From the NCBI GenBank assembly GCA_010093995.1, contig ML992517.1:14677-78676 (forward strand): a DNA stretch of 64,000 bases, read 5' to 3'. The position numbers were made by a program, and so were the translations under genes. The stretch comes from Elsinoe ampelina. Lineage: Eukaryota. The notes beneath the pieces were generated by a model. It was given only the letters and a program-made list of their open reading frames with translations, was not told the DNA's origin and ran no database searches. This document shows positions 1-64,000 of the stretch, one piece after another; position 1 is the stretch's first letter; every line of letters starts with the position of its first letter.

Positions 1-471
1 GCCTCTAAAGAGCTAGGTTAGCGGATATAACCTCTAGATAAGGTACTACCTACGCTAGCGCTAGTATATAGCTCTTTAGCTAGATAGTTAAACTATAACG
101 AAAGTTATCTAGTACCTCCTCTAATAAGCTTAAGGAGTGCCTTAAAGAAGAAGAGACCGGCAGCGACGACAGAGGAGTAGAGGATATTATAATTACCTCC
201 TATACTGCCCTTAAAGGTTTCTTTATATAGCTAGAGTAATAGTTAGTTATAGAAGAAGAACACTTACGAGCTATAATTTAGTAACGTTAGTGTATACTAA
301 CTAGTCTATTACACCTTTTTTCAGCTTTAATTTCATTCAAATAGACAGCGTTGTTAAGCTATTCGACTCTATATTCTCTCTAGACCTCTAGCTAGCTAAT
401 TTTGGTAAGCAGAAGTCGGTGAAGAGTACCGCCAAGCCCGGGGTGGCTCGGTTGAACTCAAAACGACTGTA
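1..471. mobile_element. Right end of a RIP-degraded DNA transposon (probable Tc1/mariner-pogo superfamily), truncated by the window edge
   Basis: 1-~410 is AT-rich, rich in TpA, nearly devoid of CpA/TpG and has no ORFs. It ends in an unmutated GC-rich terminus ...GGGTGGCTCGGTTGAACTCAAAACGACTG followed by TA (470-471), as expected for a CAG-type TIR with a TA target duplication. The partner TIR is not in the window. Confidence 0.75.
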
Positions 472-702
472 CATGGTCACAAGTAAAGACAGAAAAATGG
501 TTGTCGCATACCATTATGTTTGCCCTATAAGCGAATAAAAGGTGAGAGGCGAGCTGCCTGTTCTCCACCAAACCTTATCTCAGTCCGGCATCATTCCCAT
601 TGTACTCGTTACACGTTCCTCTTCCGTTGCCGGTCTGTTATATATACACCCCGTCCTGATCCAGCACCTATCTGCCCTCATAGATTTCGCGTCTGCTCTA
701 TC

Positions 703-4653
<3,951 letters not shown>

Positions 4654-5590
4654 ATTCGCAGCCAGCTGGCACAAGCCAGGTGACGGTGAATTGAAAGCAA
4701 GATCTGATGAGCTTGTATTTTGGTGATGGAGCAGAAGTGTATGATTGCCTAGGTTTTGGCCTGCGCCCGCGGTCGGAGCGGAAGTGATGATCAAGTCACG
4801 CTACTCCAGAGAAACATTTCTCTGAAGATAGCGCAGGAAGAATCAGACGGATCTAAGTCGTGAGTGTTCTTTGATTGTCTGTCGCGTGTGTTGTGGTGGA
4901 GTACTTGTAAAGCGTGGTTCGTCAAGGGAAGTGAGTCTCCATGGTCCTCCTCTCTCTGGCCCCGACTTCTTTCCGCCAAGCTGGCGCTTTTAGTGTGCAA
5001 AATGACGATGCAATACACGATGAGAACAAAGGATCAATCTAGCGTTATTGTGATTGTCTGGTTTTGGCATACTACTTGTTTGTCTCTGAGATCATAGTCT
5101 GAAGTGTCCCAATGCAATGCGAATATTCTGACATCGCCCATGTCCATATGTTCGATACAAGAATAAGCTTCAACGCCGATGCATGTCCCAGCGTTCTCCT
5201 GCTGCTGAGAATGTACGGCCAGGACAAGAGGAATTTGGATACCCGAGTCATGTCCTATCCCTTACGATCATCATCACAGACAAACATACATTCACAAAAA
5301 TAGAGACAAACAAATCAGCCCGTAAAGTGTTCCCATACAGCGCCTTGCAAATCGTCAATGCGACCGATCAAGATGCGCCTCCATGCTAACGCTATGCTAA
5401 GCTCGGTAAAGACATGCTTCACTTTTTGATACGTGCCTTTGTGCGCCGGATGATATTACAGACGCCTGCCAGCTCCCGTCTCCAGCCCTCACCAGCCATT
5501 ACCTGCCGTGATCGTGGAGGTAGCCCATTCTTGTGTGGTCGAGCTCCAGTCCATCCCACAACCAGTCTGGTGTTCGTCTTGAGGACTCTC

Positions 5591-7163
5591 CTATGAGCCT
5601 CTTGGTGCACCGCGACCCCTGCCCCCTCTGCCTTCGCCACCGCCCCTCCTCTCACCGCGGTCGCCACGGTAGCCTCCTCCACGTTCACCACCCCTGTTGC
5701 CTCCCCTGTAGCCTCCACGACCACGTCCACGGCCCCTGTTGTCGCCCTCGCCACGCTGCGGCTGCTGCTTGTTGCCACCCCTGCGGCTTGGGACCTCACG
5801 GAACCCATCCTCCTTCTCTGCTGTTGGAGTAGCCTCCTTGCTTGCGACCTCGGCCGCGACGTCGTCTGCCCATGAGCTGGTCTGCTGGACTGCTGCTGGG
5901 ACGTGAGGAGTCTCGGTCTCTGCTGGGTCACGGGGAACGATCTCGTACGAGTCCTCGATATTCTCGGCGCCAGCGTCAGGTCCGTCGTTGTCCCAGGTAC
6001 GTCCGGCGGCCTTGTTGGCATTCTCATCGCCAGCAGAGATCTGTGCTGGAAGCTCGCCGCTCTCAGCAGCCTGAGGAGTGGCGGACTTCTCCTGGACACC
6101 GAGCTCGGTCAATCCAGCGTTTGCGATAGTGGGGTCACTCAAAGGGTCGATAGTGGTGTGTGTCTCGGTTGGCGGAGCAGTAGGTGCGGTGTCGTTGACA
6201 GCCTCAGTCCAGCTTTCCTCCGGGACGTATGGGGCGTGCTGAAGAGAGAGCTTCTTGATCTGGGAGTCTGCTCAAATGTTAGCAGTCGTGCAAGTATACC
6301 ACCTACAAACACCTACACTTGACGCTCAAAGTCTGGCCCTCAGTAGAAGGCACAGACTCATCAGCACCCTCCACAATGTTCTCCGCGGCCTGAACTGCCT
6401 TGTCATCACCTCCATAGACAAGCAACAGAGCACCCTCAAAAGCCTTGCTCTCCTCCGTGTCCGCCTCTTCCTCCACAATCCTCTTCGCAGCCGCTGCCCT
6501 CAAGAACTGAGAAAAGATGAGCAGCTTCTGCTTGATAATCTTGGAAGTCTGAGCCTCTGCCTCCTTCTTCGCGCTCTCTCGCACGCTAGCCAGCTCCGCC
6601 TCGTATTTGCGCTCCAATGCCTCTTTCTCCGAGTCCAGACGTGACTGGTACTCCGCGTCCACCTTCTTGTATTGCACGAGCTGCTCCTCGAGCTGAGTGA
6701 GCTGGGACTGCAGACCGGGTTTCTTGAGCGCTTGAGCTTTCTGGTCGGCGTTGATCTTCTTTGCGGCGATCAGGTCGTCAAGGGAGGACTTTGGGTTTTC
6801 GGCGATGATGGTGTCGACTTTGACCATGGAGTTCTAGACGCGTCAGTCCCTTAAGATTTCTGGGCTACATATGAGCTAGCTTACAAGCTTCTTGCTGATG
6901 TTGCGGATCTGCCTGTAGATGGTCAGTACAATGAGCTACACTGAGCATGCTCAATAGACTTACTTCTGAAGCTCTTTGATGTATGGGCTTTCGCTGCTGT
7001 GGTCGCCATTGGTGGTCGGAGCCTTGTCGTCGACAGGATCGCTCGTCGCTGAAGGCGTAGGCTCTGCAACTGCGGATTTGGCGGCCAACTCTGCCTTTTC
7101 CCTCTTCTTCCTGGCGCTCTTGGACTCTGTCGGAGCCGGTGGGTTCTCTACAGTTGCAGACAT
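5591..7163 (-). CDS. YAG7-like / caprin-like coiled-coil protein with C-terminal RGG repeats, spliced
   Basis: MSATVENPPAPTESKSARKK start at 7163, coiled coil with KKINADQKAQALKKP and FEGALLLVYGGD, and a terminal RGRGRGRGGYRGG tract. Three introns link ORFs 6960-7394, 6303-6827 and 5591-6142. Confidence 0.75.
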
Positions 7164-7484
7164 GGTGTCGCGTGACGTTTGTGCAATTGTGGTGTTGACT
7201 AGGTGATCGTAATTACTCTCAATCAGGTTTCCGTGAAGTAGAAGGTGAGATGTGCGATTTGTGTGTGTAATCAAGTTGTAGAGGTGCGGTCCAGCTTGTG
7301 ACAAAATTCGATGAAGCTTTGACGCCGTCAGAACCAAAACGAAGCACATGGCGAAAAGCAAAACTAAACTCTGTGACACATGATATTTGATCATAATATT
7401 TCATCAAATCTACTGATCTAGTTGCGACCGGCACTCTTTCCAATTGTGACCATGAATTCATATAGTTCGTCCCGCGAACTCCTC

Positions 7485-8921
7485 TTACGCAGAGCTATAC
7501 TGCTGGCACTGGCCGGGGAACTTTCGGTCCGTCACGGTCTCTCCAAGAATACCATGCTCCATCAGGTTCGCCAATCCCCATGTCCCCGGTGCCTTGTAGC
7601 TCCACAAGAACCACCCGGCGGCATTCGCCTCAAAGGTGTCAAGCTCTGCCTCCAAGAGTTTGGTGGTGGCGTCCCTCATTGGTTGTCTCCAGGTGGTCAT
7701 GTCGTCGACTGAGCACTGGCAGCCCTCTGTCGAGCACTGCTTGCCTGCAATCGAGCTGCCATCAGGGTTGACGCAGACAATTGTTTGTGCAGAGAACTCG
7801 CCGACGATGACCGGAACTTGAGTTTCGGATGGAACGAGATTGGTAGATGACCATTTGCAAGCCTTCTCGATGTGCTGCTCCTGCGTGAGCTGAGAGTCCG
7901 CATCGACTTGGTTCTGGTAAAGATGGGTGTCGATCCAGAAGGCAGGGTCACTAGCAGTGTTGCTGTTCAGCTCTTTGCCGAGATCTGCCCACTTCTTTGG
8001 TCCTTCGAAAGCGTCGTGCATGATGATCTTGTAAGGCACTTGTTGGCCGCTGGTCAATGACTGGAAGGTCGATTTCGCCCAATCGTGAGTCTTCTGTGGA
8101 TCAATGCTGTCAGACCAGCAGATTGGCTCGTTGACCAGCTGGATACCCCAGACGATGTCGGAGTATTCTTCCGTTCCGTAGATTGAGGTGATCTGCTCGA
8201 GCGCCGATACAGCTGCGTCCATGTTGTTGTCCTTCTGCCAGAGCGCTTGACCGGCTTGCCCCGAATTGTCGAAGCCGTTCTGACTGCCGGGAACGCCGTG
8301 GAGATCGATCAGCACTTGTAGATTGTTGTTCCTGGACCACTCAAGAGCGTCCTTAAGGTATTTGTCCGCGCCTGTCTTATAAGGCGTGTCATCGGAATGA
8401 TTGTATGCCCAGTAGCCGATAGGTATACGAAGGGTATTGATGCCCCAGGACGCGATCTTAGCAATGTCTTGCTCAGTGATGTAAGTACTCCAGTGCTTGT
8501 CGAGAGCTTCTTGGCTACCTTCAATCTGGTCGAACGTGTACTGGTCTTTGGCGTCGGCGAATGCGCCTTGGAAGACTTCTGGAGTCATCCACTTCTCTAA
8601 CACAAGCCAGCCACCAAGATTGACACCTCTGATCTTGTCAGGCGTGGTGGTCGTTGCCTCTTGACTGTCGGTCTCGGTTGCCTCATCTGTGGATTCATCA
8701 GAGTCTGAATCGGCGTCGCTGTCGCCGGAAGGGGTCGCTGGGAATCCACTCGTAGGGTCAATCGTTGAGTCAAGAGCAGTGACTGAAGCCGTGCCAGCAT
8801 CGTAGCCCACGGAGTTGCCATCGAGCGAAAGTGAAATGTCTCGTGCGAATGTTCGTGCGGGAAGAGCTGTGGTGGTAGTCGACCATAGAGCGAGGACAGT
8901 GGCGAGGTAAGCTGCATGCAT
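7485..8921 (-). CDS. Secreted GH5 exo-1,3-beta-glucanase (Exg1-like)
   Basis: Signal peptide MHAAYLATVLAL (ATG 8921), IRGVNLGGWLVLEKWMTP, LRIPIGYW, DLHGVPGSQNGFDNSG, acid/base VNEP and nucleophile IVGEFS. Confidence 0.92.
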   Translation of the reverse strand: MHAAYLATVLALWSTTTTALPARTFARDISLSLDGNSVGYDAGTASVTALDSTIDPTSGFPATPSGDSDADSDSDESTDEATETDSQEATTTTPDKIRGVNLGGWLVLEKWMTPEVFQGAFADAKDQYTFDQIEGSQEALDKHWSTYITEQDIAKIASWGINTLRIPIGYWAYNHSDDTPYKTGADKYLKDALEWSRNNNLQVLIDLHGVPGSQNGFDNSGQAGQALWQKDNNMDAAVSALEQITSIYGTEEYSDIVWGIQLVNEPICWSDSIDPQKTHDWAKSTFQSLTSGQQVPYKIIMHDAFEGPKKWADLGKELNSNTASDPAFWIDTHLYQNQVDADSQLTQEQHIEKACKWSSTNLVPSETQVPVIVGEFSAQTIVCVNPDGSSIAGKQCSTEGCQCSVDDMTTWRQPMRDATTKLLEAELDTFEANAAGWFLWSYKAPGTWGLANLMEHGILGETVTDRKFPGQCQQYSSA

Positions 8922-9641
8922 TGCGCCTGTTGTAATTGCGTAGAAGATATTGCTTGAAAATGGGATAGTGAATGAGCGAGTGAATGCTGGACCTGCCAGG
9001 CAAGAGTTCGTAAAGGAGTGTGATGATGGCCAAGCAGGCACTGTGAACGCAGCTATACAGAGAATGACTGAGAAAATGAATGAATGTGTAACAGAGAAAA
9101 CTACCACAATAGACGGAAAAGGGACATTAATCAATAGAGCCACATCAGGGTCTTCCCCTGGTCCCTGACAAAGATATCCTGGGCCAGATGAAAGATTCAC
9201 GCGTGTACGAAGGCGAATGAGATGCATTGACAGGTTCGAGCCACGCCATACGATTATCGTGAAAAGTGGATACATAAACGGGTCAGCCAGTACTCAGCGT
9301 CTAGAAGGCACTTGTGCCCAGTGCCACTCGCTGCCACATGTGAGAAGCTGCTTTGGATCGGTCTGACGGCAGCTGAATGTCGAGGATAGGGGCCGACGTT
9401 GATGCGATGTGGATGGGCAGGATTGAAGGATGTGAAAGGGAAGACCGCGGACTGGGCCTGCACGAAATAAGCTTTATGAGCCGGTCGATGTCCGACTAGC
9501 CAATCAGACGCCTCACTTTCATGCCGCTCCCAGCAGACCGAAACGTGCCCATTTTTATATGGCGGTGCGGCTCAGTGTGATCGTCACTTCGCTATGAAAG
9601 AAAAAATCCGATGCAAATCGGCCGCATACTCGATGATCTGC

Positions 9642-12600
9642 CTACAGCCACTTGCTCGTATCAAAAGTCGGTGGCAGAGTGATGATCGGCGACTCCACGG
9701 AACCTTTCATGGCCGCCGGGGTTACAACTGTCGACGCCACAGACGGAGGACTGGTAGTTGTTGCCACCACAGCGCCTGGCTTAGTGCGCCCATGACCTGA
9801 TACCGGCAAGGATGCGAAGCCCAGCTCCTCCATCTCCCCTTTGCAATCAGGACCTGCGCATTCGATCAAATCGAACACCTGCCGGAGCTCCTCCTCAGTA
9901 GCCCTGCGCGATGTATTGGTCCCCACGACGTAGACTTCGTCCAAGTCCGGCATGTCGGAGATGCCGCGCCTTGCAAGCGAACTAACCGGCGATTTCGCAT
10001 AGGATGCCCGGAATTTCTTGTAGCTCGGGTTCCGATTGTACCACGGGTCATTCGTGAGCAATGCGAAGCCAGGATCATCGACCGCCGCATGGGGGAGGCA
10101 AGGGTTGTCCAACAGGCCATCGTCCTCCGAGTTTGGCATGTTGGTGAAGACTATGGTGGCAATCGGTTGTGTCACTCGCAATGTTTGGGTCACCCAGACT
10201 GTGTGACGCGGACATCCTCTGTCCAGGGAGGTGTGACTGCCCAGCGTGGAAGTCGTCAATGACGTTGGGCACACCTTGAACTTGTTCCCTGTCCCACCAT
10301 TTTCTTTGCCGGGTAAAAGTCGAATCCAGACTCGCTTGTCTCTGGCTTGCCAGATGTCCGCAGGTGGCCATTCGTCTCTTTGACAAGACAGCTTCGGATC
10401 AAGGTGATTCATCCAGCCCCTGTGATGTTGCGAGTTGTACACATTCACTATAGGCCGCGGAGCTTGCATAGCTTTTCTCTCCGCACATGTCAGACGCCCA
10501 AGATCAGGCACCCGTTTGATGACAGACGAGTAATGGTGGCAGGCTTGTGGCGTGTCGTCACCGTTGCAGGTGATGGTCCTCACGATTTCGCTCGGAGCCT
10601 GGAACACCGGCGCCGCTGTCTTCGTCGTGGTTTTAAATTCTGCAGCCCGCTTCGCCAACGCGTTGCGGCAAGTCCTCGTTCTGGTGGGCGCCATGGTGAT
10701 TTCTCTTGGTGGAGGTCGATCGACTTTCGGCTGTAGTGGTTTATCGATCTTGAGCTCATGTTCTTCACCCCTGAAGTTGATACGAGCTCTGCCACTCTTG
10801 GCAATACCCTTTGCACATACATTCGTCAATGCGGGCATGGCAATTTGGGCAGCAATTCTTATCAAAAGGCCTGTAGCTGTCAGTCCATTGGCTGTCCATA
10901 CGTTCCTGATGACCGCACATACCAATGCCAGGGATCAAGGTCATTGGTGTGATAACAGCCATGATAAGGCCTCGACACACCAGCTTCGCCGCTGCTTCCA
11001 TCGCAAGATCCTCCGCTGCAGATTTCGCCTTGTCAATCGCGACATCTTTCACATCATCCTCGACCTGCTCCAGCGTAATTGGCGGTCTGAAGCCGCGACA
11101 ACAGTAGGTCTGCAGTCCGCCGGCACAATTGTGGTCCTTGATGCCTGTTCGGCTGTTTGTGTTCCGGGTAAGTGCAACCTCACCTTCGGCACAGCCACCC
11201 TGGCAGGACAAGCCCTCTCCACGGTAGCCACGCCATGTGCACTCTCCCATTGTTGACCCTTTTGTGCAGCAAAGTCGCCGATACTGTCTACGTGGGCATC
11301 TGTCCATAGTTGAGAGCTCACCTGGTTGGCCATTCATCTTCGAAGCCTCGAAGTCCGACGGAGGACAGAGTTCATCGCATCTGGTTGTATAACACAGACC
11401 CTTGGCGGCTTCGTCTTGATAAGCGAATTCAGCTTCTGCGATCTCCTCCTCAGAGAGCGGAGGGAGCTGTGGACTGATCTGCTTCTGGTCGACTTGGTCA
11501 ATTGCCCAGACCATGAGACCGCCTGTCATGTCAGTTGTGATTCACACTCAAAACCAAGACGTTACGTACCCAAGCAACGAGAGTTTGCGAACTCCCGTTT
11601 CTGCTGCAACGTTTCGTGGTCGTCGTAAGAAACCCATTGTGTATCGTCCCATGACGTCCCTGTTCACGTGTGAGCATCATTAGTGTCACGTAGAAGAGGC
11701 ATGACCTACATTTGACACCGGCCTTCTGGTCGTGCACTGGCTTCAGGCCATGCTGGTCGATTATCTCCAAGATTTCCCGCAAATTCAAAATACCCGATGC
11801 TCCTGAACATGGACCCGGTCGTGCACCGCCGGAGAAGCGACAAATTCCATCTGGCTTATTGCATTTTGGATCTGTCAGCGTGAAGCTACGTCCGTAGTCT
11901 GAATACAGTCAGTATGAGCAACGCTGTCTTCTCATGGACATACAGCCTTGTCCGAGGATGACTTTCTCGGGCTTAACACCTGCACGCCATAGCAGATCCA
12001 ATCCAAGATCGATCTCTGTCAAGTTGGTATGAGGGGCGATGAAAGGACCGACGAACTTTGAAGCGGCGTCCCAGGTACCATGCAAGTCGTATGACATGAG
12101 ATTGAACCAGTCCACATGAGGTTGATGTTCTGCCAGCTTGAAGTGTTGGAGATACCAGTACGACGCTGGTACCGTTATGGTGTAGCCGTAACGCTTTCCA
12201 AACGCCGCTTTGATATCTCGAGAGAGCAACACAAAGTTGGCTGAGTCTTGTGGTCGACCACCTCGATCGTCTGCGACAGTCAATAAGAAGTTTCCAAGAT
12301 ACGAGCAAGATTCACGCACTGGCCGTCGGATACTCCCAGTCTAGATCCAACCCATCGAAGCCATATGTGTTCATGAAACGTATCAGGCCGTCTATGAATT
12401 TCTTCCGATTTGCGGCGTTCATCGACATGTCGCTGAAAGCTTTCTGGAATGGTCCAGCTTCGGACGTCAGCTCGTGCCTTGACAGAACTATCGACAAACT
12501 CACGGTCGCTGAACGACCAACCGCCCACGCTTACCCACGTCTGCAAGCCCGGTTTCTTCTCCTTCAAGGCAGTGAAACGACCGAGCAGGGAAGCAGCGTT

Positions 12601-13300
12601 TTTGTCCATCGGGATAATCTGGAAGGTAATTGGATCGAAGAAGACAAAAGCAAAGTTGAGATGCTTGAACCCATCAAGGTTGAGGTCTTCCGGGGTTATC
12701 TTGCCGCAAGGACGGGTGTTAGCCCAGCTCTCGTAGTAGCCTATAGATCGTTTCCCAACACTGTTGCTGTCGTGTGGGCAACTTGGTCGGCGTACATTGC
12801 CGCAGCCTCCAAATCCAGTTTGACAGCCTGCAGAGACGTCACAGAAGTCGGGGGTCGATCCGCAAAACCTGGAGACTGTCAGGGATGAAGAATGCACGAG
12901 CAGAAAAACGAACCCGAATTTGGAGCAACAGACTCCGAGCGGACATTTCTGCTTCCCTGGTGCACCAAATTCGCCACACTCCGCTTTAGCGTTGCAATTT
13001 GAGGTGCAATTGCCAGGACCGCATTCGGAGGAAGAATACCCACAGAGGTTGGTCACCTATCACTTAGTCAGTCTAAGCTGCACCGAATCTATGGTCAACT
13101 CGTACTCCGCTGCAACAGGCACCATTGGGGCATGGAGTCTGCGCATTGCATGTACCGATCGGAAGGTCTAGCAATTGAGCATTTGGTCCGTTACCGAGCA
13201 GAGCAACCGGATGATCCAGGGCGACGTCCGTGTCTCCACGGGTAGGACTCAGCAGCCCACAAGCGGCGATGGCACCAAGAAGGAATTTCGTATGTCTCAT
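9642..13300 (-). CDS. Secreted subgroup-C (killer-toxin-alpha-like) GH18 chitinase with CBM18 hevein modules and a long C-terminal extension containing a NucA/NucB-like nuclease motif; about 8 introns
   Basis: Signal peptide, Cys-rich CPNGACCS and CPLGVCCSKFGFCGSTPDFC modules, SIGYYESW, intact catalytic FDGLDLDWEYP, MSYDLHG, WVSYDD and GGLMVWAIDQ. Introns I traced by hand keep the frame to the stop at 9642. Confidence 0.92.
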
Positions 13301-14228
13301 GGTGTCTGTGTAACAGAGACTGTTCTGCGTTCGAGGTTGGGACTGATGAAAAGTGGTGGATGAGGGATCATTGACAAGAACAAGAGAAAGTGAACATCAC
13401 CTTGATGGTCGCCTTCGTATGACCGAAAGTGATGTCGCAGTCGAGCTTGCATCAGGTATCGCTGTATCGTCCAGTGAGTGTCAATTTTTGAAGTTCTGAC
13501 GAAATTTGTCATAAGGGGCATGTATGTACAACACATGCTACTCCATCATACAACCTTCAATGGAGCTGGCTGTTCACTTAGCGATAACCTTGTCGTCGGG
13601 TCAATTTGAGATTATCGGGCTATGCTCTCGTCCAATTACCTCGAAGGAAGTGGCTCGCGGCTGTCTTCTGCACTACTAGCATGCAATCAGATGATGACAC
13701 GACGGCCGTCTACAAGGATGGCTGACAGATTATGTGTTTCAGAATACCAGAACCCTGTGTACGACTGTGGCTGCAGGTCGGACGCCTCGGGATCCACCTT
13801 GTGCGCTGCCTGAGGTCGAAACTGTCGTTCCCACCAATCGAGTGTTTTTCCACGGCCGCGAGCTGGTTGATAGCCAAGGAAAGGTGACCAGCCACAGCGA
13901 TCACGCTCTGTGGACGTTCACACATCTGATGCAGCTGCATTTGCTCGGAATTAGGATTATCACATTGACAGTTGCCGCAAGTTTGTGTCCAGGATCCTCG
14001 ATCACAAGTCCTAGACCCCGTAGCCAGCCCGTGCATCCTACCTGCTCTTTCAGACCAGTCTCCGGGCCATTGAACGACCACGCCTGCTGACAAAACATGG
14101 TGCTCTTGAACCCGCCTTGATGCATTGGTAGGTGGACGGATCGAAGAGGCTGCATATACTTGGAGAAGCAAGCTCGGTTTTCTTTGAGCTGTGACATGAT
14201 CACCCAAATTTGACGAAGTCCCAGAAAG

Positions 14229-16078
14229 ATGTTCTCCGATCCGAAAGTCGCGGTGATTCTACTTACCATAATAGCCACGAACGCTTTCCAGCTGTACCCT
14301 TTGGTGAGACCCGATGCATTCGGGGAACTGCTTAACATCAGTCAGAACTGCCTGGCTGCACTGTAAGAACCACGCCGATACTCTCAATATCGACGACTGA
14401 CAGTCGTCGAGAAACACTACTCTCAATTGCGATCCTGACTTGTTTCGTTGGACGTTGGCGGTGGACGATGTCTGGTGGAGTGTCGAGAACACGAGCACTC
14501 TCTGCACCGAGCAATGCAAGAATGACACACAAGTATGGATTGCCGGCGTCGAGGACGCTTGCTTCGATCAGGATATTCATGCCGCAGGCCGCATAGTCCC
14601 AGTCGAGACTGTCAGCTCCCGATACGTGGAGGGCTTCAACATTGCTTGCATGCAGTCGAGCTCTCAAGATTGGTGTCTCGTCGAGTCACAACGTTGGGTG
14701 GGATCCGAGATTGTCGGAAGTGATTGCGACTCGAATTCCAGTCTCGCGGTCTGCTCAAGCCTACCGAATGCAACAACAGCCAACCAACGAATCGCCAACC
14801 TGTACGAAGACAGCTTGCTTTGTTCAGAATGTTTTTTGAGAATGATGTATGCGCGGGTGACTTCCGAGTTCCTCCCAGATGCAGACTATTCGGACCATCT
14901 CGTGCAGGAGTTTCAGGACATTCAGGCCATCTGTCAAACCTCGGTGGGCGAGCTCACAACCAGGAATCTGCCATACTACGAGACAGCAACCACCACGGCG
15001 AGTCTTACCAGATTGGGTTCCAGTTCTGCAGCTACGTCTGCTGCATGCGCCGGCAAAATGGCAGACGTCCTGTTCGCAAGCTCGACGGTCCCATTCGAAG
15101 CTTGCAACGAGCTTGCAGCCAAATTCGGCGTCGCGACAGGTGCCCTCGTGTATGCAACAGGAACGGACGATTGCTATTCCCCTGATTTGGTGTGTGTTCC
15201 GCCACCCTGCGCAACAAGATTGGTGAAGGAGGGCGAAAATTGGTAAGTAAGCTGCACCCGTGACTGCGGTCGTTTGCTGACTCGGCAAAGCTCGAGCATT
15301 GCAGCAGCTATTTCCACCGAAAGTAGACCCGTGAGCGTGGCTCAGCTAGCCACGTGGAACCCACACATAATGGGCGCCTGCGACTATCTGCGAGTCGACC
15401 AACTTCTTTGCTCCGAGTGAGTCCTCCACTACCGGAAGAATTTAGAGATAGCTCACATCGTGAAGGCCACCCGGCGGTTTATGGGAAAGTCCACCGCCAA
15501 GCTCCTTACCCGAGAACGGCCATGGTCCGGTTCGAGGAGGGCCAGGAAGCACACCTTTGCTGCGAGAAGTCCTCAATCCTGAGAAGGCCCCAAGCTCTGT
15601 CCAGAATGGCATCGCCACGACATGCAACCGCTATGTTGTCGTCGACACTATCGAAGCATCGTGCTCGAAAGCTGCGAACGATGCTGGAATTTCGCAGGAA
15701 AGGTTGTTTGAGCTCAATCCAGTACTGGGCGCCTTCGGCGAAAAGTGTGATTCCCAGCTGTGGATGAGCTACTGGTACTGCGTCGGCGTGACAGACGGCG
15801 GCCCAGGAAACACGACATACAATGGTACAACAACGTCGCCAAGCCTGTCCAAACCTTTGAGAACGGTAGAGCCAAGCCCGATCCACCCCGGAATAGACTC
15901 AAATTGCAATCGGTGGATGCAAGCAGAGTCTGGAAGCACCTGCTGGAGCCTGGCTTCTGCCGCAGGCATCGACCTGAGTCTTCTGTACCAATGGAACGCA
16001 GTCTTGGGTGACACAGGTCGTCACTGCGAGACGCAGATCTGGCCAGGCTCTTTCTACTGCGTTGGGGTGGCTTCATAG
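14229..16078 (+). CDS. Secreted multi-LysM protein (fungal Cys-rich LysM effector type, about 4 LysM), 3 introns
   Basis: ATG 14229, MFSDPKVAVILLTIIATNA signal. Cys-rich N-terminal domain (LLCSECFL). LysM repeats CSSIAAA..VSVAQLATWNP..C..LLC, CSKAANDAGISQERLFELNP..CDSQLWMSYWYCV and CWSLASAAGIDLSLLYQWN..CETQIWPGSFYCV. Confidence 0.9.
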
Positions 16079-16403
16079 TCGACCAGATCAACGAGCTCCG
16101 CGTTGTAAGGAAGTCCACCTAGACCGGACAACTGCTGGGATATCGCTTTTGAAGGCACAATCGATCTGCCGCGGTTTCATAGCTTCAGTCTAGCTCCCGG
16201 CGCGAATGTGACGAAGGGTGGAAGCATGATCTGGTCTGGATATTCGTAGCGTGTGACCAATTGATTTTGCAGACACTTCTGTACTCCAACGTGATTTTTC
16301 AAGAGCTCAGAGCTCCGAGCGAAAGGTTGGGATGTTGCCACCTGATTGTGCCGCGACAGGAGAATTGGACTACCTATCGCTGAGACGTCCATCCTCTTGC
16401 TCA

Positions 16404-17327
16404 TCAAGTCTCAGTAACACTCTCTATGTCGTCTCCCTCACCCTCCTGATCGTCGTCCTCCGATGGCGGTCCTTGAAGGTTGCTGAGTTCAGCGACGCGG
16501 AATGCCTGGACTGCTGCTATGCATTCTTCGCGACGAAAGTGATTTGGCCAGCCATGTTCTTGATGCAACCTTGCAATCTCCTGTGCAGGCGTCAGAATGA
16601 ATCAGCGTAGCAACAATGCAAGTGGGATGATACTAATCCTTCTCCCTGCGAGCCATCCCCTATTGTTCCTTCGATTTCATGCTCGTGGTGAGTTTGTGGT
16701 ACATATTCCAGAGCTCGAATCTTGTGGTAGATCTCATCAAAGTACGGTCTGATCGGCACGGCTTTACATCCAAGCCAAGGGTCGTAATCGGGAGCATCGC
16801 TCTCTATGTAGCCATCGGTAGGTATGATAGAACCTTCAGCAGGTTAGCTACGCTTCCGGAGGCATGTAATATACAGACGTGCCCTTTTTTGTGTCAATGC
16901 ACCAGAACGTGGCGTAACGTCCCGTGGTCAGAGTAATGACCTCTGGTGGAGGGGTTGCATCGAACGGCGCAAGGCCCATTTCCGACCAGTCTTTCTTCGC
17001 TAGGGCCTCCTTGTTGATCCTCCACATTCTCCAGCTTTTCTGCAAGTAGGATATTGAGAATGCGCCAAAGAACACCTCCCATTCCTCGACCATATCGTCC
17101 TGGATATAGGGGATGCGCCGTAATAGTTCGATAACAGCATCTGATCGATCCAGATGACGAAGCAGATCAATATGAAGTTCCTTGTCGCTCCAACCTTCGG
17201 GTGGCGGATGTTTGATCTTTGATTTGTCGAAATAGGCCATGCTGGCAAGAAGTTCATAGTGCCTGAGCAGGCATTCAGCCACCAGCTGGGGACTGTAGGA
17301 GTCCTGGGAACGGATGGAGGTGTTCAT
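16404..17327 (-). CDS. Conserved fungal cytoplasmic protein with SUKH/SMI1-KNR4-like features; 2 introns
   Basis: Exon 1: YELLASMAY..IKHPPPEGW..AVIELLRRIPYI..VITLTTGRYATFWCIDTKKG. Exon 2: SIIPTDG..YFDEIYHKIRALEYVP. Exon 3: EIARLHQEHGWPNHFRREEC..*. No signal peptide. The gene model is solid; the fold call is inference. Confidence 0.7.
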
Positions 17328-18137
17328 CGTTCAGCAAAGGCGATTTGATGAAAGGGATTGTTGTAGACCCGAACATGTTTGATAGCAAGCGTAAGGTAAG
17401 AATCAAGACTCGAGAGGCATGAGGTCCCGGTAGCACAAGAATTAGCCAATGGGAGTACGAGTCTTGTGGCCATTTTTGGTTTAGCGCTAAAATCGCGCGC
17501 GTGACATCGCCCTCTCTCACCTGACCAGACATAACTGACCATCATCATTCGTCGCTTGACAGCCAGGCAACATACAAGGATAACTATTTAGCAAAGTACT
17601 GATTCGCCACAATCTGCCTATTCGACCTTTCTGAAGAGCTTCGCATCGGCCACGCGAGATTTTCCTTCCAACCTCATATGAAGCATCGAGATCACGTGTT
17701 CAATACTAGCTGTACGTCTTTCCTGATTCATCAAATACTTGGTTCACAAGTTCGCGAGCTCGCGAGCACCGGAAACCCTTCTGGAAAGTCCCGTGCTCTG
17801 CCCCCAGCACGCTTCGCATTCAGCACTCGTCGCGACGTTCGTGCTTACGCGGCCATCGACAACCATGTCGACGCCCACGCGATTCACCGAGTAGGCGCAT
17901 ATGAGCATGTCGACCAGTTTGCGTCTTTAATGTCAGCTCGTTACAGCGTCTAGGTGGGGGTCGACGTGCCGGCCCCGCTGCTGCACTGTCACCATGCAGG
18001 AACCCATGCTGACATGAGATCCAAGGTAGCATCCTTCTGCCAAGCCCGATTGATCAGACCTTCGCAAGGACGATACGTTCTACGAGAACTTACGCGACGT
18101 CCATAAGAAAGACAAGAAAGAGCTGGGACAAGCTATA

Positions 18138-18971
18138 ATGCCGTCCGTCGTCAAGCGTAAGCGGGACCAAGGAGACCAGACCGCGCCTACCAAGCAGCCC
18201 CCCGCGCCAGAGTACACCCACGCATCTTCCTTCGGTCCTCAGTATCTTCAAGGACCCACAGAAGCAGACCTGGCAGAGGCTCTCCAACAGCACAACAACA
18301 AAGGTATGCCTCCATCGGCGGCCAACACGGCGAACGGACAGGACGCGAGCGACACTGCCAATGCTGCACTGCACTTTGGCATGTCTGGCAACAACCAGCA
18401 GGAAGCAAGCTTCCTCGCTCAAACACCAATCGAGAGCGCCGAAGCCGCACCGGAGCCGAACTTCGAGATCGAGTCCCCCAAGCCATCCAGCTCTACCCCA
18501 CAGTACACCATCGAGCAACCCAAGGGTGCAGGACCTGTCCTAGCTCCTGCCTCCGTGTCACCCCACCCGGCAGTCGTGAACCCGTCATCAGACTCTCCAC
18601 CGACCTCACCTGGCAAAGGAGATGGCAAGCTGAAAGTCGGCACGGAAGAATGGGCCGCCGTACGTCGCAACAACCACAAAGAAGTCGAGCGAAGGCGTCG
18701 TGAGACGATCAACGAAGGCATCAACGAGCTTGGCAAGATTGTACCTGGCGCAGAACGTAATAAGGGCAGCATTCTTTCGCGCGCGGTCATGTACATCACC
18801 GATCTTACTGAGCGTCAAAAGGAGATGGAGACCAAGAACAACCTCGAGAAGATGATGTTCGAGCAAGCCATTGCCGAGATGAGCGCGAGTGGTGACAAGC
18901 TCAAGTCGGAGGTGAAGAGGCTCGAGGATCTCGTCGCTGTCTTGAGGGGCAAATTAGGGGAGAAGGCGTAG
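18138..18971 (+). CDS. CBF1: bHLH-zipper transcription factor, Cbf1/centromere-binding factor 1 type
   Basis: RRNNHKEVERRRRETINEGINELGKIVPGAERNKGSILSRAV followed by a leucine-zipper LEKMMFEQAIAEM. Confidence 0.85.
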   Translation: MPSVVKRKRDQGDQTAPTKQPPAPEYTHASSFGPQYLQGPTEADLAEALQQHNNKGMPPSAANTANGQDASDTANAALHFGMSGNNQQEASFLAQTPIESAEAAPEPNFEIESPKPSSSTPQYTIEQPKGAGPVLAPASVSPHPAVVNPSSDSPPTSPGKGDGKLKVGTEEWAAVRRNNHKEVERRRRETINEGINELGKIVPGAERNKGSILSRAVMYITDLTERQKEMETKNNLEKMMFEQAIAEMSASGDKLKSEVKRLEDLVAVLRGKLGEKA

Positions 18972-19578
18972 GAGTCGCATGCGTTGTTCAGGGCGAAACG
19001 GAGCCACGCGCGGCGCCACAGACTCAATCACTTCAACTTGCTGGTCGACCACTAATAGAAGATACGAAGACAAGCACAGCACCAAAAAGGAAGCATCAGC
19101 AAGTTGCATCAACCACGCTGCTGGCCAGAGTCAAGCAGCGAAAATCACGATTCATGACCACGTTGGGCGTATTCGATCAGGACTTTGATTCAGCAAGGGG
19201 CGCGCATGGGGAGGGTACGGCTTGGTGTTTTTTGACGAGTGATCGACTTGGGATCAGACAATCTCTCCTTCACCAGGGATCAATGGCAAAACATATGCAT
19301 GGTGGCTTCTGAGCGCTTCATTTTCGGTGGTTTGTGGCCCCTCGACGCTTGTTGTTCGAGGGGTAGCTTGCTCTATCGTCTATACCATCTCCTAGAACAT
19401 CGTAATGCAAGCTGAGTGGTTTTGATGACCTGCCTGCTCCGAAGAGTAGACAGACCGACTGATATCGAATGTGACCGTCCAGACCCGCCGAGCTGACAGC
19501 GCGTACCATCCTTCTCACAGCCTAATCCCCCACAGACACCTAGATCCATAGATTGACCATACAAATGTCCCCAACCAC

Positions 19579-20369
19579 CTAATAAAAACTCTCCACCACA
19601 CTCTCCTTCTTCGCACCCAACCCCTCCGGGCCCCCCTCCCCAAGCTTAAACACACTCTCAACCACACTCAACTCCGTCGCCGTGGTATCCACCCCCGTCA
19701 CCGCCATCCAATCATTCACCACCATCCCGGCCCCCACCACCGGACTCCCCCGATTCACACTCCCCGCCACCAACGGCACCTGAAGCAAACTACTCAACTC
19801 ATCCTGATCCTGGATACTCGTCTTGGGATGCACCAGTCCCCCCTGGTTACTCAAGCTCATATAGCTCCCCACCAGCACGTTATCCGCTATCGTCTGCCGG
19901 AACACCTCCACCCCCAACGTGTCCGCGACGATCTCCTCCGTCTCCCGCTCCACGTCGGGGTGGACCAACGCCACGCTATCATTCGCCGCGATGACGTTGC
20001 CGAGAGCGGAGAGGCGTTCCTCGATGCGTTGGATCTTGACGTCGTCGGGGATGCTGTTCCTCAGGTGCTGTAGTTCTTGGTCGGTGGTGGAGGTGGGGAC
20101 GAGGAGGCCGCGGCGGTTGCCGGCGGTCAGGCGGCCGATGATGCGGGTCCCCGCGATCGTGCAGTGGCAGATGGGGATTATGCCGGAGAGCTCGGCTTCG
20201 AAGATGGAGTAGAAGTTTGTCGAGGCGCCGAGGGCGATGAGGGCGTAGGAGTTTGTGAGGGTGGAGAAGACGCCGACTCTGAGGGGGAGGGTTAGTGGGG
20301 AGGACCAGGGAGGGGGAGGAGGGGCGGGATGTACTCGTTGGAGTTTTCGAATTGGGCGCGGACGGCCAT
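19579..20369 (-). CDS. TIF6: Eukaryotic translation initiation factor 6, 1 intron
   Basis: [50 protein letters not shown] and [14 protein letters not shown]. Confidence 0.97.
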
Positions 20370-20836
20370 GGTTGTGGTTTGGAGGATGGTGATTGTGTCG
20401 AGGGGAATGTTCAGGAGGGTGGGAGCGGAACGGTGCGGATTTAAAGTTGTGTTAGATGTTGGAAAAGTGCTTGTCGAATTTCGCCTCGCTTGAATAATTT
20501 GTGAAGCAGGTGATGGGCAGTCGGCCGAATTTGTACAACGAGACGTCACTGCACTGCGAGAAGAGCCGCATTTAGAGTTTGCAGGGGACCTCACTCGTCG
20601 GAGTTGGAGTCATCGCTTCGCCTCAGACATGCACTCCTACAAATGAGTCAATTTCTGGCACTATTGCACTGCTGCACTTTCAACATGCAGGAATTGTCAT
20701 TTCCGGCAACCTGTGCCATTATGATTCATCCTTGGCATATGGAAAGACGGCAAACTCAATGGTTGCATGAAGTTGGGTGTCCACTCAATACGGCTCTGCA
20801 TTGGTCTCGCTGCAACTAATGAATGACCCCTTCCAA

Positions 20837-23800
20837 TCACCTATAGAATCCTCTTCCATCCCTTGTATCCCTGCCATCTCTCCCCATACTTCCATGTCTC
20901 CCGTCTCTCGCATCGCGCTGATCTCTCGGATCCCTCCCATCCCTTGCGGCAGGCGGCGGTGGTCCCGGATAAGGACCAGGATAATGCCCATTTTGAGGTC
21001 GTCCAAATGTGGTCGGAGGCCCGTAGTGCCCTGGCTGTAGTGTCTGCGGTGGAGGTGCCACTTGTCCCGGATGACTTCCAGGCGGATAGCCGTACCCAGG
21101 GGGTGGCGGTGGTGGTGGCAGGCCTGGTGGGACAGGTGGTAGAGAGCTTTGTGAGAACTGAGCCGAGAAGGGGGGGCCGGGGTGATGATAGTCGTGGAGT
21201 GGTCTGCCATACCGGTCTGTGGGCGCAGGACCAGTTGGTGATAGGGCTGCTGGCCCGGTGCCTGCACGATGAAGGTGCGGTGGCATGTGAGATTGACCAG
21301 GCGAGAATCGTCGACTGGAGTCCATAGCGCTGATGGTGGAGCGACGGAGCAGAGCATCATAGCTGCTGTCGCGACCGTAGCGGTTGAAAATGGAATTGTG
21401 CCCTGGGCCTATTCCTCTATTCGCTTCAGAGGGGCGACGAGAGTCGTGCTCGTTGTGCGATCCGTAGGAATCAGAGATACTGCGATTTCGAGTAGTGTCC
21501 GTGAGAAGAGGAGGCAGAGGTCTGGGTTCCTGGGAGCGTGGATCACGGCCCTCATTCTGCCCAGACAATCGCGTTGCGTCTTGTCGGAGTTGCGGCTCCA
21601 GGCGCGACTGAGTTGGAGATGGTCCGATGTTCTGGCCGGGTGTTGTGCCTGCTGCAGCCAGACCAATCAACGAAGCTCGTCTATCATGCTTCTCTGGGCT
21701 CGCAGCACCCTTTGGGTGTCGGTTCGTGGTACGAGCCGTTGGCGAACCTGCAGATGGTTGTTGACCTAACCCACCTGTCCCGTTGGTAGGCACATCGCCA
21801 GGTCTGCTAGGTTGCGATAAGAGGTGCATGAGCGACGGTCTCGCATTCGGACCGTGTGAATCCGTGGACTCCGATTTCGGAACAGCGTCTCTCCCTGCGC
21901 CGGTAGCCTCCGGAAAGGCAGGTAACAACCCATTCGGCGCTGAATTGTAGTCGGCAGAGACCACACCTGGAGGCTGCTGATATACTGGATTTTGATACAC
22001 ATCAGCGAACAAGTTTCGGGCAGGTGCCGCGGCATACGTCGGTCTGGAATGTTGATCATCTGAATTCAAGAGCGAAGCCATCGTTGGTCGAATCGAGGCA
22101 GACGGAGGAGGAGGTGCCGACACAGATGCATCAGCCAGGACCTGTAAGTTGACTGCCTCGGCATTCGATATCGATTGAGCGGCTGGAACCTTGGGCTCCT
22201 GCGAAGCCTGCGTGAGAGCTGTGATCAGAGCAGACACTTTTCGATCATGCTCGTTCGCTTCTCGATCAGTCGGATCAAAATAGGTGAATGCAGCAGGCTT
22301 AGTTGGCGGCGGTTCCACATCATCTGGCAGATCCTCTTCGCCCATGTTGCCTCTGTCGCATAGCTCTCTGAAAAGACGATCTGTTTCGATGATTCTCCGG
22401 CTTCGCGAATCGTGGGCTCGATCCAAGATGTGAGTGCGTTTGCCGTGCATGTCGACATGGTACAACGAAGTGATAATGTTGCCGCTCTGTTGATCTTGTA
22501 AGTACATCAACTCCTTGCCATGATGTTTGGGACTCACCTCGTCGTCGCTTGCATGCTCGTCATCTTCTATATTATGCTTTCTGACCGCCATGAGAAAGTC
22601 ATACTTCAGATGGTTGATGAACGTATCGACCGCGTTGATCTTGGCTTGCTGTGTTGTATACGTCAGTAATTATCAGCATTTCTGCATCTGCTGGCCCACC
22701 TGATACTGTGTCTTAATTCTGTCCGTCTCCGAATCAAAGAGCAACTTGATTTTGTCCTTGTTGTATCGGTCTTCTTCCTTGCTGCGGGCCAACCTAGCTT
22801 GCATCTTCTCATCTAGGCGCTTTTTGACAATGTCATACTCTCTCGCTTTGACAGGAGCTTCGGCGTCGTTCTTTAGGTCCTTGATGCTACGCTTAGCCAG
22901 CTCAGCCAGGAGCGGTTTCAACTGCTTCGCAACCGCTCGATACCTGACACGCAGTTGGAGCTGTCGTCTGAGTGCTGCCTCAACCTTAGGGATAGCATGA
23001 GGTGCCCTACGTCGGCCAGGTAGCTTGCGGGGAGCTTTACCCGGGCCTGAAGCTGTGAGCTCGTCTCCGAGAGCGGAAATGGGTGATTGTGCACCATCGG
23101 CGTCTTCTTCCGAGATCGTGCGTAGCGGTGAGGCCAAAGTTGTGATGACTTTCGGAACCGCCATCTTCGATGGCGATTCATCATCCAGATTCGACTCTGC
23201 CACTGATTCGCCATCATCATTGTCGACTTTGCTCTGGTCCGAAACAGGCTCATCCTCGATTTCTCCATCCTCACCGTCAGCGTCTTCCATCTCATCCTCA
23301 TTCTCTTCTTCACCTTCGCCTTCGTCATCCAGATCATCAAGTAGCTCTTGTGAGTTCTCCTCGTCTTCGTTCTCTGGGACATCGCCATCTGTATCAGCCT
23401 CTGCCATTTCCACGTCATCTCCAAGATCACCAAGGTCCTCGTCCGGCACCTCCACACCTTGCAATTCTTCATCGACTTCTTTAGTGTCCACATTGTCAGT
23501 GTTGTCGGCTGTCGCATTAGAAATTTGTGAGATATGTTCAGTCTGAGTGGGATATTCAGGTTGACCGTTATCGGCCCCAGGCGTACTTGATCGCTTTCGT
23601 GCGCTTCGTCTTTGCGGGCTAATCTTCAGCTTGACGATTGCCGTGTGACCATTTGTGATCCTCCTCTCGGGTCCGCTCTCCTTCTTCGTCGATTCGTCGT
23701 CGACCTCGTCAGCATGGTCTTCATTACCGGGCAATTTCACAGGTTGCAGATCGGTGCCGTTGGTCTTATCCCCGTTTCTAGGACTGCGGCGACCTGGTAC

Positions 23801-24352
23801 ACTGGTGGCTGTGGAAAGCCTGGTGGACCTTTGGGATGGTGGCGATACGGCAATTTGGGCTTGTACGGTCGGTGACTCCAGATTTGGAGACTGGACATTG
23901 GAGCCGTCGCCATTCTCTTCGGGTACATTCACGACGATCTCGTCTAGTGTAGATTCAGAGGCTCGTTTTGGCCTTCGTTTCTGGACGGGAGTTTCAGTGA
24001 TGGTCGAGAGTGGTCCACTCTCTCTTCTGGACGATCTTCGAGATCCTCCAGAGGATGAGTTCGAGTTGTTTGATGCAAAAGAAGCATGACTAGGTGTGGA
24101 CTTGCTGCCGACTGACAGCTTTCTACGCTTGGCAGCACGCTCGCTGGAGTGATTAGGATCGCGGGGAGACACTGTTGCTACTGGCGGACCATTCTCATTG
24201 ACCGAATTGCGTCGACTGGAAACACTTCCGTTCGAGCCGGATTGGGATCCATTCATGGAAGCCTTTCGTGAAGATCTCCTTGCCGTGAAGGCGTGAGGGT
24301 CGGCAGAGAGGGATTTGCGTGGAGTTAGACTACGACGTCTTCTTAGTTCCAT
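20837..24352 (-). CDS. Large low-complexity protein: basic NLS-like segments, acidic tract, central coiled coil, Pro/Gly-rich and RDGR-repeat tail; 1 intron
   Basis: ORFs 22673-24352 and 20837-22591 join in frame through a GT..CTGAC..CAG intron near 22650-22700. Conserved-looking helix VEAALRRQLQLRVRYRAVAKQLKPLLAELAKRS. Confidence 0.75.
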
Positions 24353-25285
24353 GGATGGATGGCGTTTGTGGTTGTTGCCATCAGTTCATAGATTCCGAGA
24401 TGGTCATGCGATTTGCAAAAGCTGGGGGCACAAATGATGCTAGAATGAATTAGCACCATAATATCTCGTAAGGTATGTAATATAGTGTTCATGAAAGAAT
24501 CACGAAGAGTTGAATGCGGGCATCGTGTTTGCGATCAGATATGGTTCCCGTAGTCGTGGCTACGATTTCGCGTTACACAGCATGGCATGTGTGCAAAACA
24601 AGCGCCGTTTGCTGATCTGGAAGTACAGCAATGCTGGAATGTGCTAGGAGGTCTTGATCACAATGTGCATCGAGACGACTGATATTGGCAATCTTTTATG
24701 ACCGCATGCTGCAGACTGTAAGAAAGTTCTGGTGTACGTACCAAGATGAGATGGAGAGGTTGGTGGCAGCCAAATCTTGCATGCGGGTGAAGACAATCGC
24801 CCGAGCGACTACAGAGGTATCGCGGGGTCTGGCGAAAGGAATGAGACAAGAGAGAAGAGAATACAGATGAAAATGATGGTGCCAACGAGGTGGAAATGCA
24901 ATGCCAGAGGCTTGCGTGATGATGGCGGATGGTCTGGTCTGCCTCGCATACCTTCTCGATCAAAATGCACTAGGGCTCAATGCGGCAAAGTTCGAGCCGC
25001 TTCCGCCCGTTTGTCGATCATCAAAATTGTGGGGATAACATGCTTGTTTGATTCATGCGAAAGTGGATCAGCGACATGCACGAGGAGATTTGAAAGACAC
25101 GCTTCATTTCATTAGATAGCAGATGGACGCTTCTTCTGGTATTTAAACTCCCCATCCTTCATGCCTGAGCCTAACGATCGATCACATCGAATAGTCAGAA
25201 CGATGGTTGGAAGATGAGGTCGCTGATAATAAGATGTCGTCGAGGTCCGGGGGTGGAGATCGTACTGTGTTCATTGTCTCGTTGA

Positions 25286-26670
25286 TCATTGCTCATCTGG
25301 CTCGTCTGGCTGGTCGAAGAGAAAGTTGGCAGCCAGCTCCTCGTTCTTGTCGCAAGCAAAGTAGGCCTGAATGACCATCTCACGCTCGAAGCCCAATCTA
25401 CAGAGCTATTGGCTGTCAGTACAATATCATTTGATATTTCGATCCACAAAGGCTTACCCTCTCGATGGCATCTCTCTCCTCCTCGGTGACGCTGATTGGC
25501 TGGGCGCCTGGAGGGAGAGCGGCGTCATCATCGGCGTCCTCGGCAAGAAGCTGCATAAATTGGTCTGGGTGCTGAGCGATGATCTGAGCTACCTGGGGAT
25601 TGCCGGCAGCTACCTGTTGCAAGATAGGCTCCAGCATCTGCGGCTGTTGTTGGACGACCTGGCGAAGCTGCTGGAACTGTGGGTTGTTGCGAAGGAAGTC
25701 CAAGTTTGCAGCAGGCGCGTTGCCTGCAGCACGGGCTTCACCACCTCTGTTGCCACCTGTTGCGCCACGCCCACCAGCGGCAGCTGCCTGATCGAACAGA
25801 TTGAGCGAATCTCCGCCACCTTCTCCTTGCTGAGCGGGCTGCTGCTGAGGCTGTGTGTTTCCAGCAGCTGCAGACGCGGGAATCTGACGGGATCGTTCCT
25901 CTTGCAGGGCACTCTCGGGGATGCCGTTGAGAAGGTATTCCACCGCACGATCCGGGTTGTAGAAAGCAGCGCGCATGGCACGATCTATGTCCGCGCGAGG
26001 GAAACCCATTGACTCCATGTCGGCGATTGCGCGGTTGCGCTCCTCCATACCTACGGCCATGCCAGAATCTCCGCCAAATGCTCCTCCACTTTGCGCTTGA
26101 GCGGGCGAAGGTGTGGCGGGAGCAGCGTTGAGAGAGGATGCTGCTGGTGCAGCAGCTGGAGCTGGAGCAGCTGGCGCGGCTGGGGTCTGGGCGACTGCGG
26201 CAGGCGCTGGTGTGGATGGGGCGGCAGCCGATGAGCTTGCAGGTGCGGGCTTGGGCTATATCCTGTCAGGCTCTTTCTCCAAGGACAATTTATCTGCCGT
26301 ACCTTATTTGTCATGACCACGATGAAGCCCTTCTCTTCGATCTTGTACGACTCGACGGTCTTGTCATCTTGGAGGATTTTGCCTGGTCTCGTCAATTCCT
26401 TATCAATATGGAGCAGTCGCTGTTGATACCAGAGTAGATCAGCTTCAGTAGGGAGGCATCCGACTTTCTTTCCGCGGCGACTTTGCTTTTGACATCTGCA
26501 ATCTGTCCATTATCGTTAGTGCGTGACAAGGCATCAGGTTGGTGAAAAGATCGTACAGTCTCGGAGGGCTCGATGTCGATTGTGAATTTTTGCTGGCTCA
26601 GGTCCTGTAAGATATTAGGATATTTCTCTGGAGACAGATGCAGACGTCTGACCTTGAAGGTGAGCTTCAT
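25286..26670 (-). CDS. RAD23: UV excision repair / proteasome shuttle Rad23 (UBL-UBA-STI1-UBA), multi-intron
   Basis: [86 protein letters not shown] and [20 protein letters not shown]. Confidence 0.97.
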
Positions 26671-28373
26671 TGTAGCGGTGCTGCGCTGGCAATGGCACCG
26701 TCGGAAATGTGATTGGATAGTCGACGGCAAAGCGGAAACACCAGCAGCTCGCGATGTGGGCTATCCTTCGCTCGTATATATTTGTATGAACTGTAGCTCT
26801 TCGGATCAAGAGCGGTGAGACGGATAGTGAAAAGTCGGAAAGATGTATGTGAATATGGTGGAGAGAACAAGGGAAGGACTTCGAACTCTCTGACGTGCTA
26901 AGCGGGGCTCTGCCTACCTGGAAATGTAGTCCACCGTACAATGAGAGCCGCATCCGCGTTCACCTGCCAGGCTGCGGCCTCGCATTCAACAGGCCGACAG
27001 ACACACTTCCAATTGGAAGTGATCCTGCTCTGGGTTTATTCTCCGCCTGGGCCGTGCTTCTTGACACATCTGACTGAGCCTGCCCTCTTCTCAAACCCCT
27101 CCACAGGCTCTCTGACGTCTGGGAGTGCTACCGTCACTCGTGCGCTATTCCTGTCACAGCATAGCTTACACCTGCTTGAGACTGCCATGCGAACCTTCGG
27201 TCATTCATCCTTCAAGACACAGCTGATGACCACTTCATCCATGGATTCATGGCGGGATCACACGCAGACGAAGACTAACAAGGCAGTTTGTTGTTGTGCC
27301 CTTTGTTTTCACACGAAAACACGGCAGTAGGTACAGTAAACACTGAGCTCGGCAGCTTCTGCTGCAGGTCTGGCTCTGTTCGGCTCTGCACGTCCGCCTC
27401 AATTTCCCGCGGCGAATGAGCGTGACGGCATCCACAATAATTCTACTGTATGCGAGATTGGACGACCAGATATCGCAAGCTTTGTACGCTCCATGCAGAC
27501 TCTCGATAGACTCTGTTTGCGAGATCCCAACGCATGGCCCAAAGACGACCTTTTTCCAGGGCTCAGCGACACGAAACGTACACGAATCTATTTCCGAGGC
27601 AAGCCACATACCCTGCACTATCCCGATTTGTCAAAAACGAACATCTCCAAGGCAGACCAAGGCACAGCTGACAGCGACAGGTCACTGCCAGACACTTTGC
27701 CCGTCAGAGATCCGCCAGAGCCGGAACGACAAGGCCCTGTTTTTTGGTAACGAAGCAAGCCAAAAAGCTGCCACACCCCATTTCGTCAAACCTTCTATCC
27801 CGCTGTGCATCCTCACGCGTCCTCCCAGCCGACGCGACTTTGTCCATGCAAACACCCGAATGATATTCACTTTTTGGTAGGTGGGTGCCCTCATGGGTGA
27901 CGTTCCACGGATGTCTTCTTTCGTTTCCACCACTCCCTCCCATCATTCTTTCTTTTGTATCGCTGGCACCGGTTGGTTTGTGCGGTTGTCAATGCTCGGA
28001 TGTCTGGTTCTTGCCATACGATGAGCATGCAGAGTACCACACTTCAAAACACAGCCCGCACATAATACTTTGATAGCCCTCGCAAAGCTGTAACTCTCCT
28101 TCGCAGCTCGTGATACCTGTTCCTAAAAAGGCTCCGACAGCCATCGCTCGCTCCGGAGTTTGAGCTTTTGCCATTCCTTTGCGTTGAGTAGGACGATTCG
28201 ACGATCACTTGTACTCAGTAGTACAGACGGAATCGATTGTCGAGTTTCGAAAGGGAACACAAGAAGAGTCGGGATACGCAATGAACAGATCTGGATCTGC
28301 AGAACATCTATAAATCGACTAGCTAGGAATTCTACTCGTACCTACAAAAAAGCAGCATTCTTCGACGCCCACC

Positions 28374-30029
28374 ATGCAAAGCTACGATTCAAAGGCGAGG
28401 CTACGCCGAGTAGTCGGATGGACCAGTTGCTTCCTCGCACTAGCCAGCGTCACAGCCCTCGGAGCGACCTTGGTAGTGTTGGCATCTTCAAACTTTGTGC
28501 CCAGCTCGAAGCAGACACTGTTGATAGTCTCTGTAGTCTTCGACATGCTGGCACTGCTCGTTTTCGCTGGAGTGGCTGCTCTGCTGATGAAGCATGTGCA
28601 TGGCCGATCAAGATTACAGGCCGTTCGAAGACTGGTAGTCATCGCGGCTTTTGCAATCCTCTCGCTCTTGGCCATTATCTTGACTTTGGTTGCTTTGGTG
28701 GAGACCCGGGCCTCGATTGGGAGGAGCGTACCTATTGCTCAAAGGAACGAGCTGAACACACTCTCGGGTACATCACTCTCATTGTGTGTACTTTTTCTCA
28801 TCTTCCAAATTGCCTTCTTCATGGCGACCTTCACGGCTCCAGCAGCAGTCGAGGAGATTGCAACTACGACAGACACCGCTGGATCATTTTCATCGGAGCT
28901 CAAAGATTCGCCCCAGACGAACAAGAGCAGAGACATGTTCACACCGGTCGAGCCGGCACCAATGTCGCCACTCACGTCGACATTCTCGATTACTCCACCT
29001 CGACGAGCATCTATCAGGGACTCTTTCACCAACTTCCTCCAACCGGTCATCCAGCCAATGACCTCAAAATCCAGGCTCATCAGACAGAACTCCGTCGTAT
29101 CGTCCGCTTCGCAACACTCGCGAGATGACTCCTGGGGCAACCGCGCAGAAGAGGCGTTCGACAACTGGGAGGTGTCCCCAATCGAGGAGCAGATTGAGAC
29201 CACACCACCACCTGCTGCATTCCCAGGTACTCGCCTAGACCCAATACCAGCGTCCCGGCCGGCAAGCCCAGCAAAGCCACTTGATGGACCCTTTCCCGCA
29301 TACGAAGTCTCCCAAGTTGAGGAGCCAATGCTTCCTTTCGCATCATTACCAAACCATTCTCAACCTAGTGTTGAAGACACCACAGTATCAGTTCCATTCG
29401 CTATGCACGACAACGCCTCTGTAAGAAGTATACCCTACACCATCACCCGTAAGAACTCCTTACCTCCTCACGGCGCCATCGGAGCAGTGACAAGAGACGG
29501 CCGCAAAATCACCCCTCCTGGTTCCCACTCCCGCGCCGCCTCAATCGAACCGCGCCCATCCTCATCCCGCTCCGCCCGCCCCTCAACAGACGAACAACAC
29601 ATCCACCCTCTCTTCCGCACCGAGTCTTCACTGCCGCCTCCAGTCACCTCTCCGGGCACCATCGTCACCGCCTCCCCCTGGGGTGGCCAAGTGGTCCCCA
29701 TGCCGGACCCGACCTTCTTCTCTCCCTCCACCGCCGCGTCAAGACAAGGCAGCTTCTCCGTCCCCCGTCCACGAAGCCCCATTCGTCCACCCTCGCGCGG
29801 CTCCCCCATGGTCCGCAGCGGGAGTGCACAAGGCTTCAGCCTCCGCCCAACAGGCCAAGTCGTCGGCCGGATGAGGAGCTCCAGCAGCGCAGGTCACGGA
29901 GCACGACCGCCGCTTCGCAGCGTGAGGAGTGAGGAGGCTTGGGGCAGGGCACGAGTCGGCGCGGTCGATGCTAGTATGCCGCCGAGGGTCTACCCGGGGA
30001 TTATGGTCAGGAAGCACAGTGTGTATTGA
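28374..30029 (+). CDS. Fungal membrane protein with four N-terminal TM helices and a long Ser/Pro-rich cytoplasmic tail
   Basis: 551-aa ORF with four hydrophobic segments in the first ~155 aa; conserved-looking EAFDNWEV and EQHIHPLFR motifs. Confidence 0.8.
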   Translation: MQSYDSKARLRRVVGWTSCFLALASVTALGATLVVLASSNFVPSSKQTLLIVSVVFDMLALLVFAGVAALLMKHVHGRSRLQAVRRLVVIAAFAILSLLAIILTLVALVETRASIGRSVPIAQRNELNTLSGTSLSLCVLFLIFQIAFFMATFTAPAAVEEIATTTDTAGSFSSELKDSPQTNKSRDMFTPVEPAPMSPLTSTFSITPPRRASIRDSFTNFLQPVIQPMTSKSRLIRQNSVVSSASQHSRDDSWGNRAEEAFDNWEVSPIEEQIETTPPPAAFPGTRLDPIPASRPASPAKPLDGPFPAYEVSQVEEPMLPFASLPNHSQPSVEDTTVSVPFAMHDNASVRSIPYTITRKNSLPPHGAIGAVTRDGRKITPPGSHSRAASIEPRPSSSRSARPSTDEQHIHPLFRTESSLPPPVTSPGTIVTASPWGGQVVPMPDPTFFSPSTAASRQGSFSVPRPRSPIRPPSRGSPMVRSGSAQGFSLRPTGQVVGRMRSSSSAGHGARPPLRSVRSEEAWGRARVGAVDASMPPRVYPGIMVRKHSVY

Positions 30030-30712
30030 GCAGGGAAGGAAAGGCAAGAGAGGGATATGATACCATGATGACTTACGACAATTTTCTTTTCTGCGCTACT
30101 TGGCGAGCGATGAGACCTATGTTTTTTTGCAGAACGACAGATCTGTCTTTACGGCTTCTTCGATGAGCAACGATGGTGGCAATGCGACCTTTTCAGCGAC
30201 CGTCTGGTTGATCAGATTATGTACAGAGCGGAGATAGCTCCAGCACAATTGCAAAGAAAACAATACGCTGTTCTCTCCGTGAATTGTGATTCGGCGGCAG
30301 AGTTTGCTAATCATGCCTCCATGACATATAAGAGCCATGTGATTGACCCACAAAATACGGGGTTTTGGAAAAGGATGTTACATTGTAAAGATCAAAGTTG
30401 CCATACTGTCTAGAATCAACGAGGGATTGTTCAATAGCTGATCAGGGATGTATACAAGAATGGTATGTGATTCTTGTGCTCTTGAGCCGCAACCTTGAAC
30501 GCCGCCAGCTGGACGCCAAGCGACAGTCCTTGGGCGGCCTGACGACGACAATCAAGGCAGGTATCTCACGAACATGCATTGCTCTGTCCGACTGCGTGTC
30601 CAGTCGCAAGAAGGATACAAGATGATGGATCTCGACTGCTAGCACGAGAAGGAGACAGCGTGTCTGCCATGACCCGTCACAACCGACCGCAACTCCACCA
30701 GCGACACTCGCG

Positions 30713-31966
30713 ATGATACTTCATCTCGCCAACACATCTGCAGCCCGAGTGCTGGCCCTTACCGGACTGCTGTGGCTCACTGCCTTCTTCATCTGCAAGT
30801 CGATACTATGGCGAGATCCACATTCGGCATTCTTCAAAGAGGAGGGCGTATATGATCTGGGCTACAGCACAACTCGCCAGGAGGAAGCAATACAATTTAT
30901 ATCAGCTGCAGACAATTCGAGCACCCCACCAAGTCCTCCTGTCAAGGACCCGCTGATATGCGCCGCCTTTACCACCTTCCAGCGAGAAGGCCGCCAATAC
31001 CTTCGTGAATCCATCGGCTCCATGCTCGTCAGCCTCACCCCGCTCGAACGCTCCACCCTTGACCTCCACCTCCTCTTCACCCACGTCGACCCTGCCCGCT
31101 CCACCGACTGGAACGCCACCTGGCTCTCCCTCACCAACACCTGGTCCACCTACAACACCACCCCCTCCCAACTCTCCCTCATCTCCGAATGGGAAACCTC
31201 GCGCAACTTTTACGCCAAAGGCGTTTACGACTACCTCTACCTCCTCACCACCTGCCTCACCACCACAGCCCCCTACATCGCCATCTTCGAAGACGACATC
31301 ATCTTCGCCGAAGGCTGGCTAGCTAAAACCCTCTCGGCCCTCACCAAGCTCCAGCACAACAAAAAATGGCTCTACCTCCGGCTCTTCTACACCGAAACCT
31401 CCCTGGGCTGGGACCCCGCCACCGACTTCTGGTACCGCAACATGCCGCTCACCTTCCTCCTCGCGTCCTCCCTCTCCGCCTCCCTCCTCCTTCTCCTCCG
31501 CCGCCTCCCCCGCGCCCGCCTCCTCCTCGACACCCCCACCCTCGCCGTCCTCGTCTGCATCACCACCCCCGCCTTTGTGGTCCTCGCTTTCATGACGGGG
31601 AAGTACACCCTGACACCCCTCCGCGGCGTCGTCCCGATGGATAAATGGGGGTGCTGCACCCAGGCGCTCGTCTTCCCGAGGTATCAGGTGGAGAGCATGG
31701 TGAATTTCTTGCGGGAACGGGGGTCCGGGCAGACGGATGCGTTGATCGAGGAGTATGCGGATCGGTCGGGGTTGGGAAGGTGGGCACTCGCGCCACAGGT
31801 GGTGCAGCATGTGGGCGTCGTGTCGAGTAGGGATAATTTGGCGGTTAATACGAGGAGCACGTGGGCTTTTTGGTTTGAGGCGCAGAGGGGGGAGAGGTTG
31901 AGGGGGGAGAAGGAGGGAGTGGATGTGGAGGGGGTGGTGAGGGAGTTGAGAGAGGTGGGGGGGTAG
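30713..31966 (+). CDS. Putative membrane glycosyltransferase (GT-A fold, MGAT4/PGAP4-like fungal family)
   Basis: N-terminal anchor, WRDPHSAFF, YIAIFEDDIIFA (DxD-like), YLRLFYTE, internal TM pair, GCCTQALVFPR and VQHVG. Confidence 0.75.
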   Translation: MILHLANTSAARVLALTGLLWLTAFFICKSILWRDPHSAFFKEEGVYDLGYSTTRQEEAIQFISAADNSSTPPSPPVKDPLICAAFTTFQREGRQYLRESIGSMLVSLTPLERSTLDLHLLFTHVDPARSTDWNATWLSLTNTWSTYNTTPSQLSLISEWETSRNFYAKGVYDYLYLLTTCLTTTAPYIAIFEDDIIFAEGWLAKTLSALTKLQHNKKWLYLRLFYTETSLGWDPATDFWYRNMPLTFLLASSLSASLLLLLRRLPRARLLLDTPTLAVLVCITTPAFVVLAFMTGKYTLTPLRGVVPMDKWGCCTQALVFPRYQVESMVNFLRERGSGQTDALIEEYADRSGLGRWALAPQVVQHVGVVSSRDNLAVNTRSTWAFWFEAQRGERLRGEKEGVDVEGVVRELREVGG

Positions 31967-33020
31967 TGTATGTATCCAGATTTGGTCATGAAAGGTTATG
32001 GTTGTCGCGGGCTTGCACATCGGGGTCTGGCGTTGAAGGGATGTATTGAGGGTTGCGAATCGCCACTCCCGCCGAAGCCAGATAGTTGTCGAATTGGCTG
32101 CAAAGTGTGTCGCGACACGGCCGAATGAGCATACAGGGCGTCTGGAGGATGTGAAGTCAAGACATGCGATTGGTGTAAGTGATTCCAGCTGTTTCTTCGA
32201 CAAACGACGTGTTCCGAGTTGGTACAAGCCTCCGCTATACTTGCCAACAGTGATATCCCGGTACACTGGATCACCATCTTTAGGCTGCGCACGTTCCTCT
32301 GCTTTCGCAGCAGCAGCATCCTCCTCTTTCATCTGTTGAAACTTCTTCGCTGCTTCTGCCACTTTGTGATCCCTTGCACATTCACACCTTCCCAATACAT
32401 GGCTTCCACAAGCGTATTTCAACAACCAAGTCTGACTGGCGATATGGATTCTCACCCCCCTGCCGGTCAGTTAGGGGGCCGTCCGCCACCTGTCCGAACC
32501 GCTCACGACCCCAACGATCCTTTCATTACAGGATTCCCATCGCCTCCTCGATATCCTCATGCACCACCTCCAGGCTATCGCGCCGCCGCACCTCCACCCC
32601 CTCCCCTGCTTGGCGCCTTCGCCAACCCTTACGACGAGATAGATGCATTGAGGGCACTGATTCGCCGCGAGCGTCGAGAGCATTTGGAGAAAATGTTGAG
32701 GCTGGGCCAGGAGAGCTTGGACGAGCGCATGAGACATGTCAGAGAAATGCTCAATCTGCGAGAGGAGCTTGAGGATAAGCTCTACGACGAAAGGAGACGT
32801 GTCAGAGACTGGGCGGAGTATGTCAGGCAGGAAAGGAATGCAGATGAAAAGGCCAAGCGCAAGAAATCCGCCAAGAAGGAGGAGCGAGCGGACCTGAGCT
32901 TCTTCAGGACGCCAACGAGAAAGGTGTGGCCTCCCCCTCCAGCTGTTGAGGAGGAGGAAGGAGAGGGTGGATGTTGAGGGGGTGGTGAGGGAGTTGAGGG
33001 AGGGAGTAGGAGTTGGGGTT
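31897..33020 (+). repeat. Imperfect direct repeat pair (31897-~31975 and 32945-~33020) duplicating the 3' end of the glycosyltransferase gene
   Basis: GTTGAGG..GAAGGAG..GTGGATGT(G/T)GAGGGGGTGGTGAGGGAGTTGAG(A/G)GAGG...GGGTAGTGTAT occurs in both places. Confidence 0.85.
32399..32977 (+). CDS. Orphan protein, Pro-rich N-terminus plus charged coiled coil
   Basis: ATG 32399 (MASTSVFQQ) inside ORF 32219-32977; protein-like composition; no recognisable family. Confidence 0.5.
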   Translation: MASTSVFQQPSLTGDMDSHPPAGQLGGRPPPVRTAHDPNDPFITGFPSPPRYPHAPPPGYRAAAPPPPPLLGAFANPYDEIDALRALIRRERREHLEKMLRLGQESLDERMRHVREMLNLREELEDKLYDERRRVRDWAEYVRQERNADEKAKRKKSAKKEERADLSFFRTPTRKVWPPPPAVEEEEGEGGC

Positions 33021-33088
33021 GGGTTGGGAGGGTAGTGTATATATTTGCATTTTGTTGCGAGGCACTATTTTCTCCACGGTCTTGCGTG

Positions 33089-33661
33089 CTACCAGTGGAA
33101 GACGAGGGAGACTTTTTCTTTCATGTCCCGCCATGCCAGTGTCCCGCGGCTGGGATAGCTTTCATATGCCTCCGCCTTGACGAGACTTGAGTCCTCTGTG
33201 CTTCGCAAGAGCGTAACATACTCCTCCGCCATGTCCTCTGGTCTTCTAGCTCGAGCCGGAATCTCCGGGTCGATGGAGGTATGTAGTAAAGGCAGGGCGT
33301 CATTCTTCCAGTGCTCGACTCCATTGTCATGAGTGGTGTAAGCCGTCATGGCAAGCAAAATGAGAGATAGCAGCATCAGCACTACAGGCAGTATGAGCCA
33401 GACCCATCGTACCGAGAAGACCTGTTCGGTCGAATAAGCGACTCCTCCATATGAAGGACTCTGACCGCTAACGTTGTTGAACTGCCGGATATTGTTTGTC
33501 AAGCGGATGGCCAGGTCCTCAATCCAATTATCGTAGTAGTCTTGAAAGGCGTACATCACACTCGATGGCGTATTCATCGCGAAAGTCTGATCGATCCTAT
33601 ATGGTGGTGGTGTCCCCCTCTTCACATATGAGTAGGAATGTTCGGCTGTCACTGTGTCCAT
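33089..33661 (-). pseudogene. C-terminal fragment of a DUF3176-type fungal membrane protein (truncated, or the last exon of a degenerate gene)
   Basis: LAIRLTNNIR..VFSVRWVWLILPVVLMLLSLILL..WKNDALPLL is the typical C-terminus of this family. It is preceded by CTAAC..CAG, but I found no convincing upstream exons. Confidence 0.5.
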
Positions 33662-34668
33662 GGCTGCTGTTAGGGATGAGTGGCGAAGGCAGTGAGTCGC
33701 GAGGTATAGACAGCCCCCGAGAAGCTTGACTGCTGCAGCTGATGTCGGCGGACGTCCTTGCGGAGTGTTGCAAAGACGGCGTCTGCTCCAACGACTCCTG
33801 ATGTATCACACTGTACGACTGCATGTTCGCGCCAGGCGCCTGCGACTAGAATGCCCGTACAGAAACGCTGATGAGAAGGAAAAGATGGCAAGTTTGATGT
33901 GTTATCGGTCCAGGTAATGTGCACACCTTCGCACACCCACTCACCACCTTGTGCTACCCAACGGATGGGCAGCTGAAGCCACTCTTCGCACGAGCTGGGC
34001 TAGACGCTACTGCAGAAGCGGTGGTGTGGATTTCATCTAGCTCCGCATGTGCTCGGTCACGAAAAAGGACCAATAGAGCGGCTTCTTCATCTTCGTGCGG
34101 CTGAAGCCAGCGCTGCAGATCTGTCGCGTGGCTTGGATGGCCACGTACTCATTTCCTGGTGTACGATATAGTCAAGACACATTGCTGCCCCAGATTACTT
34201 CATTGGCACATTGCGGGTAATCGAGGACGGATAGCATCATGCTTTGATGTGGTAGAGGAGAGAGGCGGATTGTTGCTTTGGAGTCAAGCAGAGTTTGAGC
34301 CGGTCCACGACGGGAGTCGGTCACGTGATTGTCTCCGCTTTGGGTTTAGGCCCGAATTCAATCTTACTTCTCACACTCTACTGTACCAACAATGCCGGGT
34401 GATCTGACTCGTCGTACTCATAGACCCTTTCCTTTGCCTATTTTGACGATGAACATGTGCTCGGGCGGTGCATGCAGATTATAGGGCTATGACCTGGTAA
34501 GGCGTCCTGCAGAGCGATGTCTCATTGGATCGGTCGCGCAGTATCCCGATCCGAGCTGAATGCTGGCATGCAGTAGCACGAGCGTGCCTGGCATCAATTC
34601 CTCAAGTATGCCCGCAATGGCGGTTTCCTTCCATCTTGTTCTCATTCAACCAGTTCCACGATATCACA

Positions 34669-37286
34669 ATGACAGATGATCGAGGCAGATACCGAAATCT
34701 GACGGCCAACGGAGAAGATGGAACAGTAACACCACCACGAGCGTCTAGCAGCTCGGGCTCACGACGAGAAGAAAGTCCAAATCATGTCACGGCCTACGAG
34801 AGTCGATTCCTTGAGCCGTTCGCAAAGCTACCAAATTCGTCTGCAAGAAGTGCTTCTCCTCAGTCAGAGGCAGATGCCGACCGTCACCACGCAAGCACAC
34901 AACCGACAGAACGACGGCACTCTACAGAAGCCACCATCTCGGAGCAATTCACGAAAGCCGAACAAGATGTCTTGGTAGTGTCTAGTCGTTGGCCAAAACA
35001 ACCAAGGCATTTAAGAGTCGACGCTGGTGGGGGCATTATCTTCGCTGCACTGGAGCTGGTCATTGCCCTTGCTCCGCTTCTGTTCTTGAGTAAGACTTCC
35101 GCCCAGACGAATTCTCAGTCCTCGATATACACGATACTGATTGTTCGCAGTACTCGCGGCTGTCGCCTATAGTCTTGACGAAAAGCCCGTGCTGCAAGGA
35201 GCACCCAGATGGTACAACGATTCCAAACCTCTCGTTGAGAGTCGACTTGGTGTCGTTGCAGAGGAGGCCGCTAAACTGGTATGTATATGAGCATTGTTGT
35301 ATTAGCAGCCATGCTAATGTTGTCAGGGTCCCACAGTATTTCCTGTGCTATTTGCAGCTGTTGTTGGCTCGGCACTCAAGGTCTTTGCGAGATATCTGGC
35401 GGAACGATCACCTCAGAAACTCGGAGTAGGTTACACATATCTGACCATGACATGCACTGACATATTTGAAGATGCTCGAAATGCTCACTGGATCCCGGAC
35501 CGTTCTATCCACTGTCGAAAGTCAAGTTTTGCTTTGGAGAGCTACGTGGTTGGGTCTTGGACTGACCTGTCTCTGGTCCCTGTCACCGCTTGGAGGACAA
35601 GCGTCCCTCCGACTGTTATCTCGTGAGACACGGATGGTGGACAGCCCGCTGACAGTCTACTATGTCAACACTGCCCTGACCGGCCTGTACAGGCGTCTGA
35701 GGTATGAGCAGGCCAGGGCTATTTATTCGACGTCCTGGGACAATCACAGCTTCTATGACTCACCGAATTTCGCCGCCAGTGAATTTCCCGCATTGCAGGC
35801 CGTACTGCTTGCAAGCATGAACGCTCCAACCTCGACTCAGGCTTCCAATGAGGATCTTTGGAACAACGTCCGTATCCCGCGCATCTCTCGATTGGCAAAT
35901 GTTACCAAGGATGCCGATGGCTGGAAAGCTGTGCCTGAGAATCTCGGCAAGCTCGACTACGCTTCGATGACAGGAGTTCCGATCACGACACAACGTACAT
36001 ATGGCCCGGCATCCCTCACAGGCATGGATCAAGACGCTGAGTTGCGATTCGTGACCGAGTATACCTACCAGGAGGTCACGTGTACAACGACAGACCGCGG
36101 AAGTGGAGACGATTGGTGGCTTCCGATGATAGCTGAGCCTTGGGTCAACGTGACCGATGGGCAGATGTCAGCGGAGAGCAGACCAATCATTAACAAGAGG
36201 GACTTTACACCGGTCAATCTGACCGAGACATCGATGTTCTTCTCCTTCAATTACACTATCGATCTGGACTCGAACGACAACCCACGTCTCCTCACCAACG
36301 TATCCCTTCCTGCCGGTAATGCTAGAGCCCTTCAATTGTTCGTGTGGTCGGACAGGAACACGGCGGGCACACCGGCATTGGGCATGGCGAACTGTACGCT
36401 GCAGCAGGAAATCGTCGAGGCCCGCATCCTCTGTCGGGCCAGCAACTGCACCACCGAGACTATGAGACCATCCACACGCCTGGCAAGTGCTGATCAGATC
36501 GTTGCCGATGTAGACGGTGAGGTCTTGAGAGCCATGGCTATGTTGAATCCAACGTTACTTGGGCGTCAACAAGGCGGCGTCAATCCCTTGAACACAGATG
36601 GATCTCCAGGCGCAGCGTTCCTACTTGGCTCGGACAGTCCTTCCTCGTCCGTGAAATACCCAGGTGACACTCGGCTGGTATTTGGACATGACGTGCCTGA
36701 ACTTGGGCCTCGTCTTTCACTACTGGTCAACACATACTCGGACTTTATCATGCATGGCAGAGATATAACCCGGACGAATCGCTATCCGGACATTGTCGAG
36801 GACGCCATCTACTCCGACGGCTTTTACAAGATGGGTAACATGACCACAGCCAAACAAGTGCAGGACTTCATCGACGGTCCAGATCTTAGGAATCTCAACA
36901 AGGACAGAGACTATGTCTACAGTGCTGCTCAAGGCGAGATGCTGACCCCGCAAGTCATCTACAGCTGTAATGTCGTCTGGTTCGTCGTTCTGCTTATCGC
37001 ATCTGGTGCCCTCACTGCTATTGGCCTCACAGGCTTTCTGCTGGAGAAACGCATCCTGGCTCCGGACACGATCGGCTATGTCAGCAGCCACACGTACGAT
37101 AATCCATATGTTCCGATACCAGCTGCGAGCACACTTGACGGTATGGAGAGATCAAGGTTGCTGTTCGATCTGGAGGTCAGGATTGGAGATGTGAGGACGG
37201 ATGATCAGGCAGGCCATGTTGCCTTTGCTGCTGAGACGGACACGTTCCATATCGGTAAGCTGGATCGGAATAGAAAGTACCTCTGA
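34669..37286 (+). CDS. Large fungal membrane glycoprotein of unknown function, 3 introns
   Basis: ATG 34669; TM segments, LWSLSPLGGQASLR, DLWNNVRIP, YASMTGVP, C-terminal TM, APDTIGYVSS..DNPY and RIGDV. Confidence 0.8.
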
Positions 37287-38085
37287 TCTTCTGGGGACAC
37301 TGCGAGGATCAAAGGCATGAATCATGATATCAAGAGGTCGTTCAATCATAGCGAGGGCGTTGCAAGGACATACAGGGCATCGCTCAGGGTCGTAAATGGG
37401 AGATCTTATGTATAGTAGACGATTCAATGGAATTAGCCTCGTTCCGAATCCCTTACGATCTATCCCTCCGCCGCAGAAAAGTGCTGCGGTACGTTCGATG
37501 TAAATCAACGGATATCGAAGAATGTGGGCAGAGCACGACACGAAGTCTGAATTGTACACTCCATCCATACCTCCATCGTTCATACCCCGCCACAACCATC
37601 GGTCGACCTGAAATGATCAAAATATTTCCCCTGCGATCACTGTAAGCCATCAGATACGTTTTCGGAAAGATCGGGTTGGTATCGCGGATGCTGCGTGCCG
37701 TGATGGCCTCACTCAAAACTCCTCGGCCGAGCATGGCAGGACCGGCCGGCCGAAGTTGACCACAGCATGTAATCGACTCACAAGCCTGTGGAAGCTTTGT
37801 AGTGAGCCAAGTACATATAGCGTCGTAAGTCCTTCGATTTACATCCTAGCAATTTCCCACAATACTCTTTGACGTCCCCACCACGCATCGATCCACTACC
37901 ACATCCCGTCACCCGCCCCATCAGTCAAGAGCGTCACACCAGCACCATCCAACCGCAACCGCTCTTCACTTTCGTCAACAACTCCCCCAGACATTCCACC
38001 TAAGCCCTTGTCTAATCCAGCACCACCCTCGGGACGAACCACACCCTCTCCTCCACTTCCACGGAACCCCCGCACCCCCACGCCC

Positions 38086-39490
38086 ATGCCTCAGTCCATC
38101 TTGATATCAGGCCTAGGCCCCTCCTCCCTCCCCCTCACCCTCTTCCTCCTCTCCCAACCCCTCTCCCCCTCCTCACTCCCCCGCATCACAATCCTCGAAC
38201 GCTCCCCCTCCCCCTCCCTTTTCGGACAGAACATCGACGTCCGCAGCACCGGCCTCGTCCTCTTGTCCCGCCTGGGCCTCACCTCCGCCATCCGCGCCGC
38301 CACCACGAAGGAGAAAGGCGTCCGATTCGTCGACTCCTCCAATCGCGTCTGGGCTGAGTTCGAGGCGGGGAGGGAGAGCCGGGGTGAAGCCAGCGCCGGG
38401 ACGGCGGAGGTAGAGATCCTCCGCTCTGACCTCGTCAGGGTGCTGCTCGCCAAGGCCGATTCACTGGTGAAGAAGCAGGGGGGTGCAGGGGTCGAGATCA
38501 AGTACGGGACGACGATGACTTCTCTCTCCCAGGATGGGGACGGGGTCGATGTCCTCTTCTCCTCTGGCGAGAAGGGGAGGTATGATCTGGTCGTCGGCGC
38601 GGATGGGCTGGGGAGTGCGGTGCGGAGGATGGTTTGGGGGAGGGAAGGAGAGGGGGAGAGGGTGAGGGGGCTGGGCATGTATGGTGCTTTTTTCTCCATG
38701 CCGAGGGGAGAGACGGATGGGGGGTGGAGGAGGTGGTATACCGCTCCTGGGAGGAGGGGGGTGATGGTTCGGCCTCATAGGGATTCGGAGAGGGCGACGG
38801 TGTTTATGTTTGTTGTCAATGATCGGGATGGGAGGCTAGGGGAGGTGGTGGGCGGGGGAAGGGGGAAGGTGCAGGCGCAGAAGGAGTTGTTTGCGGAGTA
38901 CTTCAGGGGCGCAGGGTGGGAATGTGAGCGTTTGGTGACGGAGATGGAGGTGGCGGAGGACTTTTATTATGATAGGCTGGCGCAGGTGAGGATGGATGAG
39001 GGGGGGACGGGGGAGGGGTGGAGTAAGGGACGGGTGGTGTTGCTTGGGGACGCTGGGTATGTCACATGCTTGCTTTGATTACTTGTGGAGTGAGGGATGA
39101 GCTGACTGCGGCAGGTACTGCGCTTCACCGCTCAGCGGCATGGGGACAACGCTCGCTCTGAATGGGGCTTATAATCTCGCTGGAGCACTGCATCAGCATC
39201 CAGATGACTACGCTGCTGCATTCAAGCAGTATGAAGATAAAATGCGGCCGCTGGTCATGGCTGCGCAAAAGAAGGCGCCTGCTCTACCGCGATTAATCAA
39301 TCCCGAGACAGAGTGGGGAGTGTTTCTTCTACGACTGATGGTGGCGATGATCTACTGGTCTGGCGTGGCGAAATTGGTCTTCTACTTTGCAGGTCCGCAG
39401 GCTAATGCGGTGGAGCTTGAGGAGTACAGGTTGCGGAGATTGCCAGATGGAGAGATTGGAGATGACTTCTTTGACGAGAAGAGGTCGTAG
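38086..39490 (+). CDS. FAD-dependent monooxygenase/oxidoreductase (FAD_binding_3 type), intron 39057-39114
   Basis: GQNIDVR, EILRSDL, YDLVVGADGLGSAVR and WSKGRVVLLGDAG|YCASPLSGMGTTLALNGAYNLAG. Confidence 0.9.
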
Positions 39491-39629
39491 TAGAGCAGGG
39501 GATCACGGCAAGATACGTACAAGGCTAGCAAACTTCGGTCTGTCTCCGACGGGTTATGAAAGCAGATTTTGAGAACTGCCCATGCGTGTGGCGTACAACA
39601 AGCTGTAAATTTCGTTGAAGATGCGTCAC

Positions 39630-40725
39630 CTAACATCCCTGAGCGATATAGAACCTCGCTCCCTGCAACCCAGCCGCTCTACTCGCCTCCCACTGAGTCG
39701 TATAATTCAACGCCATGTAGTACCCCTTATCATTCGCCAGGACAAATCTACTCAGCTCTCTCGTATCGTCATCCGTATACATCAACTCCGCGCCCACAGC
39801 GGTGTCACTCAATGTGACGTTGAACTCACTCGAATCCATCGTTTTGGGCCCAGGCACTGCTACCACCACTCGTCCACTGACCGGATTGGTCTTGTTGACG
39901 GTAGTCTGTGTATTGTCTGTATACTGCTTGTGGATGCAGAGGTAATGACCGCCATTGGCGTGGACCAGACCGTCGGCTCCAGGCTGCACCAAGTCTCCGT
40001 ATTGATCGGGATCGAAACGGCGAGGTACTAGGTCGGGGTCGACGAAGCCTCGGAAAGTGCCATTGGAGGCAATGTAGTAGGGTTTAGGACCGAGGAGGAA
40101 AGTGTTGTTGATGGCAGCGTGGGAAGTAATGGGGTCGTAAGGGTTCGTCGGGTCTGGAGAGGGGAGGACGACTTGGACGTAGAGCCAACGAACGTCGGTA
40201 CAATTGGACGGGTAGGTTGTTGGTTGCGGCGTGGCGGAGGTGGTAGAGGTAGTACTGGTAGGAGTCGATACCAAGGCATCTGGCGTCGTGGTCACTGGAA
40301 CAGGTGTAGTTACGGAGGAGCTGTTGGTTGGGAGGGACAGAGTGGCGTTGGCGCATCCACCTGTGAAGACCAGGCTAGTCTCCACCACGGTAACATTGAC
40401 AGGCTTGGTGATCGTCCTGCGGGGAGCAGACACGGTCACGGTCTCTGTTGTTGTAGTCGTCTTTTGTGGCGACAATATGCAGTAACATGCTTTTGAAACA
40501 GCCGCGCCATTGAGACCTTTGATTGGCGACCTCGAATGCACGTTGGAGAGGTAGGATTGACAAATTTTTTTTGGGGACGACCGAGCCCTTAAGACCGCAG
40601 ACACGGCCGCGGGTGTGCAAACTGTGCTTTGTGAGCATTGGTCCAAGACACTACGAGTTATAGATACCTTGAGCAGTAGCCAACAAGACTTGTGCCGCAA
40701 TGGCAATGGCGATGGCAGCTTTCAT
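39630..40725 (-). CDS. Secreted Cys- and Ser/Thr-rich protein, 1 intron
   Basis: ATG 40725 MKAAIAIAIAAQVLLATAQ signal, intron, then VCTP..ICQSYL..SKACYCI, a Thr-rich linker and a globular C-terminal region in ORF 39630-40706. Confidence 0.75.
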
Positions 40726-41293
40726 GATTGATCTGGCAATGACGTGTGGGGAGCATGCGGTTTGAGGTCGTTCGGGATGTCGCTACTTCTAGGTGTTGGC
40801 ACATTGTCTTGTGGACAGTGACTTTGCCTTGTTCGACGACGGATGGAGGTGCCTAGGGAGTGCCCAGGATACGTTTAGATGCGTTTCTCAAGTAGATATT
40901 CATGGCGGAACGGCCGACATATCAATGAAATGCACGTCAACGGTGCCATTTACCCTGGTGGTTGAAAAGATTTGCACAGATCATCTGGACGAGACATCTG
41001 CAGTTTGAGAACACGACGGAGCGAACGAATGAAGAGATGCAGTAGCCTACCTCAATGTCAGAAATGATTATGGCGTCAATGAATTCTAATAAATTGGCAG
41101 GTCATGCTGGAAGTCAAATTGGTGGCAGACGTTGCAGAAAGGTGCAAGTTGAAGTTTCAACGGCGAATTGGACCCTTTGCATGGTTCCACTATGATAATG
41201 TCGACTGCTAGTCCTGTGGCGTATAAACGACTTTGTCGCTGATCGGGTCATCAAAGTGCCTCTCCAAAGAGTCGCATGACAGACGTCGACGTC

Positions 41294-43662
41294 TCAATAA
41301 GGCGGTCCGCTCCCTGGTAATGCAAACTGAAAGCCAAAGCTCGGGACTGCTGGCGGCGGAGCGTATGCAACTTGCTCCTGCGGCCTGGGACTGTTGAACC
41401 TCTCCTGATGACTCGCACCATACGAACCAGCTCCCATGGCGGCATCAGCGCCTCCGCCCTTTCTGAACTTCTTCGACCCTCTGTGACGTCCCTTATTGTG
41501 CCCATCGCCGCCTTCGTGCTTGCCTCCCGTCTCGGGACCGACTCGCTTGCTCATTGCCTTGCTGCTGACTCCAGCGCCAATCTCGATATCAGGTTCCTCC
41601 ATGACAAGTCCCGGTTGGATATCCTGCCCACCCGTGCCGCCGTACTCTGCTGTCAACGCCCATTTCATATCGGCTTCCGTCAGGCTCGAAATGGGTATTG
41701 TGCTTTCGCCATTGGAGTAGTCGCAGCATTCTCGAGGGCCAAAGCCGACGCCCCATTTAGTCTGACGTGCTTTGCTGATTGCGTTTGGCTGAGACCTCTG
41801 CAACTCATCCATACCTTGCTTGGCGGCTACCGCACCTTGACGGCTACACATCTTGACAAAAGCGTGTCGCTTGTCAGCATTGACGATGCACGTCTGTACC
41901 GCGCCGAACCTCTCGAAGATACCGCGAAGCTCCGCCTCGCGCGCAGAGCAACCGCCTACGAAGAGAGTGCGAGAGAGGACCTTGATGTGATTCGGAAGAA
42001 GGGCTGGGTCAAATGAGACCCATTTCTCTTTCGATGCAGGGGCAGAAGGCTGGCCTCCAACAATCTGTCGTGGTGGAGAGCGCTGACGATAACGATTCTT
42101 ACCTCGACCTCCACCGTTACTAGCAAAGTCTTGTTGTGGGTCAATCATGTTGGTTGACGTGTCGTAAGCGTCGTAAGCAGGGTTTGGTCTTTGATTACTC
42201 CCCGGCCACTGGCGCGCGTTAGGAGAACGACTTCGATCTCGCTTGCGAGACCCATTTGGAGGCTCGAAACCAGCCCTGCCGTTCTGCGCAGGAGGCTGCC
42301 AACTTTGGACAGGTGCAGGAGCAGGTGCCTGGCTCGCTTGAGGATACAAAGCGGCGAATACTGGTCCCCACTGCTCTTGAGGTATACCATTCTTCAAAAG
42401 TCCATCAAAAAGCTGGGCTATCTGAGCAACCTTCTCTGGATCGGCCAAAATGTGGGGAGGTACGAGATTGGCAATGGTAGTAGCCAAGTCCGGTTGTTGC
42501 GGCGCCTGCTGAGGCGGTGGAGCTGGAGCAGCTGGCGGGTACAAGCTTGCTATCGGTGGTGGGAAACTCGGACTCTGAACAGATTGAGGCGGGTAAGTGT
42601 ACTGCTGATATTGAGGAGGTGCTGGAGGTTGTGGTACTGCGGGTGGTGCTGGCGGTTGAGCAAAGCCAGCCAGGAGCGCAGAGAGATCTTGGGGCGCTGG
42701 CTGTGGAGCTTGTGGTACTGGTGCCGGGGAGTGTTGGGCAGGCATAACTAGCCCTGCGAGCGCCCTCAGCAGACCTGCCGTATCAGTGCTGCTTACCTGA
42801 GCAGGTACGGGCGCCGCGGGCTGGATGACGACTGGTGGGGGCTGAGAAGGCGCCGGCCGTAAACCGAGATAGTGTAATAGCTGAGGTGGCGGGCTGCCAG
42901 GTGGTGTCCTCGATGGGACATCTTGAAAGCGTATCAGCATGTTTTCTTGACTTTGCGGAAAGCATTGCTCACAAGCAGCAGGACCTTGTAATCTCTGTCT
43001 AAAGTCTGCGATCATCTTTTCCGAAAAGGTGGCGCCCCGCTCCCAGATCTCTACCAAATTCTGTATCTTCGGCTATCGACATGTCAGATCCGTGCTTATA
43101 TATGAAGTGCATACCCCAAGATCGGGATGTTGCATGAACCCAAGCAGGTATCCATCACAGCAAAGAACGTGGCCGGTTCCGGTCATGCGATGATGTCGTT
43201 CTACGCCACATGCTCTCATCTGCGATATCAAGCTCGACATACCTTTTGATCTGGTGGCGCTGTCCGCACGGTCTCATCTACGAGGGAGGGCAATAATTCA
43301 GTCATGCGTTGTACGCCGGATGCATATGTCCCGACCGGAGCACTGCCTAAGCCTAGCTCTTGACCTGATGCTCTTGCTTTTTCTATCCATTGTCGAGTCA
43401 CGGAATCTAGGACGAATAGAATACCTAGTTTGTGGGTGGGTGGTGTCCTCTTGAAGTTGCTGTATATCTTTTGCGCTATCGTCGAGTCAAGCTGAGATGG
43501 GATCGTTAGTGTCATGACGGAAGTTCGCCAATACCGGATACTCACATGAATGTTGTCGACGCATATCTGAGTGATGGCGGTAATCTTTGATTTTGACGCT
43601 CCCGGTGGCTTCAGAGACTGCAGAGATTGCAACAACGGATCGAGCTGGTCTACCTGCGACAT
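41294..43662 (-). CDS. NRD1: RNA-binding transcription termination factor Nrd1/Seb1/NrdA (CID + RRM), spliced
   Basis: CID (PPGASKSKI..HKLGILFVLDSVTR..LVEIWERGATF) and RRM IKVLSRTLFVGG..VQTCIVNADKRHAFVKM..WGVGFGPRECCDY. Confidence 0.93.
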
Positions 43663-44606
43663 GACTACTAGGTGGAAGACGGATGTCAAGAACCAACCGA
43701 GACAGGGTTAAAAGCGAATGACAGACAAGATTTGGCCGGAACTATGGCCTTTGCTCATCGGCAAGAAAGCACTGTCGCAATTTTTGCTGGCTTGGTCCAG
43801 CTACGCAGCTGTCTCTACTGGATACCACGGAAGGTAGGAGTGAAGGTGTGATGAAATCCCTGATGATGAAGATACCCCTTCGAGGTGAAGATGATCTAAG
43901 AGTGAAAGGCCGGAAGAGCTTGCGACGATGCGCTTTTACAGGGAATGAGACTCGATGCGACAAGTGCAACAGTCGTGCTTTCCAACAGCGCTCGAAGCTG
44001 AAATATACGTCCCTGCCAAAATGATCGAAGTCACTGAATGCCACGGGTTGAGCAAGGAGTGGAAGGTATTCGAGAGTCGCAGTCAGATTGGATTAATGAT
44101 GATCTGAGATGTGAGAAGAAAAGGGCTCCGGGATGTGGGAATGGGAAGTCGGAGGACTTCTGAGATGGACCCGACTGACCAGTCAACGGCGTCGTGCAAG
44201 GTGAGCTGCGAATGCTTCAATCGTCATTGTCAGAAACTCTTCTAGCTAGCAGTGTATTCTGCCTTTGAGATTATGCTAGACATACAATGATAAAGAGAGC
44301 GCATGCAGCTCATGATTATTCCTGCTCAAGATACTCCGGTGAATCTGTAGTCGCCGTCCCAAGGTTCCACTGCTTTTTGAAAAAGAGTCGGGCCGGGCAT
44401 GAGCTGCCGAGGGCGATCCCGGCTAGGTCTGCTCTGCTCTGCTTCTGCTTTGCTTTGGCTCGCAGTGACATTTTTTCGCCCGACGCTTCGTTGCTGTTGA
44501 CCATCTCAACCACCTCAACCTATTGTCAACATCACCCTTTCCACCACCTTAATCACATCAGCCAGCTTATTCCTTCTGTCCTTGCACCAGCGCTGCTTCA
44601 TTCACA

Positions 44607-46222
44607 ATGGCCTCCATGAGACTGAGCTCGTCGCTGCTGCGCAATGCTTCTTCTGTTGCTCCGTTGAGAGCTAGCTTTGCGGCTCGCGCATACTCATCAA
44701 AAACCACCGTATGTCCAAGCAATGTCTCTATTTGCTCTGTTGTACTTACTGACGGATCCTCACAGTCCCTCAAAGAGACCTTTGCCGCAAAGATCCCCGA
44801 GAACGTCGAGAAGGTCAAGAAGCTCCGAAAGTAAGGAAACAGGTCTAGCAAGAGCATGAACAACAGCTAATACCAATGGTGTAGAGAGCACGGTAACAAG
44901 GTCATCGGCGAAGTAACTCTCGATCAAGTCTACGGTGGTGCCCGTGGTATCAAATCTCTTGTATGGGAAGGCTCAGTCCTTGACTCGGAAGAGGGTATCC
45001 GTTTCCGTGGCAAGACCGTAAGGAGGCCCTTCGCGTATCTGACACCAATTGTTAATCAACTATAGATCCCAGAGTGCCAGCAGCTCCTGCCCAAGGCTCC
45101 AGGTGGAGAGGAGCCACTCCCTGAAGGCCTTTTCTGGCTTCTCCTGACTGGCGAAGTCCCATCAGAACAGCAAGTCCGCGATCTCTCAGCTGAGTGGGCT
45201 GCTCGCTCCGATGTCCCAAAGTTCGTGCAGGAGCTTATTGACCGCTGCCCGAATGATCTCCACCCCATGGCTCAGTTCTCCCTCGCTGTCACCGCTCTCG
45301 AGCGCGAGTCTGCTTTCTCCCGCGCCTACGCCAAGGGTATGAAGAAGGCCGAGTACTGGGAGCACACCTTCGAGGACTCCATGGACGTCATCGCTAAGCT
45401 CCCTGGTATCGCCGCTCGTATCTACCGCAACGTCTTCAAGGATGGCAAGGTCGCCCCGAATGAGAAGGACAAGGATTATGGCTGGAACTTGGCCAACCAG
45501 CTCGGTTACTCCAGCAACTCTGACTTTGTCGAGCTTATGCGCCTGTACCTAACTATTCACACTGATCACGAGGGTGGCAACGTCTCCGCCCATACCACTC
45601 ACCTTGTCGGCTCCGCTCTGTCCTCCCCGGCTCTCTCCTTGGCCGCTGGTCTGAACGGTCTCGCTGGTCCCCTTCACGGTCTTGCCAACCAGGAAGTGCT
45701 CAACTGGCTGCTTGAGATGAAGTCGGCCATTGGCAACGATCTCAGCGACAAGGCCATTACTGATTACCTCTGGTCTACTCTCAAGGCCGGCCGTGTTGTT
45801 CCAGGTTACGGTCACGCCGTGCTCAGAAAGACTGACCCGCGTTACGTCTCCCAGCGCGAGTTCGCCCAGCGCAAGCTGCCAGAAGACCCAATGTTCAAGC
45901 TTGTCAGCCAGGTCTACAAGATCGCCCCCGGTGTCTTGACCGAGCACGGAAAGACCAAGAACCCGTACCCCAACGTTGACGCCGTAAGTTAACTTAACAT
46001 TGGTTCGATGAGTATTTACTGACATGAACCCAGCACTCTGGTGTCCTTCTCCAATACTACGGTCTCAAGGAGCAGAGCTTCTACACTGTTCTTTTCGGTG
46101 TCAGCCGTGCCCTCGGTGTTCTTCCTCAGCTCATCATCGACCGCTCCCTCGGTGCACCAATCGAGAGGCCCAAGTCCTTCAGCACAGAGGCCTTTGCCAA
46201 GCTTGTCGGCGCCACCCTCTAA
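44607..46222 (+). CDS. CIT1: Mitochondrial citrate synthase, 4 introns
   Basis: Mitochondrial presequence, [67 protein letters not shown] and IERPKS; stop 46220-46222. Confidence 0.97.
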
Positions 46223-46510
46223 GCGGGTGACGACAGAAAATGAGACGGATTCATGGGATGGGATAGACCGGGGGTGGATGCAAGTTGAGCTGTGTTTCTC
46301 AAGCCGTTCGGATGGAGCACATACTTGATCAGATCTGCTTTCTCTTGCTGTATACCTCGTGAAATTGACAATGTGTATCTACATAGTCGACAGACTCTAC
46401 TCTACAGAACAATTTGTTTTATCCGAGCAGTGCAGCAATGTCCGAAAGGGGTCTTCCCGGCTCCCCTCGGTGAACAAAGTTGGCTGCAAGTCTTCTCAAC
46501 GCAATCGGTA

Positions 46511-46551
46511 ACGCTTGCAAGGGGGTTTGTCAATCGACCCCCTTTGTCAAT
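46511..46551 (+). repeat. Left TIR ACGCTTGCAAGGGGGTTTGTCAATCGACCCCCTTTGTCAAT
   Basis: Exact reverse complement of 48675-48715; internal direct repeat TTTGTCAAT x2. Confidence 0.95.
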
Positions 46552-48674
46552 TTTGCCGATCTTAGCCAATCCTGACGACCAATCGGCCGTACCGATTGGC
46601 TAAGGATTGCTATACAATTGGTACTTCTTGGCGGTCGGATTACTTCATGGAAATTGCTTAAAATCGAAGAGGAACTAAAGCTAAAGAGCATATGTAATTT
46701 ATCGATATAGACGAATTAATAGTGTAATAAAAAGTTACTCTAGCGTAATAGGCTTATCACTAGATTAGCTAGTAACGGCTTAACTAGCTATTTAAGCTAT
46801 GGAGGATTAAGTGTAGCTAGCTAAGTACTTAGCCTTATACTCTTTTACCTTCTTTATAGCCTTAGCATAATAGTGCTTAAAGTAATCTTAATAGTATAAG
46901 GCCTTATACTAAGCTAGTGTATCTTCTTCTAAGCTCTTTAAGGCCTTACTAGCTTACCTCTTGCCTTAATAGGCATGCTTCTTCTGCTGCTTAAGGGTAG
47001 TAAGGTAATTATAATAAGTTTAAATTTACTAAGCCTCGGCAGTAGAGAGGATAGTTAGACTAGTAATACGTAAGGAGAATATCTTCTTATTTTACTTAAG
47101 GCCTTAGTAGAGGTAGTAGTTCTCCTTATAGAGAAGAGTAAGCTTATTACTATAAGCTTTAAAGGCTTTTCCGAGATAGTAAATATCTTTAAGACTATTA
47201 TTAAAAAGCGAGGTAACTATATATTAAGCGTGGCTATTAAACTAGCAATTCGACTAAGAGGTAACTTAGTAATATTACTCCGGATCGGCCTCTTCTAGTA
47301 TAGCTAAAGGGAAAGGTATTTCTTTACGAAGGTGTTAAAGAACTTATAAAGGATTAAGAGGAGCTATACTAGTACGCTAGAAGAATTAACTCTATATAAA
47401 GACTATAAAAACCTTATCTCTTACTCGACTATAGCACTAAATAAAATGCTAGTTATTTATCTCTTAGATACCTTACTATATTATAAGCTTGTTAATTATG
47501 CTATAATAGGCGTCCTTTAGGTAACTAAATATAGTAATATCGAGAGGTTATAGAAGGTAAGTTATATAAGAAGGTAGCTAGAGAATAACAATATTATAGT
47601 GCTATACTAGCTTAAGAAACTCTATACTCTTATACGAGTAATAACTATTAAGGAGGAGTAATCTCTTCTTAGTTAGATTAGATAGCGTAGTATACTTATT
47701 AAAGTGCCTTAGCTACTTAATAGTGTAAAGGCTTAAGGACTAGCTATTTTTAGAGACTTCTAGTAAAGCTTCTTATACTAAATTTTAAGTACTAAGTTGC
47801 TCTAGCTAGAGATGCTAGTTATCTATAAATATTATACTATAGAGGATAAAATAAAATAGTATAGTCTAGCTAGTAGTACTAACTATCTTAATTAATATAG
47901 TATATGTCTATTAGCTTAGTTCTATACGGAAGAACTTCTTCTTTAATCTCTTAATAGTGTAAAAGCGTTTACTACTCTATCTAATAAGGAAGCTAGTCTT
48001 ATCTATATTATAGATATTCTCTAGCTTAATCTTATAGTTTAAAAGCACTCCTATAAGGTAGTTAAACTAGTACTAGATTACCTTTAGTTAATAGCTTTAA
48101 TAAGCCCTTATATGCTCTAGTAAAGCGATGTAGTAGAGGGCAAGTTCTTAATAACAATTAAGAAAGAAGAATAACTAGTACATGCCGAGAGCTAAAGGCT
48201 AAGAATGCTATAGATAAGGTGTCTATAACTACTACTACTAAAGTAATTAGTCGGCGAGATAGATAATTATAGTAGTCTCCGGAGGGAAGCCTCTATTAAT
48301 AAGGTACTTGATATACTTAATAAGGGCCTTTTCTAAGGTAGTATTAAGTTATTAGAGATATTAAAAGGCAACTAAGTATAAGCGCCTTTAGCCCTTATAA
48401 TAGCGCTAAAGCGTTAACGGATCGATTAAATAATTAAGAGTAATAGCCTTAAGACTTTGCTCATTTTAAGGATTATCTAGAACCTTATTTATAGCTATAA
48501 TTTACTTATCTAGATCTATAGTAAAGGTGGTATAAATTAGTGCGCTTTACATAAGAGCTTAAAGCTATAGAATTTATAGCAATTTGAGATATAAGGTTTG
48601 AATTTAGCACTTCCTATTGGTTAGAGGCACGGGCCGCGACGGCAGTTTTACTCTTTATGGATAGCCAAATCGTC

Positions 48675-48715
48675 ATTGACAAAGGGGGTCGATTGACAAA
48701 CCCCCTTGCAAGCGT
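48675..48715 (-). repeat. Right TIR of the pogo-like element
   Basis: Exact reverse complement of 46511-46551, followed by TA. Confidence 0.95.
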
Positions 48716-49133
48716 TAATCTCGTGTGTTCGGGGTCAACGAGTCAACGCGCTTGGGAACATCAGCGTGACGTTTGACCTACTGAGAGCTCCGACGAACGA
48801 TGGCTTCGGACACTCGGGAATCGTCTAGGATGCCTGCAATCGTACCATTTTCCTCCAACCCTGCTATAGCTCTGCCATTAAACATGCCAGGCCGCAATGC
48901 TGGCATTGGCCAATCAGATCATTCAAAGTCTGGGGAAAGCTCCCGTTAAGGGTCCGTGAGCACTCAACCATCCCGACACCGACAACGACCACTTTTCTTG
49001 AGGCCACAACATCTTTCATTATCCGATCTTGATTTCTCTCTCATCTCTGCCTTTTGCATCTACACACTTTCCCAGCAAAGAAGCGCACCTTTTGCCTTGG
49101 TCAGGCTCACCGTCACCGTTCCAATCCTCCATC

Positions 49134-50356
49134 ATGTCCGTCTCTGCCAGTGGAACCACAGCGCCCATCCCAGATGCTCCGACAACGCTGCAGAAGAAGC
49201 CGATCAAGCTGTCCAATCTCTTATGTATGTTCACATTCGACCCAAGAAAGAGCATGATATCCTGCAGGAGCTCCGACTGGCATCCTTCCACTGCTATCTG
49301 TAGCCTGCCAAGCAGCTTCGAAGCTATGCCTCGGGAGCCTTTTCCATAGCAAAGCAAGAGCGTGAGCATGAGCTGACAGCTTCCTCACAGTGGGCGCCGG
49401 TCTCAACATGTTTGAGGTGACAACACTAGGCCAGGTAACCAATTCCACTTCTCACATTTCCCAGCCTCGGCTAACCCATCCAAGCCTCTCGAAGTGACAA
49501 AGACCACCATGGCTGCCAACCGCGGTGACGGTATGGCCGGCGCCATCAGCCGTATCTGGTCTCGTGGCGGCGTGCTCGGGTGTAAGCCTCCTTCCCTCTC
49601 CTCTTAACCATCCCCTAAACCCCTTCAGTCTACCAAGGTCTCATCCCCTGGGCCTGGATCGAAGCCTCCACCAAGGGCGCCGTCCTCCTCTTCGTCGCCT
49701 CCGAAGCCGAATACTACGCCCGCGCCGCCGGCGCCTCCCCCTTTGTCGGCGGCATCTCAGGCGGCATGGTCGGCGGTCTCGCCCAAGCCTATGCAACCAT
49801 GGGCTTCTGCACGTGCATGAAGACGGTCGAAATCACAAAACACAAAGTCGCAGCTACCGGCGTCAAGCCTCCCGGCACCATGGCTACCTTCATGGACATC
49901 TATCGCCGCGAGGGCATCCGCGGCATCAACAAAGGCGTCAACGCCGTCGCCGTCCGCCAAGTGACAAACTGGGGCTCGCGCTTCGGTCTCTCGCGCGTCG
50001 CGGAGAGCGGCATTCGAAAGTTCACCGGCAAGGCAGACGACGCGAAACTCAGCGCGCCGGAGAAGATCCTCGCTTCTGCGTTGGGAGGTGGTCTCAGTGC
50101 TTGGAACCAACCCATTGAAGTCGTTCGCGTCGAGATGCAGAGCAAGACGGTAGACCCCAACAGGCCGAAGAAGTTGGGTGTCGGGTCGGCGTTTAGGTAT
50201 ATCTACAGCCAGAACGGGATCAAGGGTCTCTACAGGGGTGTGACGCCTAGGATTGGTTTGGGCGTGTGGCAGACGGTTTGCATGGTTGCGTTGGGGGATA
50301 TTGCCAAGGAGGCGGTGGAGAAGTTGACTGGGGAGGCGGTGACGGCGAAGCATTAG
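49134..50356 (+). CDS. YHM2: Mitochondrial citrate/2-oxoglutarate carrier Yhm2 (YhmA/CocA), 3 introns
   Basis: LQKKPIKLSNLL|LGAGLNMFEVTTLGQ|PLEV, GLIPWAWIEASTKG, MGFCTCMKTVEIT, RQVTNWGSRFG, WNQPIEVVRVEMQS and GLYRGVTPRIGLG. Confidence 0.95.
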
Positions 50357-50605
50357 GTGTGTATTTCTGGGTTGGGGACTGCTGCAGGGATGACATGAGT
50401 ACGGGAGGTGATGTGTGGGTCAAGGGATACAGAGATAGATAGATGGTTCATGTCATGATATCATTTCCACATGTTCCTCATATTCCTGCTATCCTGTCCA
50501 CATCTAACAATATGTACATCACCACTCCCGTCTCAACCCCCGGGTCCTCATCGGTCCCGATCCCACATCCTCCCCCTTTGCCCCGCCTTTGGCCCTAATG
50601 CCACC

Positions 50606-52390
50606 TCAAGCAAAATCATAAACAACCAAACTCTGGCCCCCTCCCATCCTCTCCTTGAGCAGCACCACATTCTCCTCGTCAAACCCCACCCACCCGCGCG
50701 CTATACTCGTCTCTTCCTCTTCTGTCCCACGGTACCACTCACTCCACCAGCTCACAGTCTCACCAATACTGGGATCCACTCCGACGGGGCCTACATCTTC
50801 GACCGGGACCACACTGCCTTCGACCGAACCCGTAGTACGCTCCAAGGCAGCGCCCGCAAGCCCCCTCTCAAGCGACGCAGGGAGAGCACTCTCGACTGAG
50901 CGAGGCGATCGCGGTGAGGGACTCGCAGGCGTGACACGGACACTGCCCTCCCCTCGACTCGTGGTGCCTTCAGGCGCTCGCTTGGAGCGCGCCGTGTCTT
51001 CTAGGTTCCAGAGCCGTACTTCGTCCCCGCGCTTGGTGACGCTGACTGCCCTCCCGCGGAGACCGATGGTGGTGCCGCTTACGGAGGAGGTGTGGCCCCA
51101 TAGGCGGCGACCGGGGGAGATGGTCAGGGTTGTGGATGTGGATGTGACGAGGTAGAGGGTGAGGGTGTTGTCTGCGTGGGAGACGAGGAGGTAGGGGTGG
51201 TTGTAGGAGAGGGAGGTCGGGAGGGTGTGGATTTCTGTGTGTGCGGTTTCGCGGAAGAAGGATGAGGTGGTTTGTTGGGGGTCGGTGGAGGTGAAGGGGA
51301 AGACGCTGTAGTTCGATTGTTGGAAGCGAGGGACAGAAGGAGATGGGGATATGGCGGATACGAGGCGAGAGTTGAGGAGTGTGGAGTCCGTGGGCGAGAG
51401 GTGGAGTTCTTGGATGCCGACGGTCCAGCCGGAGAGGTAGCTGCGGAGCGTATATGCGATGGAGACGAGAATTGCGCTTGGAGAAGGTCTGATGCTGAGG
51501 GAGAGTGGAGGATAGGAGGTGTGGGAGTGAAGCGAGTGAACGAGCGTTGGCGAGGATAGGTTAGCTGCCGAAGGGTCGCGGAACTTGTATACGGACAGAA
51601 GCTGATTGGCTGTCATGGTTGCCAGGTAGGGGAAGGAGAAAGCAACGGCACTGAGCATGCCATTTGAGGAGGCGGGATGGCGATAGCGAAGCCGAAAGAC
51701 TCGAGATCGATGATCCAGCTCGTTTATATCGAATGAGCCATCCTGGAAGCCGGTAGCAACCAGAGTTGTGTCTTCCGATATCTTCGAAGCGTCAACCGCG
51801 AGAGATGTAGGTGGACTGCTTGATCCGTGGATGTTTGTCACAGCAAGCATTTCTGCGCCCGAGGTACTGTTCCATGCTCGTAGACCGTCGGCGCGGTCTG
51901 CCATGAAGATCGTGCTTTCCCTCATCTGTACAAGCAATGGCGGTATCGAGACTTGCTCGGAGACCGCCACTTCACTGACCGAGCATGTCCCTTGAGACCA
52001 GTTATGCCTCAATTTGTACTGCCTCTTCCAATTCGTAGTATGCCCTTTCTTGACCAAACCATCCTCATCCAGCCACCTTGACACTTTCGACGAGAAATGT
52101 AATCGCTGGTCCGAGTCCTCTGACTCTCGTATGCCCGGAATTCTGGAAGCTCGTGGTCGGACAAAGCGGTTGTAGTAGTGAGCTTTCCATAGCTGAGAGT
52201 CCGCCGCCAAGTCCTTAAAGTGACGTGATACACGGTGACATACAACCAGATCGGTGACCGGTAGAGACGACAAAATGCGAAGAATAAGTTCCTGGGAAAG
52301 TATGGACAGGCGGTCTACCCAAGATGGGTCCAGACGGGTGCGCTTGATCTGAGGAGGCGCCTCATCATACAGCTCTCGAGATCTCTTCAT
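50606..52390 (-). CDS. F-box protein with a probable beta-propeller C-terminus
   Basis: LSILSQELILRILSSLPVTDLVVCHRVSRHF..LWK F-box, WKRQYKLRHNW and RRLWGHTSSVS WD-like repeat; first ATG at 52390. Confidence 0.87.
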   Translation of the reverse strand: MKRSRELYDEAPPQIKRTRLDPSWVDRLSILSQELILRILSSLPVTDLVVCHRVSRHFKDLAADSQLWKAHYYNRFVRPRASRIPGIRESEDSDQRLHFSSKVSRWLDEDGLVKKGHTTNWKRQYKLRHNWSQGTCSVSEVAVSEQVSIPPLLVQMRESTIFMADRADGLRAWNSTSGAEMLAVTNIHGSSSPPTSLAVDASKISEDTTLVATGFQDGSFDINELDHRSRVFRLRYRHPASSNGMLSAVAFSFPYLATMTANQLLSVYKFRDPSAANLSSPTLVHSLHSHTSYPPLSLSIRPSPSAILVSIAYTLRSYLSGWTVGIQELHLSPTDSTLLNSRLVSAISPSPSVPRFQQSNYSVFPFTSTDPQQTTSSFFRETAHTEIHTLPTSLSYNHPYLLVSHADNTLTLYLVTSTSTTLTISPGRRLWGHTSSVSGTTIGLRGRAVSVTKRGDEVRLWNLEDTARSKRAPEGTTSRGEGSVRVTPASPSPRSPRSVESALPASLERGLAGAALERTTGSVEGSVVPVEDVGPVGVDPSIGETVSWWSEWYRGTEEEETSIARGWVGFDEENVVLLKERMGGGQSLVVYDFA

Positions 52391-52675
52391 GACCCCGTCC
52401 CTCCTCCGACCAGAATTCTGTCTGCTCAACCAAGGTACTGGCAGTGGTATTGCAGGCAAGTTAGGTTGCGGAGTGGCACGAAAGATGGAGTTGCGGCAAA
52501 CTTCGGCTTGTCGGGCCGGAACTTCCGTTGCGCGTCACATGCTTGACATTCTGACATCTGCCTTATTCGACGCGTTCCAAGCAAGTTGCTACATCGGAAT
52601 TCATGAAGTCCGCACGCTGGACATGATTGGAACTTCTCCTGGAATATGGAAGACTGTTGATGCAGCAGCACGGAC

Positions 52676-54601
52676 ATGGCAGAAGACTCGGTACCGAGGA
52701 GTCAGTACGAGGAGCTACAGCGACAATACAATGCCTTGGAAGACGACTACAAAGCCTTGCTGGTACATCTAAATAAGGCGACGGTCAAGTTACGAGAGGC
52801 CAAAGCGACCTGCAAAGCCTGGCAAAGGTACTACGACACTCATCCAAAGTACACCAGATCACACCAGAAGTATACTCGCGAGCCAGTTTTGCCATCTGCC
52901 ACACCACCACCGCGAGCCTCGCCATCTTCATCTCCTGTGACAGCTGTCACCGATATGGTGACACTGCAGCAGTCGGAGAAGAGTACCGAATCCAGCACGG
53001 CAAACCTAGCTGATGAGCTCCGGCATAATGATGTGCCCAGGTCCAGGGACCAGCCTGCTCTGGTGGATGAGAATACTACCGAGATGGCAATGGATCCTAT
53101 ATCGGTTGAGCCCAACCCGTCAAGCCAAAGTACCGAGCTCGGTTCAGATGATCTGAAGGATCAGCCAGACACTGCACTGGAAGAGGATGACGATGAACCA
53201 GAAGTCATCTCAGCACGCGTGATCAGAAAGCCAGGCCGGCGAACAGAGGTCAAGAAGGAAGCACTCTTGACCAGCAAGGATGGATCATCTTCGCGTCCAT
53301 TCCAAATCAAGCGCGAAGATACAGGCACGCAAGGTCTATCCAACGTCCCTGCCTTTTTGAGGTTACATACCCAAACTTCGGACCTTGATGCCCTAGTGGC
53401 TCACGTTGAAACACCGCGGAAACGCCAGAAAATCATGCATCTCGATGACGATGAAGCATCTCGGACAGTCCGGGCTGCAAAGGCGGATAAGCCTAGTGTA
53501 CTCTTGCGAGCGGCACAGGACGAAAACACGCCCCCAGCTAGCTCCCAACAGTCTCGACATTCACAGAAATCCGATCGATCAGCATCGCGGGATTCTACTG
53601 GGCCACTTCAGCCTCTCGGTACCAACACGCCGACTTTGCCGAGGACTAGCGATCTGAACGTGAAGCGGAATGGCTTGCATCATGCAAAGAAGGACTTCAA
53701 GATTGCTCAAGATGTTGCTAACTTGGCTGAGGATGATACGAACTTCCTGAGCCCAGATCAGCAGAACGATAAAAATATTCGCAGGCTTGAAGGCTTGCTG
53801 CAAAGCGACAGCGCTTCGAGGAACATCATTACACCACGAGCCATGAGTGGGAGTCGATCGCCTAACGCAGTGAGACCGACTGTCTCGCCAGTGACAGCGA
53901 CACGACCAAGGAAGGTCCAAGAGGTCGCTGTGGAGAAGAGATCGCTCACACCAGCGACTGCTTCACCGGTTCGACGCAAAAGAGTGAGCTCACCAGTCAA
54001 ACCTGCAAAGCGAATGCGAGCGTCTCACAGCCCACCGCCAGCACCCGGACCAGAAGAGGAGCCACTAAGGGCAAAACCACTCCATCGACTAGTGCCGGAC
54101 GATTTTCGTATCAATCCTTTATATGCCGGTACGGACTTTGCGTTTGGCGGACCACTCCGCGATCATCAGTCTCGGCAATGTGTTGCCGGGTGCACGAGAC
54201 CCTGTTGTGCTGCTCTCCAGCATTTCGCGGGTAGCGAGACACCCCTAGGCCGGCTGCAAGCACGAGACACGACAGAAGAGGATGAGCAGCTCCTTCGAGA
54301 GCACCTTGGACATGATCCCGCCACTTTGACCTCAAGTCAGCGGGATAGCTTGTTGCGGAGTGCCAGAGCGCAGAAAGTGGCGAACAAATACGGAAAGCAC
54401 AAACAAGTCTTTGAAAGACGACAGTCACCGCCTGGTTTCTGGGACACAGAGATGCCGAGCACACAGGACCGGCAAGCACAGAAGAAGCAGGCCAAGGAGC
54501 GCGAGCGACAAGACGTCGAGGAGAGATGGAGGGAAGCTGTGAGAGGAGATGGGAAGGGAAGATGGATCTTCAAAGATGAATTGCCGGGCAAGGTTAGATG
54601 A
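52676..54601 (+). CDS. SAE2: DNA end-resection factor Sae2/Ctp1/CtIP
   Basis: N-terminal coiled coil, DFRINP, CVAGCTRPCC and YGKHK..SPPGFWDTEMPSTQ C-terminal Sae2 domain. Confidence 0.9.
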   Translation: MAEDSVPRSQYEELQRQYNALEDDYKALLVHLNKATVKLREAKATCKAWQRYYDTHPKYTRSHQKYTREPVLPSATPPPRASPSSSPVTAVTDMVTLQQSEKSTESSTANLADELRHNDVPRSRDQPALVDENTTEMAMDPISVEPNPSSQSTELGSDDLKDQPDTALEEDDDEPEVISARVIRKPGRRTEVKKEALLTSKDGSSSRPFQIKREDTGTQGLSNVPAFLRLHTQTSDLDALVAHVETPRKRQKIMHLDDDEASRTVRAAKADKPSVLLRAAQDENTPPASSQQSRHSQKSDRSASRDSTGPLQPLGTNTPTLPRTSDLNVKRNGLHHAKKDFKIAQDVANLAEDDTNFLSPDQQNDKNIRRLEGLLQSDSASRNIITPRAMSGSRSPNAVRPTVSPVTATRPRKVQEVAVEKRSLTPATASPVRRKRVSSPVKPAKRMRASHSPPPAPGPEEEPLRAKPLHRLVPDDFRINPLYAGTDFAFGGPLRDHQSRQCVAGCTRPCCAALQHFAGSETPLGRLQARDTTEEDEQLLREHLGHDPATLTSSQRDSLLRSARAQKVANKYGKHKQVFERRQSPPGFWDTEMPSTQDRQAQKKQAKERERQDVEERWREAVRGDGKGRWIFKDELPGKVR

Positions 54602-54915
54602 CATTGATAGAATCTTACAAGCTACGCAGCTCATCGCCCCTTGCTACAGACAAGTATCATTGCTAATGCAAAAACCACAAGCCATCGCTAAGCTTTAGTC
54701 GTGTCCTACGAGTCTTGACGCCCTTCCTGCTTTCCCGCTCATTCTTGCTGTTCCTTGTGCCTCAGCCAGTCACCTTGGAGCGGCTTCTGCGCTACGTAAT
54801 TGGTCTCCTTGTATGCTGTGCTGACCACATTCCTTTAGATGTCTTCAAGTCAAACTCTATGATGGATGTTGTTGTCGCCGTGATATCATCAGTGATCCCT
54901 GTACTGTCGAGTCTT

Positions 54916-55932
54916 TCAGAAGACGGCTTCTGTGACTTTTGTTCCATACCAGTCGGCGAGCTCATCGCCCTTTTCCGAGTCGTACATTGAGAAATCGGTC
55001 AATCTCATGTTTCCACCGTCGTCATCTGGCTTCGGCCATTGTACTCTCGCACCCTCCTTGCCGTCCAACATATCTTTTGCTGTTGCCCAACTAAATCGGC
55101 ACTCCGAGCCCCAGCCAAACACCGGATCCATGTTCCTCTTCAACCAGCTCGAACATCTCGCATCACCAGGATACCCCGAACCCCACCCCTTCGCCGACGA
55201 CTCCTGTACCTCGCCCTCCCCATCCTTCTCATACGCCTCATAACAGACGTCCAACGCAGCGTCCCTCGTCACCTTGGCCACCACACTCGCCGCACTCACA
55301 CACGGATACAAACTATCCGCCTTCTTCGCCACCGTCACCTTCGCGGTCGGAAACACCCTCTCCAACTTCTTCTGATAAACAGCCGGACTCCCAATGGTAT
55401 CCACATAAATCTCCTTGACATTCACTCCCATCTCGAACACCTTCCTGATCAGATCCATGGTCGCATCCATCGCCTGCGCATTCAGATTATACGTCGCATG
55501 CGGCCGCAGCTGTCCCGCCGCGATATCCCTCGCGGACATGACTCTCGTCGCCCACCCGCAGGCCTCGAACAGATCCGTGCCAGGCGTGCAGACTTTCTCC
55601 ATGAGCTGGCTGCGTACGGTGGCGGTGAGGACTTTGGAGTCGTCGAAGTGGTGCATGTCGGCGAGGAGGGAGCGGTGGAGTGAGAGGGGCAGGTAGAAGA
55701 TGCCGTAGACCATGGGGCCGAGGACGGGGCCGCGGCCGGCTTCGTCGACGCCGAGGACGATGGGGGTGTCGGGGGAGGAGGTGATGAGGGAGGGGATGGG
55801 GGTGAAGTGGGAGTAGGAGATGCCCGGGAGGATGGAGGTGCGGGAGATGGAGGGGGCGATGAAGATGTTTTCGGCGGGGGTTTCGAGGGTGAGGTCAGGG
55901 GTTTCTTGGGAGTCTTCCATTGGGTCGTCCAT
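54916..55932 (-). CDS. RNH201: Ribonuclease H2 catalytic subunit A
   Basis: LGVDEAGRGPVLGPMVY, FDDSKVL, YVDTIG, KKADSLYPCVSAASVVAKVTRD, GSGYPGD and RFSW. Confidence 0.97.
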   Translation of the reverse strand: MDDPMEDSQETPDLTLETPAENIFIAPSISRTSILPGISYSHFTPIPSLITSSPDTPIVLGVDEAGRGPVLGPMVYGIFYLPLSLHRSLLADMHHFDDSKVLTATVRSQLMEKVCTPGTDLFEACGWATRVMSARDIAAGQLRPHATYNLNAQAMDATMDLIRKVFEMGVNVKEIYVDTIGSPAVYQKKLERVFPTAKVTVAKKADSLYPCVSAASVVAKVTRDAALDVCYEAYEKDGEGEVQESSAKGWGSGYPGDARCSSWLKRNMDPVFGWGSECRFSWATAKDMLDGKEGARVQWPKPDDDGGNMRLTDFSMYDSEKGDELADWYGTKVTEAVF

Positions 55933-56467
55933 GGTGGTTTTAGAAATATCGAGGTTGTATAATGGATTGGTCTAGTGCGCTGTGGTGACTATTTGCTCCA
56001 GACCAGCAAAATCCGTAACCAGGAGTCAAATCCAAATTTTTGAGATGCAGTAGCAGCACGAGTGCGATTCCCAGTATTCCAGAATGGTCCCCCGCTGAAT
56101 AAATAGATTCACCTACTGAAATATACGCATATATCGCAAAATGGTCGACACATGCTTGCACTTTCATCTTGTCGCGTCCATCACGGAACGTCGCTCGGGA
56201 CCCCGCACGAATGATTCCGATTGGCTCATATTCCGCACCATCCCCAATTAAGCAGTTTGTGGACCAAAAACACAACACTTCAGATCCTCCACTGTTTCTT
56301 TGAAGGTACTACAACGCTGTGACAGCATTCCTAGCGGCGTCAACGCTCGCTGAATTGGCGCGACTTCTACGACATTGGACTGCAACAACAGCAGGCCTGG
56401 TATCATAGCTTGACGACATCACCTTGGACTCACGCCGTCATCGAACCGCCGCCGGCGCACAGCAGCC

Positions 56468-59162
56468 ATGTCGGTCTCACGAACGCCGTCGCGTATGACA
56501 CCTGGTCGCCGTAAGACCGCGACAAAGGAGAATCTTTACTTTGATCCTGGCAAGAAAGGACGGTCAGTCAATCTTAGGACTGCGCCGCGTCACATTGGCG
56601 GTCAGCACGTTGCGCACTTGATGAAATGCTCATGTAGTACAGGAAAACGGGTATCACGATTCCAGACAACGGGCAGCGAGATGAGAATGGATTTGAGCAT
56701 ATGAGCCACCTCTTCTCCTCTCCGCAGAAGCTGCAATCGCCGCCGAAAGAGCCCCTGGCTAGAAGGACTAGGAGCAGTAAGAGCAGTCTCATGGTGAGAA
56801 TGGAGCAAGGGACTGACGATAACAGGCAATGTCGCAGGCGGGGCAGATCTGCAACCGCAAAGGACACCGAGACTACCACCTCCGAAGAGTCAGACTCCTC
56901 GGCATACGAATATTGGAGGTTCGCCAGTCAGGTATTCTTCGGTCAAGCCTGCATCACCATTGCGAATAATGCGGGATGAAGAGGTCACTCCAACGCGAGC
57001 ACAATCAGAGGTCATCAACAGCATTGAAAGAGATCAAAGCCCGGTTATACTTCGAAGCGCAATGGATGCGCGCTCGACCAAGGGTCGGAAGAGCATATTC
57101 CAGCTTCCTGCATTTCAAACACCGCAAGCTCCATCATCACCGCCGCCAGGCGCAATCGAAGAGGTCTCGCAGATCCTGAACACTAACGACGACGAGATCA
57201 TGGATTCTCATCCCCCGGAGCTAAATGATTCTCTACCGACCCTGGAAGACAGTCTGCCCGAACCATCTTCCGCATCAAAGCAACATGGTGAGCCGAACAC
57301 AAAACGAAAGCGAGGGGCTCGACGCAGCGATGTCTCCAATACTGGTACAGAAGATGCATCTCTTGTCACATCTGAGCCGCGGTCTTCGGCCAAGCGTAGA
57401 CGAACAGCGATGGACACGTCAGCTGTAGATCCTTCACCCAGTCAAAGCACGCGAAGTGTTACACGTCAATCATATATGGTTGCCCCTGAAGCGACCATGG
57501 TATCCGACGAACCAGATGGCATACCGGAGGAAGTCACCGAACATCAGTACCCCTCTCCGCCTCGCATGGATGATGACATGCCCGAAATTATCCCTGCTTC
57601 TCCCAATTCACCCGGTAAGCGCGGCCGCGCACGCTCGCGCAAATCAGTCCTCCACGGTCGCCGCCGTCCCGCCTCCCGTGCTCCCGTTAAAGCATCGTCG
57701 TCTGCTGTACCTTCACGCACTCAACGCGAATCAACAGCCCGTACCACAGTCTCGGCCTACTCGCCCTCCCCAGCTGTTGATGAAGAAGACGACGACGACG
57801 ATGCAGACCCCCATTCTAAGCGCATGGGCGCCATACGCCTCCGCTCCGCCACACCCTTCGAAGACTCCGGCGCCAAGATCACCCGCTCTGGCCGCGCGAG
57901 TATCAAGCCCCTGGCATACTGGAAGAACGAAACCTACGTGTACCGACATGGAGAAATCGACGGCGTCATTCGAGCAGAAGATATAGAACGTCCTGTCAAA
58001 CGCAAAGGTGGTGTCAAAAGGAAGACGCGAAGAAGAAGACTAGGCAGCATCAAAGAAGAGGGCGACGATGACGAGGACGAAGAAGACCACGAAGACCTAC
58101 TTCCCGAAGCATGGGAGCACGAGACTGGTATTATCCAAGGTCCAGTACGAGGCTGGGATGAAGAACTCGGCACCGGTGGTGTGGAAGAAGAACTCGCTGG
58201 TAAGTCCCCCTTCCCCTCTCCTCTAGCCTCCCCATCTCCTTTCCCTTTCCTCACCGTCAGCCTCCTCTCCTCTGTGACTCACTGACCTCCCCCACCAGAC
58301 ATCGCCTTCGCCGCCCCCGCCATCAAGTTAAGCGACGTAGCCAACGGTGCATTCAAATACGCTAAAGTACTCACCTCTAAATTCTTCGGCGCCGGCATCG
58401 TCGAGATTCCTCCCGGCGGCGTCAAGCGGAGCAAGAACAGCAGGAAGATGCAGATGGCGTTTTTCGTGCACGAGGGGAAAGTGAGCGTTACGGTGGCGGG
58501 GATGGATTTTGGGGTCACGGTCGGCGGGATGTGGCATGTTCCGAGAGGTGAGTCGTCTCGTTCTTCACGATCCGGTGGTCCGGGAGTGGACGTGGGGGAC
58601 GGAGGGTGATGGGGATGGTTGTCCAAGGGGGCTGTCACGGGAAGGCGGAGTCGCTGGCAGGCGTGTACTGTGGCGAGTGCATGGCGTTGCGCTGGCAATA
58701 TCCAGGGCGCATGTCCGCCTCCGCGTGCACGACAGCGTGGTACAAACACCTTCGGTCCCGACTGTGTGGTCTGACGGACAGCACGGGACACTAGCAGGCA
58801 TCCATTGGCGCAGTGGGACGATCACACGGCCTCCATCAATGCACCAGTGGTTCACCCTGCGGGCACCCCTAGCGCCACACAGGGTTGCGACCAGCGACGG
58901 CAAGGCTTGCGAGGAACGGCAGGGAAGAGGGTCCGATCAGAACACAAGCTAACACGGTCGCGCAGGCAACAACTATTCCATCATGAACGAGTCGACGATC
59001 TTCACGGCCAAGGTGTTTTTCGCGCAGGGATGCGAGTGGGACGGCGAGAGCGCCGGGGAGGAGGTGCCCGTGCCGCAGCCGCAGCCGCAGCCGAGGAACA
59101 GGCAGGTGGTTGTGGGCAGGGAGAATCATCCGTACCTGTTCGAGAAACGAGAGACGACGTAG
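56468..59162 (+). CDS. MIF2: Inner kinetochore protein Mif2/Cnp3/CENP-C, spliced
   Basis: Mif2_N-like ENLYFDPGKKGR|KTGITIPD..RDENGFE, CENP-C motif TRSGRASIKPLAYWKNE, and cupin FFGAGIVEIPPGGVKRSKNSRKMQMAFFV..VPRG|NNYSI..KVFFAQG. Confidence 0.92.
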
Positions 59163-60421
59163 CGTAGAGGTGTGTAGAGCAGACGGGACGGGGAATTCCA
59201 GGCTGTGATTTCTGGGGACAAAAAGTGTTCGAGGTGCAGCAGCTTGCCCGCCGTGAGGATCTACGAGTGCGGCTCGCGAAAATGCTGCCGAGCGGGATGG
59301 GTGAACGCTATGTGACGTGACGGGACCTGCAGGAGTAAGCTTCTGTCCCTTGGTGCCTCATCAGATGGCCGGGAAAAAAGTGGAAGACACGGGAATATGA
59401 ATCATCGATTGTTGATCTGGTGATGTTAAGCAGTGCGAGCAGAGGCGCTGATCGTGAAGTTTGAAGAGCTACCCCACTAGATGATCGACATCGCATAGTG
59501 TGAACTGTCAAGGGATGATGCACATTCGTGTAACATTTTGATCATTCAAGTCATTTTCGGGTGGTTGGCTGCCCCACGGAGCCGCATTGGGGTGACAGCG
59601 CATGTGGTGATCAGGGGTTGGATTTTTTGCACAGGAAATCATGCAGTCCAACGGGCTGTTGGAGCCCCAAGATTGTCCTTTTGCGGATTGATTGGGATAC
59701 AAGTAACCGGCCATGAGGATAGAGTTGATAGCATTCTCAATCTGATCAAAGTGGGCCGCGTGTGAACACATTACTTCATCATTCTTCCTTGGTTGGTTGG
59801 CCGTTGACACTTTGAGCGAACAGTCAATGTGTCACAGAAAATGAGGAGTCGGCACGACGAACCAAAAGTGGGTTGTGCGTTCGTCTCACTGCGAAAACGG
59901 CCAGTTGAGCAAAGCAGCTGTGCAAGACATTCATTCGCTCGAGTCGTTTGAACGAGCTTGACCGAGCAGTTCGTGCTACAGGAAGCGTGGGTGACATTGG
60001 TCGATGCGGTGTGCGTTCCATGGGGTTTGGCAAATGCCATCCACGGCTACCAGATTACGTGCTGGAATCAACATGTTTGGACTCAAAGTCCCATGATCTT
60101 CCCCCTGGCGGACAGATGGATATGTCCGAACGTTGTTGGGACGTTGCGACCGGTATTGTGAGAACGATACCTTGACTTTGTGGGAACCCCTGCGCTGCGG
60201 CGACCTCTCCGGCCCCGTGCCGTCTAAGCTGCGGCTCATTCCACGTGGATGTTCTAGATCGAGACAGTAGATATAACCCGTAGTTGCTGTTGTACCTGTC
60301 AGTGGGCGGAAATAGGGCTTTGCACCGGCTTTGAACGACAAGTGGCAGCTTTTCCGCGGGAAGCATCGCGGAGCACACGCATGCGAGCTCCGTGATTGTG
60401 AAGGGACGACACTTGACATGG

Positions 60422-61374
60422 TCAAAATTCGTCGTCCTCGAATTCGTCCACGGGCGGAAAGTCCCCTACTTCGACTCGCTCAGGTCGAACAAAGACGCCA
60501 TGCTTTGACGGGCAGTCAAAGTACCTGGTACCATTGACAGACCCATCATTCTTTCCGGTGGGTTCGTCAAGAGCGACTCCAATCCAGGCACCCAGCCCAG
60601 GGATTTCCGGAACGTTACCGACATGTCTCACTATTCCTCGGCGGGAGTCTGATTCTGGAAGGAGTCGGCAGCGACAGCCGACCACAATACCTAATGAAGT
60701 GGGTCAGCGTGAAATTACGTAGGATTGAAATTCGCATGCAGCTATAACGGCACGACGTGGAGATGGCTGTGGAGACGGCTGTGGAGACGGCTGGTGCTTC
60801 TCTTGGAGGTGCTTGGATGTAACATTGCACTCGACATGGCACTGCTTGACTCAGGGGAGCTTACCTCGTTCGTCGACCTCACGCTGCACGGCACGGATCT
60901 TCTGCTCCTCAATATCAGGCGCATTCGGATCGAAGCGGCCGAGTTTCTGGGCCTTCTTCCAAGCTAGTACGCTGTCTGTGCGAGTTTCGTACTCGTCCTT
61001 TGGCATCTCGTACTTTGGGACGGCAGAGACGTCGGTGTAGTTTTCCCGGAGTCCAGCAGGTCGACTATCGATGACCTAGTCTGTTCAGTATTTGAAATTG
61101 TGATTGTCAGGGGCGAATGGTGTAAACCTACGTGAAGCTCTGCATAGTCGCGCAGGTTGACTTGGCTGACTGGTGTAGAATCTGACAGATGATCTAGGGC
61201 TTGTTGCTGGCCCGAGGGCAGCGTGATTGCCAGTCTCTGTGAGGATGCTGGTATGCCAGTGATGGGTTCTAGCTTCGTGCGTAGCTGATCCAGCGACCAG
61301 GAAGGCTGTAGTCGTCTTTCCGATCTGGAATTCGGCGAAATCACCAAGACGGTGATGTCGTTGGGTGAAGCCAT
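60422..61374 (-). CDS. ALP11: Tubulin-folding cofactor B (Alp11/Alf1; UBL + CAP-Gly), 2 introns
   Basis: SERRLQPSWSLDQLRTKLEPITGIP, VPKYEMPKDEYETRTDSVLAWKK and CAP-Gly WIGVALDEPTGKNDGSV..YFDC..GVFVRP. Confidence 0.93.
60757..60792 (+). repeat. 3 x 12-bp tandem repeat GTGGAGA(T/C)GGCT in cofactor B intron 2
   Basis: Read directly from the sequence. Confidence 0.85.
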
Positions 61375-64000
61375 GACTGGTGTGGTCTAGATTAGCAGAA
61401 GATTCAATATCAATTCGAATTCATAGTATGTGATGATGCGGCAGCTGCCCTGTGCAGACTTTCGGCTTGTCGCCAAGATGGACGTGACTTGCGAGCGGGG
61501 CATTTGCTGTGCCTGCCTGACTAGCACCGTTTTTGCAATCTCGCACGAACCATTCCCACGTGGCTTCGACAGGGCCCCGTGCCATCAGCATCTGCTGCCG
61601 GCCAGAACACCAATCTGCTCAACCATGTGTTCATTGTGTTTATTGCGACAGTCCGCGGGATCGGTCTTGTTACAACTCCCGACCAGTAGTCATGATTACT
61701 ACTCCCCACGACCGTTAGGTGTCAAGGTTTGTTGGCTGTTCTCCAACGTCACATTGAGGGCAACGCAATCTGCACCTGCCTGGAAGGAAGCCCAGCCCTG
61801 TTGATAACCGTTGACAAGTGGAGTGTTCAGTGATCAGAGACCTTTTGAAGTATCTGAATCAGCTTTAACTTACTATTTCCGATCCACAGACTTGTTTTAC
61901 CCAGTAGTTTGCTCATTTACCCGACCGCCGTAAACTTAAAGCGTCGCTTAGAGAGAGACAAACAGCCGGCAGTCGTTCGGAGGAACGATACACACGAGGA
62001 TCGTACACGAGTCACAACAGTATTCGCATGAACGGGTGTGGCAGCTCAACCAGGTTGGTCGCCTGAGATTGTGATGTGAACAAGGAGTTGGCAACCAGCA
62101 CCAGCCACACGCACAAGACAGTACAGTAGTCTGCTCTAGGTCGATCTCCCAAACAGGAGCTTCCACACCAGTGGAAAAACCTTGGCCCGCTCGTTCTCCT
62201 TTCCCATTCCATGGTTCACCTGCAGTTCGGCCATGCTTTTACCGTCCGGAATTTACCCAGTCTCGTTCTGCGGACCAGTGGAAACTCTGGAGTAGGACGA
62301 ACATGATTACGAGGGTCTTCTTTTCGCTTGATGTCTCACCCATTTGCATGCTATTCCCTACCGAGGAATTGACGGAGCCGTCTCAGGATGCCTGTCCGGA
62401 CTTTTCTTTCCCCTGACCTGCATCACGACAGGGATCAGGACGTGACATGTCAATCTCCGCCAAGTCAGATGGACTAATTCTCCGTCGACCCCAACTGATG
62501 CTCAATCACTTTTTTTGCACTATCGAATTCCTGAGGGGCGCTTCCCAGGGCCAGAATTTGTCACCCACCTCCAACGAACGGGCATTTTTCTTTGGGAAGG
62601 TCAAATGTTCCGAAGTGGAGACACTCCAAGATTGCGGCGACGCCGCCAGTAAAGTGCCATGCAGCGGCGCGGTTCGTCTACCGCCCTACAGCGGTTTGGG
62701 AGCGGTAATGTACTGTTAGCTTGTTGCATGACGAATGGTACAGCATCGGTAACGCCCCTTTCAACGCGTGCCGAGCTTACTGACAAGGCCTAGGTCTTTT
62801 AGTCGAGCAGACTACGAGCTGTTGGGGATTAATTATCCAGAACGACGGGAAAGTCTTGCCCTACTGCAGCTGTTCCGCAGCTCGTTTTACTGATCATGAC
62901 CGAACTTCTGTCAAAACTCTGTTGTCCAAAGACCTCGTGCCCGACCGGCGACATCCGGTACATGATTAAAACACGTGGAAGCCACCTTTTGAGCTTGGTC
63001 CGGAGCTCGCACCAGTCTGCAGTCACAAAGTGACACCACCCCGTCAGCGGATTTTGTCGCCGCAAAGTGCCTCTTCAATTCCTGGACAATGCTCATGTAG
63101 AAAGACGTCATAAATCATGCAGTGAACGCCTGCAGGAAGGGGGCATTCCGATCTCCAGGCCCAAAATCCGTGCTTTGAGCAACGCGGCCTGGATGCCGGA
63201 GATGCACCCGTCACCGCAGTAGGCGAGATTGGGGACAGTGGAGGGGGATTGTTTTTTGTTCCTGGATCATTATTTAGCGCGATCTGCCGACCCCTGGTTA
63301 CGAGATGGCCGTGGAAATGGAATGGTTCACACCACATCTGGGACCGATCGGATGAGAGTATCCAGCGTCGCGGTTTCTCCCTCCGTCGGTCGTCGGGGGG
63401 CATTTGTCGAAAAAATGGTTCCTTGCACACCCTCGGACGGGAATAACCTGAACGACTTTTCTCCTGGGCACGTCACCCACACACACACACCTTTTGAAGC
63501 TGACGATACGGTTCATGCGCCTGTTCAGAGTTTGGCAGCCTTTTGCATGCGGATGACGACAGTTTGACACTCTTTCTTCCCCCCCAAATCTTGAACGCTT
63601 CGGTCGAACCACCGATTTTCGGGGGGCTTGAGACATTAGCGGGAGGGATCCAAGCGTGCGGTCATGCACAAACTCAAGGTACAGTGTACGGGACCGAAGC
63701 GTTCACTAATTGTCCATGGAAGATGTGGTGTGAGACCAAGGTCCAAAAGCTGCCGCCGCACACTTTTCAGCACGGATCATCATGACTCCTCTCTCGGCGA
63801 ACGTCTGTGACGAGCAGGAAGCAGTTTATCGTTGAAAGTGAACGGTGTGTTGCGTCGTCCGTAAAGGACTCGGCCCGCGTACCTTTTGTGCCCTGATCTT
63901 ACGCTCCAACCTGCTCGAGTCCACACGCCAACCTTACAATTTTATCCGTCACATATCATCGATGTGCTTGGCCCATGCAAAAGCTTCGACGACCTGCGCT

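Follow-up and report, generated by a model that had tools for sequence, protein, structure and literature searches.

A chitinase gene with a C-terminal NucB-like nuclease domain, a LysM gene and a signal-less candidate inhibitor gene at one locus of Elsinoe ampelina

The DNA analysed here (the window) is a stretch of 64,000 nucleotides from Elsinoe ampelina, a fungal pathogen of grapevine (GCA_010093995.1, contig ML992517.1, positions 14,677 to 78,676). A sequence-only reading had singled out three adjacent, intact genes in it, and our analysis confirms that all three are present, intact and transcribed (Table 1). The genes for a subgroup-C-type chitinase and a LysM-only protein lie head-to-head with ~930 bp between their start codons, and the third gene is convergent with the LysM gene and encodes, as had been claimed, a product without a hydrophobic N-terminus. 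RNA-type contigs from runs X1, X2, X4 and X6, which come from three studies, have both third-gene introns spliced as in the product P0001, and a contig from a single run, X1, has the seven chitinase introns spliced out. RNA-type contigs of four runs showed no sense splicing of the introns predicted for the LysM gene.

Table 1. Genes and features of the locus, in window coordinates.
Feature	Position	Strand	Basis or remark
GH5 glucan 1,3-beta-glucosidase gene, flank, outside module	7485..9275	-	Pfam PF00150
Subgroup-C-type chitinase gene, product P0152, 1091 aa	9642..13300	-	ATG 13300, stop 9642-9644; ORF and frame reading
Conserved extension after nuclease core, then low-complexity tail	9645..10142	-	motifs DDGL..NPC..DPGFALL..D.WY; GNSTR..T.EEL...C....C
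NucB-like beta-beta-alpha-metal nuclease core, model residues 95-244 (P0152 about 776-925)	10143..10592	-	profile, structure model
Putative catalytic residues D848, E849, N873 of P0152	10374-10376, 10371-10373, 10299-10301	-	match to NucB catalytic residues
Dibasic KR (LAKR|A), P0152 756-757, linker before nuclease core	10647..10652	-	candidate Kex2-type processing site, motif only
Hydrophobic segment, P0152 about 664-700, across last intron	10818..10978	-	Kyte-Doolittle 19-mer maximum 2.22
GH18 catalytic domain, P0152 153-492	11500..12750 (approximate, intron-interrupted)	-	Pfam E 2.7e-65
CBM18 chitin-binding module, P0152 91-130	12830..12981 (approximate, intron-interrupted)	-	Pfam E 6.4e-9
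Chitinase introns	10870-10921, 11522-11568, 11659-11708, 11899-11943, 12271-12319, 12458-12503, 12866-12910	-	run X1 RNA-type contig
LysM-only protein gene, secreted (signal-like N-terminus)	14229..16078	+	ATG 14229, stop 16076-16078
LysM-gene introns, predicted	about 14363-14403, 15243-15290, 15417-15463	+	prediction
Third gene, signal-less product P0001, 273 aa	16404..17327	-	unannotated Ascomycota family; candidate cognate inhibitor/immunity protein
Third-gene introns	16580-16632 (GT-AG), 16834-16882 (GC-AG)	-	spliced RNA-type contigs
bHLH (CBF1-like) gene, flank, outside module	18138..18971	+	Pfam HLH PF00010, E 1.5e-12

The chitinase P0152, which is 97-100% identical to the translation of the window, consists in order of a signal peptide (its N-terminus is hydrophobic and signal-like), CBM18, GH18, a Cys-rich spacer, a hydrophobic segment, a basic linker, a NucB-like domain and a conserved tail. 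The earlier description of a CBM18-GH18 chitinase with a long C-terminal cargo is borne out by the Pfam matches to both modules, with the catalytic motif DGLDLDWE beginning at residue 269, and by the about 600 residues that follow GH18. The hydrophobic segment, preceded by an acidic flank and followed on its C-terminal side by a K/R-rich one, may be a transmembrane anchor or a translocation segment like that of zymocin beta. A KR pair is found in the pre-nuclease linker of 20 of the 34 members of alignment A1 that have enough linker sequence, and P0152 may be cleaved at this motif.

That the cargo would be a nuclease toxin is supported, as regards the nuclease, by its modelled fold and its catalytic residues. 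The best PDB match of the A1 family profile is NucB (E 0.016), aligned over DRDE...DNRG, and NucB is also the top Foldseek match of the modelled domain (prob 0.84-0.94), the AF2 model having a pLDDT >90 across most of residues 81-290, >88 up to about residue 290 and <50 past residue 355. Across 53 sequences D167 and E168 (A1/model numbering) never vary and conservation of N192 is at least 90%, and the available text on Bacillus NucB reports that mutation of the matching residues abolishes activity (PMC5758888). The Pfam family PF14040 is touched by six of the 53 relatives, with a best E of 0.0009, and the window chitinase itself gave no match to it at E up to 10. In the extension that follows the core, N257, C259, G269 and D276 are near-invariant in alignment A1, and the C-terminal domain as a whole holds about 8 conserved cysteines. 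This domain probably has DNase activity. The C-terminal cargo swapping implied by calling the module polymorphic was not observed; the nuclease domain is constant and its N-terminal carrier varies, GH18 being present in 14 of the 36 relatives of at least 500 aa.

The third gene had been taken for a SUKH-like immunity gene, an assignment that our searches do not uphold. None of 13 family members matched any Pfam or NCBIfam model, P0001 matched no family in the PDB, the family profile retrieved no SUKH chain there, and at the sequence level no known immunity family in Pfam, NCBIfam or the PDB was matched; the sole lead is a weak SUKH-like structure match in the ESM-Atlas (TM 0.38-0.56). Atlas clusters of 50, 91, 108 and 441 members show the family to be large, and it is divergent, identities to P0001 being only 19-35%. 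P0001 has a Kyte-Doolittle 19-mer maximum of 0.93, and no signal-like hydrophobic start was present among the family N-termini inspected.

A survey of co-occurrence between the third gene and nuclease-tipped chitinases had been proposed beforehand as a test, and its outcome was positive. Metagenome loci were retrieved using patterns built from the nuclease catalytic motifs, so that conservation of these motifs among the loci is partly by construction, and third-gene relatives were sought in them by iterated HMM. Of 30 non-redundant loci, some of which may be close relatives because dereplication was by DNA identity only, 14 have a third-gene relative adjoining a NucB-like gene. These third-gene relatives are placed in four ways: upstream and co-oriented (L004, L017, L030), upstream and divergent (L033, L044, L048, L049), downstream and convergent (L002, L008, L029, L038, L039, L047) and downstream and co-oriented (L018), the downstream copies beginning 165-982 bp past the nuclease match. 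Where at least 5 kb of flank was available on both sides, the partner was present in 9 of 14 loci and was not found beside the NucB-like gene in the other five (L020, L025, L034, L035, L036), so that either the two genes need not be paired or those genomes carry the partner at another place. GH18 lies upstream of the nuclease match in 16 of the 30 loci. Four loci with a partner (L018, L033, L047, L048) had no GH18 match in 5.9-10 kb upstream, and two of them, L033 and L048, have another secreted region as their N-terminal part. All flank ORFs, clustered without bias, gave the third family and LysM as recurring neighbours, and no others. The gene combination, which recurs in unrelated metagenome loci, is more than chance.

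LysM orthologs hold the same position in L002, L004, L008, L017 and others, and the divergent LysM pairing, recovered by tblastn in 7 of the 30 loci, is conserved, in support of the earlier reading. The description of the gene as a secreted 4xLysM gene stands as to LysM and the signal-like N-terminus; the four copies were counted by eye only, and Pfam supports one LysM above threshold (E 6.5e-5) beside one weak match (E 0.064). The ortholog in L004 has three LysM stretches. The protein would bind chitin or shield the cell wall.

A second species, Elsinoe batatas, has an annotated model, P0153, that joins third-gene, chitinase-tail and GH5 segments. Its third-gene ortholog segment is 48% identical to that of E. 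ampelina and adjoins remnants of the chitinase tail (71%, 51%), the nuclease core and everything before chitinase residue 689 are missing, and its C-terminal part is 92% identical to the GH5 neighbour. Between the two species the module has diverged faster than the GH5 gene (48-71% versus 92%), which suggests conflict or decay over housekeeping.

We give an even chance to the explanation that the module, conserved across Ascomycota, encodes a nuclease together with its cognate cytosolic inhibitor or immunity protein; the earlier interpretation as a unit of delivery, toxin and immunity is partly supported. The chitinase would enter the secretory pathway, bind and cut chitin through CBM18 and GH18, and end in a metal-dependent DNase domain of the NucB type. 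Its two halves are separated by the hydrophobic segment and the dibasic site, a layout that parallels the receptor-binding, translocation and killing parts of zymocin or the nuclease colicins. The nuclease would enter target cells, and the divergently transcribed LysM gene is a frequent accessory. The third protein would be a cytosolic, specific partner that binds the nuclease domain, and it most likely serves as inhibitor or immunity protein, neutralising any nuclease that reaches the producer's cytosol. An unannotated cytosolic protein beside the same nuclease domain in many fungi is the pattern expected of a toxin and its antidote. Against this, a secreted enzyme does not normally need a cytosolic antidote.

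A delivered toxin is not required if the domain is an extracellular housekeeping DNase, acting on environmental, biofilm or hyphal-matrix DNA or on plant extracellular DNA traps, or scavenging nutrients, with the third protein as a barstar-like safeguard against mis-sorted or retro-translocated enzyme in the producer. We hold this to be unlikely. The sole structural match, Bacillus NucB, is according to the available text secreted and, as a non-specific DNase, breaks down extracellular DNA (PMC5758888), the conserved cysteines fit an extracellular enzyme, and the partner association suits a safeguard inhibitor and re-entry immunity equally well. Scavenging, however, leaves the fusion to a chitin-binding and chitin-cutting module, the hydrophobic segment and the dibasic site unexplained; this layout is that of zymocin (10.1101/2024.10.25.620242), yeast killer-type plasmids carry the same fusion (PMC8472843), and the divergence between the Elsinoe species points away from housekeeping.

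The hydrophobic segment raises a further alternative, which would change the biology: the product could be a type I membrane protein, with its chitinase part facing the wall, the segment in the plasma membrane and the nuclease in the producer's cytosol, checked by the third protein. The module would then serve in death or allorecognition, self-directed or triggered by fusion, or would signal wall damage, rather than being a secreted weapon. Such a topology would give the most direct account of a cytosolic partner, the hydropathy at P0152 668-686 is well over the usual transmembrane cut-off, and the charges of the flanks follow the positive-inside rule. However, the conserved cysteines and the KR site point to a lumenal or extracellular C-terminal domain, since Kex2-type proteases work in the secretory lumen, and the stretch, which runs for some 37 residues and has Pro/Gly at its centre, could form a re-entrant hairpin. 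There are hydrophobic parts, too, in the beta subunit of zymocin, which is secreted. We consider this topology quite improbable. More doubtful still is a bystander role for the third gene, by which a fast-evolving, unrelated gene of Ascomycota would once have shared a syntenic block with subgroup-C chitinases and have no functional link to the nuclease. It has no recognisable domain, it is missing from five of the 14 well-flanked loci and, in so large a family, some adjacency could be inherited. But the gene lies on either side and either strand of the nuclease gene and persists where the GH18 carrier is absent or replaced, more rearrangement than synteny by descent alone would survive; identities within the family are low, and besides LysM no other flank family recurs.

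The nuclease and antidote reading can be set against known systems. The view that a chitinase-toxin-immunity trio was new to filamentous fungi has to be qualified: clusters of C-II chitinase, gamma-toxin and Imm genes, to which LysM genes may be added, were reported from filamentous fungi (Pezizomycotina) in 2024 (Heneghan, Salzberg & Wolfe, bioRxiv 10.1101/2024.10.25.620242), whereas the fused-DNase type of chitinase and its partner family were not found in the literature searched. In the available sections of that report, the gamma-toxin is a separate gene beside the C-II chitinase, and no such clusters were found in Dothideomycetes, the class of Elsinoe. As there described, these clusters and K. 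lactis zymocin share with the E. ampelina module a secreted CBM18/GH18 'killer toxin-like' chitinase that targets chitin, a nuclease presumed lethal, a signal-less neighbour presumed to confer immunity, a LysM-only gene, introns and a patchy distribution. The E. ampelina chitinase differs in lacking a LysM module (C-I type architecture), in being fused to its nuclease, which in those clusters is a separate small secreted gamma subunit, and in carrying a NucB-type DNase fold rather than an anticodon RNase fold.

The same overall architecture, by description, is found in ORF2p (1226 aa) of the Debaryomyces hansenii linear plasmid (VLE) pDH5A, which has a signal peptide, ChtBD1, a full GH18 and a NucA/NucB DNase fragment (PMC8472843). 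The available text proposes it as a possible killer protein, killer activity not having been found there; unlike the E. ampelina gene it is plasmid-borne, intronless and from a yeast, and no third-family partner is reported in that text.

Compared with Bacillus NucB and the NucA-NucB family (PF14040; PDB 5omt, 6ejs), the window protein falls below the Pfam model, and the fungal domain forms part of a chitinase of 1091 aa, has extra conserved elements at both ends and more cysteines, and comes with a dedicated neighbour gene. With bacterial polymorphic toxins (HNH/EndoVII-fold nuclease and SUKH; PMC3482391, PMC3113570) the E. ampelina module shares a secreted multidomain protein that ends in a His-Me-finger-type nuclease and an adjoining gene for a small signal-less protein. 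The E. ampelina system differs from these in that its third family has no SUKH sequence match (0 of 13 members), in that variable cassettes at the C-terminus were not observed, the nuclease being constant and its N-terminal carrier variable, and in being eukaryotic, with introns and ER-based secretion.

The last 330 residues of P0152 (BDZ85DRAFT_44460), the window's chitinase, which follow a K/R-rich linker, are judged from family profile and predicted fold to be of the NucB-like beta-beta-alpha-metal DNase type, with DNase activity putative. Taken alone, the last chitinase exon had no match in Pfam (E <=10) or in the PDB (phmmer), and the NucB identity is visible only because a family profile and a fold search were used rather than single-sequence searches. 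An exhaustive HMMER search gave 346 relatives of the domain at E <=1e-3. In a 53-sequence alignment of the nuclease domain (A1) the residues D167, E168, P170 and C202 (alignment numbering) are invariant, and C164, P171, R185, N192 (>=90%), N257, C259, G269 and D276 are near-invariant. The best PDB matches of the A1 profile are the NucB entries 5omt and 6ejs (E 0.016), its rDEyPPa...wIRllpgsqNggaG pairing with DRDEWPMA...VRYVSSSDNRGAG of NucB (residues 59-91); the window's own catalytic stretch reads QRDEWPPA...GKENGGTG. An AF2 model of the nuclease part has a mean pLDDT of 75, with values >90 over most of residues 81-290, and in a Foldseek search with this model NucB occupied the top three relevant rows (prob 0.72-0.94, TM by target 0.56-0.63). 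The window domain thus has both the NucB fold and the DRDE + DNRG motifs that mark the NucA/NucB DNase family. According to the accessible text of PMC5758888, mutation of the metal-binding and catalytic residues of NucB, Asp93 and Glu94 of DRDE and Asn117 of DNRG, abolishes activity; the aligned counterparts of these BlNucB residues in P0152 are D848, E849 and N873, which are putatively catalytic. The window protein does not reach the gathering score of PF14040 (0 matches at E <=10 in Pfam), and 6 of the 53 A1 relatives match that profile weakly (best E 0.0009). The nuclease that the sequence-only reading had placed at the end of the chitinase is therefore borne out by profile, fold and catalytic residues.

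The N-terminus of P0152 is signal-like, and Pfam finds in the protein a CBM18 (Chitin_bind_1, E 6.4e-9) and a GH18 domain (PF00704, E 2.7e-65, residues 153-492), in which the catalytic motif DxxDxDxE is intact as DGLDLDWE from residue 269. Chitin_bind_1 and GH18 are the only domains matched, with no LysM module at E <=5. On this domain content, CBM18 without LysM, the architecture is of the C-I type as defined in the accessible part of 10.1101/2024.10.25.620242. A KR pair occurs in the linker in 20 of 34 relatives; its position is frequently the homologous one, following a Cys. In one sequencing run, X1, a spliced chitinase contig reaches 9277, so that the 3' end of the chitinase directly adjoins the same-strand GH5 gene, whose start codon is at 9275.

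Features of the module in the window, segments of its Elsinoe batatas counterpart (protein P0153), and placement of relatives of the third gene (partner) at metagenome loci carrying NucB-like genes
Feature	Position or loci	Strand or orientation	Remarks
Chitinase gene	ATG 13300 to stop 9642-9644	minus	product P0152, 1091 aa
Cys-rich spacer	P0152 493-665		13 Cys; directly after GH18
Hydrophobic stretch	P0152 ~664-700		Kyte-Doolittle 19-mer 2.22
K/R-rich linker	LAKR at P0152 754-757		between hydrophobic stretch and nuclease part
LysM gene	14229-16078	plus	head-to-head with chitinase
Third gene	17327-16404	minus	convergent with LysM; no signal peptide
Flanking genes of module			GH5 glucanase on one side; bHLH gene on the other
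Third-gene segment	P0153 1-196		48% identity to third gene
First chitinase segment	P0153 207-329		71% identity to P0152 689-811
Second chitinase segment	P0153 330-473		51% identity to P0152 933-1088
GH5 segment	P0153 474-947		92% identity to GH5 neighbour
Partner upstream	L004, L017	same strand	beyond divergent LysM gene, exactly window-like
Partner upstream	L030	same strand	no LysM match
Partner upstream	L033, L044, L048, L049	divergent
Partner downstream	L002, L008, L029, L038, L039, L047	convergent	start 385-982 bp past nuclease match
Partner downstream	L018	same strand	165 bp away

The third gene of the module, encoding P0001 ('hypothetical protein BDZ85DRAFT_44503'), has relatives that recur beside NucB-like genes. 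The window is Elsinoe ampelina DNA, and its translation agrees with the annotated products of both this gene (P0001) and the chitinase (P0152). JGI and NCBI metagenome contigs were scanned with a 10-sequence alignment of the nuclease domain (A2), giving 49 loci with flanks of <=10 kb, which fall into 30 groups at >=95% identity over at least half of the shorter locus. A tblastn search with P0001 found a match in 20 of the 49 loci, and a three-round HMM applied to all stop-to-stop ORFs found the partner in 14 of the 30 groups, the main exon mostly scoring E 1e-38 to 1e-67; run across the whole 64-kb window, the same HMM had the third gene as its single match. Fourteen groups have flanks of at least 5 kb to either side; the HMM detected the partner in nine of them (L004, L008, L017, L018, L029, L038, L044, L047 and L048) and in none of the other five (L020, L025, L034, L035 and L036). 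An unbiased all-vs-all clustering of flank ORFs returned two recurring neighbour families, the partner (10 + 3 loci) and LysM (9, the window included), and the other recurrent 'families' in it were antisense shadows of the chitinase. By tblastn, a LysM-only gene recurs in 7 of the 30 loci. The partner is kept at four loci that have no GH18 match within 5.9-10 kb upstream. Because it occurs in such varied arrangements, also without GH18, the association tracks the nuclease domain rather than either the chitinase or the LysM gene; it has outlasted rearrangement, at 19-35% protein identity. The sequence-only reading had linked the third gene to the nuclease and proposed a co-occurrence survey, and the survey upholds that link.

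The carriers of the nuclease domain are less constant. Among relatives at least 500 aa long (36 in all), Pfam finds GH18 in 14 (6 of these also with CBM18), one relative has LysM as well, one has Peptidase_S8 and 21 have no Pfam domain; many of the 'stand-alone' relatives of 280-450 aa start at the last-exon boundary and so may be fragmentary gene calls. At the metagenome loci a GH18 carrier precedes the domain in 16 of 30, and in L033 and L048 the domain is preceded by a different signal-bearing N-terminal region and then a proline-rich linker. The Peptidase_S8 case is the 866-aa relative P0133, with a NucB-like region at 155-385 and Peptidase_S8 at 693-840, which may have an alternative carrier architecture or may result from fusion of gene models. 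Every search was seeded with the nuclease domain, which placed alternative C-terminal cargos outside the sample, and in this nuclease-seeded sample the variation is the reverse of that in bacterial polymorphic toxins: the nuclease domain is constant and the N-terminal carrier differs. At one locus, L018, a frameshift splits the catalytic motif of the NucB-like gene (9914-11418; CQRDEYPP / ...NIWQARD...WIRL), possibly the sign of a pseudogene or of an assembly error; in place of GH18, the region 1.4 kb upstream (7636-8511) encodes a secreted protein with a WSC domain (PF01822, E 6e-15).

Whether the third gene belongs to the SUKH superfamily, as the sequence-only reading had it, is a separate matter, and this identity is unproven. 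By sequence P0001 has no Pfam, PDB or NCBIfam match. Among 13 members of the third family, none matched SUKH-type profiles (PF09346, SUKH_5/6 and others) at E <=1 in Pfam and none matched NCBIfam, and a PDB search with the family profile (E <=10) brought up no SUKH chain. The ESM-Atlas model of P0001 (pTM 0.80) has, after its own relatives, two bacterial SMI1_KNR4 clusters as its first named structural neighbours; the alignments cover 152-162 residues, and their TM values (0.38/0.49 and 0.43/0.56) fall short of the tool's bar, so that this modelled similarity is at most a lead towards SUKH. The genomic context associated with SUKH, an adjoining nuclease toxin domain, is found for the third family at those 14 of 30 non-redundant loci. 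A single-sequence AF2 model of P0001, made without an alignment, has a pLDDT of 37, and an ESMFold2 prediction, alignments unused, of nuclease domain 80-300 in complex with P0001 1-260 scored 0.01 (mark 0.34), uninformative either way. In the ESM Atlas, P0001 groups with unnamed proteins of a broad Ascomycota family, in clusters of 91, 50 and 108 members, and the partner from L030 falls in the same clusters and in one of 441 members. The homologs in L030, L038, L044, L047, L048 and L049 are uninterrupted ORFs, others have three exons laid out like those of the window gene, and no signal-like N-terminus was seen among the third-family N-termini inspected. Two of these ORFs, L044:1982-3229 and L038:8609-9796 (both minus), have stop-to-stop N-terminal extensions of ~130 aa whose coding status is putative; that of L044 includes a stretch rich in Cys.

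Among named proteins the third gene has one further relative, P0153 (KVT40_006276, 947 aa) of E. batatas. Two word-index homology searches with P0001 returned only the protein itself (1/17 and 1/465 candidates), and the E. batatas ortholog was missed because it lies inside the 947-aa model, beyond the length range. Going by the protein model alone, P0153 lacks P0152 1-688 and 812-932, the carrier and the catalytic core, as well as the LysM part; either the locus has decayed or the model is mis-joined. The E. batatas locus is syntenic, and divergence is far greater in its module remnants than in the housekeeping neighbour.

None of the runs used is recorded as RNA, but canonical spliced joints in the contigs of four of them, which come from three studies, show that these contigs derive from RNA; they permit no ranking of genes by depth and no reading of strand or of the absence of splicing. 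In all four runs the third-gene introns 16580-16632 (GT-AG) and 16834-16882 (GC-AG) are removed, reproducing P0001 exactly, and in X1 seven chitinase introns are spliced out. The sequence-only reading had described the LysM gene as carrying four LysM modules; it is a LysM gene, and the number was an estimate by eye, Pfam placing one module above threshold and one weak. Its predicted plus-strand introns, 15243-15290 and 15417-15463, are retained in the crossing contigs of all four runs, which does not imply that the gene is silent. Opposite the LysM 5' end, X1 contigs have a canonical minus-strand intron, 14331-14381, removed. This removal, together with the retained plus-strand introns, hints at RNA that reaches over the LysM gene from the third-gene side, as antisense or by read-through, in contigs that themselves carry no strand. 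Upstream of the bHLH ORF a 314-nt GT-AG intron (17712-18025) is removed in the RNA-type contigs of the four runs, so the bHLH gene has an upstream exon ending at 17711, ~380 bp from the third-gene start codon. Elsewhere in the window, the block 46001-48000 is AT-rich (GC 0.373, the rest of the window having 0.50-0.58).

The pair is most economically read as a nuclease and its cognate cytosolic inhibitor, inhibition being putative. Some eight conserved cysteines speak for an extracellular nuclease domain, and an extracellular nuclease with a cytosolic partner implies that the domain is able to reach a cytosol, as in zymocin immunity described in the accessible text of PMC13556262. Against this reading, the hydrophobic stretch, K/R-rich on its C-flank, could hold P0152 as a type I membrane anchor with its nuclease domain in the producer's cytosol; a cytosolic partner would then be accounted for even more directly, through a different biology. 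The conserved cysteines speak against such an anchor. A third option is a purely extracellular scavenging DNase, for which the partner would be a barstar-like safeguard. The reading as nuclease and cognate inhibitor can be extended to a widespread Ascomycota toxin-immunity system in which a carrier-borne NucB-type DNase would enter chitin-walled competitors while an adjacent cytosolic immunity family protects the producer. The carriers would be interchangeable and secreted, the commonest being the C-I killer-toxin-like chitinase, the immunity proteins would form a new family, and the system would be one previously unrecognised. We put this extended version forward tentatively, as possible and on the whole rather doubtful.

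Subgroup C chitinases have carried the label 'killer toxin-like' for two decades. To our knowledge, a mechanism for the C-II branch, by separate anticodon-nuclease toxins and immunity genes, came only in 2024, and we know of none for the C-I branch. Our results suggest that many C-I-type chitinases carry a lethal part of their own, a DNase fused in cis, and are accompanied by a dedicated partner protein of a family annotated by nobody, which we regard as a candidate for a new immunity family. Should the partner be an inhibitor, filamentous fungi would have a second, mechanistically different chitinase-borne killing system, extending to plant pathogens and to a class where none has been reported; it would bring with it a new fold family of nuclease inhibitors and, for work on antagonism between fungi and on biocontrol, a toxin-antidote pair that can be tested directly. 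Under the membrane-anchored reading the locus would instead encode a wall-linked device of a new kind, for self-destruction or recognition. Were the toxin-immunity reading true, the long-unexplained C-I chitinases would gain a killing function parallel to that of C-II, and eukaryotes would have a counterpart to the DNase colicins and bacterial polymorphic nuclease toxins. It is this direct testability that makes the locus highly interesting.

The three-part arrangement, which had been put forward as undescribed in filamentous fungi, is already in print for a sister system. In the accessible text of their preprint, Heneghan, Salzberg & Wolfe 2024 describe Pezizomycotina clusters of a C-II chitinase, a gamma-toxin and Imm, with or without LysM-only genes, found no such clusters in Dothideomycetes or Leotiomycetes, and use C-I chitinases merely as outgroup (10.1101/2024.10.25.620242). 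What was not found described is the fused NucB type and the partner family: outside subscription reviews (e.g. Tzelepis & Karlsson 2019) and the supplements of 10.1101/2024.10.25.620242, we found in the literature neither a NucB-type domain fused to a filamentous-fungal chitinase nor an account of the partner family. The accessible texts of the follow-ups PMC13556262 and PMC13348850 do not mention a DNase domain, and that of Zhang et al. 2012 (PMC3482391) does not mention chitinases. The sole literature match for a chitinase-NucB fusion is a D. hansenii plasmid paper, which in its accessible text reports ChtBD1-GH18 proteins with a NucA/NucB domain fragment and suggests killer activity (PMC8472843).

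The window shares a LysM-only gene with the zymocin-like clusters of Heneghan et al. 2024 and differs from them in its chitinase: their C-II chitinase has LysM modules, whereas P0152 has none. They include a separate small secreted gamma-toxin gene; judged from the window's ORF lists (8000-19500), as distinct from gamma-toxin queries, there seems to be no room for one and no obvious candidate between the three genes. In P0152, CBM18/GH18, the hydrophobic segment with the dibasic site after it, and the nuclease would serve in that order as receptor, translocation and killing parts, an order that resembles the receptor/translocation/killing layout of zymocin and of the nuclease colicins.
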